A DNA stretch of 64,000 bases from Candidatus Eiseniibacteriota bacterium (GCA_963762255.1 CAVXKA010000003.1:736001-800000); one strand, 5' to 3'. Positions 1 to 64,000 are shown, counted from the stretch's first letter. The notes: a model not told the origin generated them from the letters alone. Translations and numbers: made by a program.

Positions 1-557
1 CTGGCGCCGGCGGTGTGGGTGAAGTTCGTGCTGTGGTAGATGCAAACGTACCAACTGTTGCCGTAACCAGAGCCACCCGCGTAGCAGAGTGCTTCCGCTT
101 CGCCCTGGAACACGCCGGCATACAGCGAGCCGACGCCGGTGATGGCGCAAGCAGGCTCACCGGCCTGGCCGGAGATCCAGCGGAAGTACGGGAGGAGGCT
201 GAACGTGTTGTCAACCCCGATCCACCCTTCCATCAAGGTGTGGAGTCCAGCGGCTTTGAAGGGGTTCAAGCCGGGTACAGAGCTGAAACTCGACCCGACG
301 CCCGTGTCGAACGTCCAGATCGAATCCGGCAGTGCTTCCCAGCGCGCCGAATCTGCCGCCCAGACGGTGCCACCAAAATAGGTGGTCGCGATCTGGGCTG
401 CTCCGAACACCCCCGTGTTGCTCGTCAAGTTCGCGTTGGGGGTCGTGTCCTCCAACATGAACTTCTGGAGGCCACCGGTCTGATCCACGGGCTTCGCGAG
501 AGCCGGGACCGCCAGGGCCACCACGAGCATCAGGGTGATGCTCAAGGCTTTTCTCAT
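1..557 (-). CDS. Secreted/surface protein, N-terminal part (runs off the left edge; missing from the ORF track)
   Basis: Manually translated open frame MRKALSITLMLVVALAVPALA-KPVDQ...EGWIGVDNT...GSGYGNSW. Has a Sec signal peptide and a GGAGG RBS upstream. Confidence 0.85.
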   Translation of the reverse strand, partial: MRKALSITLMLVVALAVPALAKPVDQTGGLQKFMLEDTTPNANLTSNTGVFGAAQIATTYFGGTVWAADSARWEALPDSIWTFDTGVGSSFSSVPGLNPFKAAGLHTLMEGWIGVDNTFSLLPYFRWISGQAGEPACAITGVGSLYAGVFQGEAEALCYAGGSGYGNSWYVCIYHSTNFTHTAGA

Positions 558-930
558 CGTGCTACCTCCATCGTTGCAAGGCACTAGAGTTGAGCGCATC
601 GAGTGATGGATGTTGTGCCATCCCACAGGGTGCCGGCCATCGTTCCCATATTCCTCGCACGACCGCCAGAGCGCGGTTCCAGCGGTGCCGCGAACTCGGT
701 GAAGGCTTGCACCCCTGCCGAACTCACGGTCACGTCTCCGGCACTCTGATCCCCGGCTGAGCGACAACAGGGTTGTGTCAGGCTGGGGACTTAGTAACCA
801 CCTGAAGACGAGTCAACCGCAACCCGATTACGGCTCACACGCGGGAACGCGCTCGCACCGGATGGGGAATCCCGAGACCGAGCTGACACGTCCCCTGGAG
901 TATCAGGGAATAGCTACCGAACCCGAAAAC

Positions 931-959
931 AGTATAAGGCCATTGGCTTTCCGTGTCAA
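931..959 (-). promoter_or_regulatory. Near-consensus sigma70 promoter TTGACA-N17-TATACT
   Basis: Read directly on the minus strand. The -35 overlaps the stop codon of the upstream ATPase gene. Confidence 0.75.
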
Positions 960-1765
960 CCGAGACCGGCTTCTGATGACAGCAGGGTATGGAGTTGCGC
1001 GGGCTTGGAAATCCTTGGAGCCGGCTCATCCAGCCCCCCCCAACCAGTCCCAGCAGCCTCCCGAAGAGCGTCCCAGAGGCGGGTGGCGGGGCGGTGCGTC
1101 AAGGCCGCCAATCTCGCAACTTCCGACTTGCAAAGGACCTCCCCGATCTCCCCCGTCGCCGCCGTCCGCCCCCGATCCAGGACAAGCACCCACGGTCGAA
1201 GCGACACGAAGACCTCGTGCCGGTGAGTGGCTACCCAGAGACCACCCCGCATGGAGTCACTTCGCTCACGAAGTAATGCGACCACGCGATCCACCCCGGT
1301 TGCATCCAGAGCCGCATCCGGCTCGTCCAGAGCCCAGTGGTCGTGACCGGACAGCAGGAGCAGTGCGATTGCCGCGCGGCGTCGCTCCCCTGCGGAGAGG
1401 GTCCGAGAGGGGCGGGACAATCCGGCTCCCACGAGATCCACCGCCCTCAACACGGCCCGCAGCTCGGAGCGCCGTGAGCGGGGCGGCCGCGCGTCGCCGC
1501 ATAGATCCTCGGCCAGGTTTCGCCCCGCCAGGGCTCGCTCGGGGAGTTGAGGCAGATACGCAGCGTGTCCCCGCGGAGCGAGACCCTCCACTCGCCCCGC
1601 CGTGGGGCGAAGCGAGCCGCCGAGGAGTCGCAGCAGCGTGCTCTTCCCCGATCCTGAAGCGCCGAGCACGAGCCAGGGCCGATCGTCGGGACCCTCGACG
1701 TCCAGGGGGCCGAGACAGAAGGAACCCGGCCCCGGGTAGCGGTAGGTCAGCGCGTCGAGCCTCAT
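956..1765 (-). CDS. ABC ATPase, ECF/CbiO-like (A' subunit)
   Basis: Walker A GASGSGKST, signature LSAGERRR, Walker B ALDEP, H-loop. Paired with a second ATPase. Confidence 0.8.
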   Translation of the reverse strand: MRLDALTYRYPGPGSFCLGPLDVEGPDDRPWLVLGASGSGKSTLLRLLGGSLRPTAGRVEGLAPRGHAAYLPQLPERALAGRNLAEDLCGDARPPRSRRSELRAVLRAVDLVGAGLSRPSRTLSAGERRRAAIALLLLSGHDHWALDEPDAALDATGVDRVVALLRERSDSMRGGLWVATHRHEVFVSLRPWVLVLDRGRTAATGEIGEVLCKSEVARLAALTHRPATRLWDALREAAGTGWGGLDEPAPRISKPAQLHTLLSSEAGLG

Positions 1766-2619
1766 GGCATCACTTCCGGGGCGAGTCGGCGGGCCATCTC
1801 AGCCACGGAGTACCCCGTGCCGTCGACGGCCCACCCGAGATCGCGGAGCCGGCGCTCCATCCGCAGGCCCAGAGGCGGCTCGATCGAGGCGGGAAGCTCC
1901 GCGCGAAGCGCCTCGGCGGGCGGCCCCCAGACAAGGAGACGCCCCCGATCCAACACGCCCGCCACATCGGCCTCGGCTGCCAGTTCCCCATCGTGCGCGG
2001 CGAGAAGAATGGCCTGCACGTGCCCCCGATCCACGGCTTCGCGCAGGCGCTCCCAGATCATGCGACCCTCGCCCGGGCCCAGATAGAGAAACGGATCGTC
2101 GAGGAGGAGCAGCGCGGGGCGGAGCGCCAGCGCGGTCGCCACGAGAAGTCGCTCCTGCTCTCCCGGGGACATCGTAAGAGGATCGCGTCCGGCGAACGCT
2201 TCCAGGTCGAACTCGCGAAGCGCTCCCTCGACGCGGCGCACGACCTCCTCGCGGGGGAGATCGGCGTTCTCCAGAGTGAACGCGATCTCCTCCGCCGCGG
2301 TGGACGTCACGAACTGCGCGGCGGGATCTTCGAGCAGGAGCGCGCAGGACCGGGGATCGAGCCCTCCCCCGGCGGGGGACCGAACGACCCCGCGCGCGGG
2401 CGGCCAAAGCCCCGCGGCCGCACGGAGCAACGTGCTCTTGCCCGCGCCGTTGCCGCCCAGAAGGACACCGATCTCCCCGCGGCGCAGCGTGAGCGTCACT
2501 CCGACGAGCATCGGGCGGTGCGCCCCGGGAGGAACAACGTCGATGCCGGCCAATTCGAGGATCGGTTCGGCTTCACCGCCGCCCTCAACCGTCGACTCGA
2601 TCACGAACCCTGAAGCCAC
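1762..2619 (-). CDS. ABC ATPase, ECF/CbiO-like (A subunit)
   Basis: GGNGAGKST, QF..T..EEIAF.LEN (EcfA-like), LLLDDP. Start position uncertain. Confidence 0.8.
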   Translation of the reverse strand: MASGFVIESTVEGGGEAEPILELAGIDVVPPGAHRPMLVGVTLTLRRGEIGVLLGGNGAGKSTLLRAAAGLWPPARGVVRSPAGGGLDPRSCALLLEDPAAQFVTSTAAEEIAFTLENADLPREEVVRRVEGALREFDLEAFAGRDPLTMSPGEQERLLVATALALRPALLLLDDPFLYLGPGEGRMIWERLREAVDRGHVQAILLAAHDGELAAEADVAGVLDRGRLLVWGPPAEALRAELPASIEPPLGLRMERRLRDLGWAVDGTGYSVAEMARRLAPEVMP

Positions 2620-3880
2620 CGCCGCTCCACCTCGCGCCGCAGCTCGACCAGGGAAACGCCGCGGCGGCGCGCCAGCGCCGAGAGATCCTCGTACTCCGCG
2701 TGCGGGCGCTCCTCACCGTCGGGCAGGATGGCCACCTTGACTCGCACCTCCCCGTCCTCGAGCCGCACCGTATCGATCCGACGCGCGAGTTCCAGGCGCT
2801 CTTCGATCCGCCACCGGGCGCCGAGCGATGACGACTCCCGCACCACGCGCGCGGCGAATTCCTCGACCCTCTCCGGGGAGGAGAGCACCCGCAGAAGGAA
2901 ACCGGGGCGGCTCTTCTTCATGATCATCGGCGTGAGGGTCGCATCGAGGGCTCCCGCATCGAGGAGCGACCCGATCAGGTGCCCGGCGTCCTCGGGGGTG
3001 CAATCGTCGAGGGCGGCCTCGAGGACGGCTACCCGTACGCGGGGCACGGATCCGGTGAGGCCTTCCCCGACCACCAGACGTGCGAGGTTCGGCCGATGCG
3101 CGGGGTCCTTCCCCCCGCCCCGTAGCCGGTGCGCTCGGGTCGCAACGCGAACTCCGCCGGAACAGGCTCCGCGTGCACCGCCAGGAGCGCCGCGCCGGTG
3201 GGGGTGGTGAGTTCCCCCGCCCCCTCTTCGAAGATGCAGGAGCGCCCGTCGAGAAGATCGAGGGTGGCGGGAGCGGGAATGGGGAGCACCCCGTGCGCCG
3301 CGTGCGCGACTCCGCCCCCTACCGCCACCGGACCGTGGTAGAGACGGTCGAACCCCAACGCGCGCAGGCCGGCAGCGGCCCCGACAACGTCGGCGATGGC
3401 GTCCCACGAGCCCACCTCGTGGAACTCCACCGCATGCGGGGGGCGGCCGTGAAGGCGTCCCTCCACGTCGGCCAAGCGGGCGAACACGCGTCGTGCCCCA
3501 TCCCGCACCGTCGCGTCCAACGAGGCGCGGTCGAGGAGGCGGATGATCTCCGAGTAGGGACGGTGAACGGGGTGGTCGTGCCCGCCGATGGGGTGCCCGT
3601 GCGCTCCGCCAGGGTGGTCGTGCGCGTGGTCGTGGGCATGCGACGCGGCCTCCACCGGGCCGCCGGTCTCTTGAACGGGAGCGCCGTCCAGAAGCACGTC
3701 GACCTTGATCCCGCGAAGCCCGGCCCGGGTCACCTCGCTCGCGCGCAGGTCGACGCGGTCGCCCCCCACCGCGCGCACCGCGTCGCGCAGCGTATCCAGC
3801 GGGGCGCCGGCGTCCACAAGGGCGCCCAGAAACATATCTCCAGATATTCCAGAGGGAAGGTGAAAAATTCCAACCCGCAT
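2601..3880 (-). CDS. larC: Nickel-pincer cofactor Ni insertase LarC (one frameshift at ~3112 in a G run)
   Basis: SGISGDMFLGAL, His-rich insert, FHEVG, PIPAPAT, GELTTPTGAA, MKKSRPG, EYED. Split over ORFs 3029..4525 and 2601..3407. Confidence 0.9.
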
Positions 3881-4665
3881 CAGTCGCGCCTTTCCCCGGT
3901 TTCCGCTCCCGGAGCGGCGGCCAGCCGGGCGATCAAGGCGGCGGCGTAACCCGCGGAGAATCCGTTGTCGATGTTCACGACCGTCACCCCGGACGCGCAG
4001 GAGTTGAGCATGGCGAGCAAGGGGGTCAGCCCGCCGAAATGCGCGCCGTAGCCGACGCTGGTGGGCACCGCGATAACCGGGCGATCCGTCAGCCCTCCCA
4101 CCACCGAGGGGAGCGCTCCTTCCATGCCGGCCACCACGACCAGCGCCGCCGCACGGTGAAGCAGGTCTTGGTGGCGCAGGATGCGATGCAGGCCGGCCAC
4201 GCCGACGTCCCGCAGCCGCTCCACCGGCGCCCCCAGCGCCTGCGCGGTCCAGGCCGCCTCCTCCGCCACCGGTTGATCGGAAGTGCCCGCCGATATCACG
4301 ACGACCAGCGCCGCCGGTGGCAGCGGCTCGGTCCCCGACCGGTGGAAGAGCCGGGCCTCGCGCACCCACGCGCCGTCCGGAAAGCGCTCGGCAAGCGCGC
4401 GCGCCGCCTCGTCGGCAAGCCGCGTGGCCAGGAGCGGAGCGCCTCCTTCCGCCACGCGCTCGGCGATGGCCAGCACCTGCTCCACGGTCTTGCGCTCGCC
4501 GAAGATCACCTCGGGAAAGCCGCACCGCAGCGCGCGCTGATGATCCACCGTCGCCTCGGCGAGGTCGTCGGCGGGAAAACCGCGCAATTCCTCCATCGCG
4601 GAGTCGGGGGCGATCTCGCCCGAGGCCACCCGTTCGAGCAGGCGCCGCAGCGACTCCGGGTTCAT
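3880..4665 (-). CDS. larB: Nickel-pincer cofactor carboxylase/hydrolase LarB (PurE-like)
   Basis: R.LRCGFPEVIFG..K, AGTSD.PVAEEA, DVGVAGLHR, AGMEGALPSVV, PTSVGYGA, NIDNGF. Confidence 0.93.
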   Translation of the reverse strand: MNPESLRRLLERVASGEIAPDSAMEELRGFPADDLAEATVDHQRALRCGFPEVIFGERKTVEQVLAIAERVAEGGAPLLATRLADEAARALAERFPDGAWVREARLFHRSGTEPLPPAALVVVISAGTSDQPVAEEAAWTAQALGAPVERLRDVGVAGLHRILRHQDLLHRAAALVVVAGMEGALPSVVGGLTDRPVIAVPTSVGYGAHFGGLTPLLAMLNSCASGVTVVNIDNGFSAGYAAALIARLAAAPGAETGERRD

Positions 4666-5681
4666 GCCGCGGCCCCGTTCAGTGAGCCCACCGGCTCCGC
4701 AGCGGCGTCCCCCAGGGAACGGCGGTACTCCTCGAGCAATTCGATCACGCGCTCCCATTCGGGTTCCCGGAAGATCAACGGGCGAAGCCGCGCGGCATTT
4801 GGAAAACCGCGCACGTAGGCGGCCAGGGTCTTCCGCATCTCGTGCAATCCGCGCGGGAGTCCCTTGCGCGCCACCGCGCGGCGAAGGTGTTCGACGGCCA
4901 GCGCGATCACCTCATCGCGCGTCGGACGCTGGAGATCGATCCCTTCCTCCAAGAGAGAGCGTGCCTCGCGAAAGATCCAGGGATTTCCCACCGCACCGCG
5001 CCCCACCAGCACGCCGTCGCAGCCGGTTTCCTCCAGCATCCGCAACGCGTCGCGCCCGGTGCGCACGTCGCCGTTGCCGATGACCGGAATGGAAACCGCG
5101 CGTTTCAACCGCGCAATGTCGTCCCAGTTTGCCTTGCCTTCAAACCGTTCGCTGCGCGTGCGCGCATGGATGGCGATGGCGGCGATGCCGGCGCGCTCGA
5201 GGATCCCGCCGACGGCTTCGATGTCTGAAGATGCCCTGTCCCAGCCGCTGCGGATCTTGGCGGTGACCGGCACGCCCGCTCCCTGCACCACCGCGCCGGC
5301 GAGATCGGCAAGAAGGCCGCGGTTGCGCAGGAGCGCGGCTCCGGCTTCCTTGGTGACGACTTTGGGCACCGGGCAACCCATGTTGATGTCGATGAAGTCG
5401 GGCCTGAGCGCGGTCAGGAGCGCCGCCGCGCGGCCCATGGTATCCGGATCGGAGCCGAAGAGCTGCATGCCGATCGGGCGCTCGCTCTCCTCGTACTCGA
5501 GGTAGCGGTTGGAGCGCTCGCCGCCGCGGATGAGCCCCTCGCTGCTCACCAACTCGGTCACCACAAACGCAGCGCCGTAATCGCGGCAGAGACCGCGAAA
5601 CACCGGTTCGGTGTGGCCGGCCATGGGGGCCAAGCCCACCACGCCGTCAATTTGAAGGGGGCCGATGGCGAGACGATTCAT
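4662..5681 (-). CDS. dusB: tRNA-dihydrouridine synthase B
   Basis: LAPMAG, QLFGS, DINMGCP, KIRSGW, H.RTR, IGNGD, GRGA.GNPWIF. Confidence 0.92.
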   Translation of the reverse strand: MNRLAIGPLQIDGVVGLAPMAGHTEPVFRGLCRDYGAAFVVTELVSSEGLIRGGERSNRYLEYEESERPIGMQLFGSDPDTMGRAAALLTALRPDFIDINMGCPVPKVVTKEAGAALLRNRGLLADLAGAVVQGAGVPVTAKIRSGWDRASSDIEAVGGILERAGIAAIAIHARTRSERFEGKANWDDIARLKRAVSIPVIGNGDVRTGRDALRMLEETGCDGVLVGRGAVGNPWIFREARSLLEEGIDLQRPTRDEVIALAVEHLRRAVARKGLPRGLHEMRKTLAAYVRGFPNAARLRPLIFREPEWERVIELLEEYRRSLGDAAAEPVGSLNGAAA

Positions 5682-5751
5682 GATTCCAATCGGTGGTTCC
5701 GGTGCAGGGACGCAGTAGGGACCGAAGGAGTCTAGCACCGGCGAGGGCCGG

Positions 5752-6453
5752 TCAGACGAGCCCGCCGTCGGCGCGGCGGCGCACCAGACGGGGCTCCACC
5801 TCGCCCAGGACCCGCGCCGCGAGTTCCGGCTTGGGTACGGTGGCGTCGAGCACGGCAAAGCGATCCGGCTCGCGGCGGGCGAGACTCAGGTAGACCTCGC
5901 GCACCGCTTCATGGAACTCGCGATACTCGCGGTCGAATCGTGTCAGGTCTCCTCCCTCCGCGCTCCGGCGTCCGACGCGGATGAGCGACTCGTCCACGGG
6001 CACGTCGAAGAGAAGGGTGAGATCGGGTCGGATCCCCGAGGCGGCGAGATCGTTGGCGGCGGCCACGCGTTCGAGACCGAGACCGCGGCCGCCCCCCTGA
6101 TACGCGAGGCTCGCGTCGCTGAAGCGATCGCAGATGACGACGTCACCGGCGTCCAGTCGCGGAAGGATCCGCTTCTGGAGATGCTGCGCTCGGGAAGCGA
6201 GGAGCATGAAGAGTTCCGCCTCGGCGACCGGCGTCTCGCCCTCGGTGCCGAGCAGAAGGCTCCGGAGGGCTTCGGCGAGCGGGGTGCCGCCCGGCTCGCG
6301 AGTTCCGTCGACTCGATAGCCGCGCTCTTCGAGGGCGGTCTTGAGCAAGCGGACGTGGGTGGTCTTGCCGCTCCCTTCGGTCCCCTCGAAGGTAAGGAAG
6401 AAGCCGCGCGGCACCCCGCTCGCGGCGCGCGCGCGCTCGAGCGGCGCTCTCAT
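5752..6453 (-). CDS. tmk: Thymidylate kinase
   Basis: FEGTEGSGKTT, TREPGGT, DRFSDASLAYQGGGRG. Confidence 0.95.
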   Translation of the reverse strand: MRAPLERARAASGVPRGFFLTFEGTEGSGKTTHVRLLKTALEERGYRVDGTREPGGTPLAEALRSLLLGTEGETPVAEAELFMLLASRAQHLQKRILPRLDAGDVVICDRFSDASLAYQGGGRGLGLERVAAANDLAASGIRPDLTLLFDVPVDESLIRVGRRSAEGGDLTRFDREYREFHEAVREVYLSLARREPDRFAVLDATVPKPELAARVLGEVEPRLVRRRADGGLV

Positions 6454-7037
6454 AGCGTGCGCGTCCGCTCCTGCACGTGGAGCACGCGCTGAAGCGACGT
6501 GAAGAAGACGAGCGGGGTGAGTACCCAGAGAGCCACCTTCACGCCGATTCCACCGACGAAGCAGGCGATAAGGAGCAGCACCATGCGCTCGGGGCGCTCC
6601 ATCATGCCGACCTGGCAATCGACGCCGAGGCCCTCGGCGCGCGCTCGCGTGTAGCTCACGAGAAGCGAGCCTCCGGCGGCGAAGAAGGTGAGAAGCGCGT
6701 AGAGGACGGACGGTTCCACGCGAGTGAAATAGACGAGCGACCCGGCGAAGAAGAGGAGTTCGGCGAGACGGTCGCTGGTGGAATCGAAGAAGGCGCCGAA
6801 TTTCGTGCTCACGCCGCTGCTGCGCGCCACCGCGCCGTCCAGCATGTCGCACACTCCGCCGACGAGGAGCGCAACTCCGGCGCCGCGGAACGACCCGAGC
6901 GCGAGCAGAGCGCCGGAACCTGCCATCGCGACCAGCCCGGCCAGGGTGACCTGGTTGGGCGAGACGTGAAGTCGGGTCAGGCCTTCCGCTACCGGCGCCA
7001 GCGCACGGCGGCCCATATCCTTGATCGCGCTCTTCAT
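6450..7037 (-). CDS. CDP-alcohol phosphatidyltransferase (phosphatidylinositol-phosphate synthase-like)
   Basis: PNQVT, DMLDGAVAR...GAFFDSTSDR, VSYTRARAEGLG, ERPER. Confidence 0.88.
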   Translation of the reverse strand: MKSAIKDMGRRALAPVAEGLTRLHVSPNQVTLAGLVAMAGSGALLALGSFRGAGVALLVGGVCDMLDGAVARSSGVSTKFGAFFDSTSDRLAELLFFAGSLVYFTRVEPSVLYALLTFFAAGGSLLVSYTRARAEGLGVDCQVGMMERPERMVLLLIACFVGGIGVKVALWVLTPLVFFTSLQRVLHVQERTRTL

Positions 7038-8083
7038 GCCCGCGCTCCCGTCCGCGCACCCAACACGGCGCGCAGCGCGCGGATCGCGCGTTCGATGCCC
7101 GCGTCGTCCACGTCGAGGTGCGTGACCAGACGGATGCGGGCGGCGCCGAAGCCTATGGCGAGTAACCCTTCCCGCTGGAGGCTTTCCACGACCTCTTCCT
7201 GCGTGCGGCCGGTGGGAGTGAAGTCGGCGATCACGATGTTCGTATCCACCGGGAACACCTCGACCCCGGGACACTCGCGAAGCGCATCGCCGAGCGTCTT
7301 CGCCCGCGCGTGGTCCTCGGCGAGGCGCTCGCGATGATGCCGCAATGCGTGCAGGGCGCCGGCGGCGATGATGCCCACCTGACGCATGCCGCCGCCAAGT
7401 CGTTTGCGCTGAAAACGCGCGCGACGGATGCGCTCCGACGTCGACGCGATCGCGGAGCCGATCGGCGCGCCGAGTCCCTTCGAAAAGCAGACGGAAACGG
7501 TGTCTGCGGACGCGGCGAGTTCTGCCGGCGCGCGACCGCCCGCAACGGCGGCGTTCCACAAGCGCGCCCCGTCGAGGTGGACGAGGAGGCCGATGTCGTG
7601 CGCGGCGCGAGCCGAGGCGTCGAACGCCTCCGGTGGCCACACCGCGCCCCCGGCACGATTGTGAGTGTTCTCGAGCCCGACCGCGACCAGCGGAGCGTAG
7701 TGCTCGTTCACTGGGCGCAACGCCGCGCGAATCTGCTCCGGCGACAGCATGCCGCGCTGTCCCGCTACCGGGCGAACGGTCACACCCCAGAGCGCGGCGG
7801 GAGCGCCGGCTTCGTAGTTCCAGATGTGGCAACCGTCGTCCACCAGGAGTTCGGTGCCCGGTCCGGCCACCAGCGACACCGAGATCTGGTTGGCCATGGT
7901 GCCGGAGGGGACGAAGAGGGCGGCCTCCTTGCCGAGAACGGCAGCGGTCTCTTCCTCGAGCCGTCGCACGGTGGGATCGTCACCCAGCACATCGTCCCCG
8001 ACTTCGGCGTCGGCTATGGCTCTGCGCATGGCCGCGGTGGGCCGGGTGACGGTGTCGCTGCGCAGATCGACGAGTGCGCTCAT
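7034..8083 (-). CDS. ltaE: Low-specificity L-threonine aldolase
   Basis: DLRSDTVT.PT, GDDV..DDPTV, SGTMAN, HLDGARL, CFSKGLGAP, GGGMRQ.G. Confidence 0.95.
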   Translation of the reverse strand: MSALVDLRSDTVTRPTAAMRRAIADAEVGDDVLGDDPTVRRLEEETAAVLGKEAALFVPSGTMANQISVSLVAGPGTELLVDDGCHIWNYEAGAPAALWGVTVRPVAGQRGMLSPEQIRAALRPVNEHYAPLVAVGLENTHNRAGGAVWPPEAFDASARAAHDIGLLVHLDGARLWNAAVAGGRAPAELAASADTVSVCFSKGLGAPIGSAIASTSERIRRARFQRKRLGGGMRQVGIIAAGALHALRHHRERLAEDHARAKTLGDALRECPGVEVFPVDTNIVIADFTPTGRTQEEVVESLQREGLLAIGFGAARIRLVTHLDVDDAGIERAIRALRAVLGARTGARA

Positions 8084-8131
8084 GCTGAATGGAGCCTCAA
8101 TGCGGGCAGATGCGCGGCCACAGCCCGGGCG

Positions 8132-8178
8132 AAAAAAAGGGACGAACCGACCCGAGCCCGATCCGGGGGTTCGTCCCT
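8132..8178 (-). terminator. Intrinsic terminator downstream of HU gene
   Basis: Stem AGGGACGAACC...GGTTCGTCCCT followed by a T-run on the minus strand. Confidence 0.75.
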
Positions 8179-8245
8179 CAACTCAGGGCCACGCCGCACG
8201 AAGGCGGCAGCGGCACAAGCCCTCTCTCGACCGGCAGGACGGTGC

Positions 8246-8578
8246 CTAAGCGGAAGTGGACTGCGCGCCGGCGCCGGTGTGCCCGGCCGGGGCGTCGGAG
8301 TCCAGGGAAGCCACGCGATCCTTGAGCTCCTTGGACACCTTGAATACCGGCACCTTGCGCGGCGGAACGTGGACCGCGTCCCCGGTGCGCGGGTTACGCG
8401 CCGTGCGGGGCTTGCGGTCCTTTACCTTGAACGTGCCGAACCCGCGGATCTCAATGTGCTTACCCTGCACGAGCGCGCGCGACACCGCTTCCAAGAACTC
8501 ATCCACCGTGTCGGCGACGTCCTTCTTGGTGAGTCCGGTGCGCTGGGCGATTTCATCCACGAGATCTGCCTTGGTCAT
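8246..8578 (-). CDS. HU/IHF family DNA-binding protein
   Basis: MTKADLV, IRGFGTFKV, RTARNPRTG, VPVFK.SKELK. Confidence 0.95.
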   Translation of the reverse strand: MTKADLVDEIAQRTGLTKKDVADTVDEFLEAVSRALVQGKHIEIRGFGTFKVKDRKPRTARNPRTGDAVHVPPRKVPVFKVSKELKDRVASLDSDAPAGHTGAGAQSTSA

Positions 8579-8697
8579 TCGGAACCTCCTCTGCCCCGTT
8601 CCGGGGTCTACCCCGGCTTGGACGGTGACCGGACTGTCGCGGTGGATGGATGCACCGACGGCCGACCGACACCCCGTCCGCGGACGTATCTTGGCGG

Positions 8698-8815
8698 AAT
8701 CTACATGGTTACCCCATCCATGTCAAACGGGGTCACCGATCCCGGTCCAACCGGAGGGAAACGGTGGGCCGGAACATCCGGGCGCACTCTAGTGGAGGCT
8801 AACTTGGCCCGTCAA
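8698..8815 (-). promoter_or_regulatory. Tandem sigma70-like promoters for HU (TTGACA-N17-TAGATT at 8726-8698; TTGACG-N18-TAGAGT at 8815-8786)
   Basis: Both motifs read directly in the intergenic region. Confidence 0.6.
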
Positions 8816-8839
8816 CAAGGGTTCTGAGCACGGGCCCGT

Positions 8840-9793
8840 TCAGGGCCCGAAACGTGTCAGTTCGACCAGGACCCGGCCGGGTTGGACCCCTTCAAGGCGC
8901 AGCTCCGGCGCGAGCAGGTTCACCTGGGGCGTGAGCAGGTGCCGGCCCGCAGGAAGGTTGGTGGCGTCCACGAAGACCATGATCTGACTGGAGATGGCGG
9001 AATCCGGCTGATCGGTGGGAACGGACACGGTGACCGCCGCCGACTCGGGCTCGACACGCGCAACGAGATCGGAGGCCACGCCGAGCACGGCCACCACCAG
9101 CGGCGGGAGCCGCCGGCTTTCCACATGCACGAGGGCGATCTCCACGACCACGGAGTCGGGGGATACGCGCAACCCTCCTCGTTCCGCGGTCACGCGCAGC
9201 GAGCGGCGGGTGGAAGCCTGAAGTCGATCCAGCCAGAGCGGCTCCGTTCCGAGCGATTCGATGTCGCGCAGCAGAGCGGACGGACCACTCACCTGCACCT
9301 GAGCAGGTTCGACGCGCAGAGGGCTCTCGAGTCCAAGCCCGGATGGAAGATCCCCAACCAAGGCAAGGTGTACCGGCACCCGGCGCGTCATCAAGGTGTC
9401 GATGTCGATGGTGATCGAACGCGGGGCGAGGATCTCGGTCACTTCCGGTTGCACCTTGCCCGAGATCTGCAGATCGTCTGGAGCAAGCCTGTGCTGCACC
9501 CGCCCCGGCCGCGCCTCGCGCAGATCCAGTACCACACGCGCTCCGTGCATGCGGAGCTTCAAGAAGTCCATGCCCTTCCCGCGAACGCGCAGGTCGACGG
9601 ACTCGACAGGTTCGCCGGCGAATACCAAACCGGAGGGAAGATTGCGGACTTCCAGCGGTACGCGCAGACGCCATTCCCGTTCCGCCCCCAAGCGCGCGTA
9701 GGCGAAGACCGCCATCGCGAGGAGGAGCGCCAGGAACTTGGGACCCAGATTGCGGCCGAGATCGGCCAGAGACCGGATAGCCATGCCCGACAT
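8840..9793 (-). CDS. YbbR/CdaR-like domain protein
   Basis: N-terminal TM (KFLALLLAMAVF) followed by three YbbR-like repeats (P..V.V.GP). Confidence 0.75.
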   Translation of the reverse strand: MSGMAIRSLADLGRNLGPKFLALLLAMAVFAYARLGAEREWRLRVPLEVRNLPSGLVFAGEPVESVDLRVRGKGMDFLKLRMHGARVVLDLREARPGRVQHRLAPDDLQISGKVQPEVTEILAPRSITIDIDTLMTRRVPVHLALVGDLPSGLGLESPLRVEPAQVQVSGPSALLRDIESLGTEPLWLDRLQASTRRSLRVTAERGGLRVSPDSVVVEIALVHVESRRLPPLVVAVLGVASDLVARVEPESAAVTVSVPTDQPDSAISSQIMVFVDATNLPAGRHLLTPQVNLLAPELRLEGVQPGRVLVELTRFGP

Positions 9794-9839
9794 TCTAGAA
9801 GGTTCGGACCACTCCGAGGGTGACTAACGTGATCCCCCC

Positions 9840-10232
9840 CTACCGCACGATCACGCGGCCGGTGAACTCGCGACCGGCAGGAAGACGGGAAAAGTAGAAC
9901 ACGGTGTCGGGCTCGTCGAACCGAAAGACGAAAGTCTCGCCGGTGCGGTCGCCAGAGCCGTAGCCATCCAACTCCTCGTCGAACAGGACGCCGGCTTGCG
10001 GATCGGCGGGACCGGTGCCGCTCGTCACCGTGCGGCGGCTGTCCGTCCCCTGACGCAGGATGCTCACCCAGCGCACGCGCTCGCCGGCGGCGATATCGAG
10101 CGTGACCGGGAAGAAGTCCTCGGTGCGCACTTGCACCTCGTGCTCCGCATCGGGAAGGGACGCTTCATCGCCGCAGCCGGCGGCAAGCGCACCGAGGACG
10201 AGCGAACAGACGAGCAGTCGTGATCCGGACAT
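9840..10232 (-). CDS. Lipoprotein with cupredoxin-like fold
   Basis: Lipobox AAGC; F.P..L.I.AGE.V.W, TVTSG, F...FDEP, G.VIV pattern. Confidence 0.65.
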   Translation of the reverse strand: MSGSRLLVCSLVLGALAAGCGDEASLPDAEHEVQVRTEDFFPVTLDIAAGERVRWVSILRQGTDSRRTVTSGTGPADPQAGVLFDEELDGYGSGDRTGETFVFRFDEPDTVFYFSRLPAGREFTGRVIVR

Positions 10233-10406
10233 CGGCGTGATCTCCCCGGGTTGCGCGAGTCAACAGCGCGGCGAAGGGATGCTTGAGGCCGCGCATCGGC
10301 CTGTCAAGGGTCTACGGGCTCCCATGATATACTGCCTCACCAATTTGCCGGTCGCGTCGGTGGGCCGACCCGCCGCCCGGCCCGAGCCCGAGGAGGCCCA
10401 CTCTCG

Positions 10407-12572
10407 ATGTGTGTTCCGAGCACAGCGCGCGCCGTCGCGCTCGTCCTGATCCTTGCCGCCGTTGCGCTCCCCGCTTTCGCCGCCCCCGCGGAGACCGGAG
10501 ATCGCCGAGTCATCGTGCTCGGATTCGACGGCGCCGACTCGCACCTCACCGAACAGTATATGGACGAGGGGTATCTCCCCAACCTGGCGAAGCTGCGCGC
10601 GGAGGGTTGCTACGCGCCTCTCGGCACCACCACCCCGCCGCAGACGCCGGTGTCATGGTCTTCGTTCGCGACCGGGAAGAACCCGGGCAAGCACGGCATC
10701 TTCGACTTCCTTCGGCGCGATCTCGCAACGTATCAGCCCGACTTTGCCATGTACCGGATCGGTTCACAGCCGGTGCTGTGGGGGAAGAACAATCACTACC
10801 TGGTCGCGCTGGCGCTCCTGGCCCTGTGCGTTCTCTTGGGCGCGCTCTTCGGCGCGATCGTGCGCCGACCGGCGCGCGGGCTCTTGATCGGCGGAGGAGT
10901 GGGCGTCGTGCTGGGCGTGGCCGCCGTCTTCCTGGCCAAGGACCTCATTCCCTACCGGCGCCCCACGATCGAGAACACGCGCAAGGGGGACACCTTCTGG
11001 GAGATCGCCGGACGCAACGGGATCGCCACCGAGGTGGTGCGCGTGCCCGCCACGTTTCCCCCCGCCGCCTTCGACCACGGTCACATTCTCTCCGGTCTCG
11101 GCGTGCCGGACATCCGAGGGACCTTCGGCACGTTCACCTACTACACGACCGAACCGCTGCCGGAGAGCGTGGACGAGAACACCGAGATGGGGGGCAAGAT
11201 CATCCAGGTCTCGCTCCTGAACGGGGAGACCGATTCGTTCGTCTTCGGCCCCCGCAACCGGCTCTTCGACACGCCGCCCGATATCGAACCCAAGGTGCAC
11301 TTCAAGGTGGATCGCAGCGTCGATCCCCCCACCGTGACCGTCACCACCGCCGACGAGTCGAAGACGGTCAGGCTCGGAGAGTGGAGCGACTGGTTCACGC
11401 TGCGGTTCACATTCAGCCCGCTCGTCACCGCCGCCGGCATCGCGCGGTTCTACTTCCAGTCCTCGGAACCGTTCGGCCTCTACATGTCGGCGATCAATCT
11501 GGACCCGCATCGTCCGGTGATGTCGGTGTCGGAACCGCCCGCGTGGAGCGCGGAACTCGCCGAGGAGTTCGGCTCCTACAAGACCCTGGGCTGGGCCATG
11601 GATACCTGGGCGTTGAACGAGCTGCGCATCGACGAGAAGACGTTCCTGGAAGACGTCTACTTCACCGAGTCGAAATACGCCGAGATCATGCGGACGCTGC
11701 TCGACCGCGACGATTGGACGCTTTACGTGCACTGCTACGAGCTCACCGACCGGGTGGCCCACGTCTTCTGGCGGTTCCTGGATCCCACGCACCCCGCCTA
11801 CGACTCGACCCTCGCCGCAACCTACGGAAACGCGGTGCGCGACTCCTACGTGTTCATGGACGACGTGGTGGGCGACACGATGAAGCGGATGCGCCCCACC
11901 GACATCCTCTACGTTCTCTCCGATCACGGCTTCCACACCTGGCACCAGTCGGTGAACTACAACACCTGGCTCGTGCGTCACGGCTACATGACGCTCAAGA
12001 ACAACAGCCCCGACACCCAGAAGAAGCTGGAGGATCTGTTCGGTCAGGGGCAGTTCTGGCCGAACGTGGACTGGTCGCGGACGAAGGCCTATGCGATGGG
12101 CCTGGGCGACGTCTACATCAACTTGAAGGGGCGCGAGGCGCACGGAATCGTGGAGCCGGGCGAGGAGTACGAGCGCATCCGCGAGCAACTCATCGCCGAT
12201 CTCACCGCGTGGGCGGACACCGCCAGCGGCGACCACCCGGTTCGCCGGCTGATCAAGCGAGAGGACGTCTACAACGGGTACGATCCTGACTTGATCCCGG
12301 ATCTCTTCGCAGCCAACGCCCCTAAGTACCGCGTGTCGTGGCAGACCTCTCTCGGAGGAATCCCGCCCGATCTGCTCACGCCCAACAACCGGAAGTGGAG
12401 CGGCGATCATTGCAGCTTCGACGCCGAGATCACCAAGGGGGTCTTCTTCGCCAATCGTCGGCTCGACGCCGCCGGGGCGACGATCTACGACCTCTTCCCG
12501 ACCATCCTTCAGGACTTCGGGATCGCGGTGCCGGCGGACGTGGACGGCGAGACGCTCGCGCCACTCCCCTAG
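10407..12572 (+). CDS. Alkaline-phosphatase superfamily (nucleotide pyrophosphatase/phosphodiesterase-type) protein
   Basis: LGFDGAD, PPQTPVSWSSFATG.NPGKHGIFDF, SDHGF, WSGDH; signal peptide. Confidence 0.85.
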   Translation: MCVPSTARAVALVLILAAVALPAFAAPAETGDRRVIVLGFDGADSHLTEQYMDEGYLPNLAKLRAEGCYAPLGTTTPPQTPVSWSSFATGKNPGKHGIFDFLRRDLATYQPDFAMYRIGSQPVLWGKNNHYLVALALLALCVLLGALFGAIVRRPARGLLIGGGVGVVLGVAAVFLAKDLIPYRRPTIENTRKGDTFWEIAGRNGIATEVVRVPATFPPAAFDHGHILSGLGVPDIRGTFGTFTYYTTEPLPESVDENTEMGGKIIQVSLLNGETDSFVFGPRNRLFDTPPDIEPKVHFKVDRSVDPPTVTVTTADESKTVRLGEWSDWFTLRFTFSPLVTAAGIARFYFQSSEPFGLYMSAINLDPHRPVMSVSEPPAWSAELAEEFGSYKTLGWAMDTWALNELRIDEKTFLEDVYFTESKYAEIMRTLLDRDDWTLYVHCYELTDRVAHVFWRFLDPTHPAYDSTLAATYGNAVRDSYVFMDDVVGDTMKRMRPTDILYVLSDHGFHTWHQSVNYNTWLVRHGYMTLKNNSPDTQKKLEDLFGQGQFWPNVDWSRTKAYAMGLGDVYINLKGREAHGIVEPGEEYERIREQLIADLTAWADTASGDHPVRRLIKREDVYNGYDPDLIPDLFAANAPKYRVSWQTSLGGIPPDLLTPNNRKWSGDHCSFDAEITKGVFFANRRLDAAGATIYDLFPTILQDFGIAVPADVDGETLAPLP

Positions 12573-12701
12573 ATCCGCGGTTCAAGCGCACCGCTTCCGT
12601 GCGCCCGCGCTTCGAGCGCGCCGCCTTCGAGCGCGGGGATACCCTTCGGCAATGATCCGGGCTAGACTCAAGCTCATGCAACCTACGATGGAGGAACGTC
12701 C

Positions 12702-13541
12702 TTGAGTCATCGGCAGAGCGCCTGGCACGGGGCGGGGAGCATCCTCGGCTTTCCCCCCGCCATCAGCCAGCTCGTCCTCATCAACGTCATCGTCTTTCTG
12801 CTGCAGCAGCTCACGCCGCAGATCCAGGCGTGGTTCGCCCTGGTACCCCAGCAAGTGGTTACTCAGGGGAGGATTTGGCAACTCGTCTCCTACATGTTCC
12901 TGCATGGCGGATTCACCCACATCCTCTTCAACATGTTCGGGCTCGTCATCTTCGGCAGCGATCTCGAGCGCTACTGGGGCTCCCGCGACTTCCTCAAGTA
13001 CTACTTCATCACCGGGATCGGGGCGGGGCTGATTCACATCCTGGCCGCGTACGCATTTCCCGGGAATTTCCCGCCTTCCTACATCGTTCCCACGATCGGC
13101 GCCTCGGGGGCGATCTTCGGCATCCTGGTCGCCTACGCGATGGCGTTTCCCAACCGCCAGGTCCTGCTCTGGTTCGTGATCCCGGTCTCGGCGCGCACGA
13201 TGGTAATCCTGTTCGGGTTGATCGAGCTGGTCACCGCGTTTGAGCACCAAGGCGGAGACGGCGTGGCGCGGTTCGCCCACCTGGGCGGGATGCTGGTCGG
13301 GTATGTCTACTTGAAGCAGGAGACCCTGCTCCGGCGGGCGAAGCGGAACTTGCACGGCGCGCGCGCGCGCTCGGCGCGGCCTGCCGAGTCGCCCGAGGAC
13401 GACGCGGAACGCAAGGAGCAGATCGACCGGATCCTGGAGAAGATCAGCCGCGACGGGATGGGGTCGCTAAGTAAGGAAGAGCGACGGATCCTGGCGGAGT
13501 CCGCCGAGCGGGCGCGCCGCCAGCGCGGCGGCAGCGCCTGA
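12702..13541 (+). CDS. Rhomboid intramembrane serine protease with C-terminal DUF6576-like domain
   Basis: WQLVSYMFLH, HILFNM, GASG, AHLGG; tail IDRILEKIS..G..SLS.EE. Confidence 0.92.
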   Translation: MSHRQSAWHGAGSILGFPPAISQLVLINVIVFLLQQLTPQIQAWFALVPQQVVTQGRIWQLVSYMFLHGGFTHILFNMFGLVIFGSDLERYWGSRDFLKYYFITGIGAGLIHILAAYAFPGNFPPSYIVPTIGASGAIFGILVAYAMAFPNRQVLLWFVIPVSARTMVILFGLIELVTAFEHQGGDGVARFAHLGGMLVGYVYLKQETLLRRAKRNLHGARARSARPAESPEDDAERKEQIDRILEKISRDGMGSLSKEERRILAESAERARRQRGGSA

Positions 13542-13550
13542 CCGCGCCCT

Positions 13551-14528
13551 CTACGCGAGGCCCTTGGCCCGCTTCACCGCCTCGGTGAGCTTGGGCACGA
13601 TCTCCACCGCGTCCCCCACGATGCCGTAGTCCGCGACCTTGAAGACTGGGGCATCGGGATCCTTGTTCACGGCCACGATGCGCTTGGATGTGCGCATGCC
13701 GGCCAGGTGCTGGATCGCGCCCGAGATGCCGAACGCGAGGTAGAGGTTGGGGCTCACGGTCTTGCCGGTCTGACCGACCTGATGCTCGTGATCGATCCAC
13801 CCCGCGTCCACGACGGCACGGCTCGCACCCACCGCGGCGCCCATCGCCTTGGCGAGATCGAAGAGGGCGGGGAAGTTCTCCGGGCCCTTGAGACCGCGGC
13901 CACCTGCCACGATGACGTCGGCCTCGGCCACATCCACCATGCCGGCCTCGGAGGTCTTCATCTCCGTGCAGCGCGCGCGCAGCGCGACACCCGAGACATC
14001 CAGCGCGACGGTCTCGGCGGCGACCGGCGCAACGGCTGCCGGGAACACGTTCGGCCGCGAGGCGAGCACTGCGTGCGACGCAGGCGCGTCAAGCATCCAC
14101 TCCGCCTTGCCCGCGTACTGCGGGCGCGACACCACGAGGCGCCCGTTCTCGACCGCGGCCGCGGTGACGTCCGCCAGGTAGGTCCAGTCGAGGCGCGCGG
14201 CGAGGCGGGGCGCCAGATCCTTCCCCATCGCGGTGGCCGAGACCACGAGGATCTCCGCACCCGACTTTTCGATCGCCTGCGCAGCCGCGGCGGCGTAGCC
14301 CTCGGTGGAGTAGAGGGCGAGCGCCGAGGCGTCGGCCACGTAGACCGCGCTCGCGCCGTGCTCGGCGATGCGCGCAACGAGGCCGCTCACGCCCTCACCC
14401 GCCAGGACCGCCGCCATCGTCCCCCCCGATTCCTCGGCGAGCCGCTTGCCCAGCGACAGGGCTTCGAGAGAACTCTTCTTGATCGCACCGGCGCGCTGCT
14501 CGACGAACGTCAACACCTTGTGAGCCAT
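13551..14528 (-). CDS. etfA: Electron transfer flavoprotein alpha subunit
   Basis: [40 protein letters not shown]. Confidence 0.95.
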
Positions 14529-14545
14529 GGTCTCCCTCTCCTCCC

Positions 14546-15325
14546 CTAGAGCATCTTCTCGTCGTCGCGCAATGCGCGGACGAGTTCGGCCACCTGGGCG
14601 TCGGCATCGCCCTCGATCATCTTCATCTTGCGTTCCTGCGAGGGCTGGGTCACCGCGAGCACCTCGAAGCGCACCGCCGGAGCGGCGAGTCCCAGATCGC
14701 CCGCGCTCACGAGTTCGATCGGCTTCTTCTTGGCGGCCATGATCCCCTTGAGGCTCGGGTAGCGAGGCTCGTTCAAACCCTTCTGCGCCGCGATCACCGC
14801 GGGGAGCGAGAAGGCCACCTGCTCGAGACCGCCCTCCACCTCGCGCACCGCCTGACCGGACATGCCGTCGGCGGCGAACTCGAGGCCCACCACCACCGTC
14901 ACTTGAGGCCAATCGAGGCGCTCGGCCAGCATGGCCGGAATCGCCATCTGGTCGTCGTCCAGCGCCTGCTTCCCGCAGAAGATCACATCGGGCGATTCGC
15001 GCCTGACCAGCGCGGCCAGGGCCGCGGACACGGCGAGGGCGTCGGCCTGCGCGTAGACCGGATCCTTCAGCACCAACGCCTTGTCGGCCCCCAACGCCAG
15101 CGCGGCGCGCATGGCCTCCTCGATCTTCTCGCCGCCCACCGAGACCACCACCACCTCGCCCCCCTGCTTCTCCTTGAGTTGCAGGGCCGCTTCCATGGCG
15201 TACTGATCGTAGGCGTTGACTTCCCACTCCACGCCGGCCAGGTCGGCGGACTTGCCGTCGGCGGCGGGCTTGATCCGCGATTCCGTCGAGGGGACCTGCT
15301 TGAGACACACCACGATCTTCACCAC
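14546..15325 (-). CDS. etfB: Electron transfer flavoprotein beta subunit
   Basis: VCLKQVP, N.YD.YA.E.A, CGKQA.DDD, NEPRYPSLKGIMAAKKKP. Confidence 0.95.
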   Translation of the reverse strand: MVKIVVCLKQVPSTESRIKPAADGKSADLAGVEWEVNAYDQYAMEAALQLKEKQGGEVVVVSVGGEKIEEAMRAALALGADKALVLKDPVYAQADALAVSAALAALVRRESPDVIFCGKQALDDDQMAIPAMLAERLDWPQVTVVVGLEFAADGMSGQAVREVEGGLEQVAFSLPAVIAAQKGLNEPRYPSLKGIMAAKKKPIELVSAGDLGLAAPAVRFEVLAVTQPSQERKMKMIEGDADAQVAELVRALRDDEKML

Positions 15326-15499
15326 ATCCTCCTTCTGCTGAGGTCCGGCGGGGTTGGTCCGAGGCGAAAGGCGCCGCGAAGCCTACCAGCGGGCCGCAGG
15401 GAGGGTCAAACTCCGCGGCGGGTGGCGGCGCGACGCGCGTCCGGGCGAACGCGGGCGGCGTTGTTCCGGCGATCGCGCACGTGGTAGCCTCGCGCGCCC

Positions 15500-16219
15500 A
15501 TGGATCACGTACACGGCTCGACATCGCCGGGCGCCCCGCGCGCCTTCTACGAGGGCCTCGCGGGGCGCGCCCTCGATCGCTCCACCATCCGCGGCATCGC
15601 CTATCGCAACCTGGTCGTGGCGCGCCACGTCCCCGAGCGCGGGCAACGCGTGCTCGAAGTGGGCCCCGGCGAAGGATGGCTCACCCGAACGCTCGCCGGG
15701 CGCGGCCATCGCGTGATCGCAGTCGATCTCTCGCGACCCTGGCTCGCCGCGATCCGAAGCGACGCGGTCGCCGGCAAGGCGGCGGCCGAGATGACGCGCC
15801 TTCCCTTCGCCGACGCGAGCTTCGACGCCGTGGTCGCCGCCGAGGTGATCGAGCACATCCCCGACATGGCGGGCGCGCTCGCCGAAGCGGCGCGGGTGCT
15901 GGCGAGCGGCGGCCGGCTCGTGGTGACCGTGCCCTACCGCGAAACGCTTAAGTTCGCCCTCTGCGCCGACTGCGGGATCCGATACGAGGTGAACGGCCAC
16001 GTGCGCTCGTTCGACGAGGCGGATCTCGAAGCCGCACTCCAAGCCGCCGGGCTCGTGCCCGAGCGGCGCTTCATCGGACCCACCCGCTTCTCGCGCGAGA
16101 TCCTGCGGCGAGCCCCCATCGCTCCTCTGCTTCCGCTCCTCAACGCGCTCGACCGCGCGACCTATCGATCGCAACGTGTGAGCGACACGTGGATGCTCGC
16201 CACGGCCAGGCGTCCGTGA
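15500..16219 (+). CDS. Class I SAM-dependent methyltransferase
   Basis: VLEVGPGEG, LPFADASFD, EVIEHIPD; CxxC..NGH insert. Confidence 0.85.
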   Translation: MDHVHGSTSPGAPRAFYEGLAGRALDRSTIRGIAYRNLVVARHVPERGQRVLEVGPGEGWLTRTLAGRGHRVIAVDLSRPWLAAIRSDAVAGKAAAEMTRLPFADASFDAVVAAEVIEHIPDMAGALAEAARVLASGGRLVVTVPYRETLKFALCADCGIRYEVNGHVRSFDEADLEAALQAAGLVPERRFIGPTRFSREILRRAPIAPLLPLLNALDRATYRSQRVSDTWMLATARRP

Positions 16220-17469
16220 ACCGAAGCGTCCGCGCGCAGCTTCGCAGCATGGGGTCGGTGTCCGCGGTGACGCTGGCCACGCTCGCCGCGTACCTGGTGG
16301 CGGTTCTTCTCCTTGGGCGCAGCCTCCCGCGCGATCGCTTCGGCTACCTCACGCTCTGGGTCTACGCGCTGAACCTGCTCGGCGCGGCGTCGCTCCTCGG
16401 TTTTCCCAACGCGGTGCTCCGCCATTTGCCGCGCGAGCGGCTGCGCGAGAGCCGCTGGCCCTCGCTCTACCCGTCCATGGCCGCGCTCAACGTCGCGGTA
16501 TGCGCGGCGGGCGCGCTCGTCTTTCGCGCGCTCTACGCCGCCTCGTGGTGGGACGCCGGCGCGCTCTTCGTAGCCAGCGCCTCGGTGGGGTTCTCGCTCC
16601 TGCCGGTCACGATGCTCCAGATCTTTCGCCGGTTCGCGATCGCTCAGGCCATCTATACCCTCTGGCGGCCGGTCCTCCTCGCAACCACGCTTCTTCTGCT
16701 CCTGCGCGGGGATCTCACCGAGCGCCCGCTGCTCGCCGCCGTCGCCGCGGCGGGGATCGCACAGCTCGGTCTCGCCCTTGTCGCGATGCGGCGCGAGCCT
16801 CGCGGCGAGACCCCGGTGCGGTTGCGCGAGATGGCACCGGATGCCGCGGTGTTCAGCGGCCTCTACGTCACCGCGATGCTCATCCTGCGGCTGGACAGCT
16901 TCTTTCTTCCCAAGCTCATGGACCTGGACGCGCTGGGGCTCTATTCCGCGCTGAGCTTCCTGATGCTGACCGGATACGGCGTGGTGTCGCTGGCACTCGG
17001 GCAGGTGCTCTCCCCCAAGCTTGCGAGCCGCGAGCCGGTGCCGCTCGGCGCGCTGACCGCGATCCTCGCCGCGGGAGGGATCGCCGTCGGCCTTGCGCTG
17101 GCGGCGGCATCGAACACGCTCCTTCCGTTCCTCTTCGGCGACCGCTACGCCGGCGACCATCGCACCGCGGCGGCGGCGCTGGCACTGGCGGGACTTCTCC
17201 AGATGCTCTACGCGGTTCCTTCGAGCCGGATCGGAGTGCTGGCCTCGGCGAGGACGTTGAGGCTCTTTCTCCCGCTCAGCCTCACCTCGCTGGCGGTGGA
17301 CGCGGCGCTGCTCTGGCTGCTCGTTCCCCGCTGGGGAATCACCGGCGCGGCCGCCGCGAGCGCGTTCACGTGGCTCTGGCGAACCGCCGGCGCCTGGGCG
17401 GTGGAGCGGATCGCGGTGCGACGCAACGGCGCAGCGCCGGCGCCGGAGCGATCGAGCCCGAGGCCCTAG
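16216..17469 (+). CDS. Polysaccharide flippase-like (Wzx/MOP) membrane protein
   Basis: About 12 hydrophobic segments; RLD....LGLYS, FG..Y, L.PRWGI.GAA.A. Confidence 0.75.
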   Translation: MNRSVRAQLRSMGSVSAVTLATLAAYLVAVLLLGRSLPRDRFGYLTLWVYALNLLGAASLLGFPNAVLRHLPRERLRESRWPSLYPSMAALNVAVCAAGALVFRALYAASWWDAGALFVASASVGFSLLPVTMLQIFRRFAIAQAIYTLWRPVLLATTLLLLLRGDLTERPLLAAVAAAGIAQLGLALVAMRREPRGETPVRLREMAPDAAVFSGLYVTAMLILRLDSFFLPKLMDLDALGLYSALSFLMLTGYGVVSLALGQVLSPKLASREPVPLGALTAILAAGGIAVGLALAAASNTLLPFLFGDRYAGDHRTAAAALALAGLLQMLYAVPSSRIGVLASARTLRLFLPLSLTSLAVDAALLWLLVPRWGITGAAAASAFTWLWRTAGAWAVERIAVRRNGAAPAPERSSPRP

Positions 17470-18176
17470 CGCGGATCGCGGTCGGGGTCGATCTCCGGAC
17501 CCAACTCGCGCGGCGGCGCGCTCCCGTCGATGATCTCCATCCCGGGCGGGATGCGAAGCGCGGTGAGCGCGTCCGCGTCGCGCGGGTTGCGCTCCACCTT
17601 GGTGAAGGTGAAGGCCACGGTGTCCCCGGTCACCTCGCGGAAGAAGAGCTTCTCGGGAAGTCCGTTCTTGCCCACCACCACGCGCACTTCCTCGAGCGGG
17701 TAGCCGGGATCGGCTTGCCGGGGGAGGAGACGCAGCGACGCGCGATGATTCCCCCACGATTCCTGGTTGATGTGAAACGCTTCCGATAGCGTGCGGTTCC
17801 GACCGCCGAAGAGGAGAAATATCTCGCTCCCCGGAGAATCCTCGCTGAAGGGATAGCGCTGGACCTGGTTCTCGCTCGGCATCACGACCCAGAGCGAGTC
17901 GCCGCGGATGACGAGCTCCTGCGGCTCCGGGGTGGTGTAGGCCAGACGGAAACGGTGCGGGGGAACGAATGCGAGCATCCCGCGCGCTTCGATCTCCTCG
18001 CCGGTGAGCGAAACACTGCGGATCTGGATGAACTCCGCGCGGACTCCGCGCAGTTCCTTGAGCGCCGCCTCCATGCGCGCCGCCTCGGGAGGCAGCGGCG
18101 GCGTGGCGGTCTGCGCGCGCACCGGGGCCGCGCCGCAGATCAGCGCGAAGAGCGTCGTCATCAGCACGGATCGCAT
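17466..18176 (-). CDS. lolA: Outer-membrane lipoprotein carrier LolA-like
   Basis: Signal peptide; A.F.Q, G.L.F.PP.RFRL.Y..PE.Q.LV..G..LW...P..NQV. Confidence 0.8.
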   Translation of the reverse strand: MRSVLMTTLFALICGAAPVRAQTATPPLPPEAARMEAALKELRGVRAEFIQIRSVSLTGEEIEARGMLAFVPPHRFRLAYTTPEPQELVIRGDSLWVVMPSENQVQRYPFSEDSPGSEIFLLFGGRNRTLSEAFHINQESWGNHRASLRLLPRQADPGYPLEEVRVVVGKNGLPEKLFFREVTGDTVAFTFTKVERNPRDADALTALRIPPGMEIIDGSAPPRELGPEIDPDRDPR

Positions 18177-18187
18177 CGGGGTCCTCC

Positions 18188-19087
18188 TCACCTCTCGTCC
18201 TCCGCTTCGGGCAAGAAATCGGGCGATAGCTCCTCGGGGCGCAGCTCGCGTGTTCCCGCCGGTACCTTGAGATCGAAGGTCGCGAGCGCGACCTCCGTGT
18301 TGATGCGCACGGTCTGGAACACGAAGCGCGCCCACTGGCCGTCGTCCTTGAGCCGCACCGTCACGTGCACCGGGAACGCCTCGGCGCCCTTCCCCTCGTA
18401 CTTCTCGTACTCCGCGACCAGGAGCGGCGCTTCGAGCTGGCTCTCGCGGCGGATCTCCAGTCGGAAGGGCTTGCCGTCGCGGCGGTCCAGCCAGATCACG
18501 CGGTGGAAGGGACTCCCCGCGCCGCCGCGCCCGGGCGGAACGACCACGCGCAGCGAGTCGCCCTCGATCGAGGCCGCGCCCCCCTCCTCCAGATCGCGCG
18601 GAGGAATCCCGGCGGGGAGGAGCACGCTGTACAGCTCGGTGGGCGGAAGGAGGAGCCCCACCGAGGCCTCGCCTTCCGGCGCCCGCACCACCGCGCGATC
18701 GCGGGGAAGGTAGAGCGTCCAACCGTCGCCGCCGCCGCTCAGGTCGAAGAGGGTAGCGAGACTCCCCCACCGTCCCTGGATGCGCGCGTTCGAGGGACGC
18801 GAGAGCACCATGGAGAAATCGAAGGCGCGCGGCCGCTGGCCCTCGGCGCCGACCCGCGCGCGCCCTCCGGCCCGCAGGGTGCGCAGCGCGGCGGCCCAAC
18901 GGTTATGGGCTTCGACGAGACGCGATACCTCGGCGCTCTCGGGCGCGGCGGGGTCCGGCCGCGACGCGGCGGCGGGTTCGTCCTTCGCGGCAGCGGCAGC
19001 GGCCGCTGCTACGGCCGGCGGAATCGTGGTGAGGAGAAGCAGCGCGGCGGCGAGGGACCCGACGCGCAGATGGGGCGATCGCATCAT
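18188..19087 (-). CDS. Secreted protein, DUF4292/Lol-fold-like
   Basis: Signal peptide; beta-rich pattern ending FP..V.V....V.IN....F.L.VP. Confidence 0.5.
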   Translation of the reverse strand: MMRSPHLRVGSLAAALLLLTTIPPAVAAAAAAAAKDEPAAASRPDPAAPESAEVSRLVEAHNRWAAALRTLRAGGRARVGAEGQRPRAFDFSMVLSRPSNARIQGRWGSLATLFDLSGGGDGWTLYLPRDRAVVRAPEGEASVGLLLPPTELYSVLLPAGIPPRDLEEGGAASIEGDSLRVVVPPGRGGAGSPFHRVIWLDRRDGKPFRLEIRRESQLEAPLLVAEYEKYEGKGAEAFPVHVTVRLKDDGQWARFVFQTVRINTEVALATFDLKVPAGTRELRPEELSPDFLPEAEDER

Positions 19088-19140
19088 CGGCGGGGTATAC
19101 CCGCGGCGATCCCGATTGCATCCGGGCCGGCGCTTGAGGC

Positions 19141-20424
19141 TCAGTCGATGTAGCCGAGGGAGCGCAAGCGTTCCTTCAGCTCCTCGTCCACCGGGCTCTC
19201 GAGAGAGGAACCCGCGGCGGGCCGCTCGCCGGTCTCGTAGGTGGCGATGAGGTGCGTGAACTTGTCGCGCGAAACCTCGGGAGAGAGCGCCGACCAGAGG
19301 ATCTTTCCGCGCATGTCCTGCGCGGGGGGAAGCCCGAGCAGCGCGAGCACGGTGGGCGTGACGTCGTACACCCCGGCCCCGGTGATCTCTCCCTTGCCCA
19401 CCCCGCGGCCCGCCATGATGATGACGCCATCGAGCTTGTGCATCTCGACGCCGCGGTCGAGGCCACCGTGGAAGCCGTGATCGGAGACGACCAGAATCGT
19501 GGTGTTGGGGTCGGCGCTATCGAGGAAGGGTTTGATGAGCTCATCGACGTATCGGTAATAGGCGCGCATCGCCCCCTTGGCGTAGGTCATCCCCTCGGGA
19601 AGCAACGTCCCCTCCGGCACCGCCTCCGGGGTCATGTAGTTCCAGTAGAGATGCCCCATGGCATCGGTACCGCGCAGGTACACCGCGAAGAAGTCGGGCC
19701 GCTCTTCGCGGTATAGCTTCGCTCCGATGCGCGCGAACGTCTCGTCGCCGGCCATGATCCATTTGATCGGCCGCACGAACTGCTCCAGCTCCGGGGTCAT
19801 CGCCGCGGTGTCGAGGGGCGCGTCGAGGAATCGCTGCACGGAGCTCCAGGGCATCGTTCGCCACTGGACCACGTCGGGTGAGACCACCGCTTCGAGGGGT
19901 CGGGATAGGTTCGGCCTTGCACGCGCGCGCCCCTCGCCGGCCGCGTACTGAAGGTAGTCCGACACCACGAAGCCGTTCACTTCCTCCGCCGGCCAGCTCA
20001 TGAGCCAGCCCACTACTCCCGCGCTCCGACCTACGCCGGAAACGATGTTCCAGACCGCGCGCACGCGGCGGATATTCCGGGTGAGCGGCCGTCCGTTGAT
20101 CTGATCCACGAAAGACTTGATGCCATGCTCGGCCGGGCTCTTGCCGGTGGCGATGGTGGTCCAGATGGCGGGCGACTTGGCCAGAGGCTCGAGGCTGCGC
20201 AGGTTGCCGTGAACGCCCTCCGCCATCAGCCGTCCCAGGTTGGGGAGCTCTCCGGCCGCGACCATCGGGTTGATGAGATCCCACTCCGCCCCGTCGAGAC
20301 CGATGAGCAGCACCTTCCCCACCGGCTCGTGTTTGGCGCGGCCGCCGCAGGCACCGAGAGCCGCCGCGGCCGCGATTGCGAGCAGTGGAAGCCACCACGA
20401 GCGCGGACCGGACTTCGAACTCAA
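19141..20424 (-). CDS. Alkaline-phosphatase superfamily lipoprotein
   Basis: Lipobox LGAC; IGLDGA.W, SPAIWTTIATG, SDHGF, C-terminal ERLRSLGY. TTG start inferred. Confidence 0.82.
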   Translation of the reverse strand: MSSKSGPRSWWLPLLAIAAAAALGACGGRAKHEPVGKVLLIGLDGAEWDLINPMVAAGELPNLGRLMAEGVHGNLRSLEPLAKSPAIWTTIATGKSPAEHGIKSFVDQINGRPLTRNIRRVRAVWNIVSGVGRSAGVVGWLMSWPAEEVNGFVVSDYLQYAAGEGRARARPNLSRPLEAVVSPDVVQWRTMPWSSVQRFLDAPLDTAAMTPELEQFVRPIKWIMAGDETFARIGAKLYREERPDFFAVYLRGTDAMGHLYWNYMTPEAVPEGTLLPEGMTYAKGAMRAYYRYVDELIKPFLDSADPNTTILVVSDHGFHGGLDRGVEMHKLDGVIIMAGRGVGKGEITGAGVYDVTPTVLALLGLPPAQDMRGKILWSALSPEVSRDKFTHLIATYETGERPAAGSSLESPVDEELKERLRSLGYID

Positions 20425-20618
20425 TGGGTTCTTACCTTTCCCTGAGGGTTGGTCCCGCGGCGACGCGAACGAACGCCGCGACCGCATAACTCTATCAGGG
20501 GGTCCCACCCCGCTCAAGGCGGCCCCGGTTGCGCCCCCGCCCGCTTCCGGTATGCTGTCTCGCTCCGGGCACGACCACATCGGGTCGGGTGCGGGCGAAG
20601 GATCACGAAGAGGCCCAG

Positions 20619-21599
20619 ATGACGACGTCGTTCAGGCGAATCGCGGTGCTCACCAGCGGAGGGGATGCTCCGGGGATGAACGCCGCACTGCGGGCGGTGG
20701 TGCGCACCGCTCACGCCAAGGGTATCGAGGTGCTGGGGGTTCGCTTCGGCTACCGCGGTCTACTGGCGCGCGACCACTGCCTGATGGGCCCTCGGGACGT
20801 CTCCAACATCATCCAGCGCGGGGGCACGGTGCTGGGCACCAGCCGCTGCCCCGAATTCTTTCAACCGGACGGTCGGCGGCGCGCGCACGAGACCCTCGTC
20901 GATGCAAGGGTCGACGGCCTCGTCGTGATCGGCGGCAACGGAAGCTACCAGGGGGCGCACCTCCTCTTCGAGGAGTTCGGCGCGCGCGTGATCGGGATTC
21001 CCGGCACGATCGACAACGACGTGAGCGGAACCGAGACCACGATCGGCTTCGACACCGCGGTCAACACCGCACTCCAGGCCATCGACCGCATTCGCGATAC
21101 CGCGTTCAGCACCGACCAGGCGTTCTTCGTGGAGGTGATGGGACGTCACTGCGGCGCCATCGCGATCGCGTCCGCGATCGCGGGAGGCGCGGAGGAGGTG
21201 CTGGTGCCGGAGTGGCCGGACGAGGTCGCCCGCCTGACCGAGCGCCTTCGCGACGGCCTCGCGCGCGGCAAGCGCAGTCTGATCGTGATCGTGGCCGAAG
21301 GCGAGGACCTGGGCGGCGCGGAGGCCGTGGCGCAGCGAATGAGCGAGACGCTCGGCATCTCGACCCGGGTCACCGTGCTCGGGCATATCCAGCGCGGAGG
21401 AAGCCCCACCGCCGCCGATCGCATTCTCGCGAGCCGCATGGGGGTAGCTGCGGTCGAGGCGCTCCTGAGAGGTGAAACCGACGTCATGACCTGCGCGCGC
21501 GGCGGCGCGATCGTCACCGCGCCGCTTCGTGAAGGATGGGCGGAACGCGGCAAGGCGGACGAGGAGCTGTTGCGGTTGTGCGCAATCCTCGCTCAGTGA
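20619..21599 (+). CDS. pfkA: ATP-dependent 6-phosphofructokinase
   Basis: TSGGDAPGMNA, GGTVLGTSR, GGNGS, PGTIDND, EVMGRHCG, LGHIQRGG. Confidence 0.95.
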   Translation: MTTSFRRIAVLTSGGDAPGMNAALRAVVRTAHAKGIEVLGVRFGYRGLLARDHCLMGPRDVSNIIQRGGTVLGTSRCPEFFQPDGRRRAHETLVDARVDGLVVIGGNGSYQGAHLLFEEFGARVIGIPGTIDNDVSGTETTIGFDTAVNTALQAIDRIRDTAFSTDQAFFVEVMGRHCGAIAIASAIAGGAEEVLVPEWPDEVARLTERLRDGLARGKRSLIVIVAEGEDLGGAEAVAQRMSETLGISTRVTVLGHIQRGGSPTAADRILASRMGVAAVEALLRGETDVMTCARGGAIVTAPLREGWAERGKADEELLRLCAILAQ

Positions 21600-22939
21600 G
21601 GCCGGCCCCCATCCCGGCACGGTGCCCGCGAGTTCTCTTTGCGGTCGCGGCCGCGCTGGCAGCGCTCGCGGCCGGCGGGCTCGTCCCGACGTCCGCGCCG
21701 GCAGGACCCGTCCGCTTCAGCCGGCTCACCGCGTGTCCGGAGGCCCGGGGATTCGCTTTCCTCGCTCAGGACGACGAATTCCAGCGGCCCGACACGCTCT
21801 TCGCCGCCCCTTCCGTGGGCCGTCTCGAGTGGCTGGGCGGTCCTGTGCGGGGGTTCGCTCTGCGGGGTGACACCGCATACGCCGCCACCCTGCTCGGAGT
21901 GTGCGAGATTCCCCCGAAGGGACCCGGATCGTTCTTCGCCTGGGAAGGCGTGGTTCCGGGCCGACTCGAGGTGGATCCCTCGCGATGGCCGGCCCGGCGC
22001 GGCGGAGCGATCCGAGGCTCCGGCGCCCATCCCGTCGGCGACGTATGGATATTTCCCGAGCGGTACCTGCCCCTGCGCGATTCCAGCCGCGTCTTCCTCA
22101 CCGACGCAGAGCATCCCCCGGGGCGCGGAACCATGCTCTACGACCTCCATACGCGCGACCCTCAGGGGACCGAGTACATGGCGGTGCGGAACCTGGAGGT
22201 GCGCACCTGGGTTGTATCGGACGATAGCCTGCACTGGGCGTTGGCCGCGCGCCTCCATCGACCCGACTATGGCGGCGAGGTCCTCGAAGCGGTTGTGGCC
22301 GGCATCGGGGCGCGGGTCGAGACCTTCGCTCTGGGCGAGCCGCGGTCCCTGGTCTGGGATGGGGCGAATCACTTGTGGGTGCTTCTCCAAAACGGCGATC
22401 TGCGGCGCTTGACCCCGGGTCCGTCCGCGTGGTCGAACACGCGGGTCGATCCCTCGGCGGGCGCGCTCCCCTGCCCTTTGGGCCCGCCGGAGACGGTCTG
22501 GGTATGGCGGTCTCCCCTCAAGTACACGCAGCCGCAGGCCGCGGAGCGGTTCGCGGCAACGGTGCAGTCCCGGCTCGACTGCGGGCGTACCTGGGTGGTG
22601 GCGCACGAGGACGGTTCGTGGCGGCCGGTGTGGGGAGGGTTTCTCACACGCGAGGCGCTGCTTCAGGAGATGCCGAAGCCGCCCGTCCCCGACGCGGCCG
22701 CGGTTGCGGTACCGGCCGGGGACTCGCATCCCGAGGGGACGGTGGCGCGCGTACGCATGATGGAGGAGAACGGCGTGGCCACGCTGCGCAACATCACCCG
22801 CAACGGGCGGACCGCATCGGAGTTCTGGTGGCGGTACCTCCCGAAACAACAGGGAGTACGCATCGCGGGGCCGTGGGGCCTCGGCGGGCCCGACTCCTGG
22901 GGGGGCGGATCGATTGACACCCCCGGCACCGGCCCCTAG
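21596..22939 (+). CDS. Hypothetical secreted protein, possible degenerate SPOR-like domain
   Basis: Signal-like N-terminus; start overlaps the pfkA stop codon. Confidence 0.6.
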   Translation: MRPAPIPARCPRVLFAVAAALAALAAGGLVPTSAPAGPVRFSRLTACPEARGFAFLAQDDEFQRPDTLFAAPSVGRLEWLGGPVRGFALRGDTAYAATLLGVCEIPPKGPGSFFAWEGVVPGRLEVDPSRWPARRGGAIRGSGAHPVGDVWIFPERYLPLRDSSRVFLTDAEHPPGRGTMLYDLHTRDPQGTEYMAVRNLEVRTWVVSDDSLHWALAARLHRPDYGGEVLEAVVAGIGARVETFALGEPRSLVWDGANHLWVLLQNGDLRRLTPGPSAWSNTRVDPSAGALPCPLGPPETVWVWRSPLKYTQPQAAERFAATVQSRLDCGRTWVVAHEDGSWRPVWGGFLTREALLQEMPKPPVPDAAAVAVPAGDSHPEGTVARVRMMEENGVATLRNITRNGRTASEFWWRYLPKQQGVRIAGPWGLGGPDSWGGGSIDTPGTGP

Positions 22940-22963
22940 ATTGCCGATGATGCGAGAATCGCC

Positions 22964-25615
22964 ATGCCAAGCACGATGAACTGCCGGCCTCGCCGAGTGC
23001 CCACCACGGGACGGATTCTCCTTGCCATCGGGCTCCTCCTTGTCGCCGCCGACGCCTACGCCAGCCCGGTCTTCGACCGCGCGTCTCTCTCCCCCAGCGC
23101 CATCTCACCCAACAACGACGGCGTGCAGGAGTACACCGAGATCCGCTACACCCTGAGCGCCGACTCCGCTGACGTGCGCATCCTTCTCACCCGCGCGGGG
23201 GGAGCGTCGGTCGTGGCCACGCTGCAGGTCTTGACGCGGCAGGGGGGCACGAAGAGCCGTCTCTTCGACGGCAGCGTGGGTTCGGACCCGGTGGCCGACG
23301 GCAGCTACGAAATCCGAATCCTCGGCTCGGGAACCGGGGGCGAGGGAACCGAGGAGGTCGTCCTGCCTCTGGAGATCGATCGCGTGGCTCCGATCATCTC
23401 CTCGTTGACCCTGCTTTCTCCGGCGGCGCCGGTGGTGCAGAACGGCACGCGGGTGACGTTGCAGGCCTGCATGGACGGCAACTTCGACCAGGTGAGCGCG
23501 GATTTCTCCGCCCTCGACAGCGGGTTCATCGCGGGCGCCGTGTCGGTGACGTCGGTGAGCGACGCCTGCCGGCGTTTCACCTACACGATCACGCCGTCCA
23601 ACGCCCTGACCGACCGGAGCGGGCTTGAAGTCACCGTGACCGCACGCGATCGCGCGGGGAACCGGTCGACGGGTTCGCTCGAATTCTGCCTGTCGAACTC
23701 GCCGCCCGTGCTCCTGACCGCCACCCTGCTCAGCTCGGTGCCGGTCTTCCAGAACGGCGACCAGATCCGCACGGAGATCCAGGTGAACTCCCCCAACGAG
23801 GTCACTGTGCGGGGCGACTTCGTGAACCTGGACTCCGGCTTCGGGCCGGGCCTCACCGGGGTCGAGCGGATCGGCACGGGGCGTTTCCGGCTCACCTACA
23901 CGATTTCGGCCGTCAACAATCGGCCCGATGGCGAGTACCGACTGCGTCTCTATGCCTACGACGTCAACGGCTGCGGCGTGGATGCGGACTCGAGCCTCAC
24001 GGTGACCCTGGACAATGCAGGGGCCCTGCCCGCTCTGATCGGAGCGGTCTCGGTCACTCCCGCTGCGTACTCTCCCAACGGCGATGGAGTAAAGGACGAC
24101 GTGACCATCAACTACACGGTGCTGGAGGACACCGTCAAGGTCATCGTCTGGGTCGAGTTCTTGGTCAAGAACGACTCCGTAGTCAAGACCCACACCCTTC
24201 TCCCTCCCGGGAACGTGCTCCGCGGATCCCACACCCTGCACTGGGACGGGCTCTTCCAGGTGGAGCTCAACCAGATCGCCGATCAGGTGCTGAATGTGGT
24301 GGTTCGCGCGAGCAGCACGAAGCTGGGTCTGAACCGCAGTGAAATCCTGAAGGTCGAACTCGACCGCGCGCCGCCCGTGTTCAAGACGATTCGCCTCCCG
24401 CTCTCCACCGTCGTGCGCAACGATCGTCAAGTCGCGTTCTCGGTCGTCTATGACCGGGCGGGTTACGATCTGAGCGCCGACTTCAGCGAACTCGACTCCA
24501 ATTTCCCGCGCGCGGTCTCGGTGGCGGACAGCGGCAACGGCGCCTATCGCATCGCCTACACGATCAGCCCGACCAACGCCCGTCCGGACGGCATCAACAA
24601 GGACGTGCGACTCACCGCGATCGATGCAGCCGGCAACTCCGGGGTGGTCGAGGACCATGCGCGTTTCTGCCTGAGCAATCTCCCGCCGCGGCTGGCCTCC
24701 GCCCAGCTCCTGAGCAAGCCGGGCCCCTATCGCAAGCTCGATCAGATCTCGCTACGCACGAAGTGGGTGGACGGGCAGTGGACGTCGACCAAGCCGCTGC
24801 AGGTGACTGCGAACTTCTCGAGCTTGGACACGGATTTCAATGATCGATTGGACCAACTCCTCATCGCCGATGTCTCGTCGGCGGCCAGCCCCGACACCGC
24901 CGTGTTCGACATCGCCTACCGGCTCTCCGCCGGCAACGAGAACGAAACCGGTGAGGGGACGATCACGGTCACCGCCCGCGACAACGCCGACCTGGGCTGC
25001 GCCTCCGTCACCGTGAACGCGCTGAAGATCACCCTCGACAGCGAGCCCCCGTTCCGACCGACGCTCACCGCCTCCGGAGGCGTCGTGCGCGCCGCGGTGG
25101 ACACGCTGCGGGGCGTGGCCGAGGACGCAGTGATGGTGATCATCAACCGCGGCACGACCCCGGTGGACACCTTCGCGGTCCCGTTGCTGGACGGCAAGTT
25201 CTCGGGCCCGATCACCCTCGAGCCGGGTGAGAACAAGTTCAACGCGGTGAGCGTCGACGCTGCGGGGAACACGTCCAAGCCCTCGGTCCCGGACTTGGTC
25301 ATCTTCTTCGTGCAGGGTGATGTCGTGCAGATCCCCGGCCCCTTCACCCCGGGCAAGGAATTCTTCATCGGCCTGGTGAGCCCGGCCCGGCAACTGTCCG
25401 TGCGCATCTTCAACCTCGACGGCGTCGAGATCGCGCGGCTGGAAGCGGAAGGGGGCGATCTCTTCCATGTCCCCTGGGATGGAAAGGACGCGAACGGGGC
25501 ACTCGTTTCGAGCGGGCCATACTTCGCGGTGGTGGAAGTCGTGGATGCGGCTAGCGGGCGAACCGATCGCTTCAAGAAGGCGTTCGTGTTTGCGCGACGG
25601 GGGACGGGCTTGTGA
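22964..25615 (+). CDS. Large secreted Ig-repeat protein with SPNxDG motifs and C-terminal FlgD-Ig domain
   Basis: Signal peptide; SPNNDG and SPNGDG; four (A/G)(D/N)F(S/V).LD(S/T).F repeats; C-terminal IFNLDG...WDGKDANG.LVSSG.Y. Confidence 0.8.
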   Translation: MPSTMNCRPRRVPTTGRILLAIGLLLVAADAYASPVFDRASLSPSAISPNNDGVQEYTEIRYTLSADSADVRILLTRAGGASVVATLQVLTRQGGTKSRLFDGSVGSDPVADGSYEIRILGSGTGGEGTEEVVLPLEIDRVAPIISSLTLLSPAAPVVQNGTRVTLQACMDGNFDQVSADFSALDSGFIAGAVSVTSVSDACRRFTYTITPSNALTDRSGLEVTVTARDRAGNRSTGSLEFCLSNSPPVLLTATLLSSVPVFQNGDQIRTEIQVNSPNEVTVRGDFVNLDSGFGPGLTGVERIGTGRFRLTYTISAVNNRPDGEYRLRLYAYDVNGCGVDADSSLTVTLDNAGALPALIGAVSVTPAAYSPNGDGVKDDVTINYTVLEDTVKVIVWVEFLVKNDSVVKTHTLLPPGNVLRGSHTLHWDGLFQVELNQIADQVLNVVVRASSTKLGLNRSEILKVELDRAPPVFKTIRLPLSTVVRNDRQVAFSVVYDRAGYDLSADFSELDSNFPRAVSVADSGNGAYRIAYTISPTNARPDGINKDVRLTAIDAAGNSGVVEDHARFCLSNLPPRLASAQLLSKPGPYRKLDQISLRTKWVDGQWTSTKPLQVTANFSSLDTDFNDRLDQLLIADVSSAASPDTAVFDIAYRLSAGNENETGEGTITVTARDNADLGCASVTVNALKITLDSEPPFRPTLTASGGVVRAAVDTLRGVAEDAVMVIINRGTTPVDTFAVPLLDGKFSGPITLEPGENKFNAVSVDAAGNTSKPSVPDLVIFFVQGDVVQIPGPFTPGKEFFIGLVSPARQLSVRIFNLDGVEIARLEAEGGDLFHVPWDGKDANGALVSSGPYFAVVEVVDAASGRTDRFKKAFVFARRGTGL

Positions 25616-26574
25616 GGCCCGCCCGGCGGCGGCGTCTGCGCGGAGCGTTCGCGGCGGCGGTTCTATGCGGTGTATTCACCGCGAACCCGACGCCCGCAGC
25701 CACCCGCACCGCAGCCTTCGCTCCCGCCGACCCGGGCGTGCGCGCGGCGGCGATGGGGGGCGCGTTCACGGCGCTCGGCGGGGAGCCGGCGGCCCTCTAC
25801 TGGAACCCGGCCGCGCTCTATTACCAGCCTGGTCGCACCGTCGAGGCCACCTACGCCGATCTCTACGGCCTCGGTCTCGCGCGACGCACCTCGCTCACGT
25901 TCGGCATGAAATCGATCTACGACGTGCCCCGCTTCGTTCGCGATCGCGTCGAGGTGCGTCGGGATGCCGCGTCCGGGCCGGGGTACGGCTTCGGAATCCA
26001 GTCGCTCTTCGTGGATGTGGACGGCGGCGGCTACTCGGAGCTGCGCGTTGGCGGCGGCGCGGCGTGGGGCTACGGCGACCGGCTCGCCGCCGGGGTGTCG
26101 CTCCACGGTCTCTTCGTCTCGAGCGATTTCGAGGACGTCTCCGCTATCGGCTACGACTTGGGATTCGGGATCGGCTGGCAGTACTCGCAGCACGAGCGGA
26201 TCGCGGTGGCGGTGCCGCATCTTCTGAGCCGCCTCTTCTGGCGGTTCGACAGCACCGAGCGGCTGCCGTTGAGCGCGACGGCGGGATGGACGCGCCGGCT
26301 CGGGAAGCACGCGACGGTGAGCGCGGAGGCGGAACTGCGCGAGGGCGAGGAATCGCCGTACCGGCTGGCGGCGGGCGCGGAGGCGTGGATCGTCCCCGAC
26401 CGGCTCGCGCTGCGGGCGGGCTACCGCCGGCTCGACGGCGGCATCGAGACGATCGCCAAGCCCACCTTCGGTGCCGGCGTTCGCTTCAACCGGCTGCGTC
26501 TCGATTACGCCTATCGCCTGGAGCCGGACGCCCTGGGAGACAGCCACCGGCTGGGACTTCTGGTGGGGTTCTAG
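25612..26574 (+). CDS. PorV/PorQ-like outer-membrane beta-barrel
   Basis: [12 protein letters not shown]....ALYWNPA.L, LRAGY, GAGV, DYAY...LG.SHR; terminal Phe. Confidence 0.8.
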
Positions 26575-27280
26575 CGCGGATCCTCGTGCGCGCACTCGCC
26601 GGGCGCGCCCACCCACACGCCGCCGTCGGCGAAGAACTCCTTCTTCCAGATCGGCACGTCGGCCTTGAGCCGCTCGATGAGATGGCGGCAGGCCTCGAAG
26701 GCCTCGCCCGCGATGCGGGCAGCTCGCCACCGCAACCACGCTCGCCTCCCCCACCTCGACCCGCCCGAGCCGATGGTGCAGGAACAGCGCGATCACCGGC
26801 CAGCGCTCGCGCGCCTCGCTCACGATCCGCTCCATCTGCGCGAGCGCCATCGGCTCGTGGGCTTCGTACTCGAGGTAGAGCACGTCGCGCCCGTGCGACG
26901 GCGAGCGCACCGTGCCCTCGAACACGACGACCGCTCCCGCCGCGGCGTGCGTGGCGGCGTTCTTGAGGAGCGACCCGTCGAGGGGCTCGCGCGTGAGGCG
27001 CACGACGGGAGGGGCATCGGGAGCGGGCGCACCGCTCCCGCCGCTCACCGGCGGGATGAGGAGCACTCTCCGCGCCCTCGGCGAGCGGGACGCGATCGTC
27101 CACGAACTCGGTGCCGCGGGCGAGCCGGCAGGCCTGTACGAGATCCCGCCAGCGCGGATGCATCTCGGCCACGCGCGCGCGCAGGTCCACGCCGGTGGCG
27201 CCCTCGGCCACTTCGACGACGATGCGCTCGGCTCCCAGCGCCTCGCGCAGGGCGGCGAACGCGACGACCTCAACCCGCAT
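26571..27280 (-). CDS. MoaD-MoaE fusion molybdopterin synthase (apparent frameshifts at ~27068 and ~26708)
   Basis: V...FAALRE..G, IPPVSGG followed directly by [27 protein letters not shown]. Confidence 0.85.
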
Positions 27281-27328
27281 GGCGACCTCCGATCCGTGCG
27301 GCGCAGACCCGATGTTCATCCGCGTATG

Positions 27329-28230
27329 TTAGCGCGTGCCCGCGGCGGGAGCCAACGCGCGCCGGGGTTCGAGGAGGAGCGCGGCGAAGGCCTGCGCGGC
27401 GGGCTCGAGGCCTGCGCCACGCAGGCGGAGGAGGCCGAGGCGCCGCTCGACCGAGAACCGCCGTGCGGGCACGCGATGCACCGCACCGCGACGGAAGGGC
27501 GCCTCGCTCACCGCTTCCGGAAGCACGCTCACGCCGAGCCCCGTCTCCACGAGGCGCGCCATCACCGACGGACGGCCGATCTCCATCACCGGGCGCACGG
27601 CGAAGCCGGCCGAGGCCAGCGCGGCGTCGATCAGGCGCCGGGTGATCGAGTCGCGCGGATAGGCGATGAAGGGCTGCTCGGCCAGCACGCGCGCGAGCGG
27701 CATCCCCTTGGCCGAGGAAGGCAGCACGAGACCCGAGGCGCTCCACCGCCAGCGGGGTCACCTCCACGTCGGCGGCCTCGACCGGCAGCGTGCCCAGCAC
27801 GAGATCGAACCGGCCGTCGCGCAATCGGACCAGGAGCGGCTCGGTCGAGTTCACCTCCACGGCCACCTCGATTCCGGGAAAGCGGCGATGGAAGCGCATG
27901 AAGGTCCGCGGCAGGACGTCGGTGGCCGCGGCGTCGGTCACGCCGAGGCGAAGCACCCCTCGGGTGACGCCGCGGATCTGCTCGACTTCGAGGCGGCCCG
28001 CCTGCACCGCGGCCAGCGCGCGCCGCGCCTGGCGGGCCAGCGCGCGGCCGGCTTCGGTGAGATCCACGCCGCGGCCTCGACGATGGAAGAGGGCGGCGCC
28101 GAGATCCTGCTCCAGCGCCTTGATCTGCAGGCTCACCGCGGGCTGGGTGAGGTGACGGAGCTCGCGCGGCGGCGGAGAGACTTCCCGCTTCCTCCGCCGC
28201 GAGCAGGGTCTTGAGTTGTTCCAGATCCAC
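27329..28230 (-). CDS. LysR-family transcriptional regulator (apparent frameshifts at ~28165 and ~27735)
   Basis: MDLEQLKT, LTQPAVSLQIKALEQDLG..LF.R.GR.V.LTEAG, GLGVSVLP. Confidence 0.88.
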
Positions 28231-28259
28231 GAGTGCCCCTCCGGCGGGCGCGATGGCCC

Positions 28260-28274
28260 ATAAGCACAGCTTAT
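28260..28274. promoter_or_regulatory. LysR box ATAAGC-ACA-GCTTAT (T-N11-A dyad)
   Basis: Perfect interrupted palindrome in the AT-rich intergenic region between divergent lysR and ino1. Confidence 0.7.
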
Positions 28275-28367
28275 CGATTCCATAGATACAATAAACTGGC
28301 CTGATCGACCTGCCCAGCCCAGAATCGCGCGATTCACAAACCCCGCATGGGTCAGGAGGATCCGAAC

Positions 28368-29679
<1,312 letters not shown>

Positions 29680-29683
<4 letters not shown>

Positions 29684-30903
29684 GTCGGTGGTTCGGGGAG
29701 GGCGCCCGCCCTCCCCGTCTTCCCTGGACCGTCGTCGCGCTCGGTTTCGCGAGCCTCCTCAACGATGTCGGTTCGGAGATGGCATTCCCCCTCCTGCCGC
29801 TGTTCCTCACGGAGACCCTTCGCGCGGGGCCGGGCTTCGTCGGGCTCGTGGAAGGCACCGCTGAGACCGTCTCCAATTTTCTGAAGCTCGTCTCGGGATA
29901 CTGGGCGGACCGGCTGAAGCGGCGTAAGCCGCTCGTGGCCGGAGGCTACGCGGTGGCCGCGCTGGGGCGCCCGCTTCTGGGGCTTGCCACCGCACCCTGG
30001 CACGCGCTCCTCGTCCGCGTCATCGATCGCGTGGGCAAAGGGGTGCGCACCTCGCCGCGCGACGTCCTCATCGCGGAGGCGGCAGGACCGGGTCAGGCCG
30101 GACGCGCGTTCGGATTCCATCGCGCGATGGATCACGCGGGGGCGGTGATCGGGCCGCTCCTGGCCGCCGCTCTTCTCGCCGTCGGGTTGGAAACCCGCAG
30201 CGTTCTTCTCCTCACCGCGATCCCCGGCGTTCTCGCCGTGTTCGCGGTGCTCACGGTGCGGGAGCGGCGCGCCGAGGCACCTCGGCAGGCGCCCCACGCG
30301 CAGGAGACACCCGGGCCCGGCGCGACGACAAAGACCGCGATGCCCCGAGCTTTCTTGGCCTATCTCGGCATCCTGCTCCTCTTCTCCTTCGGGAACTCGA
30401 CGGACGCCTTCCTTCTCTTGCGCGCGCGCGATCTGGGCCTGAGCGCGGCTGCGATCCCGATCCTCTGGGCGGTGCTGCACGTGTCCAAGATGGTGACCGC
30501 CTATTACGGCGGAGGTCTCGCCGACCGCGTCTCCCCCACGCGCGTGATCGTGATGGGATGGGGCGTGTACATGCTTGTCTACCTGGGACTGGGCGCGGCG
30601 AGCGAACCGTGGCACGTCTGGGCGCTGTTCACGGTGTATGGCCTCTATTACGGGCTCACCGAGCCGGCGGAGAAGGTGCTGGTGCGCGCGCTAGCGCCGG
30701 TCGAGTCCCGTGGACGAGCCTTCGGCCTGTACCACTTCACGGTGGGTGCGAGCGCGCTGCCCGCCAGCCTGCTCACCGCGTGGCTGTGGCGCGTCGCGGG
30801 GGCTCCCGTCGCTCTCGCAGTCTGCGCGGCGCTCGCCGCGGTGGCCTCGGTGCTGCTGCTCGCTTGGGACTTCCGGGCACGCCGGGTCGGGTTGGTCTCC
30901 TGA
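29680..30903 (+). CDS. MFS transporter
   Basis: About 12 TMs; SLLNDV.SEM, DRVGKGVRTSPRD, GRAFGFHRAMD. Confidence 0.9.
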
Positions 30904-31011
30904 CCCTCGATTTGCTATGCTTCCCGGTCCCTCGCCCACCTCACGAAGGTGTTTGCCAAGGATCCGAGATGGCGCCCGATTCGGCGCCCGTTCCCAGGAG
31001 GCTCTTCCGTC

Positions 31012-31578
31012 ATGCCGATTCCAGCGACCCAGATGCGGGTGGGTTCCATCATCCTCCACGAGGGGAAGCTTCACCGCGTTGTGTTCAAGCAGCACGTCAC
31101 CCCCGGCAACTGGCGTGGCATGGTCCAGACCAAGCTCCAGAACGTGGAGACCGGATCCACCTCCGAATACCGCTTCCGATCCACCGACACCGTGGAGCCG
31201 GCGCGTCTCGAGAACCACGAGCTGCAATACCTCTATCGGTCGGGTGACGACTTCACGTTCATGAACCAGGAGAACTACGAGATGATCAACCTCTCCGGAG
31301 AGGTGCTGGGCGACGCCGCCAAGTACCTTCAGGAGAACATGGTCATCGTCGCCCAGTATTTCCAGGGGAAGGTGATCGCCATCGACGTGCCGATGACGGC
31401 CATCTATCGGATCACCGAGACCGACCCCGCGATGAAGGGCGCCACCGCCTCGGGGGGAGCCAAGCTGGCCGTCCTCGAGAACGGCATCCAGATCAAGGTG
31501 CCGCAGCACCTGGGCGTGGGCGATCTGGTCAAGATCGACACCCGCGACGACAGCTTCATCGAGCGGGCGAACGGATAG
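31012..31578 (+). CDS. efp: Translation elongation factor P (PGNWRG loop variant)
   Basis: HVTPGNWRGMVQTKL.N..TG, QYLY, FMN.ENYE, TDP..KG.TA, K.A.LE.G..I.VP, IDTR. Confidence 0.93.
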   Translation: MPIPATQMRVGSIILHEGKLHRVVFKQHVTPGNWRGMVQTKLQNVETGSTSEYRFRSTDTVEPARLENHELQYLYRSGDDFTFMNQENYEMINLSGEVLGDAAKYLQENMVIVAQYFQGKVIAIDVPMTAIYRITETDPAMKGATASGGAKLAVLENGIQIKVPQHLGVGDLVKIDTRDDSFIERANG

Positions 31579-31690
31579 CGGTCGGCTCAGGCGGTCCGGC
31601 GCCCCCCCCTTTGACACCACCGCGGGCGCGCGCTCTAATGGTCGTCACGGAGACGGGTTCCCGCGGGGAAACCATCCGGGGAAGGCCTGC

Positions 31691-33100
31691 ATGATCCGAA
31701 CCTGGCGCCTGGTCGCGACAGCCCTGGCCCTGGCGGCGCTCGCCGGCCCCTTCGACGCGCGCGCGCAGACCCCACCCGTGCTGGATCGCGCTCTACGAGC
31801 GGTCCTGGGATCGGACACCTCGTCAGCGCCCGGCGACACCACGCGCGCCGCCCTCGCCGACACCGGCGCGTCCAGCGCGAGCCGCATCGTGCTGTGGGTG
31901 GAACTCGACGACGTCATCGGCTCCATCTCCGCGCGCTACCTCACCGACGCCATCCGCTCCGCCAACGACCGCGAGGCGGAAGCGCTGGTGATCCAGATGG
32001 ACACCCCCGGCGGCCTCGACACCGCCATGCGCCAGATCATCAAGGCCATCCTCGCCAGCGAGATCCCGGTCGCGGTGTACGTGGCGCCGGAGGGCGCGCG
32101 GGCGGCCTCGGCGGGGGTCTATATCGCCTACAGCGCGCACGTCGCGGCGATGGCTCCCGGCACCAACCTCGGCGCGGCCACTCCCGTCAACATGGGCGGG
32201 CAGATGGACTCGACCATGGCCCACAAGGTGACCAACGACGCCGCCGCGTACATCGAAGGGTTGGCCGACCTGCGCGGGCGCAACGCGGCGTGGGCGGTGC
32301 GCGCGGTGCGCGAGGCGGTCTCGCTCCCCTCGGACGACGCCGTGGCCGAGGGCGTGGTCGACTTCATCGCCACCGGCCCCCGCGATCTCCTGCGCAAGAT
32401 GGACGGGCGCATGGTCCATGTCCAGGGCGACAGCGCCCACGTCATCCGGAGCGCGGAAGCGAAGATCGTCGACTACCCGCGCTCCCTGCGCTATCGCATC
32501 CTCGGCATCCTCAACAATCCGAACGTGGCCTACCTGCTCCTCATCCTGGGCTTCTACGGCCTCTTCTTCGAGTTTTCGAACCCGGGGGCGATCTTTCCCG
32601 GGGTCATGGGGGCGATCAGCCTCATCCTGGGACTCTTCGCCCTGCAGAACCTGGACATCAACTACGCCGGGCTCATGCTGATCGTGCTCGGCGTGGTGCT
32701 CTTCTTCATGGAGACGCAAGTGACAAGCCACGGAGTCTTGGGCATCGGGGGGACGATTGCGCTCTTGGCGGGTTCGATGCTTCTCATCGACGCTCCGCAG
32801 CCGTTCCTGCGCGTCTCGCTCAAGGTGATCGTCCCGGTCGTGCTGGCCACCGCCGCGTTCTTCGCCTTCGCGCTGACGATGGCGATCCGCGCTCAACATC
32901 GCAAGGTGGTGAGCGGTCGCGAGGGGCTCGTGGGGATGATCGGGGAGGCGCGCACGCCGCTCGCTCCGGTCGGTCAGGTGTTCGTGGCCGGCGAGCACTG
33001 GACGGCGATCTCCGCGACGGGCACCCCGATCGCGGCCGGGGCCTCGGTCGAGGTCGTCTCGGTGGATCACCTCCGGCTCACGGTGAGACCGGTCGCCTAA
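31691..33100 (+). CDS. nfeD: NfeD membrane-bound serine protease (long form)
   Basis: [25 protein letters not shown] bundle, C-terminal OB domain (G.V.V.GE.W.A). Confidence 0.92.
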
Positions 33101-33128
33101 GGCGAACCGGCGGAAAAGGAAGGTTGTC

Positions 33129-33938
33129 ATGACCATCGGTCTGGGAATCGTCGTTGTCTTTCTGTTCATGCTCGTCTCGAGCGCGGTTCGGGTGCTGCGC
33201 GAGTACGAACGGGCGGTGGTATTCCGCCTGGGGCGCTTCGTCGGCGTGCGCGGCCCGGGGCTCTTCCTGCTCATCCCGATGGTCGACCGCATGGTGAAGA
33301 TCTCGTTGCGCGTCATCACCATGGACGTCCCGCCTCAGGACGTGATCACCAAGGACAACGTGTCGATCAAGGTGAACGCCGTCCTCTACTTCCGCGTGGT
33401 GGATCCGGAAGGGGCGGTGATCTCGGTCGAGGACTTCTACTACGCGACCAGCCAGATGGCCCAGACCACGCTCCGCAGTATCGTGGGACAGCATGAACTC
33501 GACGAGATCCTTTCCGCCCGCGAGAAGGTGAACCTCCAACTACAGACCATCATCGACGAGCGCACCGATCCCTGGGGAATCAAGGTGACGTCCGTGGAGA
33601 TCAAGGACGTCGACCTGCCCCAGGAGATGCGCCGCGCCATCGGGCGGCAGGCGGAGTCGGAGCGGGAGCGGCGCGCCAAGGTCATCAACGCCGAGGGCGA
33701 GTACCAGGCCTCGGAGAAGCTCGCCATGGCGGCCCGTGTCATCGCCGCAGAGCCGATGGCCATGCAGTTGCGGTATCTGAGCACGCTCGCCGAGATCAGT
33801 ACCGAGCGCGGAAGCACGGTGATCTTCCCGGTGCCGATCAATTTCGTAGAGGGGATGGGCGGCCTCGCCAAGCGGCTGATGGGAGTCGTGGCGGATCCCA
33901 AGGGACCGGAGACCAAGCCCGCGGGGCCCGAGAACTGA
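33129..33938 (+). CDS. SPFH/stomatin (slipin) family protein
   Basis: [38 protein letters not shown]. Confidence 0.93.
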
Positions 33939-33963
33939 CCCCGCGCCCATGCAGGAGGAACCC

Positions 33964-34827
33964 ATGAAGCTTCGGTGGATAGCCGGCGTCGCGCTCCTGG
34001 CGACACTGACCGCGTGCGACGACAAGACTCGCGATCTGGTGACGCCCGATACCTCCGCCGTCCAGGCGGTTGCTGTCGGCGCCGCCAGCGCGTCCGCTCT
34101 CGGCGTGCAGGCCTATACGCTCGCTATTCTGGCCGACGTCGGAAGGAAGCCGGAGGCCGCGCCGGCATGGAACCCCGCGGTGGGCGACACGCTTCTCCCC
34201 GGGATCCTCACCTGCCCGGTGGTGATCGAGGAGGCGGGTGGCGAGGACGGCTTCCTGCTTCGTCTCGACTACGGGGACGGCTGCACGTCCAAGTTGGACT
34301 CGGTCACCACGAGCGGGCAATTCGAGTTCACCGCGACCGAGCAGGCTCCCAGCGGGCTCGAGCTGACGGCCGAGTTCAGGGACTTCGTGCGGGGCGGCCG
34401 CGCGGTGGACGGCATCCTGGAAGCGAGCGGGCACACCGGCGACGCCGTGGCGATCAGCGCACGCGCTCTGGGTCTGACCGGGGAGGGCGCAGCGATTCTT
34501 CTGAACATGGACATCTCCGCGCAGCGGGCGGGGGCGCTCGTGATCGACGTGCCCCCCATGGACCCCGCCTACTGCGTTTCGTGGATCGTCCCGCACGGCT
34601 CCGGCTCCGTGGAGGGTGTGGTCGGATCCCAGGAGATCGTGTTCAGCTTCTCGGTCACGGACACGATCCTCGTCTCGACCTGCTGCGCCTATCCCTCCGC
34701 CGGCGTGTTGCGCATCACCGCGGCGGGATTGATCCCGGCGACCGTGGACTTCGGCGACGGCACTTGTGACAACGTGGCCACGCTCACCGTGGCCGGCCAT
34801 TCACAACAAATCACTCTGGGGAACTGA
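33964..34827 (+). CDS. Hypothetical lipoprotein
   Basis: Lipobox LTAC; LDYGDGC and VDFGDGTCDN motifs. Confidence 0.75.
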   Translation: MKLRWIAGVALLATLTACDDKTRDLVTPDTSAVQAVAVGAASASALGVQAYTLAILADVGRKPEAAPAWNPAVGDTLLPGILTCPVVIEEAGGEDGFLLRLDYGDGCTSKLDSVTTSGQFEFTATEQAPSGLELTAEFRDFVRGGRAVDGILEASGHTGDAVAISARALGLTGEGAAILLNMDISAQRAGALVIDVPPMDPAYCVSWIVPHGSGSVEGVVGSQEIVFSFSVTDTILVSTCCAYPSAGVLRITAAGLIPATVDFGDGTCDNVATLTVAGHSQQITLGN

Positions 34828-34832
34828 GCAAA

Positions 34833-36101
34833 ATGCACACTTATCAATCGACCCTTCGCCTCGCCGGTGTCGTATCCCTGGTCGCGCTGCTGGCCGGATG
34901 CGCGGGAGCGCGCGTCGATCCCGCTCCGCTCGCGGAAGAGGTCGCCCGCCTGCGGGAGGAGGCGCGCGCGATGGCCGCCGACAGCGTCTCGCTGGGCTAC
35001 CTCACCGTCGCCGACACGCTCTTCGCCCGCGCCGAAACCGCGGAGGCCGCCTCCCCCGCCGTGGCGATCTCCCTCTTCGAGGAGAGCCGCGCCGCCGCCG
35101 CGACCGCCGTGGCCGCCTCGGTGGCCGCCCGCCGCGCCGCCGAAGCGGACGAGTGCGCGCAAGCGGTGGACTCCGCGCGACAGGATTGGCAGGACGCGCT
35201 TCGCACGCTCGACCAGACCGAGAAGGCGGCCGAGCGCACCGCCAAGGGGGTGACCCGCGCCGACGGGGACCTTGGCGATCTCCTGGTCATTCCCCAACAG
35301 CGGATCGCTTCCCCCGAGGCGCACCCCACCGCGGAGGGGGTGCGCAGCGAAGCTGCAACGTGGAAGGGGCTCGCGAAGATGGTCGATGCGCCCTCTGCCG
35401 ACCAGGAAAACGTCTGGACTCGCGCGCTGGCCGCGGCCGCCAACCCCAAGCTCGCGCCCGCCGAGGCCGACCGCCACCTGCGCCGCGCGGGTTGGGCGGT
35501 GACCGAGCTCGCGTGGCGGGTGAGCGCCGAGATGTGGAGCTCGCGCTGCGGGTGGGCCCTCGGCCGCGCCCAGACCTACGCGCACTACCGCGACCAGGCG
35601 CTCTGGGCCATGGCCGACCTCGAGCGGAGCATGAAGGATAGCGCCCGACGGCAGCTCGATGAAGAGCGCGCGCGCCTGGAGGACCGCCAGGAGCAGCTCT
35701 ACAACTCGCTCAAGCAGTTCGAGGGGAAGTTCGCCAGCATTCGGCGCGACGCGCGCGGCACGATCATGTCGCTCGCCGACATCCTCTTCGACTTCGACAA
35801 GGCTGTGTTGCGGCGTGAGGCCGAACTCAACCTGGCCAAGGTGGCGGTGATCCTCGATCAGTTCCCCGAGATGCACATCTTCGTGGAGGGGCACACCGAC
35901 AACGTCGGCAAGGAGGACTACAACCAGAAGCTCTCCGAGCGGCGGGCGGTCGCGGTGCGCGATTTCCTCCAGTCGCAGGGGGTCGATGCTGCGCGCATGG
36001 AGACCCAGGGATACGGCATGTCGCAGCCGGTAGCCCCCAACGACACCGAAGAAGGCCGCCAGAAGAACCGCCGCGTGGACCTGGTCATCCGGGAGGAGTA
36101 G
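34833..36101 (+). CDS. OmpA-C peptidoglycan-binding lipoprotein with long helical N-terminus
   Basis: Lipobox LAGC; FDFDK..L, VEGHTD, N..LS.RRA, GYG...P, NRRV. Confidence 0.9.
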   Translation: MHTYQSTLRLAGVVSLVALLAGCAGARVDPAPLAEEVARLREEARAMAADSVSLGYLTVADTLFARAETAEAASPAVAISLFEESRAAAATAVAASVAARRAAEADECAQAVDSARQDWQDALRTLDQTEKAAERTAKGVTRADGDLGDLLVIPQQRIASPEAHPTAEGVRSEAATWKGLAKMVDAPSADQENVWTRALAAAANPKLAPAEADRHLRRAGWAVTELAWRVSAEMWSSRCGWALGRAQTYAHYRDQALWAMADLERSMKDSARRQLDEERARLEDRQEQLYNSLKQFEGKFASIRRDARGTIMSLADILFDFDKAVLRREAELNLAKVAVILDQFPEMHIFVEGHTDNVGKEDYNQKLSERRAVAVRDFLQSQGVDAARMETQGYGMSQPVAPNDTEEGRQKNRRVDLVIREE

Positions 36102-36116
36102 GGCAGTCCCTTCGAG

Positions 36117-37826
36117 TCAGCTTCGCGCCCGCTTCTTCTCGCGGATCCGGCTCACCGGCCGTGCGTTGACGACGTGCTCCTTGGTGAGCCAGGCACGTCG
36201 CGCGGTCCGCACTCCCAAGCTCATGGCATCGAGCATCGCCGTGGAGTGCGCGTCGGTGTTGATGACGATTGTCGCGCCCCGCTCCGCGGCCAACCGCACG
36301 CTCTCCGCAGAGAGATCCAATCGTTCGGGCGACGCGTTCAGCTCCAGCGCGGTGCCGGTGGCCGCCGCCTTCTCGATGACGGCTTCGAGATCGTAGCCCT
36401 CGTACCCGGTCCGCTTGCCGATCAGCCGCCCGGTGGGATGCCCGATCGCGTCCACGTGGGGATTCTCCATCGCCTTCAGCACGCGCTCGGTGACGCGATT
36501 GCGGAAGCCCGCGTGGACGCTGGCCACGATCCAGTCGAGCCGCGCGTGCGCCTCGATGGGAAGATCGATCGCGCCCTCGGCGGTGATGTCCACCTCCAGG
36601 CCGTGCAGCACGCGGATCTCCGGCACCGCCGCGCGCGCCGCCTCGATCTCCGCCTTCTGCTCCTTCCACCGGGCGTAGGTGAGGCCGTTGGCGTAGACCG
36701 CCGAGGCGCTGTGGTCGGTGATGGCGATGTAGGCGTAGCCCCTCGCCTTGGCCGCGAGCACCATCTCCAGAACCGAGCTCCGCCCGTCGCTCCAGGTCGT
36801 GTGCGTGTGCAGATCCCCGCGCACGTCCTTCTCCCGGAGCACCGCCGGAAGGCGTCCCTCGCGCGCCGCGTCGATCTCGCCGCGGTCCTCCCGCATCTCC
36901 GCCGGGATCCAGGGGAGGCCGAGCGCCGCGTACACCTCTTCCTCGGTCTTTCCCGCCACGCGGGTCTCGCCCTTGAAGACGCCGTACTCGTTCACCTTCA
37001 GGCCCATCTTCTTTGCGACCTCGCGAAGGTGAACGTTGTGCTCCTTGCTCCCTGTGAAGTAGCAGAGGGCCGCGCCGAAGGACTCCGGCGGCACCACGCG
37101 CAGATCCACTTGCCGTCCTCCCTCGAAGAGCACGCTCCCCTTGGTGTCGCCCGACGCGAGCACGCGCTCCACACCGGGAAGCCGGGTGAGCGCGCCCACG
37201 ATCTCCGCGCCGCCTTTGGAGGGAACGAGAAGGTCGAGATCGCCGATCGTCTCGCGGCAGCGGCGCATCGACCCCGCGAACACAGCCTTCTTCACGTCGA
37301 TCGAGACGGCCAGCGCCTCCAGCACGCGCCGCGAGAGGGCAAGCGCCTCCGCCATCGGCATGCGCTCGCGGTTGCGGGCGAGGAGATCGATACCGGTGCG
37401 AATGTTCTCGGCGAGCTTGGGACCGAAGCCTGGGAGCGCGGCGACCGCGCCGCTCGAGAGCGCGGTCTCCAGCGAGGCAAGGTCGTGGATGCCGAGATCG
37501 CGGTGCATCTGCGCGAGCCGCTTGGGTCCGAGCCCGCCGATCGCGCGCAGATCCATGAGCGCGCGGGGGATCCCCGCGGTGGCTTCCTCGAACGCGGTCA
37601 TCGCGCCGCGCGACAGGTACTCGGCCACGTCCGCGGCCAGCCCTTTACCGATGCCCGGAACGTCGGTGAGCCGCTTTTCGGCCAGAAGCGTCGTGATGTC
37701 CTCGGCGAGGTCTGCGACCACCCGCGCCCCGCGCCGGTATGCGTTCACCCGAAACCGGTTCTGGTCCTTGAACTCGAGAGCATCGGCGATCGCGTCGAAG
37801 AGCCGGGAAATTTCCTGGTTCACCAT
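36117..37826 (-). CDS. polX: DNA polymerase X / PHP 3'-5' exonuclease
   Basis: HhH motifs, [27 protein letters not shown]; PHP motifs HTH, TDHS, HPTGR, NTDAH. Confidence 0.95.
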
Positions 37827-37968
37827 GGGGTATCCTTCCCGCGCCCGGCGGGGGGCGGGTCCACCTAGCGCCCGCGCGCGCGGCGGGCTCAAGCACTCAC
37901 CGCAAGCCTAGGGCCGCCGCGGATCCTCCGCAACGGCGCGCGCAGGGGGGAGGGCCCGTCGAGCGGCG

Positions 37969-37997
37969 TGGACACAGGCCGCCAATCTCTTTAGAAT
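37969..37997 (+). promoter_or_regulatory. sigma70-like promoter TGGACA-N17-TAGAAT
   Basis: Read upstream of the HEAT-PPIase gene. Confidence 0.5.
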
Positions 37998-38053
37998 CTT
38001 CGGTTTGGCTCATTGCGGCCCGCCGCGCGCGGGTACGCGGAGGAAGCTCCTCG

Positions 38054-40069
38054 ATGCGACTTCGGCTTGTCCCACTCTTCGCCCTGTTCGCCGCCGCTCT
38101 CCGCCTCACCATGGCGGAGGCCGCCCTCCCCCCCGATCTGGTGCGCGAGATCCTCACGCGCGAGCAGGCCCGCACGACGGCCGACGGGTACCTCGCCGGG
38201 CTCACCGCGGACGATCGGGGCGAGGTTCGGGCGCGGGCCTATCGCGCGCTGGGGCGCCTCCAGGACCCCGCTCTCGTCGAGGTTCTCACGCGCGGGCTCA
38301 AGGATCCCGACGAGACCGTGCGGATCGAGGCCGCCTTTGCGCTGGGTCAGCTCAACGACACGGTCGCGGAGGCCCCGCTCGGCGCCGCGTTGACCAGGGA
38401 GAAGGCTCCGGCGGTGCGCGAGCGCATCGTGGAAGCGCTCGGCAAGTCGGGAGGCGACGCCTCGGTGGAGTTCCTCGCCGGCATGCTCTCGTCCTCCGAA
38501 GCGCCCCTCGCCCGCCAAGCAGCGCTCGCGCTCGGCGTGATGGCGGTGCGGGAAATCGACATCTCCACGACGACGGCGGCGCTCGATCAGGCCTTGCGGT
38601 CCGCGGATCCCGAGCTGCGCTGGCGCGCCGCCTTCGCGGTGCAACGCGGCAAGCTCGCGAACACAACGATCGGGCTGACGCGGGCCCTCAAGTCAGAGGA
38701 CACGATGACGCTCATCTACGCGGCGCGCGCGGTGGGTGCGCTTCGTTCGAAGTCGCTGAGCGAGAAGGCCCTTCCGCTGCTCAAGCACGAGGACTGGCGG
38801 GTGCGCGTCGAGGCGCTCCGCTGTCTCGGCGCTGCCAAGAACTACCTGGCCTCCTCGCAGGCAAGCCTCCTCCTCGATGATCCCAACGACAACGTGCGGC
38901 TGACCGCCATCGAAACCATGGGCAAGCTGGCCTCGGGGGGCGGACTCGGCCGCATTGTCGGCTATGATGCCAGCAGCGACTGGCGCGTGCGCGCGGCCTA
39001 CGTGAAGGCGCAGGCGGAGGGGTCGGGAGACGGCGCGATCCCCGACCTTCGATTGGCCATGAAGGATCCCGACTGGCGCATCCGGCGCGCCGCCGCCGAG
39101 GCGTTCAGCCTGGTCAAGAGCGAGCAATCGCTGTTGCTCATCGAGTCGATGGTGAACGACGAGTCGCCCCTGGTGCTCGCGGCCGTGGCGAACTCGCTCG
39201 TGGAGTTCCCCCAGGTCGAGGCGGTACGGGTGCTGCGCGGTATGCTGCGCGGCTCCGACGCCGCGGTGCTCACCTCCGCCGCCAACGCCGCCGGACAACG
39301 GTTGGACCGCGAGGCGGTGCCGCTCTTGCTGACCGCGTACGATCGGCTGCAAAGTCCGGTCGACACCGAGCCGATGGCCGCCATCCTCGAGGCGCTCGGG
39401 GCGATCCTCCCCGCCGGCGACGACGAAGGTGCGGTGGGCACGCTCGGCGACGTGGACCGCGCGAAGGCGGAAGCGCTCCTCGAGGCCGCGCGCCACGACG
39501 CGGATTATGCGGTATCGCGAAGCGCCGCCGACGCCCTCTCCAAGATCCGGGGTGAGTTGGTGGAGCCGGCCACCGCAGCCCCCGCCGGCGTGCCGGCAGA
39601 GCTCGACCTCGACCTCGCGGTGGCGCTGGAGACCGGCGCCAAGAACGTGACGGCGCGTCTCACCACCGAGCGCGGCGTCATCGTGCTCCGCCTGTTCGGG
39701 TCGGAAGCCCCAGGCACCGTGGCCAACTTCGTGACCCTCGCCGGCAAGGGGTACTTCAACGGGCTCACGTTCCACCGAGTGGTCCCCGACTTCGTCATCC
39801 AGGGGGGAGATCCGCACGGAGACGGATGGGGCGGTCCCGGCTATGCCATCCGCTGCGAAGTCAATCCGCTCCTCTACGATACGGGGCGGCTGGGAATGGC
39901 CCTGTCCGGCAAGGACACCGGAGGGAGCCAGTTCTTCATCACGCATTCCCCTCAACCCCATCTCAACGGACGCTACACGATCTTCGGGGAAGTCATGGAA
40001 GGACGGGACGTGGTCGATAAGATCCAGGTCGGCGACGTCATCGACGAGGTCCGCATCGAGGGCCTCTAG
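38054..40069 (+). CDS. HEAT-repeat protein fused to cyclophilin-type peptidyl-prolyl isomerase
   Basis: Repeated D.D..VR..A..ALG; [38 protein letters not shown]. Confidence 0.92.
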
Positions 40070-40097
40070 ACCCTGGGCATCGACAAGGAGACGGTCC

Positions 40098-41021
40098 ATG
40101 AGCACCTCCGCGGTCGAGTACCGGTGCGAGGGAGCGGCATGCGCGCTCGCGCCCCTGGTCGGCGCCCGCCATTGCTGGGCCCACCTGCCCGATCGGGACG
40201 CCTGGCGCCACGAGCAGGAACGTGCGGCGGCGGCCGGCGAGGATCTGGCCGGCTCCGTATTCAAGCGCGCGGACCTCTCCGGGATCGATTTCTCAGGCGC
40301 GATGCTCACCGAGGCGCACTTCGAGGGAGCCACGGTCCGCGGCGCCCGGTTCACTCGCAGCCTCCTCTACGCCGCGCGCTTCGTGGACGCCGACGCCGGC
40401 CGCGCCGATTTCTCCGAGGCGGACATGGGGCGCGTGCGCGCGCACCGGGCCTACCTCGCCGGCGCCCGGTTCGTCCGCACCGGACTTCTTCAAGTTCGCT
40501 TCGTGCGCGCGGTGCTGGATGGGGCCGATCTCAGCGAGGCCGATCTCACCGAAGCCATCGCGATGGGGGCCTACCTCCACAACGCACAGCTCGAGCGGGC
40601 CATCCTCGAAGGCGCGGACTTCTCGGGGGCTTACCTCAAGAAGGCGTTCGCCCGTGAGGCACAGGCAGCGCGAGTGAAGCTGCGCCGCGCGGTGGCGTCG
40701 GATTCCGACTGGCAGGGAGCGATTCTCGAGCAGGCCGACCTGCGCGGGCTGACGGCGATCGCCGCCGACTTCACGCTGGTCTCCGCGGGCCGGGCCGATG
40801 CTCGAGGCGCGCGACTGCGAGCGAGCATCTTCGATCGCGCCGATCTCGAGGGAGCGGATCTCCGCGACGCCGATCTCTCCGACGCCATGCTCGAAGGCGC
40901 CAACCTCACCGGAGCGGACCTCCGGGGGGCGAAGCTCCGAGGGGCGCGGCTGGCGGGAGCGCGTCTCGAAGGGGCACGACTCGAGGGCGCGGAGATGGAT
41001 CCGGGCCCGCGGCCTGCCTGA
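40098..41021 (+). CDS. Pentapeptide-repeat protein with N-terminal Cys/His motif
   Basis: Long A(D/N)LxG repeat array; N-terminal C-x4-C-x9-C-x2-H. Confidence 0.9.
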   Translation: MSTSAVEYRCEGAACALAPLVGARHCWAHLPDRDAWRHEQERAAAAGEDLAGSVFKRADLSGIDFSGAMLTEAHFEGATVRGARFTRSLLYAARFVDADAGRADFSEADMGRVRAHRAYLAGARFVRTGLLQVRFVRAVLDGADLSEADLTEAIAMGAYLHNAQLERAILEGADFSGAYLKKAFAREAQAARVKLRRAVASDSDWQGAILEQADLRGLTAIAADFTLVSAGRADARGARLRASIFDRADLEGADLRDADLSDAMLEGANLTGADLRGAKLRGARLAGARLEGARLEGAEMDPGPRPA

Positions 41022-42809
41022 CTAGTCTAGCCAGCGCGCGGGGACGAGCGGCTCTTGGAGCAAGAACGCCCGCGCCAGGGGCAGCGGGGGCGCGCCCAAC
41101 GCGAGAAGTCGGGCATGGAACCGCGCGAGATCGAAGTTCGCCCCCTCCGCGCGCATGACCTCCGTCCGCATCGACTCGATCTCGCTTCGGCCCAGCGCAT
41201 AGACCAGGTAGAGCGGGTCGAACGCGCCGCGCCCCGCCTCGCGCCGCGCCATGGACGGCTCGAGATAGCAGTGCGTCTCGAGATAGCGCGCCGCCTGCTC
41301 AACTGTCCAGCCCTCGGTGTGCAACCCCAACGCCGCACGGTAGCGACCGAGCCTGCGCAGCGCCGACTGCTGGGTGGCCAGACGGAACGCGTCGTCGTCA
41401 CGGTGAAAGCCGCGCTCCAGAGAGAGGCCTTCGACGTAGTGCGCCCAACCCTCTCCAAAGCCGCGGCTCCAGATCGCGCGGCGCGCGGGCCGGGTGAGCG
41501 CGGCCTGGGTCAACGCGTGGAGATAATGACCGGGATAGGTTTCGTGCAGAGCGATGTTGCGCAGGACGGAGCGGTTGAAGAAGCGGATGAGTTCGAGTTG
41601 CTCGCCGGGGGGCGATGCCGGATCGGGTAGGGTCACGTAGAAGACCGCGGGAAGACCCGCAGGTTCGAAGGGGCCCGGGGCGGCGAGGCTGGCGTTGGTC
41701 CAGCGCGACGACGTGGGGGTGGCGCGCACCTGAATGGGTGGCCCCGGGGGGAGCGAGACGCTCTCGTCCCGTAGCGTGAAGGCGAGGACTTCGCGGATGG
41801 CTTCGGCCGCCGCTACCAGGACGCCGCCGGGCTCGGGATGATCGGCACTCACCGACAGCATCACGTCGCGGGGCGAGCGGCTCGAGTCGATCCGCGCCGC
41901 GGCGGCGGTGAATCGCGCATCGTAACGCCTGAGCTCCTCTTCCGCGCGCGCGCGCAGGCGCGGGAGCGGGGTCTCGATCCCCTCCGCCGCGCGCAGGTAT
42001 CCGGCGAAGAGAGCGGGTCCGAGCGCGAATTCGACCCGTGAGCGGGGAAGCACGTCTTCGGAGAGTGCTTCGCGGTAGGCCAGGACCCCGTGGAGCGCGG
42101 CCGCTGTCGCCTCGGTGAGGTCCGCCACCAGCGCGCTGTCCTCGATGGATGCGGTGGCGGCGGGAATGCCGTCGATGAGGGTCGTGACAAGCCCGTCGGC
42201 CTGGGCCAGGGCCTGTTCGGTCAATACGCGCGGCGGATCGCCGATCATGGGGAGGGCGGCCTCCAGATAACCAGGCGTCTCGCGCAATCGCCCCACCAGA
42301 GAGCGCGTGCGTTCCACAAGCGGAACGTATTCCCGGCCGAGAAGAGTCTGGATGCCCCCGCCCACCGTTCGCAGAGCGCGCCCGGGATCGCGCGACCACA
42401 CCCGCAAGCTGTCCTGCTCGAAACGCCGCAGCCGGATGTCGTAGAGCATGATCGCGACGTCGAAGCGATCGTCGCGATGGGTGAGGGTGTCGGAGACCGC
42501 GAGTAGCCGCTCCTCGAAATCGCGCCAGGCGAGGCGCACGCGCTCGCGGCCGGCGAATCCCGAGGGCCCCAGAGAGGCATCGCCCTCGTGCAACCCGAGC
42601 TGCGAGGCGCGGACGGGATCGAGCCGCGTGAGAAGGCCGATGAACTCGTCCTCCAACGCGCGGAGCCGGGGAGCAGGCGCGACGCCGGCCTCGGGGGCGT
42701 CGGACCGGCGCGACGATGAGGCCTCGGCGGGGACGATTTCCTGGATCGCGAGCGTCAGCAAAGCGAATAGCAGGCAGAACAGAACGTGACGATCGATCGG
42801 ATGCCGCAC
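41022..42809 (-). CDS. DUF885 family protein (putative metallopeptidase)
   Basis: HETYPGHYLH, EGWAHYVE, Y.LG, F.L..FH..LL..G. Confidence 0.85.
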   Translation of the reverse strand: MRHPIDRHVLFCLLFALLTLAIQEIVPAEASSSRRSDAPEAGVAPAPRLRALEDEFIGLLTRLDPVRASQLGLHEGDASLGPSGFAGRERVRLAWRDFEERLLAVSDTLTHRDDRFDVAIMLYDIRLRRFEQDSLRVWSRDPGRALRTVGGGIQTLLGREYVPLVERTRSLVGRLRETPGYLEAALPMIGDPPRVLTEQALAQADGLVTTLIDGIPAATASIEDSALVADLTEATAAALHGVLAYREALSEDVLPRSRVEFALGPALFAGYLRAAEGIETPLPRLRARAEEELRRYDARFTAAAARIDSSRSPRDVMLSVSADHPEPGGVLVAAAEAIREVLAFTLRDESVSLPPGPPIQVRATPTSSRWTNASLAAPGPFEPAGLPAVFYVTLPDPASPPGEQLELIRFFNRSVLRNIALHETYPGHYLHALTQAALTRPARRAIWSRGFGEGWAHYVEGLSLERGFHRDDDAFRLATQQSALRRLGRYRAALGLHTEGWTVEQAARYLETHCYLEPSMARREAGRGAFDPLYLVYALGRSEIESMRTEVMRAEGANFDLARFHARLLALGAPPLPLARAFLLQEPLVPARWLD

Positions 42810-42956
42810 CGGCGAGCCTCTGACTTTCTTTCTTCGTTGATTGTCGCGGGGGATTCTCGCACGAAGCGCAGCGCTCGCCTACGATCAACTGGCTCTTCCG
42901 CCTCCGATCCTGCTAGTCTTGGTGGTTCGGACTTTGAAGTCGCAGGAGGTAGGACC

Positions 42957-43562
42957 GTGGACATCTGGACGCAGGGTTCAAAGGCGGGTCGGCGCGCACC
43001 GCGGCGCGGGAGGGTGGCGCTGGCCGGCGCGCTGGCGGCCGGGATGCTGGCCGGCATCCTACCCGGAGTCGGGGCTCCGGTTCTCGTCGCGCAGCCTACG
43101 GGGGCGGTCGCGAGCGCGGCTCCGCAGGAAGCGCTTCCTCTCCTCACGTGGGATCTCTTGCGGCAGACCGTCTACAACCCCATGGGGAGCATGACCTGGC
43201 CGGACAGCCTGCGCATGCTGGACGGCAAGCAGGTGCGCCTCGAGGGGTACGTGCTCCCCAACTTCGGAGCCCAGGATCCGGCCGACGTCCTTCTCTCCGC
43301 GAACCACCCGAGCAGCCTCTACGGCGGACCGACCGACATGACCGCGATCATCGAGGTCTACATGCCGGGGTTCGATCCAGAGGTGTGGCCGATGCTTCCG
43401 ATCGAAATGGTCGGCACCTTCCATCTTTCGAAGAACCCGCGCAACCTCCGCGCCATCTATCGGCTGACCGGCTCGTCGTGGCACCCGCTCAGGCGATGGC
43501 TTCAGGACTTCCCGGGAGCGGTGGAAGAGCAGCAGGATTCCCAGGACGACGGCGGACCGTAG
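42957..43562 (+). CDS. DUF3299-like exported OB-fold protein
   Basis: AGGAGG RBS before GTG; W..L, LDGKQV...GY..P, G.F.L, YRL. Confidence 0.55.
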   Translation: MDIWTQGSKAGRRAPRRGRVALAGALAAGMLAGILPGVGAPVLVAQPTGAVASAAPQEALPLLTWDLLRQTVYNPMGSMTWPDSLRMLDGKQVRLEGYVLPNFGAQDPADVLLSANHPSSLYGGPTDMTAIIEVYMPGFDPEVWPMLPIEMVGTFHLSKNPRNLRAIYRLTGSSWHPLRRWLQDFPGAVEEQQDSQDDGGP

Positions 43563-43568
43563 CCGGGC

Positions 43569-44584
43569 TCAGCGAGTCTCGACGGATCGCCGCAACGCCT
43601 CGGGGTTCAGCACCCGGATCTGCACGCGCCGGTTGAGCGCGAGCGCCGTCGGGGTCGTTCCCCCGGTCAGAGGGCGCTCCTCGCCGTAGCCCACGGCTTC
43701 CACGCGCTCGGGCCCCAGCCCGCCTTCCCCTGCGAGAAAGTCACGGACCGCCTCCGCGCGACGACGGCTCAGATCGAGGTTCGCCTCGGCGCTTCCACGC
43801 GGGTCGGTATAGCCCTCAACGCGCACGCGCGCCTCGGGAAACTCCCGCAGGACGCCGGCAACGACGCGCAAGATATCCAAGGAGATCGGCAGAAGTTCGC
43901 TCTCGCCGGTCTCGAAAAGCAGAAGCTGCGTCGTGAAGAGACCGTCGCTTGCGAAGGCCTCCCGAATGGTGCGCGGCTCGGGGGGGAGTTCCGCGCGAGG
44001 GGCCTCGGGCGGGATCTGCACGCGCGCCGTCGGAGGGGCGGGGGTTGGCGGGATCGTCGCGCTTTCGGGGCGGCAACGACAGGCGGGATCGTCGCGCTTT
44101 CGGGGACGGCAACGACAGGCGGGATCGTCGCGCTCTCGGGCGCGGCGAACCGAGGCCCCGCCGGCACCCCAAGCGTGTCCGGCACGCTCGGGGGGGGCGG
44201 CGGGGGCGCAAGCACCTCGACGGTGTGCACGGGCGGGCCCCAGGGGTGCGCGTGCTGGACCCTGGTCTCCATGAGGATCGGAAGGGCGGCGAGTTCCTCG
44301 GCGAGGATCCGCCGCACCTGCGCGGCGAGGGAGTCGGCCCAGACCTCAGGCGCCGGCGCGAATACTCCGGGTGGCGTGACCGCGGCGGGGCGGCCGCGTA
44401 CGATGCGGACGCCCCCCGGAGCGCCATAGCGCAAGTACATCGTCGTGCCGTCGGGAAGCGGGGTGGCGATCCACTCCTCGCTCCCCGACAACACCAGCAC
44501 CGCTGCGGCGGCGGTAGCGATAACGAACGTCGCTCGCACCGCGCCGTTGCGGCGCTTGCCGGTGATCCAATCCCAGGCATTCAT
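43569..44584 (-). CDS. OmpA-C domain protein with Pro-rich linker (frameshift at ~44070 inside a tandem repeat)
   Basis: ORFs 43769..44584 and 43569..44021 join into one protein. VEGYTD.RG, N..LS.RRA, GYGE..P, NRRV. Confidence 0.8.
44047..44146. repeat. About 2.7 copies of a 36-bp coding tandem repeat (PESATIPPVVAx)
   Basis: GGCGGGATCGTCGCGCT(T/C)TCGGG recurs three times. The first unit is 35 bp, which causes the frameshift. Confidence 0.85.
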
Positions 44585-44594
44585 GGTCGCGCTC

Positions 44595-46760
44595 CTATTG
44601 GCCGAAACGGACTCCGACCAGAAGCCGGTTCACGTCGAATCCTCGCACCCCCTGGTACTCGAGGAACGGCGCCCAATTGCCGAAACGCGCGTCCACACCA
44701 GCTGCGAAGTTGACGGTGAGATCGGTGTCGCTCTCCCCCCCACTGTCGACCTTCAAGAATCCGAGACCGGTCGAAACATACGGGCTCCATTGCTGCGATC
44801 CGCCCAGATTGCCGAGCGGGAGTTGAAGGTTGCCCGCGACAAGGTACGTGGTGACGTCGGAACCGAATCCCAGCGCGACTTCGGGGACGAACAGGAAGGG
44901 CGAGTCGGCGGTGATCGGGCCGAGGATCACTCGGGCGCCGAGCAGAAACTCCGTCGGGTCGTCCAGACCGAGACCTGTGTAGGCGCGGAAGCCCACATGC
45001 CTGTCGTCACCGTCGTCTTCAGCGTAGTCCACTTCGTATACGTCGGAGGTATCCGACGTCGGCTCCTTGAAGACGACGCGCGGCGAAGAAGAGGATCCCT
45101 CTTTCCCCTCTTCGACCCATCGGCCCTCCGGCGCCACCTCGCCGGACTCGCGCACCACGCCGGCGCGGTGCAGCTCGTCGCGGATGATCCGCCGAATCAT
45201 CTCGAGATCAGGCGCGGGCGCGGGAGGAGCCGGGATGGTCATCGACGACGGCGCCGATCCGGCCTGCGGGGCGGCGGGTGCCGCGGACTCTCCCGTCACG
45301 CTCTTCGATTCGATGTCCACTCCACCCGGGGTCCCGTAGCGGATGTAGATCTCGCCTTCCGTGGGCACCGGGAACATGATCATGCGCTCGCCGGCGTAGC
45401 CCACGGCCGATCCCTGCGCCGGAGCGCGCAGGATCACCGTCTCGACCTGTCGCTCCTCGAGCGCCTCCGGCCCCATCTCTTCCGCTTCCATCTCCCGGAG
45501 AGGCGGGAGCGGCTTGGACAGAGGCTCGGCCTTTCCGAACAGCGGCTTCTGCCCCTGAGGCGAGCTGCCCCCCAGGCTGAACCGCACCGAGGCGCCGAAC
45601 ATCCAGTTGCCGAGGAGGTCATCCGGCTTGGAGGTGTCTTCGAGATCCTTCGCGCTCAGGATGTGATCGCGGGCGGAGACGTCCAGCTCGAACCGGTCGC
45701 TGAGCCGGAAACCCAGACCGCCACCCAGGATCAGCATGGTCTTGTCGTCCGGCGCCGCGCCTTGCTCGTCGCGGAAGTCCTTCGTGAAGTCGAGCTGCCC
45801 CACTCCGGTCACGAGATACGGCACCGCCCCCTGCCCGGAATTGAGGTTGAAACGGGCCTCGCCGCCCCAGCTCTGGATGGGCACGGTCTTGTCGAAGTCG
45901 TCGTTCACGCCCCGCCAGTAGTAGCCTCGCAGACCGAAGAACCGCCCAAAGTCGAAGCCGGTGCGCAGCCCGATCAGGTACTGGTTGTCGAGCCCGAGGT
46001 CCTCGTGGAAGTCGAGGCGACCTGCGAAGGGCTCGAAGGGAATGGAGAGGCCGGAGAGCCCGTGCCGGTACCGATCGAGCAGCGCGCGGTCCGTCTCGCT
46101 CAGGCGCGACTCGCGGGATCCACCCAGAAAGAAGGTGAGCCCGGCACCCATCGAGAGATTGTGGCGAATGCGATCCGCGTCGGGATCGGCCGGGTAACTC
46201 CCGACCGCCGGCGGTACCGCGAGTTGGAAGCGGTCGATGCGAAACGCCGAGTCCTCGGCGAAAACCTCCGCCTGGAAGTGGCGGAAGCCGAAGCGCATCC
46301 CGCCGCCCGCCTTCATATTGATCTGGCGAATCGCGTCCCCCTGAGCGGGGTTGAAGGACAGGATCCCTCCCCCACCGCGAAGAAAGGGCACGGCGTGGCC
46401 GGCGCCGAGGTTCAAGGTGACGTCGACGCCGTAGTTCGAGATGTCCAGCTTGCGCGTCGACCCGGCCTCCGGGAAGGCGAGCTGCGTGAGCGGCTGGGTC
46501 TTCACGTCGTCGCGCATCAGGTAGAACCCCTGCAGCGACACCATGCGGCCGAAGCTGATCCCGAGCCGACCGCCGTAGAGTTCTGTGTCCTCGAGATTGA
46601 CCTCGTCGTTCCACCGCATCAAGTTGTACGTGGGTGTGAAGGTGTAGCTCACGCCTTCCGGCTGAGCCTGCGCCGAATCAACCGCGCACAGGCCTGCCGC
46701 GCTAGCGAGGACAAGGGATAGAACAAAAACGAGGGTCAAACGATTCGGGCGGCTCTTCAT
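44595..46760 (-). CDS. Multi-domain outer-membrane beta-barrel protein (two small barrels, linker, C-terminal barrel)
   Basis: Signal peptide; three amphipathic strand blocks with PF/PY...G.G motifs; ends VGVRFGQ. Confidence 0.75.
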   Translation of the reverse strand: MKSRPNRLTLVFVLSLVLASAAGLCAVDSAQAQPEGVSYTFTPTYNLMRWNDEVNLEDTELYGGRLGISFGRMVSLQGFYLMRDDVKTQPLTQLAFPEAGSTRKLDISNYGVDVTLNLGAGHAVPFLRGGGGILSFNPAQGDAIRQINMKAGGGMRFGFRHFQAEVFAEDSAFRIDRFQLAVPPAVGSYPADPDADRIRHNLSMGAGLTFFLGGSRESRLSETDRALLDRYRHGLSGLSIPFEPFAGRLDFHEDLGLDNQYLIGLRTGFDFGRFFGLRGYYWRGVNDDFDKTVPIQSWGGEARFNLNSGQGAVPYLVTGVGQLDFTKDFRDEQGAAPDDKTMLILGGGLGFRLSDRFELDVSARDHILSAKDLEDTSKPDDLLGNWMFGASVRFSLGGSSPQGQKPLFGKAEPLSKPLPPLREMEAEEMGPEALEERQVETVILRAPAQGSAVGYAGERMIMFPVPTEGEIYIRYGTPGGVDIESKSVTGESAAPAAPQAGSAPSSMTIPAPPAPAPDLEMIRRIIRDELHRAGVVRESGEVAPEGRWVEEGKEGSSSSPRVVFKEPTSDTSDVYEVDYAEDDGDDRHVGFRAYTGLGLDDPTEFLLGARVILGPITADSPFLFVPEVALGFGSDVTTYLVAGNLQLPLGNLGGSQQWSPYVSTGLGFLKVDSGGESDTDLTVNFAAGVDARFGNWAPFLEYQGVRGFDVNRLLVGVRFGQ

Positions 46761-46922
46761 GAGGCCTCCCTCCTTAGAATTAGAATGAGTAGCCAATGAT
46801 TCAACTCTTTTCACCATATGACACGAGAGCGGATACGTCAACCGAAGGCGGAGACCGATCGCGAGCCTCCTGAGCTAGAATGCATACGAAGTCGCTCGCC
46901 TTTCCGACCGTGAGGAGGTCCT

Positions 46923-49205
46923 TTGGTCACCGGCCGCCGTCTCCACATCACCGGCGTGGTGCAAGGAGTAGGATTCCGCCCGCACGTCTTCGCGCTGGCT
47001 GCGCGATGGAACCTTGCTGGATGGGTCCGCAACAGCTCCTCCGGCGTTGACATCGTTGTCGAAGGCGTGCCCGACGCCGTCGAGGCGTTCGTGGATAACC
47101 TGCGCGCGGGCGGTCCTCCCCTGGCCCGCATCGACTCGGTCGCGGTGGAGGAGTGCCCCGCCGAGGGTCTGTCGGGCTTCACGATTCTGGCGTCCCTCGA
47201 GGAGGCCGGGGCCTATCTCCCCGTCTCCCCCGACATGGCCACGTGCCCGGATTGCCTGCGTGAGATGCGCGACCCCGCCGATCGCCGCCACCGCTATCCG
47301 TTCATCAACTGCACGAACTGCGGGCCGCGTTTCACCATCGTGCGCGACATTCCCTACGACCGTCCCAAGACCACGATGTCCGGCTTCCCGATGTGCCCGG
47401 AATGCGCGGCGGAGTATGCGAACCCGCTCGATCGGCGGTTTCACGCACAGCCGATCGCGTGCCCCGCCTGCGGGCCCAGGATTCGGCTCGAGCGCGACGG
47501 CGCGGCGACGGTGTGGGACGAGGCGGCCCTCGCGGAAACACGGGCCCGTCTCGCAGCGGGAGAGATCGTGGCGGTGAAGGGGCTCGGGGGGTTCCACCTG
47601 GCATGCGACGCGTCTTCCGTGAGCGCCGTGCGCACCCTTCGGCAGCGCAAACATCGCGAGGGGAAACCGTTCGCATTGATGGCCAACGATGTGGAGACCA
47701 TCGCGCGCCACGCCGTCGTCACGCCGGCCGCCCGCGAACTCCTGGAGTCGCCGGAGCGACCGGTATTGCTCCTGCCGCGCACGGTGGCGAGTTCACTTGC
47801 CGAGGACGTCGCCCCGGCGCGCAATCGCCTCGGCTTCATGCTCCCCTACACGCCGCTGCATCACCTGCTGCTGGAGCCGGCCGCCGGCTACCCCGAGGTG
47901 CTGGTCATGACGAGCGGCAACCTGAGCGACGAGCCGATCGCCTACGAGGAGGAAGACGCGCGCCACCGACTGGGAAGCATCGCCGACGCCTACCTCCTCC
48001 ACGACCGCCCGATCCATGTGCGCTGCGACGACGGCGTGGCGGCGGAGTTTCGCGGGAAGGTCACCTTCGGCCGGCGTTCGCGAGGGGTCGCGCCGCTCCC
48101 GGTGCGGCTGCCGTTTCCAACCGCTCCGCTCCTGGCAGTGGGCGGCGAGCTCAAGAACGTGTTCTGCCTCTGCCGCGACGACCGCGCGTTTCTCAGCCAT
48201 CACATCGGCGATCTCGAGTATCTGGAGACGCTGCGTTCGTTCACATCGGGGATCGAGCACTTCGAGCGGCTCTTCCGCATCCACCCGCAAGCGATCGCCC
48301 ACGATCTCCACCCGGACTATCAGTCGACGCGGTACGCGCGTGAGCGGGCGGAGCGCGAGGGAATCCCGGTGATCCCCGTGCAACATCACCATGCCCACGC
48401 CGCATCGTGCATGGCCGATCACGGCCTGCCCGAGGACGCGCGGGTGATCGGCGTCTGCTTCGACGGCACCGGCTACGGAACCGACGGCGCGATCTGGGGC
48501 GGGGAATTTCTCGTCGCGGACTACCGGGATTTCGAGCGCGCGTTGCATCTCTCCTACGTTCCCCTGCCCGGCGGGGACGCCGCGATTCGCAAACCGTACC
48601 GCGCGGCGCTGAGCTGGCTGCGTCAGGCGGGAGTGCCGTGGGCGGAGGATCTGGCGCCGGTTCGGGCGACTGAGACGGGCGAGTTGGCGGTGCTCGACGC
48701 CCAGCTCGCGCAGGGATTGAACGCGCCGCCGACCTCGAGCATGGGTCGCCTCTTCGATGCCGTAGCTGCGATCGCGGGGTTCTCGCCGAGGATCACCTAC
48801 GAGGGGCAGGCGGCGTGCGAGCTGGAGGCAGCGGCGTCGCCCACCGAGCGCGGCGCCTACGCGTTCGACCTGGGCGACACAGCGATCGACGCCGCGCCCG
48901 TCGTGCGCGCGGTGGTGGCGGACATGCGCCGCGGCGTGCCGGTCGATCTCGTCGCCGCACGCTTCCACAACGGTGTTGCCGCGATGGTCGTGGACGCGTG
49001 CGCGCGGCTGCGCGAAACGACCGGGCTGAATCAGATCGCGCTCAGCGGCGGCGTCTGGCAGAATCTTCTCCTCCTGGAACGCACCGTGCAGGGGCTCGAG
49101 AGCGCGGGGTTCCAGGCGCTCATTCACCACCAGGTTCCCGCCAACGACGGCGGCCTGGCCCTCGGACAGGCCGCGGTGGCCGCGGCGCGGCTCAGGAGGA
49201 CGTAG
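46923..49205 (+). CDS. hypF: [NiFe]-hydrogenase carbamoyltransferase HypF
   Basis: [10 protein letters not shown], two CxxC..CxxC zinc fingers, [27 protein letters not shown]. Confidence 0.97.
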
Positions 49206-49210
49206 CCCGC

Positions 49211-49464
49211 ATGTGTCTCGCGATCCCCGGCAAGATCACCGCGATCGCCGACGGCGGCGGCGTTCTTCGCATGGGCACGGTGGATTTCGGTGGAGTGACC
49301 CGCGAGGTCTGCCTCGCCTACGTGCCCGAGGCCGCGATCGGCGAGTACGTGATCGTGCACGTGGGCTTCGCCATCTCCCGCCTCGACGAGACCGAGGCAG
49401 AGGAGACACTCAAACTCCTGCGCGAGATGGGCGACTTGGCGAGCGAACTCGGGGAGCCGGGACG

Positions 49465-49468
<4 letters not shown>
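49211..49468 (+). CDS. hypC: Hydrogenase maturation chaperone HypC
   Basis: [24 protein letters not shown]. Confidence 0.95.
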
Positions 49469-50570
<1,102 letters not shown>

Positions 50571-50574
<4 letters not shown>

Positions 50575-51647
50575 GCGAGCCGACCCGCGATCTCGAATCG
50601 GCCGCCTGCCCGGTGCCGCTCCTCCATCAGGAGAGAATCGTATTGGGGCACGGCAGCGGCGGGCGACTCACCGCCGATCTCATCGAGCGGCTCTTCTACC
50701 CCTTGCTCGCCAACCCGACGCTGCTGGCCGCCGACGATTCCGCAGTGATCCCGCTGGCTGAACTGCGCGGATCGGGCGATGAGCTCGCGTTCACCACCGA
50801 CGCGCACGTGGTGCACCCGCTCTTCTTCCCGGGCGGGGACATCGGGCGGCTCTCGGTGTGCGGCACCGTCAACGACCTAGCCATGGTGGGCGCGGTGCCG
50901 GTGTGGCTCGCGGCGACGTTCATCCTTGAAGAGGGGTTCCTCACCGCAGACCTCGAGCGGATCGTGCGTTCCATGCGCGAGGCGGCGGACGAGGCGGGGG
51001 TGTCGATCGTGGCCGGCGACACCAAGGTCGCGGAGCGCGGCAAGGTGGACGGCCTCTACATCACGACTACCGGCGTCGGGCACATACCGAGCGGTCGCCG
51101 CGCGCGGGCTGCCAACGTGCAGGTCGGCGACGCGGTGCTGGTCTCCGGCCCGCTCGGGGATCACGGCATCGCGGTGCTGGCCGCGCGGGGCGGGCTCGCG
51201 TTCGAGACCGCCATCCGTTCCGATACCGCGCCGCTTAACGGTCTGGTGGAGGCACTATTCGCGAGCGGCGCCGAGGCGCACGCGCTCCGCGATCTCACCC
51301 GCGGCGGCCTTGCTGCGGCGTTGAACGAGTTGGCCGGCAAGAGCGGCGTGGCGATCGTGCTGGACGAGGAACGGATCCCGGTACGCCCCGAGGTGCATGC
51401 CGCATGCGAAATGCTCGGCTTCGATCCACTCCACGTCGCCAACGAGGGGAAGCTCGTCGCCTTCGTCCCCGCCGCGCAGGCCGATCGCACGCTGGCTGCG
51501 ATGCGGGCGGCACCCTACGGACAAGGCGCCTGCATGGTGGGCCGCGTGGAGGCGGACCCAAGAGGCCGCGTGCTCATGCGAACGACGATTGGGGGCACGC
51601 GGATCGTGGACACGCCCTCGGGAGAGCTGCTTCCAAGAATCTGCTGA
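50571..51647 (+). CDS. hypE: Carbamoyl dehydratase HypE
   Basis: [33 protein letters not shown]-terminal PRIC. Confidence 0.97.
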
Positions 51648-51675
51648 CCGAGTCCGCCGGAGGCGGTCAGACGGG

Positions 51676-52665
51676 TCAGAACACGTAGGTCAAGTTGACG
51701 GCCCCGCCCAACGTCGAAGATGTCGCTTCCCCGTCATGGTCGGTGAAGACGTCGTGGTCGGACATGTCCATTCGAAGCTCGCCAAAGAAACGCATTCCTG
51801 GACCCAGGGTCACGATCGTGGCCAGGGTCGCCGAGCTGCGGCGTTCCTCGAGGCCGCTCCCAAAGAGCAGGTCGTCGCTGTCGTCCACCAGATCGTAGCG
51901 ACCGGTCAGCCCCAACCGCTCGTGCGCCTTCCAGTGCGCCATCACCATGAAGCCGGCCCATGAGGCACCCTGGCCGGAGATGTCTGCCTGGCAGCCGTTG
52001 AACTCCGCGCCAAGAACCAGCCGAGCGGTCGGTGTGACGGTGAGATCCACGTCCAGCACCGACTCGCGCAGTCTCTGCCCCGGGTCGCGCATCCCGGTGA
52101 TCACCGAGACGCCGCTCGCGACCTTTTCATTACCGGCCCAACCCAATCGTCCTCCGAAGGTCGGCGAGGCGTTGTTCTCGCTGTTCAGCTCCCAGTCGTT
52201 CGCGGCGTACACCTTCGCGTCGAGACCGTGACCCAGGCCCAGGCCCGCCATCGCCCCGGTCAAGTTGGAGGGGGTGCAATACGTGAACAGCAGGCCGTGG
52301 GTAATCTGAAACATATCCGGCTGGTCGAGCGATTCGAAACCGATGGGAGCGTTGAAGCGGCCACCGGTGAGGGTCAGGGACGTTGTGAACGCCGGCTTGT
52401 AGGCGAGCCAGCCTTGCTCAACCGCCGCGACCCAATCCTGCCCGTCCGCGATCCACTCCAGATCCACGCGGATCGAGCCCTGTGGGCTGAGATCGCGGCT
52501 GACGTCCAGTTCCGCTTGATCGAGCTTGAATTCCGCGGCGCGCCGGTCGAAGTTGCCGGAGTAGCTCGCGGTGGCGAACCCGCCGACTTGCAGGGTGTCC
52601 TCGGCGTGCGCCGTCCCCGCCGAGAGCACGACGAAGAGACCGACCATCCAGAGCTGGCGGTTCAT
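51676..52665 (-). CDS. Putative outer-membrane porin (BBP2/OmpL-like)
   Basis: Signal peptide; GGF...SY, G.F..PIGFES, R.D; terminal YVF; translationally coupled to amt. Confidence 0.7.
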   Translation of the reverse strand: MNRQLWMVGLFVVLSAGTAHAEDTLQVGGFATASYSGNFDRRAAEFKLDQAELDVSRDLSPQGSIRVDLEWIADGQDWVAAVEQGWLAYKPAFTTSLTLTGGRFNAPIGFESLDQPDMFQITHGLLFTYCTPSNLTGAMAGLGLGHGLDAKVYAANDWELNSENNASPTFGGRLGWAGNEKVASGVSVITGMRDPGQRLRESVLDVDLTVTPTARLVLGAEFNGCQADISGQGASWAGFMVMAHWKAHERLGLTGRYDLVDDSDDLLFGSGLEERRSSATLATIVTLGPGMRFFGELRMDMSDHDVFTDHDGEATSSTLGGAVNLTYVF

Positions 52666-53885
52666 CAGAATGTCTCCTGGTACGCCGCCTCGCCGTGGAG
52701 TGCCGCGTCGAGTCCCATGTGTTCCTCGGCCTCGCTGGTGCGAACCGGAGTGATTCGATTGATGAGGACCAGCATGATCCAGGTGAACCCGAAGGCATAG
52801 ATCGACGAGAACACGACCGCCACGAGTTGCTTCACGAGGAATGCCGAGTTGCCGTGCAAGAGGCCGTTCTGCCCCGCGCTGTTGACCGCGGTCGTGCCCA
52901 GGAACCCGAGCAGGATGATGCCGAGCGCCCCCCCCACTCCGTGCACGCCCCACACATCGAGTGCGTCGTCCCAATGGAGGCGGTTCTTCAGGCTGACCGC
53001 GAAGTAGCAGACGACACCGGCAAGGATGCCGATGATCGCGGCGCTGGTCGTCGTCACGTATCCGGCGCACGGCGTGATGGTGGCCAGTCCGGCCACCGCG
53101 CCGGTCAAGAAGCCGAGGAACTTCGGCTTGCGCTCGAAGATCCACGCCAGGAGCAGCCACGTGGGGCCGGCGAAGGACGCCGCGATATCCGTGTTCAAGA
53201 AGGCCAGCCCGGTGACCGCGTCCACCCGAAGTTCGCTGCCGGCATTGAAGCCGTACCAGCCGAACCAGAGGAGTCCCGTGCCCAGCGCCACCAACGGGAT
53301 GCTGTGCGGCACGCTGTCGGCGACCCGCCGGCGGCCCACATAGAGCACCGATGCCAGCGCCGCCATCCCGGCGATGTTGTGCACCGCGATGCCCCCCGCG
53401 AAATCGAGCACGCCCCACTTCGCAAGCAGCCCTCCGCCCCAGATCATGTGCACGAACGGGAAGTAGACCAGGAAGAGCCACGCGACGAGGAAGAGCAGGT
53501 ACGCGCCGAAGCGCACCCGGTTCGCGAAGGCGCCGGTGATGAGCGCCGGGGTGATGATGGCGAACATCATCTGGTAGGCGATGAACACGAAGAGCGGGAT
53601 GTGGCCGTCGGCGAAGGGGGTCTCCGGCCCCACACCTCGGAGGAAGGCCATGTCCAGGTTGCCGATGATGCCTCCCTCGCCGCCGCTGAAGCAGAGCGAG
53701 TAGCCGCACAGCCACCAGATGATGGTGGTGACGCCCATCGACACGAAGCTCTGGATCATGATCCCGAGCACGTTCTTGCGCCCCACCAGTCCGCCGTAGA
53801 AGAACGCGAGCCCGGGGGTCATGAGCATCACGAGGCTGGTGGCCACCAGCATGAAGCCGGTGTTGCCGGTGTCGAACGACTGCAT
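52665..53885 (-). CDS. amtB: Ammonium transporter
   Basis: MTPGLAFFYGG, DFAGG.AVH, WFGW.GFNAGS, DDALDV.GVHG, GLD...HGE.AY. Confidence 0.96.
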   Translation of the reverse strand: MQSFDTGNTGFMLVATSLVMLMTPGLAFFYGGLVGRKNVLGIMIQSFVSMGVTTIIWWLCGYSLCFSGGEGGIIGNLDMAFLRGVGPETPFADGHIPLFVFIAYQMMFAIITPALITGAFANRVRFGAYLLFLVAWLFLVYFPFVHMIWGGGLLAKWGVLDFAGGIAVHNIAGMAALASVLYVGRRRVADSVPHSIPLVALGTGLLWFGWYGFNAGSELRVDAVTGLAFLNTDIAASFAGPTWLLLAWIFERKPKFLGFLTGAVAGLATITPCAGYVTTTSAAIIGILAGVVCYFAVSLKNRLHWDDALDVWGVHGVGGALGIILLGFLGTTAVNSAGQNGLLHGNSAFLVKQLVAVVFSSIYAFGFTWIMLVLINRITPVRTSEAEEHMGLDAALHGEAAYQETF

Positions 53886-53977
53886 GGTTCCTCCCCGGCG
53901 CGCGCGGGAGAACCTCCTGCGTGGAGGCACGCCGAGCACGCCACCGGGGATGGTGACGGCCGGACGGAGGGAGCCTC

Positions 53978-53996
53978 AATCGGGGAAAGCCTGATT
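53978..53996. promoter_or_regulatory. Palindrome AATCGGG-GAAAG-CCTGATT upstream of amt (candidate response-regulator site)
   Basis: Imperfect dyad AATCRGG-N5-CCYGATT about 90 bp upstream of amt. Confidence 0.5.
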
Positions 53997-54028
53997 TCCG
54001 GGTTCGCGATTCCTGAGAGGCGGGCGAC

Positions 54029-54679
54029 CTAGTCGAGCGGGGTGAGCCCTTCGCGGACGGCGTACTTGGTGAGTTCGGCCACCGAGTGAAGCCCGAGCTT
54101 CTCCATGATCTGCCGCCTGTGCGACTCGACGGTCTTGGGGCTGACCGAGAGCTGGCCGGCGATTTCCTTGGTGGCGCGCCCCTCGGCAAGCAACTGAAGC
54201 ACCTCGCGCTCGCGCGGGCTCAAGAGCTGGAACGCCGAGTTCTGCTGGGGTGGCACGCGCACGGCAAAGTCCTGGGCCACCACATCGGTGATGGCGGCGC
54301 TGAGAAACACGTGCCCCTCCATCGCGGACTGGATCGCCCTCACGACCTCCGGAAACGCGCTGTCCTTGAGCAGGTAGCCGCTCGCACCGGCCCGCAGTGT
54401 TTCCGCCACGAAACGCCGGTCGGCGTGCATCGACAGAATGAGGACGCGGGTCTGCGGGACCTCGGCGGCGATTCGGCGAGTGGCTTCGACGCCGTTCATG
54501 CCCGGCATGGAGATGTCGAGCAGCACGATGTCGGGTCGCAGCTCGTTGGAGAGCCGCAGTGCTTCCAGCCCGTCGCCGGCCTCGCCGACAACGGTGAAGC
54601 CGGGGGAACGCTGGAGCAGTGCGCGCAGTCCGTCGCGGAAGAGCTGGTGATCATCGGCGATCAGCACACGGACGGTCAC
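54029..54679 (-). CDS. NarL/LuxR-family response regulator
   Basis: ADDH, LDISMP, GYLLK, LSPREREVL, KTVESHR..IM.KL. Confidence 0.95.
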   Translation of the reverse strand: MTVRVLIADDHQLFRDGLRALLQRSPGFTVVGEAGDGLEALRLSNELRPDIVLLDISMPGMNGVEATRRIAAEVPQTRVLILSMHADRRFVAETLRAGASGYLLKDSAFPEVVRAIQSAMEGHVFLSAAITDVVAQDFAVRVPPQQNSAFQLLSPREREVLQLLAEGRATKEIAGQLSVSPKTVESHRRQIMEKLGLHSVAELTKYAVREGLTPLD

Positions 54680-55908
54680 GACAGGCCACCTTCCTCTTGA
54701 GCGAGCGGCACGTTGAGGGTGATGGTCGCCCCCGCCCCGGGGGCCGATCGCACATCGAGCCGGCCGCCCAGATGTCGCAGGCGCTCCCGGATGCTGAACA
54801 GGCCGAAGGTCCCCGCCTCCGCGCTCGCAGCCGCCGCCTCCGCCCGCTCGGGGTCGAACCCCGCGCCGTCGTCCGTGACCTGCACTTGAAGCATCGTTGC
54901 CTCCCGACGCAGCAGGACCTGCACGCGCTTCGGGCGCCCGTGCTTGATCGCGTTGGTAAGCAGTTCGTGCGCCGACTTGAAGAGCATCACCCGCGTCGCC
55001 TGGGGTACTTGCGGCACATCGCGCGCGGCGGTCACTTCCACCTGGACGCCATGCTTGGCCGTGAATTGCTCCCCCATCCATTCGAGCGCGGGCCCCAGGC
55101 CGAGTTCGTAGAGCACCGGCGGGCTCAGCTCTCCGGTCAGCGTGCGCGTGTAGCGGATGGACTGGTCCACAAGGCCCAGGATCTCGCGCAGGCTGGACTC
55201 GAAGCCGCAGAAGACGGCGTCGCCCGCAAACTGCGCCAGGCGCAGCTTCACGAAGGCCAGAGCCTGCCCCAAGTGGTCGTGCAGATCGGCGGCAATAGCG
55301 CGCCGTTCGCGTTCTTCCGCAAGGGCGAGTTCCGTCGCGAGACGGCGCAATTGCTCCCGGTGTCGATCGATCTCCGCGCAGGCGCGGCGGTGCTCGGCGA
55401 TCTCCGCTTGCAGCGTCGCGTTGGTGGCTTGCAGCTCCGCGGTGCGCTCCGCAACCTGGCGCTCGAGCTGGTCGTGCGCCCGCTGCGCGGCCTGATCGTC
55501 GAGTTGGTGCTGGAGGTACATGCGGAGCATCTCAGCCAGCGAATCGATGAGGTCGCGCTCTTCGCTGAGGAATGGACCCTCGGCCGCCGGTGGGCGCGCC
55601 TCCAGGTAGCAGATCTCGAGGCTCCCCTCCGATGGCGCCGTTGCGCCGGAGACGCGGGCGGTGAAGCGCGCCCGCTGAGTCCATGGTGTCTCTCGGAAGT
55701 TCGCGCTCGCGTACTCCCCGCCCAGAAGCCGGAGGCGGGCGGCGGCGACTTCCGGGAACTGCCAGGCCGCGGGAAGAAACTCCACGATCTCGCGCATCAA
55801 GCCTTCGACCGGCCGCTGAGTGTCTTGCAGCAGTCGTGCCGTGCGGTGGAGCGCGGTGAGTTCTTTGACGCGCTCGCCGAGGCTGTGGCGGATCGAATCC
55901 TGGGTCAT
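54676..55908 (-). CDS. Cytoplasmic HisKA_3 sensor histidine kinase with N-terminal GAF-like domain
   Basis: ERRAIAADLHD..GQ, ELLTNAIKH, DDGAGF, FGL.SIRER; no TM segment. Confidence 0.92.
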   Translation of the reverse strand: MTQDSIRHSLGERVKELTALHRTARLLQDTQRPVEGLMREIVEFLPAAWQFPEVAAARLRLLGGEYASANFRETPWTQRARFTARVSGATAPSEGSLEICYLEARPPAAEGPFLSEERDLIDSLAEMLRMYLQHQLDDQAAQRAHDQLERQVAERTAELQATNATLQAEIAEHRRACAEIDRHREQLRRLATELALAEERERRAIAADLHDHLGQALAFVKLRLAQFAGDAVFCGFESSLREILGLVDQSIRYTRTLTGELSPPVLYELGLGPALEWMGEQFTAKHGVQVEVTAARDVPQVPQATRVMLFKSAHELLTNAIKHGRPKRVQVLLRREATMLQVQVTDDGAGFDPERAEAAAASAEAGTFGLFSIRERLRHLGGRLDVRSAPGAGATITLNVPLAQEEGGLS

Positions 55909-56000
55909 GCGTGCGTTCCTGCGCGAGGGCGCCGGACAGGCCGACTGGATCGGGCCGCATAGTCTACGCCCGTCGTCCGGACGGGCCCCAGGGGAAAGGA

Positions 56001-56076
56001 TGGAGGCGCCAGGCAGATTCGAACTGCCGCATAACGGTTTTGCAGACCGTCCCCTTAGCCACTTGGGTATGGCGCC
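56001..56076 (-). tRNA. tRNA-Cys(GCA) with encoded CCA
   Basis: GGCGCCA acceptor stem, anticodon loop CTGCAAA, T-arm GGCAG-TTCGAAT-CTGCC, U73 discriminator. Confidence 0.97.
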
Positions 56077-56103
56077 TCTTCAAAGCGGCAGAAGAGGTTA
56101 GCA
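56042..56103. repeat. att direct repeat copy 1 (62 bp: 5' half of tRNA-Cys plus 27 nt upstream)
   Basis: Identical to 60092..60153. Confidence 0.95.
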
Positions 56104-56123
56104 GATACCCTTCACTGAGACAA
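56095..56123 (-). promoter_or_regulatory. Hybrid tRNA promoter TTGTCT-N17-TAACCT (with TGn extended -10)
   Basis: The -10 lies inside the att repeat and the -35 lies in the integrase 3' end. Confidence 0.6.
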
Positions 56124-56580
56124 CACCAGGGTGTGACCACTTTTGTGACCACCTTCCTGGCCACGGAAGCCCACCCTGAGTGCCTCATTGAACACAGCAC
56201 CATCCGAAAGCTGACCGTACCTCTGGGTGACTTGGATGGAGGAGTGACCTAGGAGCTTCTGAAGAGCTTCCAGACTTCCCCCCATTTCCAGCCACCTACA
56301 GGCAAAGGTGTGACGAAGCTGGTGGAAGTGCCACGTCACTCCGGCGGCCTTCTCGATCCGATCGACGAAGCTGCACGGGGTCTTGCAGCGCATGGGCAGG
56401 ACGAACACCGACGTCGTCCTCGCCAGTCGCTCCCGCAAGAGCGCCGCAGCTTCCGGGACGAGCGGCACGCGCCGGACCTTGCCCGACTTCGTGTGATAGA
56501 CCACCAGGTGCGGACGCGGCAGGTCCCTGACGTGCCGCCACTGCAGCCGGTGGAGTTCCCCCCGCCGGAGACTGGTGAGG
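56112..56580 (-). pseudogene. Tyrosine integrase, catalytic domain only (5'-truncated)
   Basis: TSLRRGEL..L.W, HTKSGK, FHQLRHTFA, LLGHSS, TQRY. No recognisable N-terminal domains; in-frame stop at ~56655. Confidence 0.85.
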
Positions 56581-56782
56581 GGGCCACTTCGGGCACTCGC
56601 GGCATGATCGATGAGCGGAAGACTGCCGAAGAGGGCAACATGACCACCATGCGTTCAGCTTTCGCGGAGGCCCACCCAATGGCTCACAAGTTGGAGCTGG
56701 ACATGCTCTTCGCGAGCAGGTGATTCTGCCTTGACGTTCGTCATGTAACGCTCCGTAACACCCCATATGGAGGACCTGCACG

Positions 56783-57148
56783 GTGACTGGATCGATGCCT
56801 CACATTCAGGGATTCGCGCCCTCCGTGCCGCTGCTCGCCGGTACCTCGTCTCTGGAAACCGAGGATCGGGCCTCGGAGACCATCGCCGGGCGATGCGACG
56901 GCGAGTACCAGGTCTCGTTTGATTTCGCGACACCGAACGCCGGTTCGAGCGTGGAGCTGAGCGCCAACGGCGCGGCGCCCAAGATGGTCAGCCTGCCCGC
57001 GACCGGAGAATGGCAGCTGTACCAGCGCGTCGAAGGCGGCAGATTATCGTTCAAATACGGGGTGAACACCCTTTCGCTCCGCTGCGTCACCAAGGTCGGC
57101 GAAGACATGGGCAACCTGGGCGAGATCCTCCTGGAGCGGACGAAATAG
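56783..57148 (+). pseudogene. CBM6/CBM35-like carbohydrate-binding module fragment
   Basis: G.YQV...AT, LPATG.WQ.Y, G.NTL.L pattern; no credible N-terminus. Confidence 0.5.
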
Positions 57149-57173
57149 GGAATCAAGCTGCGAAGCACGAACC

Positions 57174-57203
57174 CGTAGGGGCGACGCATGCGTCGCCCCT
57201 ACG
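57174..57203. repeat. Perfect 30-bp palindrome, GTAG-type REP-like
   Basis: CGTAGGGGCGACGCA-TGCGTCGCCCCTACG between convergent genes. Confidence 0.8.
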
Positions 57204-57258
57204 ATTCATTGCGTCAAAATTTCGAATCAAACCATCTTGACCCGACCTGATTCATCTC

Positions 57259-58197
57259 CTACAGCCGGTAATACTCCCGGAACCATTGAATGGTCTTCTT
57301 GAGGCCATCTTCGAAGGACGTTTTCGGCGCCCAGCCGAGGATCCTGCGTGCGCGATCGCTGTTGGAACACATGTGCCAGATCTCGGTCGGCCGGTAGGGC
57401 AGCGCCCCGAGCTGGATGTCGCTCTTGCTGCCGGTCAGTTCCTTGATCGTCAGGATCAGCCGCTTGATCGGGATCTCCTCGCCGTTGCCGAGGTTCATGA
57501 TGTTGCCGATCGCCTCGTCCTTCTTGACCGCCAGCATGATGCCGTCGGCCAGGTCCTCGACGTAGTTGAACTCCCGCGTCTGCTCGCCCTTGGTGGCCTT
57601 GAGCGGCCGGTTCTTGAGGCAGGTCTCGATGACCTCGCCGATGATCGCCTTCGAGCTCTGATACGGGCCGTAGGCGTTGAACGGCCGGATGATGACGATC
57701 GGCTTCTTCATCATCGACATCTTCATCTGGCAGTAGAGCTCGCCGCCGTACTTGCCGATCGAATAGGGCGAGATCGGCTGCGGCAGCATGGTCTCGACGA
57801 AGGGCACCTCGGTCTGGTAGCCGTAGACCTCGGAGGTGGAGATGTAGACGAACTTCTCGTAATCCTGGTACGCCTCGAGGATGTTGGCGGTGCCCTTGCA
57901 GTTGACGTCGAGGGCCTCGGACACGCTCATGAAGCTGTCGCCGACGTGGTTGTACGCGGCCATGTGCACGACGATGTCCGGCTTGAACACCGCGATCTGG
58001 CGGAGCGAATCCTGGTTGCGGATGTCGGCCTCGATCACCTCCACGTCGTCCCAGATGTCGCGGATGCGCTCATTGTCGATCAGGCTCTTGTACTTGGTGA
58101 TGATCCCGACCCGCGCGCCCTCCTTCACCAGCCGGCGCGTCACGTTGGCAGGAATGAACCCCGAACCGCCGGTCACCAGCACTTTCTTGTTCTTCAT
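57259..58197 (-). CDS. NAD-dependent NDP-sugar epimerase/dehydratase
   Basis: VTGGSGFI, STSEVYG, YSIGK, RPFN.YGP, TREFNYVED. Confidence 0.92.
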   Translation of the reverse strand: MKNKKVLVTGGSGFIPANVTRRLVKEGARVGIITKYKSLIDNERIRDIWDDVEVIEADIRNQDSLRQIAVFKPDIVVHMAAYNHVGDSFMSVSEALDVNCKGTANILEAYQDYEKFVYISTSEVYGYQTEVPFVETMLPQPISPYSIGKYGGELYCQMKMSMMKKPIVIIRPFNAYGPYQSSKAIIGEVIETCLKNRPLKATKGEQTREFNYVEDLADGIMLAVKKDEAIGNIMNLGNGEEIPIKRLILTIKELTGSKSDIQLGALPYRPTEIWHMCSNSDRARRILGWAPKTSFEDGLKKTIQWFREYYRL

Positions 58198-58931
58198 TCG
58201 GTGTCCCCCATTGTGCCCGAGAGAATGGTGTAAAACCCCTCCAGGCGCGCCTCGGTGTCGATCTTCTCTTCCTTGGTATTGACCGTCAGGTGCTCGCCCT
58301 CGTGGCGGAAGGCCCAAAACCGGCCCATGGCGATCACCTTGTCATACAGATCCACGATCGATTCCGCTTCGTCGACCAGGTCGAGGACCGACTTTTCCAC
58401 GACCATGAAACCTATGTTCATCCACTCATCCAGCAGCGGCTTTTCCCGGAACGAGGACACCTGCCCGCGGTCGTTGAACTTGAGAATGCCGAAGGACGAA
58501 TGCAGCCGGCGCACGGTCATCGTCAGCAGGCTGTCGCTCCGCTCGTGGAACTCCAGGAGGTCATGCAGGTTGACGTCCGCGATGGCGTCGCCGAACGAGA
58601 GAATGAAGCGGTCGCCGGTCAGGATTCTCCGGGCATTGAGGACCCGCTTCAGCATGGACGCGTCCTCACCGGCGTCATCGTATTCAATCAGGTACGGCAG
58701 ATTCTTCCCCTCGAAATAATCCCGGATCATGAATCCCCGGTATCCGAGGCAGAGGCAGAAACGGTTGAAACCCCAGACGGCGAAAATATCCAGGATGTGC
58801 TTGATCATCGGCTGGTCGCGCAGGTAGACCAGCGGCTTGGGAATCTCGTCGGTGATCGGCTGAAGCCGGACGCCGCGGCCGCCGCAGAGGATCACCACCT
58901 GGGTGTTGCGCGCCTTCTCCACGTCCTTCAT
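58194..58931 (-). CDS. Sugar-phosphate nucleotidyltransferase (glucose-1-P cytidylyltransferase-like)
   Basis: VILCGGRG.RL...T..IPKPL, CLGY.G..I.DYF, GD..ADV.L, F.EKP. Confidence 0.88.
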   Translation of the reverse strand: MKDVEKARNTQVVILCGGRGVRLQPITDEIPKPLVYLRDQPMIKHILDIFAVWGFNRFCLCLGYRGFMIRDYFEGKNLPYLIEYDDAGEDASMLKRVLNARRILTGDRFILSFGDAIADVNLHDLLEFHERSDSLLTMTVRRLHSSFGILKFNDRGQVSSFREKPLLDEWMNIGFMVVEKSVLDLVDEAESIVDLYDKVIAMGRFWAFRHEGEHLTVNTKEEKIDTEARLEGFYTILSGTMGDTE

Positions 58932-59614
58932 GCGGGCCGCCGGTACTTGAACATGGCGGACAGGGCCTGGAAACCGTCGCGCATCTTGATCTTCTTGCCC
59001 TGCTGGCTGTTCCGCGGCCGGAAGCGGATCGGCAGTTCCAGGTACTTCAACTGCGGCCGCCCTCGCAACAGCTTGAAGGCGATCTCGATGTCGAGGTCGA
59101 AACGGTCGGACTCGAGTTCCTCGATGGCGATCAAGTCCCGGCGGAACACCTTGTAGCAGGTTTCCACGTCCGACAGCCGGCGGCCCAGCAACACGCCGGC
59201 GACGCGCGAGAGGAACACGTTGCCGTAGTAGTAGAGTAAACTGAAATGCTGGTCTTGCTGGAGAAACCGCGAGCCGAAGGCCACGTCCGCCTCGCCGCTC
59301 TCCACCGCCCTGACCAGCGGCACCAAGTCTTGCGGATCCAGTTCCACGTCGGCATCCTGGAACGCGATGATCTCACCTTTGGCGTGCCGCAACCCGAGCC
59401 TGACGCCATGGCCCTTGCCGATATTGACGTCGTTGTACACGACCTGGATCGCGTGGGTCCCGGCCAGCTTCCGCAGCAGGGCCCGGGTGCCGTCGGTGGA
59501 GCCGTTCTCCACCACGACGATCTGTTTGTCGAGGGGAAGCTCACCGACAGCCTCGATCACCTGCCGGATGGTGGCTTCCTCGTTATAGGCTGTTATGATG
59601 ATGGTGGTCAGCAT
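58928..59614 (-). CDS. GT2 glycosyltransferase (DPM1-like)
   Basis: AYNEE.TI, GSTDGT, N.GKG, QDAD.E, FGSRF, D.ETCYK. Confidence 0.92.
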   Translation of the reverse strand: MLTTIIITAYNEEATIRQVIEAVGELPLDKQIVVVENGSTDGTRALLRKLAGTHAIQVVYNDVNIGKGHGVRLGLRHAKGEIIAFQDADVELDPQDLVPLVRAVESGEADVAFGSRFLQQDQHFSLLYYYGNVFLSRVAGVLLGRRLSDVETCYKVFRRDLIAIEELESDRFDLDIEIAFKLLRGRPQLKYLELPIRFRPRNSQQGKKIKMRDGFQALSAMFKYRRPA

Positions 59615-59721
59615 GTCTCATCCCTATCTTATGGTAACAGTTCACGGCATCGAGCGGAAGGGGGCGTTCCGTGCGGAGTGCGCGTACCAATGCAAAGGCG
59701 TCGTGACTGAGACATCCGCCA

Positions 59722-59880
59722 GCGAGCGGCGCGCGCGGTCGAGCAGCTCCCGCGTGGCTAACCGCAGGAGGTGGATTGCGCAGTCGGCCTTCTCGTGGCC
59801 GCAGGCCGCGGCGACCGACACGCACTCGCGCAGCACGGTCGGCAGCTTCAGCGCTTTGAGGTGGTGCTCCACCCATTCCC
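59722..59880 (-). pseudogene. IS21-family IstB ATPase N-terminal remnant
   Basis: EHHLKALKLPT.LRE...A..C......L.RL...EL.DR.RR, after which similarity is lost. Confidence 0.65.
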
Positions 59881-60091
59881 CCTTGACCCCGTCCGGCCTC
59901 GGCACCTGCGCCGGTTTGCGTCTATGAATTCCATGGAAATGGTAGGAAGCCGCCGGAAACGATAATAGGATGCTGTCCGGCACGAGCGGGCGTACCCAAT
60001 CTCACCACCCAGGGTTGCCTGCGAAACACCCTTGTGAGAAGGGCTTGGACCGTGGACCTCGCATGACTTAGAAAACCTCGATTTCGCCTTC

Positions 60092-60153
60092 GCAGACCGT
60101 CCCCTTAGCCACTTGGGTATGGCGCCTCTTCAAAGCGGCAGAAGAGGTTAGCA
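60092..60153. repeat. att direct repeat copy 2 (displaced tRNA-Cys 5' fragment)
   Basis: Identical to 56042..56103. Identity ends in the anticodon loop. Confidence 0.95.
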
Positions 60154-60174
60154 CAACCCAAGGAGCCGACTCAA
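60145..60174 (-). promoter_or_regulatory. Presumed native tRNA-Cys promoter TTGAGT-N18-TAACCT
   Basis: Read on the minus strand, pointing into the island. Confidence 0.55.
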
Positions 60175-60343
60175 CCGGCCCCACCGGCTCGATGCCGGCC
60201 CCTCCCGCTGCGGCCGAGGCGATCCGGCCCGCCCGACGCGGCGCCGATCGAGCAATTCGCTCAAGTGATCCCTGGTCTTCTCATCCGCGCAGTACAGACT
60301 GCCCCCCAGCCTGGACCATGTAGCAATTATTCTGATTTGGTGA

Positions 60344-60372
60344 TTGACGACTCATTTAGTCCTTGATACCTT
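60344..60372 (+). promoter_or_regulatory. sigma70-like promoter TTGACG-N17-TACCTT
   Basis: Lies in an AT-rich patch about 230 bp upstream of the next CDS. Confidence 0.55.
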
Positions 60373-60604
60373 TCCCGCAGTCGCTTCGGTCGGCTATTAG
60401 TCGATTCGAGTTCGCCATGATCTCGGTGGCGCAGCGGCTCTCGCGCTCTGTCGGGCATCCTCCGACGGGGGTCGGTTCTCAAGTACCTCCATACCGGGGT
60501 TGGAGAAACGCGCTGCACCCGGGCGTTGGCCTTCTCCACCCGCGCTCAGGTCCCGGTGCCATCTGAACCTATGCGGCAATCGGTGACTAGAAAGGTCCGT
60601 TTTC

Positions 60605-61303
60605 ATGCGAATGGCGTCCCGTAGAGAGCTCCGGCTTGTATCGGTAACGCGGCTCGCGCTTCCCATCTTCCTGGCGGTCATGCTGGGGATGACGGGTTCA
60701 GCGGCGGCGCAGCTCGTGAATCCCGCCTTCGACTCCGGCCCGGCAGGACCGGTGGGCAATTTCGGCACCGTTGTCGGCCCTCCTTTCCAGGGCGGCCTGT
60801 GGGGTGCCGAGGACGCTTCCATCGACAACGCCACCATTTGCGGCACCGGGCCGCTCAGCAGCCCGTACATGCTGAGCCTCGGGACGGGGGGTGGTTCCTA
60901 TAGCCAGGCTTGGCAGGCGGTCGACGTTTCGGCCGGGCCTCCCGCCGTTGTGAACCTCCGCGCCCGGGCCAACACCTGCGCCTCGGCGCCGGGGGTGACG
61001 GTGGGACTGGACATCAGAACCTTCAACAACGCGAACGGCTGGCCCAGCCACACCATGGTAGTGAGCACCTCCATCCAGCTCGACGCCGATGTGAACACCT
61101 GGGAGCAGGTCCTTCTGGATTGCATCCCGATCCCTTCCGACACCGAGTGGATTCTGGCGCAGGTATACCTGGTCAACTCCACGGCGGGCGGCAATCCAGC
61201 TTACTTCGACGACGTGCTGCTCGAGTTCGATCATTGCATCGTCCCGGCCGCTCCCACCACATGGGGCGCGGTCAAGGCTCTCTACGGGACTCCGTCCGAG
61301 TAG
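60605..61303 (+). CDS. Secreted jelly-roll/CBM-like protein with C-terminal TTWGAVKALY motif
   Basis: Signal peptide, LVNPAFD, W.Q, YFDDV.L, tail VPAAPTTWGAVKALYG. Confidence 0.8.
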   Translation: MRMASRRELRLVSVTRLALPIFLAVMLGMTGSAAAQLVNPAFDSGPAGPVGNFGTVVGPPFQGGLWGAEDASIDNATICGTGPLSSPYMLSLGTGGGSYSQAWQAVDVSAGPPAVVNLRARANTCASAPGVTVGLDIRTFNNANGWPSHTMVVSTSIQLDADVNTWEQVLLDCIPIPSDTEWILAQVYLVNSTAGGNPAYFDDVLLEFDHCIVPAAPTTWGAVKALYGTPSE

Positions 61304-61332
61304 ATACTTCCCTATGCCTTGACGAGTCCAAT

Positions 61333-61367
61333 TGCCGCCGGTCCGAGGGATCCTCGGGCCGGCGGCA
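61333..61367 (+). terminator. 16-bp GC stem-loop after the CDS (no U-tract)
   Basis: TGCCGCCGGTCCGAGG-GAT-CCTCGGGCCGGCGGCA. Confidence 0.45.
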
Positions 61368-61556
61368 TCGCGTTTCCAGCCGTTGACGAGGAAGTCATGT
61401 CGCGATGCCCTGAGCATCCGGCGCCGGGGATAACGCTGCATTCCGCAAGGAGTGAGGTCGTGATAGGTTCCTCCTGGTTCCTGTGAGGAACACGCGTTCA
61501 ACCGGATTGAGGCTGCGAATCCGGCGCACAACTTCTGTCGTTGTCTTGAGTCTGGA

Positions 61557-63314
61557 ATGTACCGACACCTGACCATCCTTCTCCTCCTGCATCTGACCGT
61601 TGGAGCTTCCCCGTCTCGGGGTTCCGCGGCGCAAGACGAGCCCGAAGCGCGCGCGCGACCGGACTCGGCTGAGGTCGAGCGAAGCGGCCAGGAACCCGTC
61701 CTGGAGCGGACCGATCTGAAGTTCCTCGCGTACGCGGGGAAGCACGTCCGGAAGATCCGGGTCATGAATCTCGATGTATTCGGCGCGTCGGTGGACGACA
61801 CCACCCTGGTGACGAAGTCACGGCTGGGGGGATTCCTCAACCACCTGAACTTCCGGACCCGCGAGACGACCGTTCGCCAGACCCTCCTTTTCGGGGAGGG
61901 GGACGCCATCGATCCCTTCCGGCTGGCGGACAGCGAGCGCATCCTTCGTAACCTGGCGTTCATCGCAGATGCCCGGGTCTTCGTGGTGCAGATCCCCGGA
62001 AGCGGCGATTCGGTCGACGTGGGGGTCATCGTGAAGGAAACGTGGACCCTCAAACTCTCAGAGACCCTGAGAGAGGGAAACCGCCTGAAAGTCAGCCTCG
62101 CCGAGCAGAACCTCCTCGGGCTGGGGCACCAGGTCTACGTGGCGGGCACGCTGGACCCGAAAGCCACCCCCCGCTTGGGATTCGATGCGAGCTACTCCAT
62201 GCAGAACATCCGTGGCTCGTTCATCACCGGAAGCCTGGAGTACGCGAAACTGTCCGGCAAGGAAACTGCGGCTCTCACAATGTCCCGCGAGCTGGTCTCT
62301 CCCGTCCTCCGATACGCCGGAGGCCTGGATCTGATACGGACGTCGATCTCAGAACCGGATTCACAGCCGTCCGTGGCCAGCAATAGTTCGGAGTTGGTCG
62401 ATATCTGGGCGGGAAGGCAGATCTATCAGCGGCGCAGTCAGAAAGAAACCGGGACCCCCCGCATCCTGTTCGTTTCGGGCCGGGTCCGGCATCTCAAGTT
62501 CACCAGACGCCCGCCGGTCACGCCGTCCACCTACTATCAGTATCAGAACATGGATCACGTTCTGGGAAGCCTCACCTACATCCACAACTGGCATTACCGC
62601 ACGAATCTCCTGTTCAACTTCGGACGGACCGAGGATGTCCCCTCTGGTGTCCTCGCCCGCGTCACGTACGGATTGGCCGATGAGGAGTTCAGTCAGCGTA
62701 CGTATGCCGCCGTTACGCTGGCGGGCGGGAAGAAGATCGAGAGTCTCGGTTTTGGAGTCGGGGAATTGCGGATCGGCGGGTACCCCAACCGCGGAATGCT
62801 CGAGCAGGGAGTGATCCGCTTGCGGACGCTCTATTTCAGCAATCTCCTGCACACGGGAGGGTTCCGTCTCCGCCAGTTCGTCAGAGCGGCATACATCACC
62901 GGCATCAATCGCTTGGCGGACGACGGCATCGACTTCAACGGCGATGAAGGCATCCGGGGCGTGGTCTACGACGGCAGTGTGACCGGAACCAAACGTCTTC
63001 AGCTCGACCTTGAAACCGTCGCGTTCACCCCTTGGAAGGTGGGGGGAGTCACCCTTGCCTCCTTCACCTTCGCGGAAGCGGATTTCATCGGTTCCGGACG
63101 GAGGAGCGTCTTCACGCAAGACTGCTATTCGGGGCTGGGGCTGGGAGTCCGATTGCACAAGGAGGGCTTCGGCGTCGGACCGGTGCAGCTGCGCTTCGCC
63201 TGGTACCCGAGACTCCCGGTCCGTCATGCCGGGTACTCATTCACCGTGTTCGCGGGGGAACGATTCCCAACGATCGGGCTCCTGGGGAGTGAGCCGGAGA
63301 TCGTGGAGTACTAG
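61557..63314 (+). CDS. POTRA-containing outer-membrane protein (Omp85-like)
   Basis: TRE..VR..LLF.EGD..DP..L..SER.LR.L.FI, E.NLLGLGH, GLG.GVR. Confidence 0.75.
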   Translation: MYRHLTILLLLHLTVGASPSRGSAAQDEPEARARPDSAEVERSGQEPVLERTDLKFLAYAGKHVRKIRVMNLDVFGASVDDTTLVTKSRLGGFLNHLNFRTRETTVRQTLLFGEGDAIDPFRLADSERILRNLAFIADARVFVVQIPGSGDSVDVGVIVKETWTLKLSETLREGNRLKVSLAEQNLLGLGHQVYVAGTLDPKATPRLGFDASYSMQNIRGSFITGSLEYAKLSGKETAALTMSRELVSPVLRYAGGLDLIRTSISEPDSQPSVASNSSELVDIWAGRQIYQRRSQKETGTPRILFVSGRVRHLKFTRRPPVTPSTYYQYQNMDHVLGSLTYIHNWHYRTNLLFNFGRTEDVPSGVLARVTYGLADEEFSQRTYAAVTLAGGKKIESLGFGVGELRIGGYPNRGMLEQGVIRLRTLYFSNLLHTGGFRLRQFVRAAYITGINRLADDGIDFNGDEGIRGVVYDGSVTGTKRLQLDLETVAFTPWKVGGVTLASFTFAEADFIGSGRRSVFTQDCYSGLGLGVRLHKEGFGVGPVQLRFAWYPRLPVRHAGYSFTVFAGERFPTIGLLGSEPEIVEY

Positions 63315-63467
63315 CGGATCCACCCCCGACGCCTGCGACCCCGCTTGACACGCCTTCCTTCTGGTCGCATAGTTTGCACGGATACCGAACAAAGCCCGGG
63401 CCGCCCCTACCCGCTTGGCCTCGGCCCCCCGATCGGATTCGCCCCTAAACGAATGTGGAGGCGAGGG

Positions 63468-64000
63468 ATGACCCTCAGAAATACGATGCTCCTCCCCGTG
63501 ATGGCCGCTCTGGCGGTCCTCTGGACCGTCGGCTGTGAGCGGGACACCTCCGGTCTCAAGCCGGTTCCGGCGGACGACGACCCGGTGGTGTTCTCGGACA
63601 CCTTCGGCAAGGGGGTGGACTTCCAGGCCTTCCTGGGCTCCAAGGTGGATGCCGTCGCCATCGACCAGGCCGAGAAGTACCAGGGTTCGGCTGCCCTGAA
63701 GATCACCGTGCCTCCTCCCGGCGATGCCTCGGGCGGATACGCGGGAGGCGCATTCACCACCCGATACGCGCGCGATCTGTCCGGCTACAACGCTTTGACC
63801 TTCTGGGCCAAGGCGAGCAAGGCGGTGACGCTGGACGTCGCCGGTTTCGGTAACGACAACACCGGCACGTCCAAGTTCGAGGCGAGCCGGAGCGGGATCC
63901 TCCTCTCCACCGCATGGTCGAGGGTCGTGATCCCCATTCCCCTTCCCGCCAGACTCGACTATGAACGCGGACTGTTCTACTTCGCGGAGGGGCCTGAGGG
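63468..64000 (+). CDS. Lipoprotein with carbohydrate-binding-like domain (runs off the right edge)
   Basis: Lipobox TVGC; RDLSGYNALTFWAKAS, W..V.IPIP. Upstream promoter TTGACA-N17-CATAGT at 63345-63373. Confidence 0.75.
   Translation, partial: MTLRNTMLLPVMAALAVLWTVGCERDTSGLKPVPADDDPVVFSDTFGKGVDFQAFLGSKVDAVAIDQAEKYQGSAALKITVPPPGDASGGYAGGAFTTRYARDLSGYNALTFWAKASKAVTLDVAGFGNDNTGTSKFEASRSGILLSTAWSRVVIPIPLPARLDYERGLFYFAEGPE

Follow-up and report, generated by a model that had tools for sequence, protein, structure and literature searches.

A decayed element of probable reversed polarity in the sole tRNA-Cys gene of a Candidatus Eisenbacteria bacterium

Islands of the classical anticodon-loop type reportedly exploit the symmetry of the anticodon stem-loop when they integrate into tRNA genes. 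Tyrosine recombinases use core sites with inverted symmetry, and the anticodon stem-loop offers such symmetry. In these islands a tyrosine integrase brings about a crossover in the symmetric stem-loop, its gene lies beside the att site, and a regenerated tRNA together with a displaced fragment marks the island ends. These features have counterparts, with the integrase reduced to a remnant and the crossover in the loop a probable one, at a tRNA-Cys locus of a Candidatus Eisenbacteria genome, which we analysed in a stretch of 64,000 nt (hereafter the window). However, whereas the classical islands usually restore the 3' part of the tRNA and keep the host promoter, the element in the window would have replaced the 5' part along with the promoter region.

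This opposite polarity has a published precedent in a tyrosine-integrase element whose recombination target is the 5'-distal portion of a tRNA gene (Zhao & Williams 2002, as cited in PMC6563490, section 7). As outlined there, the case resembles ours in that a displaced 5' fragment lies upstream of the regenerated gene and the element would have to supply whatever lies upstream of the crossover; the window differs in its host phylum (Candidatus Eisenbacteria), in its target (tRNA-Cys) and in holding a decayed remnant lodged in the only tRNA-Cys gene. The same paper describes 5'-distal recombination as 'considerably less frequent' than 3'-distal recombination (PMC6563490); archaeal viruses and plasmids reported to recombine 5'-distally share the minority polarity of the window element but use other integrase families. 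The Islander 'configuration filter' rejects only downstream 5' or upstream 3' fragments and accepts an upstream 5' fragment (PMC4383910). The original prediction, which called 5'-restoring cases uncommon, overstated the novelty, the class being both published and provided for in the Islander search rules, and the window island is a further example of it. A comparable dependence is seen in the tRNA-dependent lysogeny of actinobacteriophages (Guerrero-Bustamante & Hatfull 2024, PMC10865867), where an essential host tRNA relies on sequence brought by the integrating element, as the tRNA-Cys of the window would. In those phages the junction does not regenerate the tRNA, which is instead complemented by a separate phage tRNA gene, whereas in the window integration has regenerated the gene and ARAGORN finds no separate tRNA gene in the island or the rest of the window.

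Our preferred reading, to which we assign a probability of roughly 85%, is that the two repeat copies described below are the junctions of an old, now immobile element that integrated with reversed polarity at the tRNA-Cys anticodon loop. A tyrosine integrase would have directed this element to the anticodon loop of the only tRNA-Cys(GCA) gene. Its attP, situated just downstream of the integrase gene, would have lacked the usual 3' tRNA part; arm-type repeats, two in number, would have come first, then a promoter of sigma-70 type, and last tRNA positions 1 to ~35-38. Exchange of strands within the loop would then have joined the promoter and 5' half of the element to the 3' half of the host gene, yielding the present gene (56001-56076). 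The host promoter and 5' half would have been separated from the rest of their gene by 4 kb, remaining next to the native flank and facing co-oriented sugar-modification genes. The element would later have lost the N-terminal half of its integrase along with any excisionase, and would in this way have become fixed in place.

The tRNA-Cys locus and the enclosed element

ARAGORN recovers a single tRNA in the window, the minus-strand tRNA-Cys(GCA), and across the whole genome this is the only tRNA-Cys gene among 52 tRNAs. A repeat search returned a 65-nt direct repeat (56039-56103 and 60089-60153; 98% identity) with a lone mismatch at 56041/60091, confirming the exact 62-nt duplication (56042-56103 = 60092-60153) of the original prediction. 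If tRNA position p is placed at coordinate 56077-p, the exact repeat comprises positions 1-35 of tRNA-Cys (1-38 with the mismatch at position 36) and 27 upstream nt that begin TGCTAACCT... in the tRNA sense, such that one of its edges falls within the anticodon loop. An exact match of this length is far above chance expectation: the runner-up direct repeats within 54000-62000 are 20-25 nt long with 76-85% identity, and a 103-nt query (tRNA-Cys plus the 27 nt) matches just two places in the whole genome, which are the two repeat copies. ARAGORN calls no tRNA at the distal copy, which lies upstream of the intact gene in the tRNA sense, with the element in between. The intact tRNA-Cys stands at the integrase-side end and the 5' fragment at the native-flank end; the reversed polarity, the placement of the island upstream of the intact tRNA and the boundary in the anticodon loop are all as originally predicted, and the layout recurs in relatives.

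Between the repeats lie 3,988 bp (4,050 bp from repeat to repeat), with a GC content of 0.575-0.65 in the island as against 0.68-0.70 in the left flank. The integrase remnant is on the same strand as tRNA-Cys, reads towards the intact gene and ends 9 nt short of the repeat (Table 1). It is 59% identical to residues 200-336 of the integrase in the relative G003 and retains the HxxR, H and Y motifs (HQLRHT, LGH and RY in alignment A1), while the region of the first catalytic Arg reads SLRRGE as against GLRWGE. Judged by these motifs and its length, it is the remnant of a tyrosine recombinase gene with the R..HxxR..H..Y signature, and no longer a working gene. The ORF extends ~17 codons beyond the stop of its homologues, over two tandem 12-nt repeats and a -35-like hexamer. 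In 22 of 25 distinct relatives a repeat pair spaced by 11-12 nt stands at the corresponding position, and the pair in the window may represent arm-type sites to which the integrase bound in the former attP. The rest of the island is occupied chiefly by cargo genes (Table 1). The 113-aa ORF at its far end was considered as an IS21 IstB-like protein and dropped, as the Pfam search gave no match. A generic scan of 55850-60350 returned one terminator-like site (58244, plus strand).

Table 1. Features of the tRNA-Cys locus, in window coordinates
Feature	Coordinates	Strand	Basis
Intact tRNA-Cys(GCA)	56001-56076	-	ARAGORN, window and whole genome
Integrase-proximal copy of the 62-nt repeat, probable att junction (27 nt upstream plus tRNA 1-35)	56042-56103		Sequence, repeat search, genome search
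Extended -10-like TGCTAACCT (TAACCT 56100-56095), inside the repeat, followed by discriminator-like CTTCTGCC	56095-56103	-	Sequence; architecture common to other tRNA promoters of the genome
Tyrosine integrase remnant, C-terminal ~160 of ~340 residues, N-terminal ~180 gone (ORF 56112-56504, homology to 56582)	56112-56600	-	PF00589, E 3.5e-18
-35-like TTGTCT, outside the repeat, in island DNA; overlaps last codons of the extended integrase ORF	56118-56123	-	Sequence; pattern test
Two tandem 12-nt repeats, AAGGTGGTCACA and AAAGTGGTCACA, period 12	56132-56155	-	Sequence comparison
121-aa ORF, weak carbohydrate-binding-module similarity	56783-57148	+	CBM35_2 just over cutoff; CBM6 under cutoff
NAD-dependent sugar epimerase/dehydratase (cargo)	57259-58200	-	PF16363, 2.5e-54; PF01370, 6.3e-48
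Sugar-phosphate nucleotidyltransferase (cargo)	58194-58931	-	PF00483, 6.4e-21
Family-2 glycosyltransferase (cargo)	58928-59614	-	PF00535, 5.3e-30
113-aa ORF at the far end of the element	59642-59983	-	Pfam search, no match
Distal repeat copy, probably the host's displaced -10 region with tRNA positions 1-35 (60089-60153 if one mismatch is allowed); does not amount to a tRNA gene	60092-60153		Sequence, repeat search
Native upstream flank of tRNA-Cys, including a 232-aa ORF (60605-61303, +)	60154-61367		Homologue adjoins intact tRNA-Cys in G007:C28
Native -35-like TTGAGT, 18 nt upstream of the distal TAACCT; points into the minus-strand genes of the island	60169-60174	-	Upstream regions of relatives compared

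Integrase relatives and the point of exchange

Homologues of the integrase (E<=1e-20) are present in 72 of the 206 genomes of the class. At the 30 best loci, an intact same-strand tRNA lies within 150 nt of the integrase stop in 14 and at 350-730 nt in three; four have a same-strand 3' fragment, two an opposite-strand tRNA and seven none. Pooling these with 61 of 80 further loci and removing duplicates gave 54 distinct integrases. Here, the intact same-strand tRNA is within 150 nt in 19 and at 350-730 nt in four, with the others showing a same-strand 3' fragment (five), an opposite-strand tRNA (six) or one further off (one), an opposite-strand fragment (two), a same-strand 5' fragment (one), no tRNA (14) or a cut by the contig end (two). 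Relatives of the integrase in Candidatus Eisenbacteria are often placed head-to-tail just upstream of an intact tRNA.

Elements bounded by 5'-half repeats that end in or just past the anticodon loop were found in three other genomes, each with its repeat on a single contig: G003 (tRNA-Arg-CCT; 76-nt repeat, 97% identity; a 13.5 kb element with a full-length integrase and an HTH gene that looks excisionase-like by eye), G038 (tRNA-Arg-CCT; 41-nt repeat, 100%; 11.7 kb) and G207 (tRNA-Ser-CGA; 63-nt repeat, 92%; a 12 kb element arranged in tandem with another, older integrase). Two of the three are 12-13.5 kb long with full-length integrases. At seven integrase-then-tRNA loci searched with longer flanks, a 5'-half repeat was present in one (G038); none was seen at five (G144 and G090, over 39 kb; G114, G098 and G077, over the 19, 9 and 6.6 kb to the contig end), and G160 showed only a 28-nt repeat of the tRNA 3' end, on the other side, 1.76 kb downstream. 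Since most of these loci lack a 5'-half repeat, adjacency alone is no proof of polarity in every relative.

The repeat edges in these genomes bear on where the exchange took place. The two copies in the window are identical, so this locus is itself silent on which of them came from the element, and the exchange point is unreadable within the 62 nt. One could accordingly envisage an element inserted upstream of the tRNA, the crossover having occurred where the repeat ends on the promoter side (near 56103/60153), with the host 5' half and -10 kept, the -35 alone replaced, and the tRNA sequence in attP representing mere homology; that the repeat reaches beyond the tRNA by 27 nt in the window genome (G000) and by 37 nt in G003 would accommodate such an exchange. 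However, this edge varies, lying 27, 37, ~22 and 1 nt upstream in G000, G003, G207 and G038, whereas the other edge keeps to positions 35-41, within the anticodon loop or shortly beyond it, as expected of the exchange site. Moreover, where a 3' fragment adjoins an integrase it starts at position 30-32 (tRNA-Cys in G009, G012 and G068), and the stem-loop has the inverted symmetry suited to tyrosine recombinase core sites, all of which makes an upstream crossover quite improbable. Returning to a crossover in the loop, we assign the proximal copy to the element on the basis of where the crossover falls across the integrase family, which would make the intact tRNA-Cys a hybrid with positions 1 to ~35 derived from the element and the remainder from the host.

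The family also supplies a new detail. In a tree of 55 rows that requires at least nine layout changes, the window integrase groups (SH-aLRT 99) with that of the 5'-restoring element at tRNA-Arg-CCT in G003 and with those of G009 and G012, which have the same orientation and lie beside the displaced 3' half of tRNA-Cys. The closest integrase clade thus includes both 5'- and 3'-restoring elements at tRNA-Cys, suggesting that the same recombinase lineage, acting at the same anticodon loop, may have either tRNA half in its attP.

Upstream flank in relatives and age of the insertion

In G007:C28 a promoter and an intact tRNA-Cys are joined directly to a homologue of window 60154-61367 (78.7% DNA and 73% amino acid identity), and in G004 the region upstream of tRNA-Cys matches the distal flank for 26 nt past the repeat. 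The empty-site comparison suggested in the original prediction is in this respect favourable, in that the native upstream flank adjoins tRNA-Cys in G007:C28, but no complete empty site with both window flanks was found, and the downstream neighbour differs in all relatives examined: this place in the window belongs to a histidine kinase gene, which in G007 lies 24 kb away from a tRNA-Cys and in G004 falls on a different contig. Within the same genus, G001:C260 matches window 60011-60138 at 84% identity, with the stretch 60011-60091 beside the distal junction conserved, such that this junction is common to both genomes. This indicates that the insertion is old and no artefact.

G007 also provides the only support for an attP carrying a whole tRNA-Cys, by which two full copies would have arisen and the distal one would later have lost its 3' half by deletion. 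It has two full-length tRNA-Cys genes, with ~200 nt in common at 88.7% identity (27 nt upstream, the tRNA and ~100 nt downstream), one at the native flank and the other with an integrase remnant just upstream. However, these lie on different contigs and are not established as flanking one element. In the window, the distal copy ends inside the anticodon loop, and the junction beyond it is shared with G001; G003, G038 and G207 have their boundaries in the same loop, and random deletion would not repeatedly stop there. We hence give this alternative little credence.

Among public reads, a single soil-metagenome DNA run matched, with 0.07 of the words sampled, and no RNA run was listed as containing the stretch. 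Five short contigs were obtained from the DNA run, of which two are identical to 58120-58345 and 59886-60036. Although these span neither junction and the genome is, by analogy with its relatives, metagenome-assembled, the reading of the repeat as an assembly artefact, a concern raised with the original prediction, or else as a segmental duplication unrelated to site-specific recombination, has a negligible chance of being right, given the distal junction in the independently assembled G001, the integrase remnant and lower-GC cargo that the repeat flanks, and the same architecture in at least three other genomes.

Promoter regions and consequences for the tRNA

Upstream of the intact gene, TTGTCTCAGTGA (56123-56112, minus strand) contains both the TTGTCT hexamer and the TGA stop of the integrase ORF (56114-56112), and the spacer from TTGTCT to TAACCT is 17 nt. 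The -35 that the original prediction placed in the last codons of the integrase stands as regards its hexamer, spacer and position; its overlap with the coding region is an accident of the window copy, whose ORF runs past the usual stop. TAACCT agrees with TATAAT at three of six positions, and a generic sigma-70 scan found no promoter-like site in 55850-60350. This speaks against a promoter of E. coli type, and we turned to a pattern test tailored to the genome: TTGnnn-16..18-TAnnnT, suitably spaced from the tRNA, is present in seven of the 52 tRNA upstream regions, that of tRNA-Cys included, versus 0.14% of 20,000 random 60-mers, and TTGTCT-17-TGCTAACCT fits the genome's own tRNA promoter pattern. 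By eye, a TTG-type hexamer is seen between the tandem repeats and the tRNA in most of the same-strand loci inspected. On the preferred reading, the sole tRNA-Cys is most likely transcribed from a promoter with a -35, and by origin also a -10, of element DNA. That this need might explain the persistence of the element's end, as was also proposed, is a weak argument, since it covers ~50 nt and not the ~490-nt integrase remnant. At the distal junction, the putative native -35 has counterparts in TTGAGG, TTGAGC and TTGAAC at the tRNA-Cys loci of relatives, and its orientation suggests that the stranded promoter may drive transcription into the cargo genes.

A 17-24-nt -10/discriminator module precedes tRNA-Cys (G000, G004, G007 and G002), tRNA-Arg-CCT (G003) and tRNA-Ser-CGA (G007:C29); it is confined to this bacterial family, and these three tRNAs are among the commonest targets of the integrase family. 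We tentatively raise the possibility, which we consider rather unlikely, that the polarity of tRNA repair is labile in this integrase family of the Eisenbacteria and that successive elements may overwrite the promoters of the tRNAs they target. Where elements are arrayed in tandem, as in G207, the tRNA built by one element is the target of the next, and hence the stranded 'host' promoter may itself be the relic of an earlier element. If correct, this would account for the occurrence of one -10/discriminator module before three different tRNAs, with the corollary that a stranded stable-RNA promoter would be reused to express the co-oriented cargo of the element.

The locus offers a clean bacterial example, from an uncultured soil bacterium of an uncultured phylum, of a rarely documented class, in which an essential tRNA gene present in one copy has its promoter and 5' half supplanted by those of a mobile element that subsequently degenerates without leaving. 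Expression of the host tRNA would thereby be left on foreign DNA, and the original promoter would be left facing cargo genes. For tools that map islands, the head-to-tail adjacency of an integrase and a tRNA is a good marker of polarity, if not proof of it in every relative. Nothing here overturns current understanding. There is a hint that the tRNA half carried by an element can switch within one integrase lineage, which bears on the evolution of integration-site use.

Structure and age of the tRNA-Cys island

The sole tRNA gene of the window shares its 5' half with a 65-nt direct repeat of 98% identity. As the original prediction had it for a 62-nt core, the repeat is exact over 56042-56103 = 60092-60153, comprising, in tRNA sense, 27 upstream nt (TGCTAACCTCTTCTGCCGCTTTGAAGA) and tRNA positions 1-35; position 36 is A in the gene and G in the distal (far-end) copy, and positions 37-38 are again identical. 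These are the only two copies in the genome (G000; 4,136,756 bp, 3 contigs), and the advised count of tRNA-Cys genes returned one among its 52 tRNAs. A tRNA-SeC is also present, at C3:93249; at C1:1314354, outside the window, ARAGORN calls a tRNA whose anticodon has four letters (gatt) and whose identity it leaves undetermined. The repeat and island are real, and the reversed-polarity reading of their structure is right.

Features of the tRNA-Cys locus
Feature	Position	Strand	Remark
Histidine kinase (HisKA_3/HATPase_c) and LuxR-type response regulator	54029-55908	minus	start 92 nt past tRNA-Cys 3' end
tRNA-Cys(GCA)	56001-56076	minus	
Repeat, proximal copy	56039-56103		at integrase and intact tRNA
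Tandem 12-nt repeats	56132-56155		
DNA between repeats	56104-60091		3,988 bp; GC 0.575-0.65 vs 0.68-0.70 on left
Tyrosine-integrase remnant		minus	same strand as tRNA-Cys
Small ORF		plus	weak similarity to carbohydrate-binding modules
Epimerase/dehydratase		minus	sugar gene
Nucleotidyltransferase		minus	sugar gene
Family-2 glycosyltransferase		minus	sugar gene
113-aa ORF		minus	no Pfam match
Repeat, distal copy	60089-60153		

The integrase remnant aligns at 59% identity to residues ~200-336 of a 339-aa relative in G003, a genome of the same class; HxxR, H and Y are present, and the N-terminal ~180 residues are gone.

The expected empty site was recovered in its upstream half: on contig C28 of G007, from another genus of the family, an intact tRNA-Cys and its upstream region adjoin a homologue of window 60373-61367 (78.7% DNA identity; 73% for a 232-aa ORF), but no complete site was found among the relatives examined. 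The upstream region of the tRNA-Cys in a further relative, G004, tracks the distal flank for 26 nt past the repeat. From these two comparisons it follows that the stranded 5' fragment marks the ancestral position of the gene, with the island between it and the working gene. Because G001, of the window's own genus, has the same distal junction, an island end followed by a 5' half with a decayed -10 (window 60011-60138 matched at 84%), an assembly artefact is ruled out and the insertion is older than the split of the two species. The histidine kinase gene 3' of the tRNA-Cys and its LuxR-type partner lie elsewhere in G004 and G007, not next to a tRNA-Cys, and the downstream flank has therefore been rearranged in one lineage.

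Polarity of related elements and the probable point of exchange

The G003 integrase is full-length, is preceded by a small HTH gene (excisionase-like by eye) and stops ~100 nt before an intact same-strand tRNA-Arg(CCT). A 76-nt repeat (97%) 13.5 kb away comprises 37 nt of upstream sequence and tRNA positions 1-39, its end coinciding with the 3' limit of the anticodon loop. This element also carries a DUF3987 protein, an IS66 insertion and an NHL-repeat gene; at 13373-16031 of excerpt L034 (G003:C14:2182000-2201999) lies a second integrase fragment (184 aa, PF00589), abutted on the opposite strand by genes for an IS66 transposase and an IS66 Orf2-like product.

Two further 5'-restoring elements each lie on one contig. 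In G038, copies of a 41-nt repeat (100%; positions 1-40 of tRNA-Arg-CCT) stand 11.7 kb apart. In G207, an integrase is followed by a promoter and positions 1-41 of tRNA-Ser-CGA and, 12 kb further, by a second integrase and the intact tRNA, an order that makes this a tandem array. The G207:C17 junction of 5' half and element left end recurs, whole or partial, on three other contigs (C2:30559-30649, C14:22221-22289, C6:165750-165794), which speaks for multiple copies of related elements. A 40-kb element at a tRNA-Met in G206 is 3'-restoring, its far-end integrase reading towards the displaced 3' fragment (one contig). At five other loci with an integrase followed by a tRNA, a repeat search found none (39 kb covered at two); a sixth, in G160, has just a 28-nt repeat of the tRNA-Cys 3' end on the tRNA's other side. 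This repeat (1263-1290 and 3026-3053 of L080, G160:C276:4000-11536) lies 1.76 kb downstream of the tRNA-Cys, which also has a head-to-tail integrase upstream, and suggests a second insertion, of classical polarity.

The promoter-side edge of the 5' repeats varies (27 nt before the tRNA in G000, 37 in G003, ~22 in G207 and 1 in G038), whereas the other edge always falls within or just past the anticodon loop (positions 35-41), and integrase-adjacent 3' fragments of tRNA-Cys begin at positions 30-32. Strand exchange within the anticodon loop is consequently the best reading, in which case the element would have supplied the proximal repeat copy and everything upstream of it.

Homologues of the G003 integrase occur at E<=1e-20 in 72 of 206 genomes of the class. 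The position 5' of tRNAs that was put forward for testing holds within 150 nt for 19 of 54 and at 350-730 nt for 4 more, the others having another layout, no tRNA or a contig end.

tRNA context of the integrase stop in the 30 best loci of the G003-integrase search and in 54 distinct integrases (those 30 pooled with 61 of 80 loci of a further search, leaving out proteins <240 aa, <33% identity, one with unmatched C-terminus, and duplicates)
Layout	Best 30	Distinct 54
Same-strand intact tRNA, <=150 nt away	14	19
Same-strand intact tRNA, 350-730 nt away	3	4
Same-strand 3' fragment of a tRNA	4	5
Opposite-strand intact tRNA, <=150 nt away	2	6
Opposite-strand tRNA fragment	0	2
Opposite-strand intact tRNA at greater distance	0	1
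Same-strand 5' fragment of a tRNA	0	1
No tRNA found	7	14
Cut by contig end	0	2

Proposed promoter of tRNA-Cys and the integrase end

The -35-like hexamer belongs to the island, not to the repeat, and a 17-nt spacer separates it from the -10-like hexamer. Other tRNA genes of the genome are built alike (TTGnnn, 16-18 nt, often TGn, TAnnnT, then a CTTCCGCC-like stretch), the pattern occurring at the right distance in 7 of 52 tRNA upstream regions versus 0.14% of 20,000 random 60-mers, and with TGn in 5 of 52 versus 0.03%. A generic sigma-70 scan of the region reported no promoter. Use of the two hexamers as promoter of tRNA-Cys is plausible but unproven. The distal copy retains a complete native-looking promoter, its -35 conserved in relatives, which now faces four minus-strand island genes and from which the cargo may possibly be transcribed.

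Among 206 genomes of the class, the 17-mer TGCTAACCTCTTCTGCC (<=1 mismatch) is confined to five, each of them a member of the window's own family, with seven sites in total (window 56087-56103 and 60137-60153; G003:C14:2201699-2201715; G004:C1:2054911-2054927; G007:C3:321756-321772; G007:C29:1087335-1087351; G002:C651:10959-10975). It precedes tRNA-Cys, tRNA-Arg-CCT (G003) and tRNA-Ser-CGA (G007:C29), all three often targeted by the integrase family, and may reflect either a common host consensus or promoters that elements brought and left.

The predicted formation of the -35 by the last integrase codons is present in the window but is not general: homologues end ~17 codons before the stop of the window ORF, and a second decayed integrase, on G007:C3, stops ~70 nt before its -35, so that the overlap is particular to the window copy. 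Nor does promoter need explain the persistence of the integrase end, as had been proposed, for it could keep some 50 nt, not a ~490-nt remnant. The extra codons span the -35 and the tandem 12-nt repeats. At 22 of 25 distinct same-strand loci a pair of 9-12-nt repeats spaced 11-12 nt occupies this position (~3 of 25 expected if spacings 9 to 25 were equally likely), and we take these repeats as candidate arm-type sites at which the integrase binds attP.

In G007 tRNA-Cys is present as two full-length genes (L016, G007:C3:313000-323417, at 8671-9014; L017, G007:C28, at 8309-8514) with ~200 nt in common at 88.7%: the tRNA itself, the 27 nt before it and, after it, ~100 nt that include a hairpin. 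One stands at the native flank; just upstream of the other lie tandem repeats and the C-terminus of a decayed integrase. Both are within ~5 kb of contig ends.

A known class and its integrase lineage

For 5'-restoring polarity PMC6563490 refers to Zhao & Williams 2002 and to four archaeal studies. The Islander rules (PMC4383910) reject just those 5' fragments that lie downstream and those 3' fragments that lie upstream, and hence accept an upstream 5' fragment, the configuration of the window island. The class is thus already known, and the island adds a member to it from a new phylum.

In a 55-row tree quickly built by maximum likelihood, in which the window's row fills just 43% of columns, the window fragment groups (SH-aLRT 99) with the 5'-restoring G003 integrase at tRNA-Arg-CCT and with those of G009 and G012, which adjoin a tRNA-Cys 3' fragment. 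With an arbitrary root, at least 9 changes among the three layouts are needed on this tree. Switching of polarity within one integrase lineage is a side observation worth a proper phylogenetic test.
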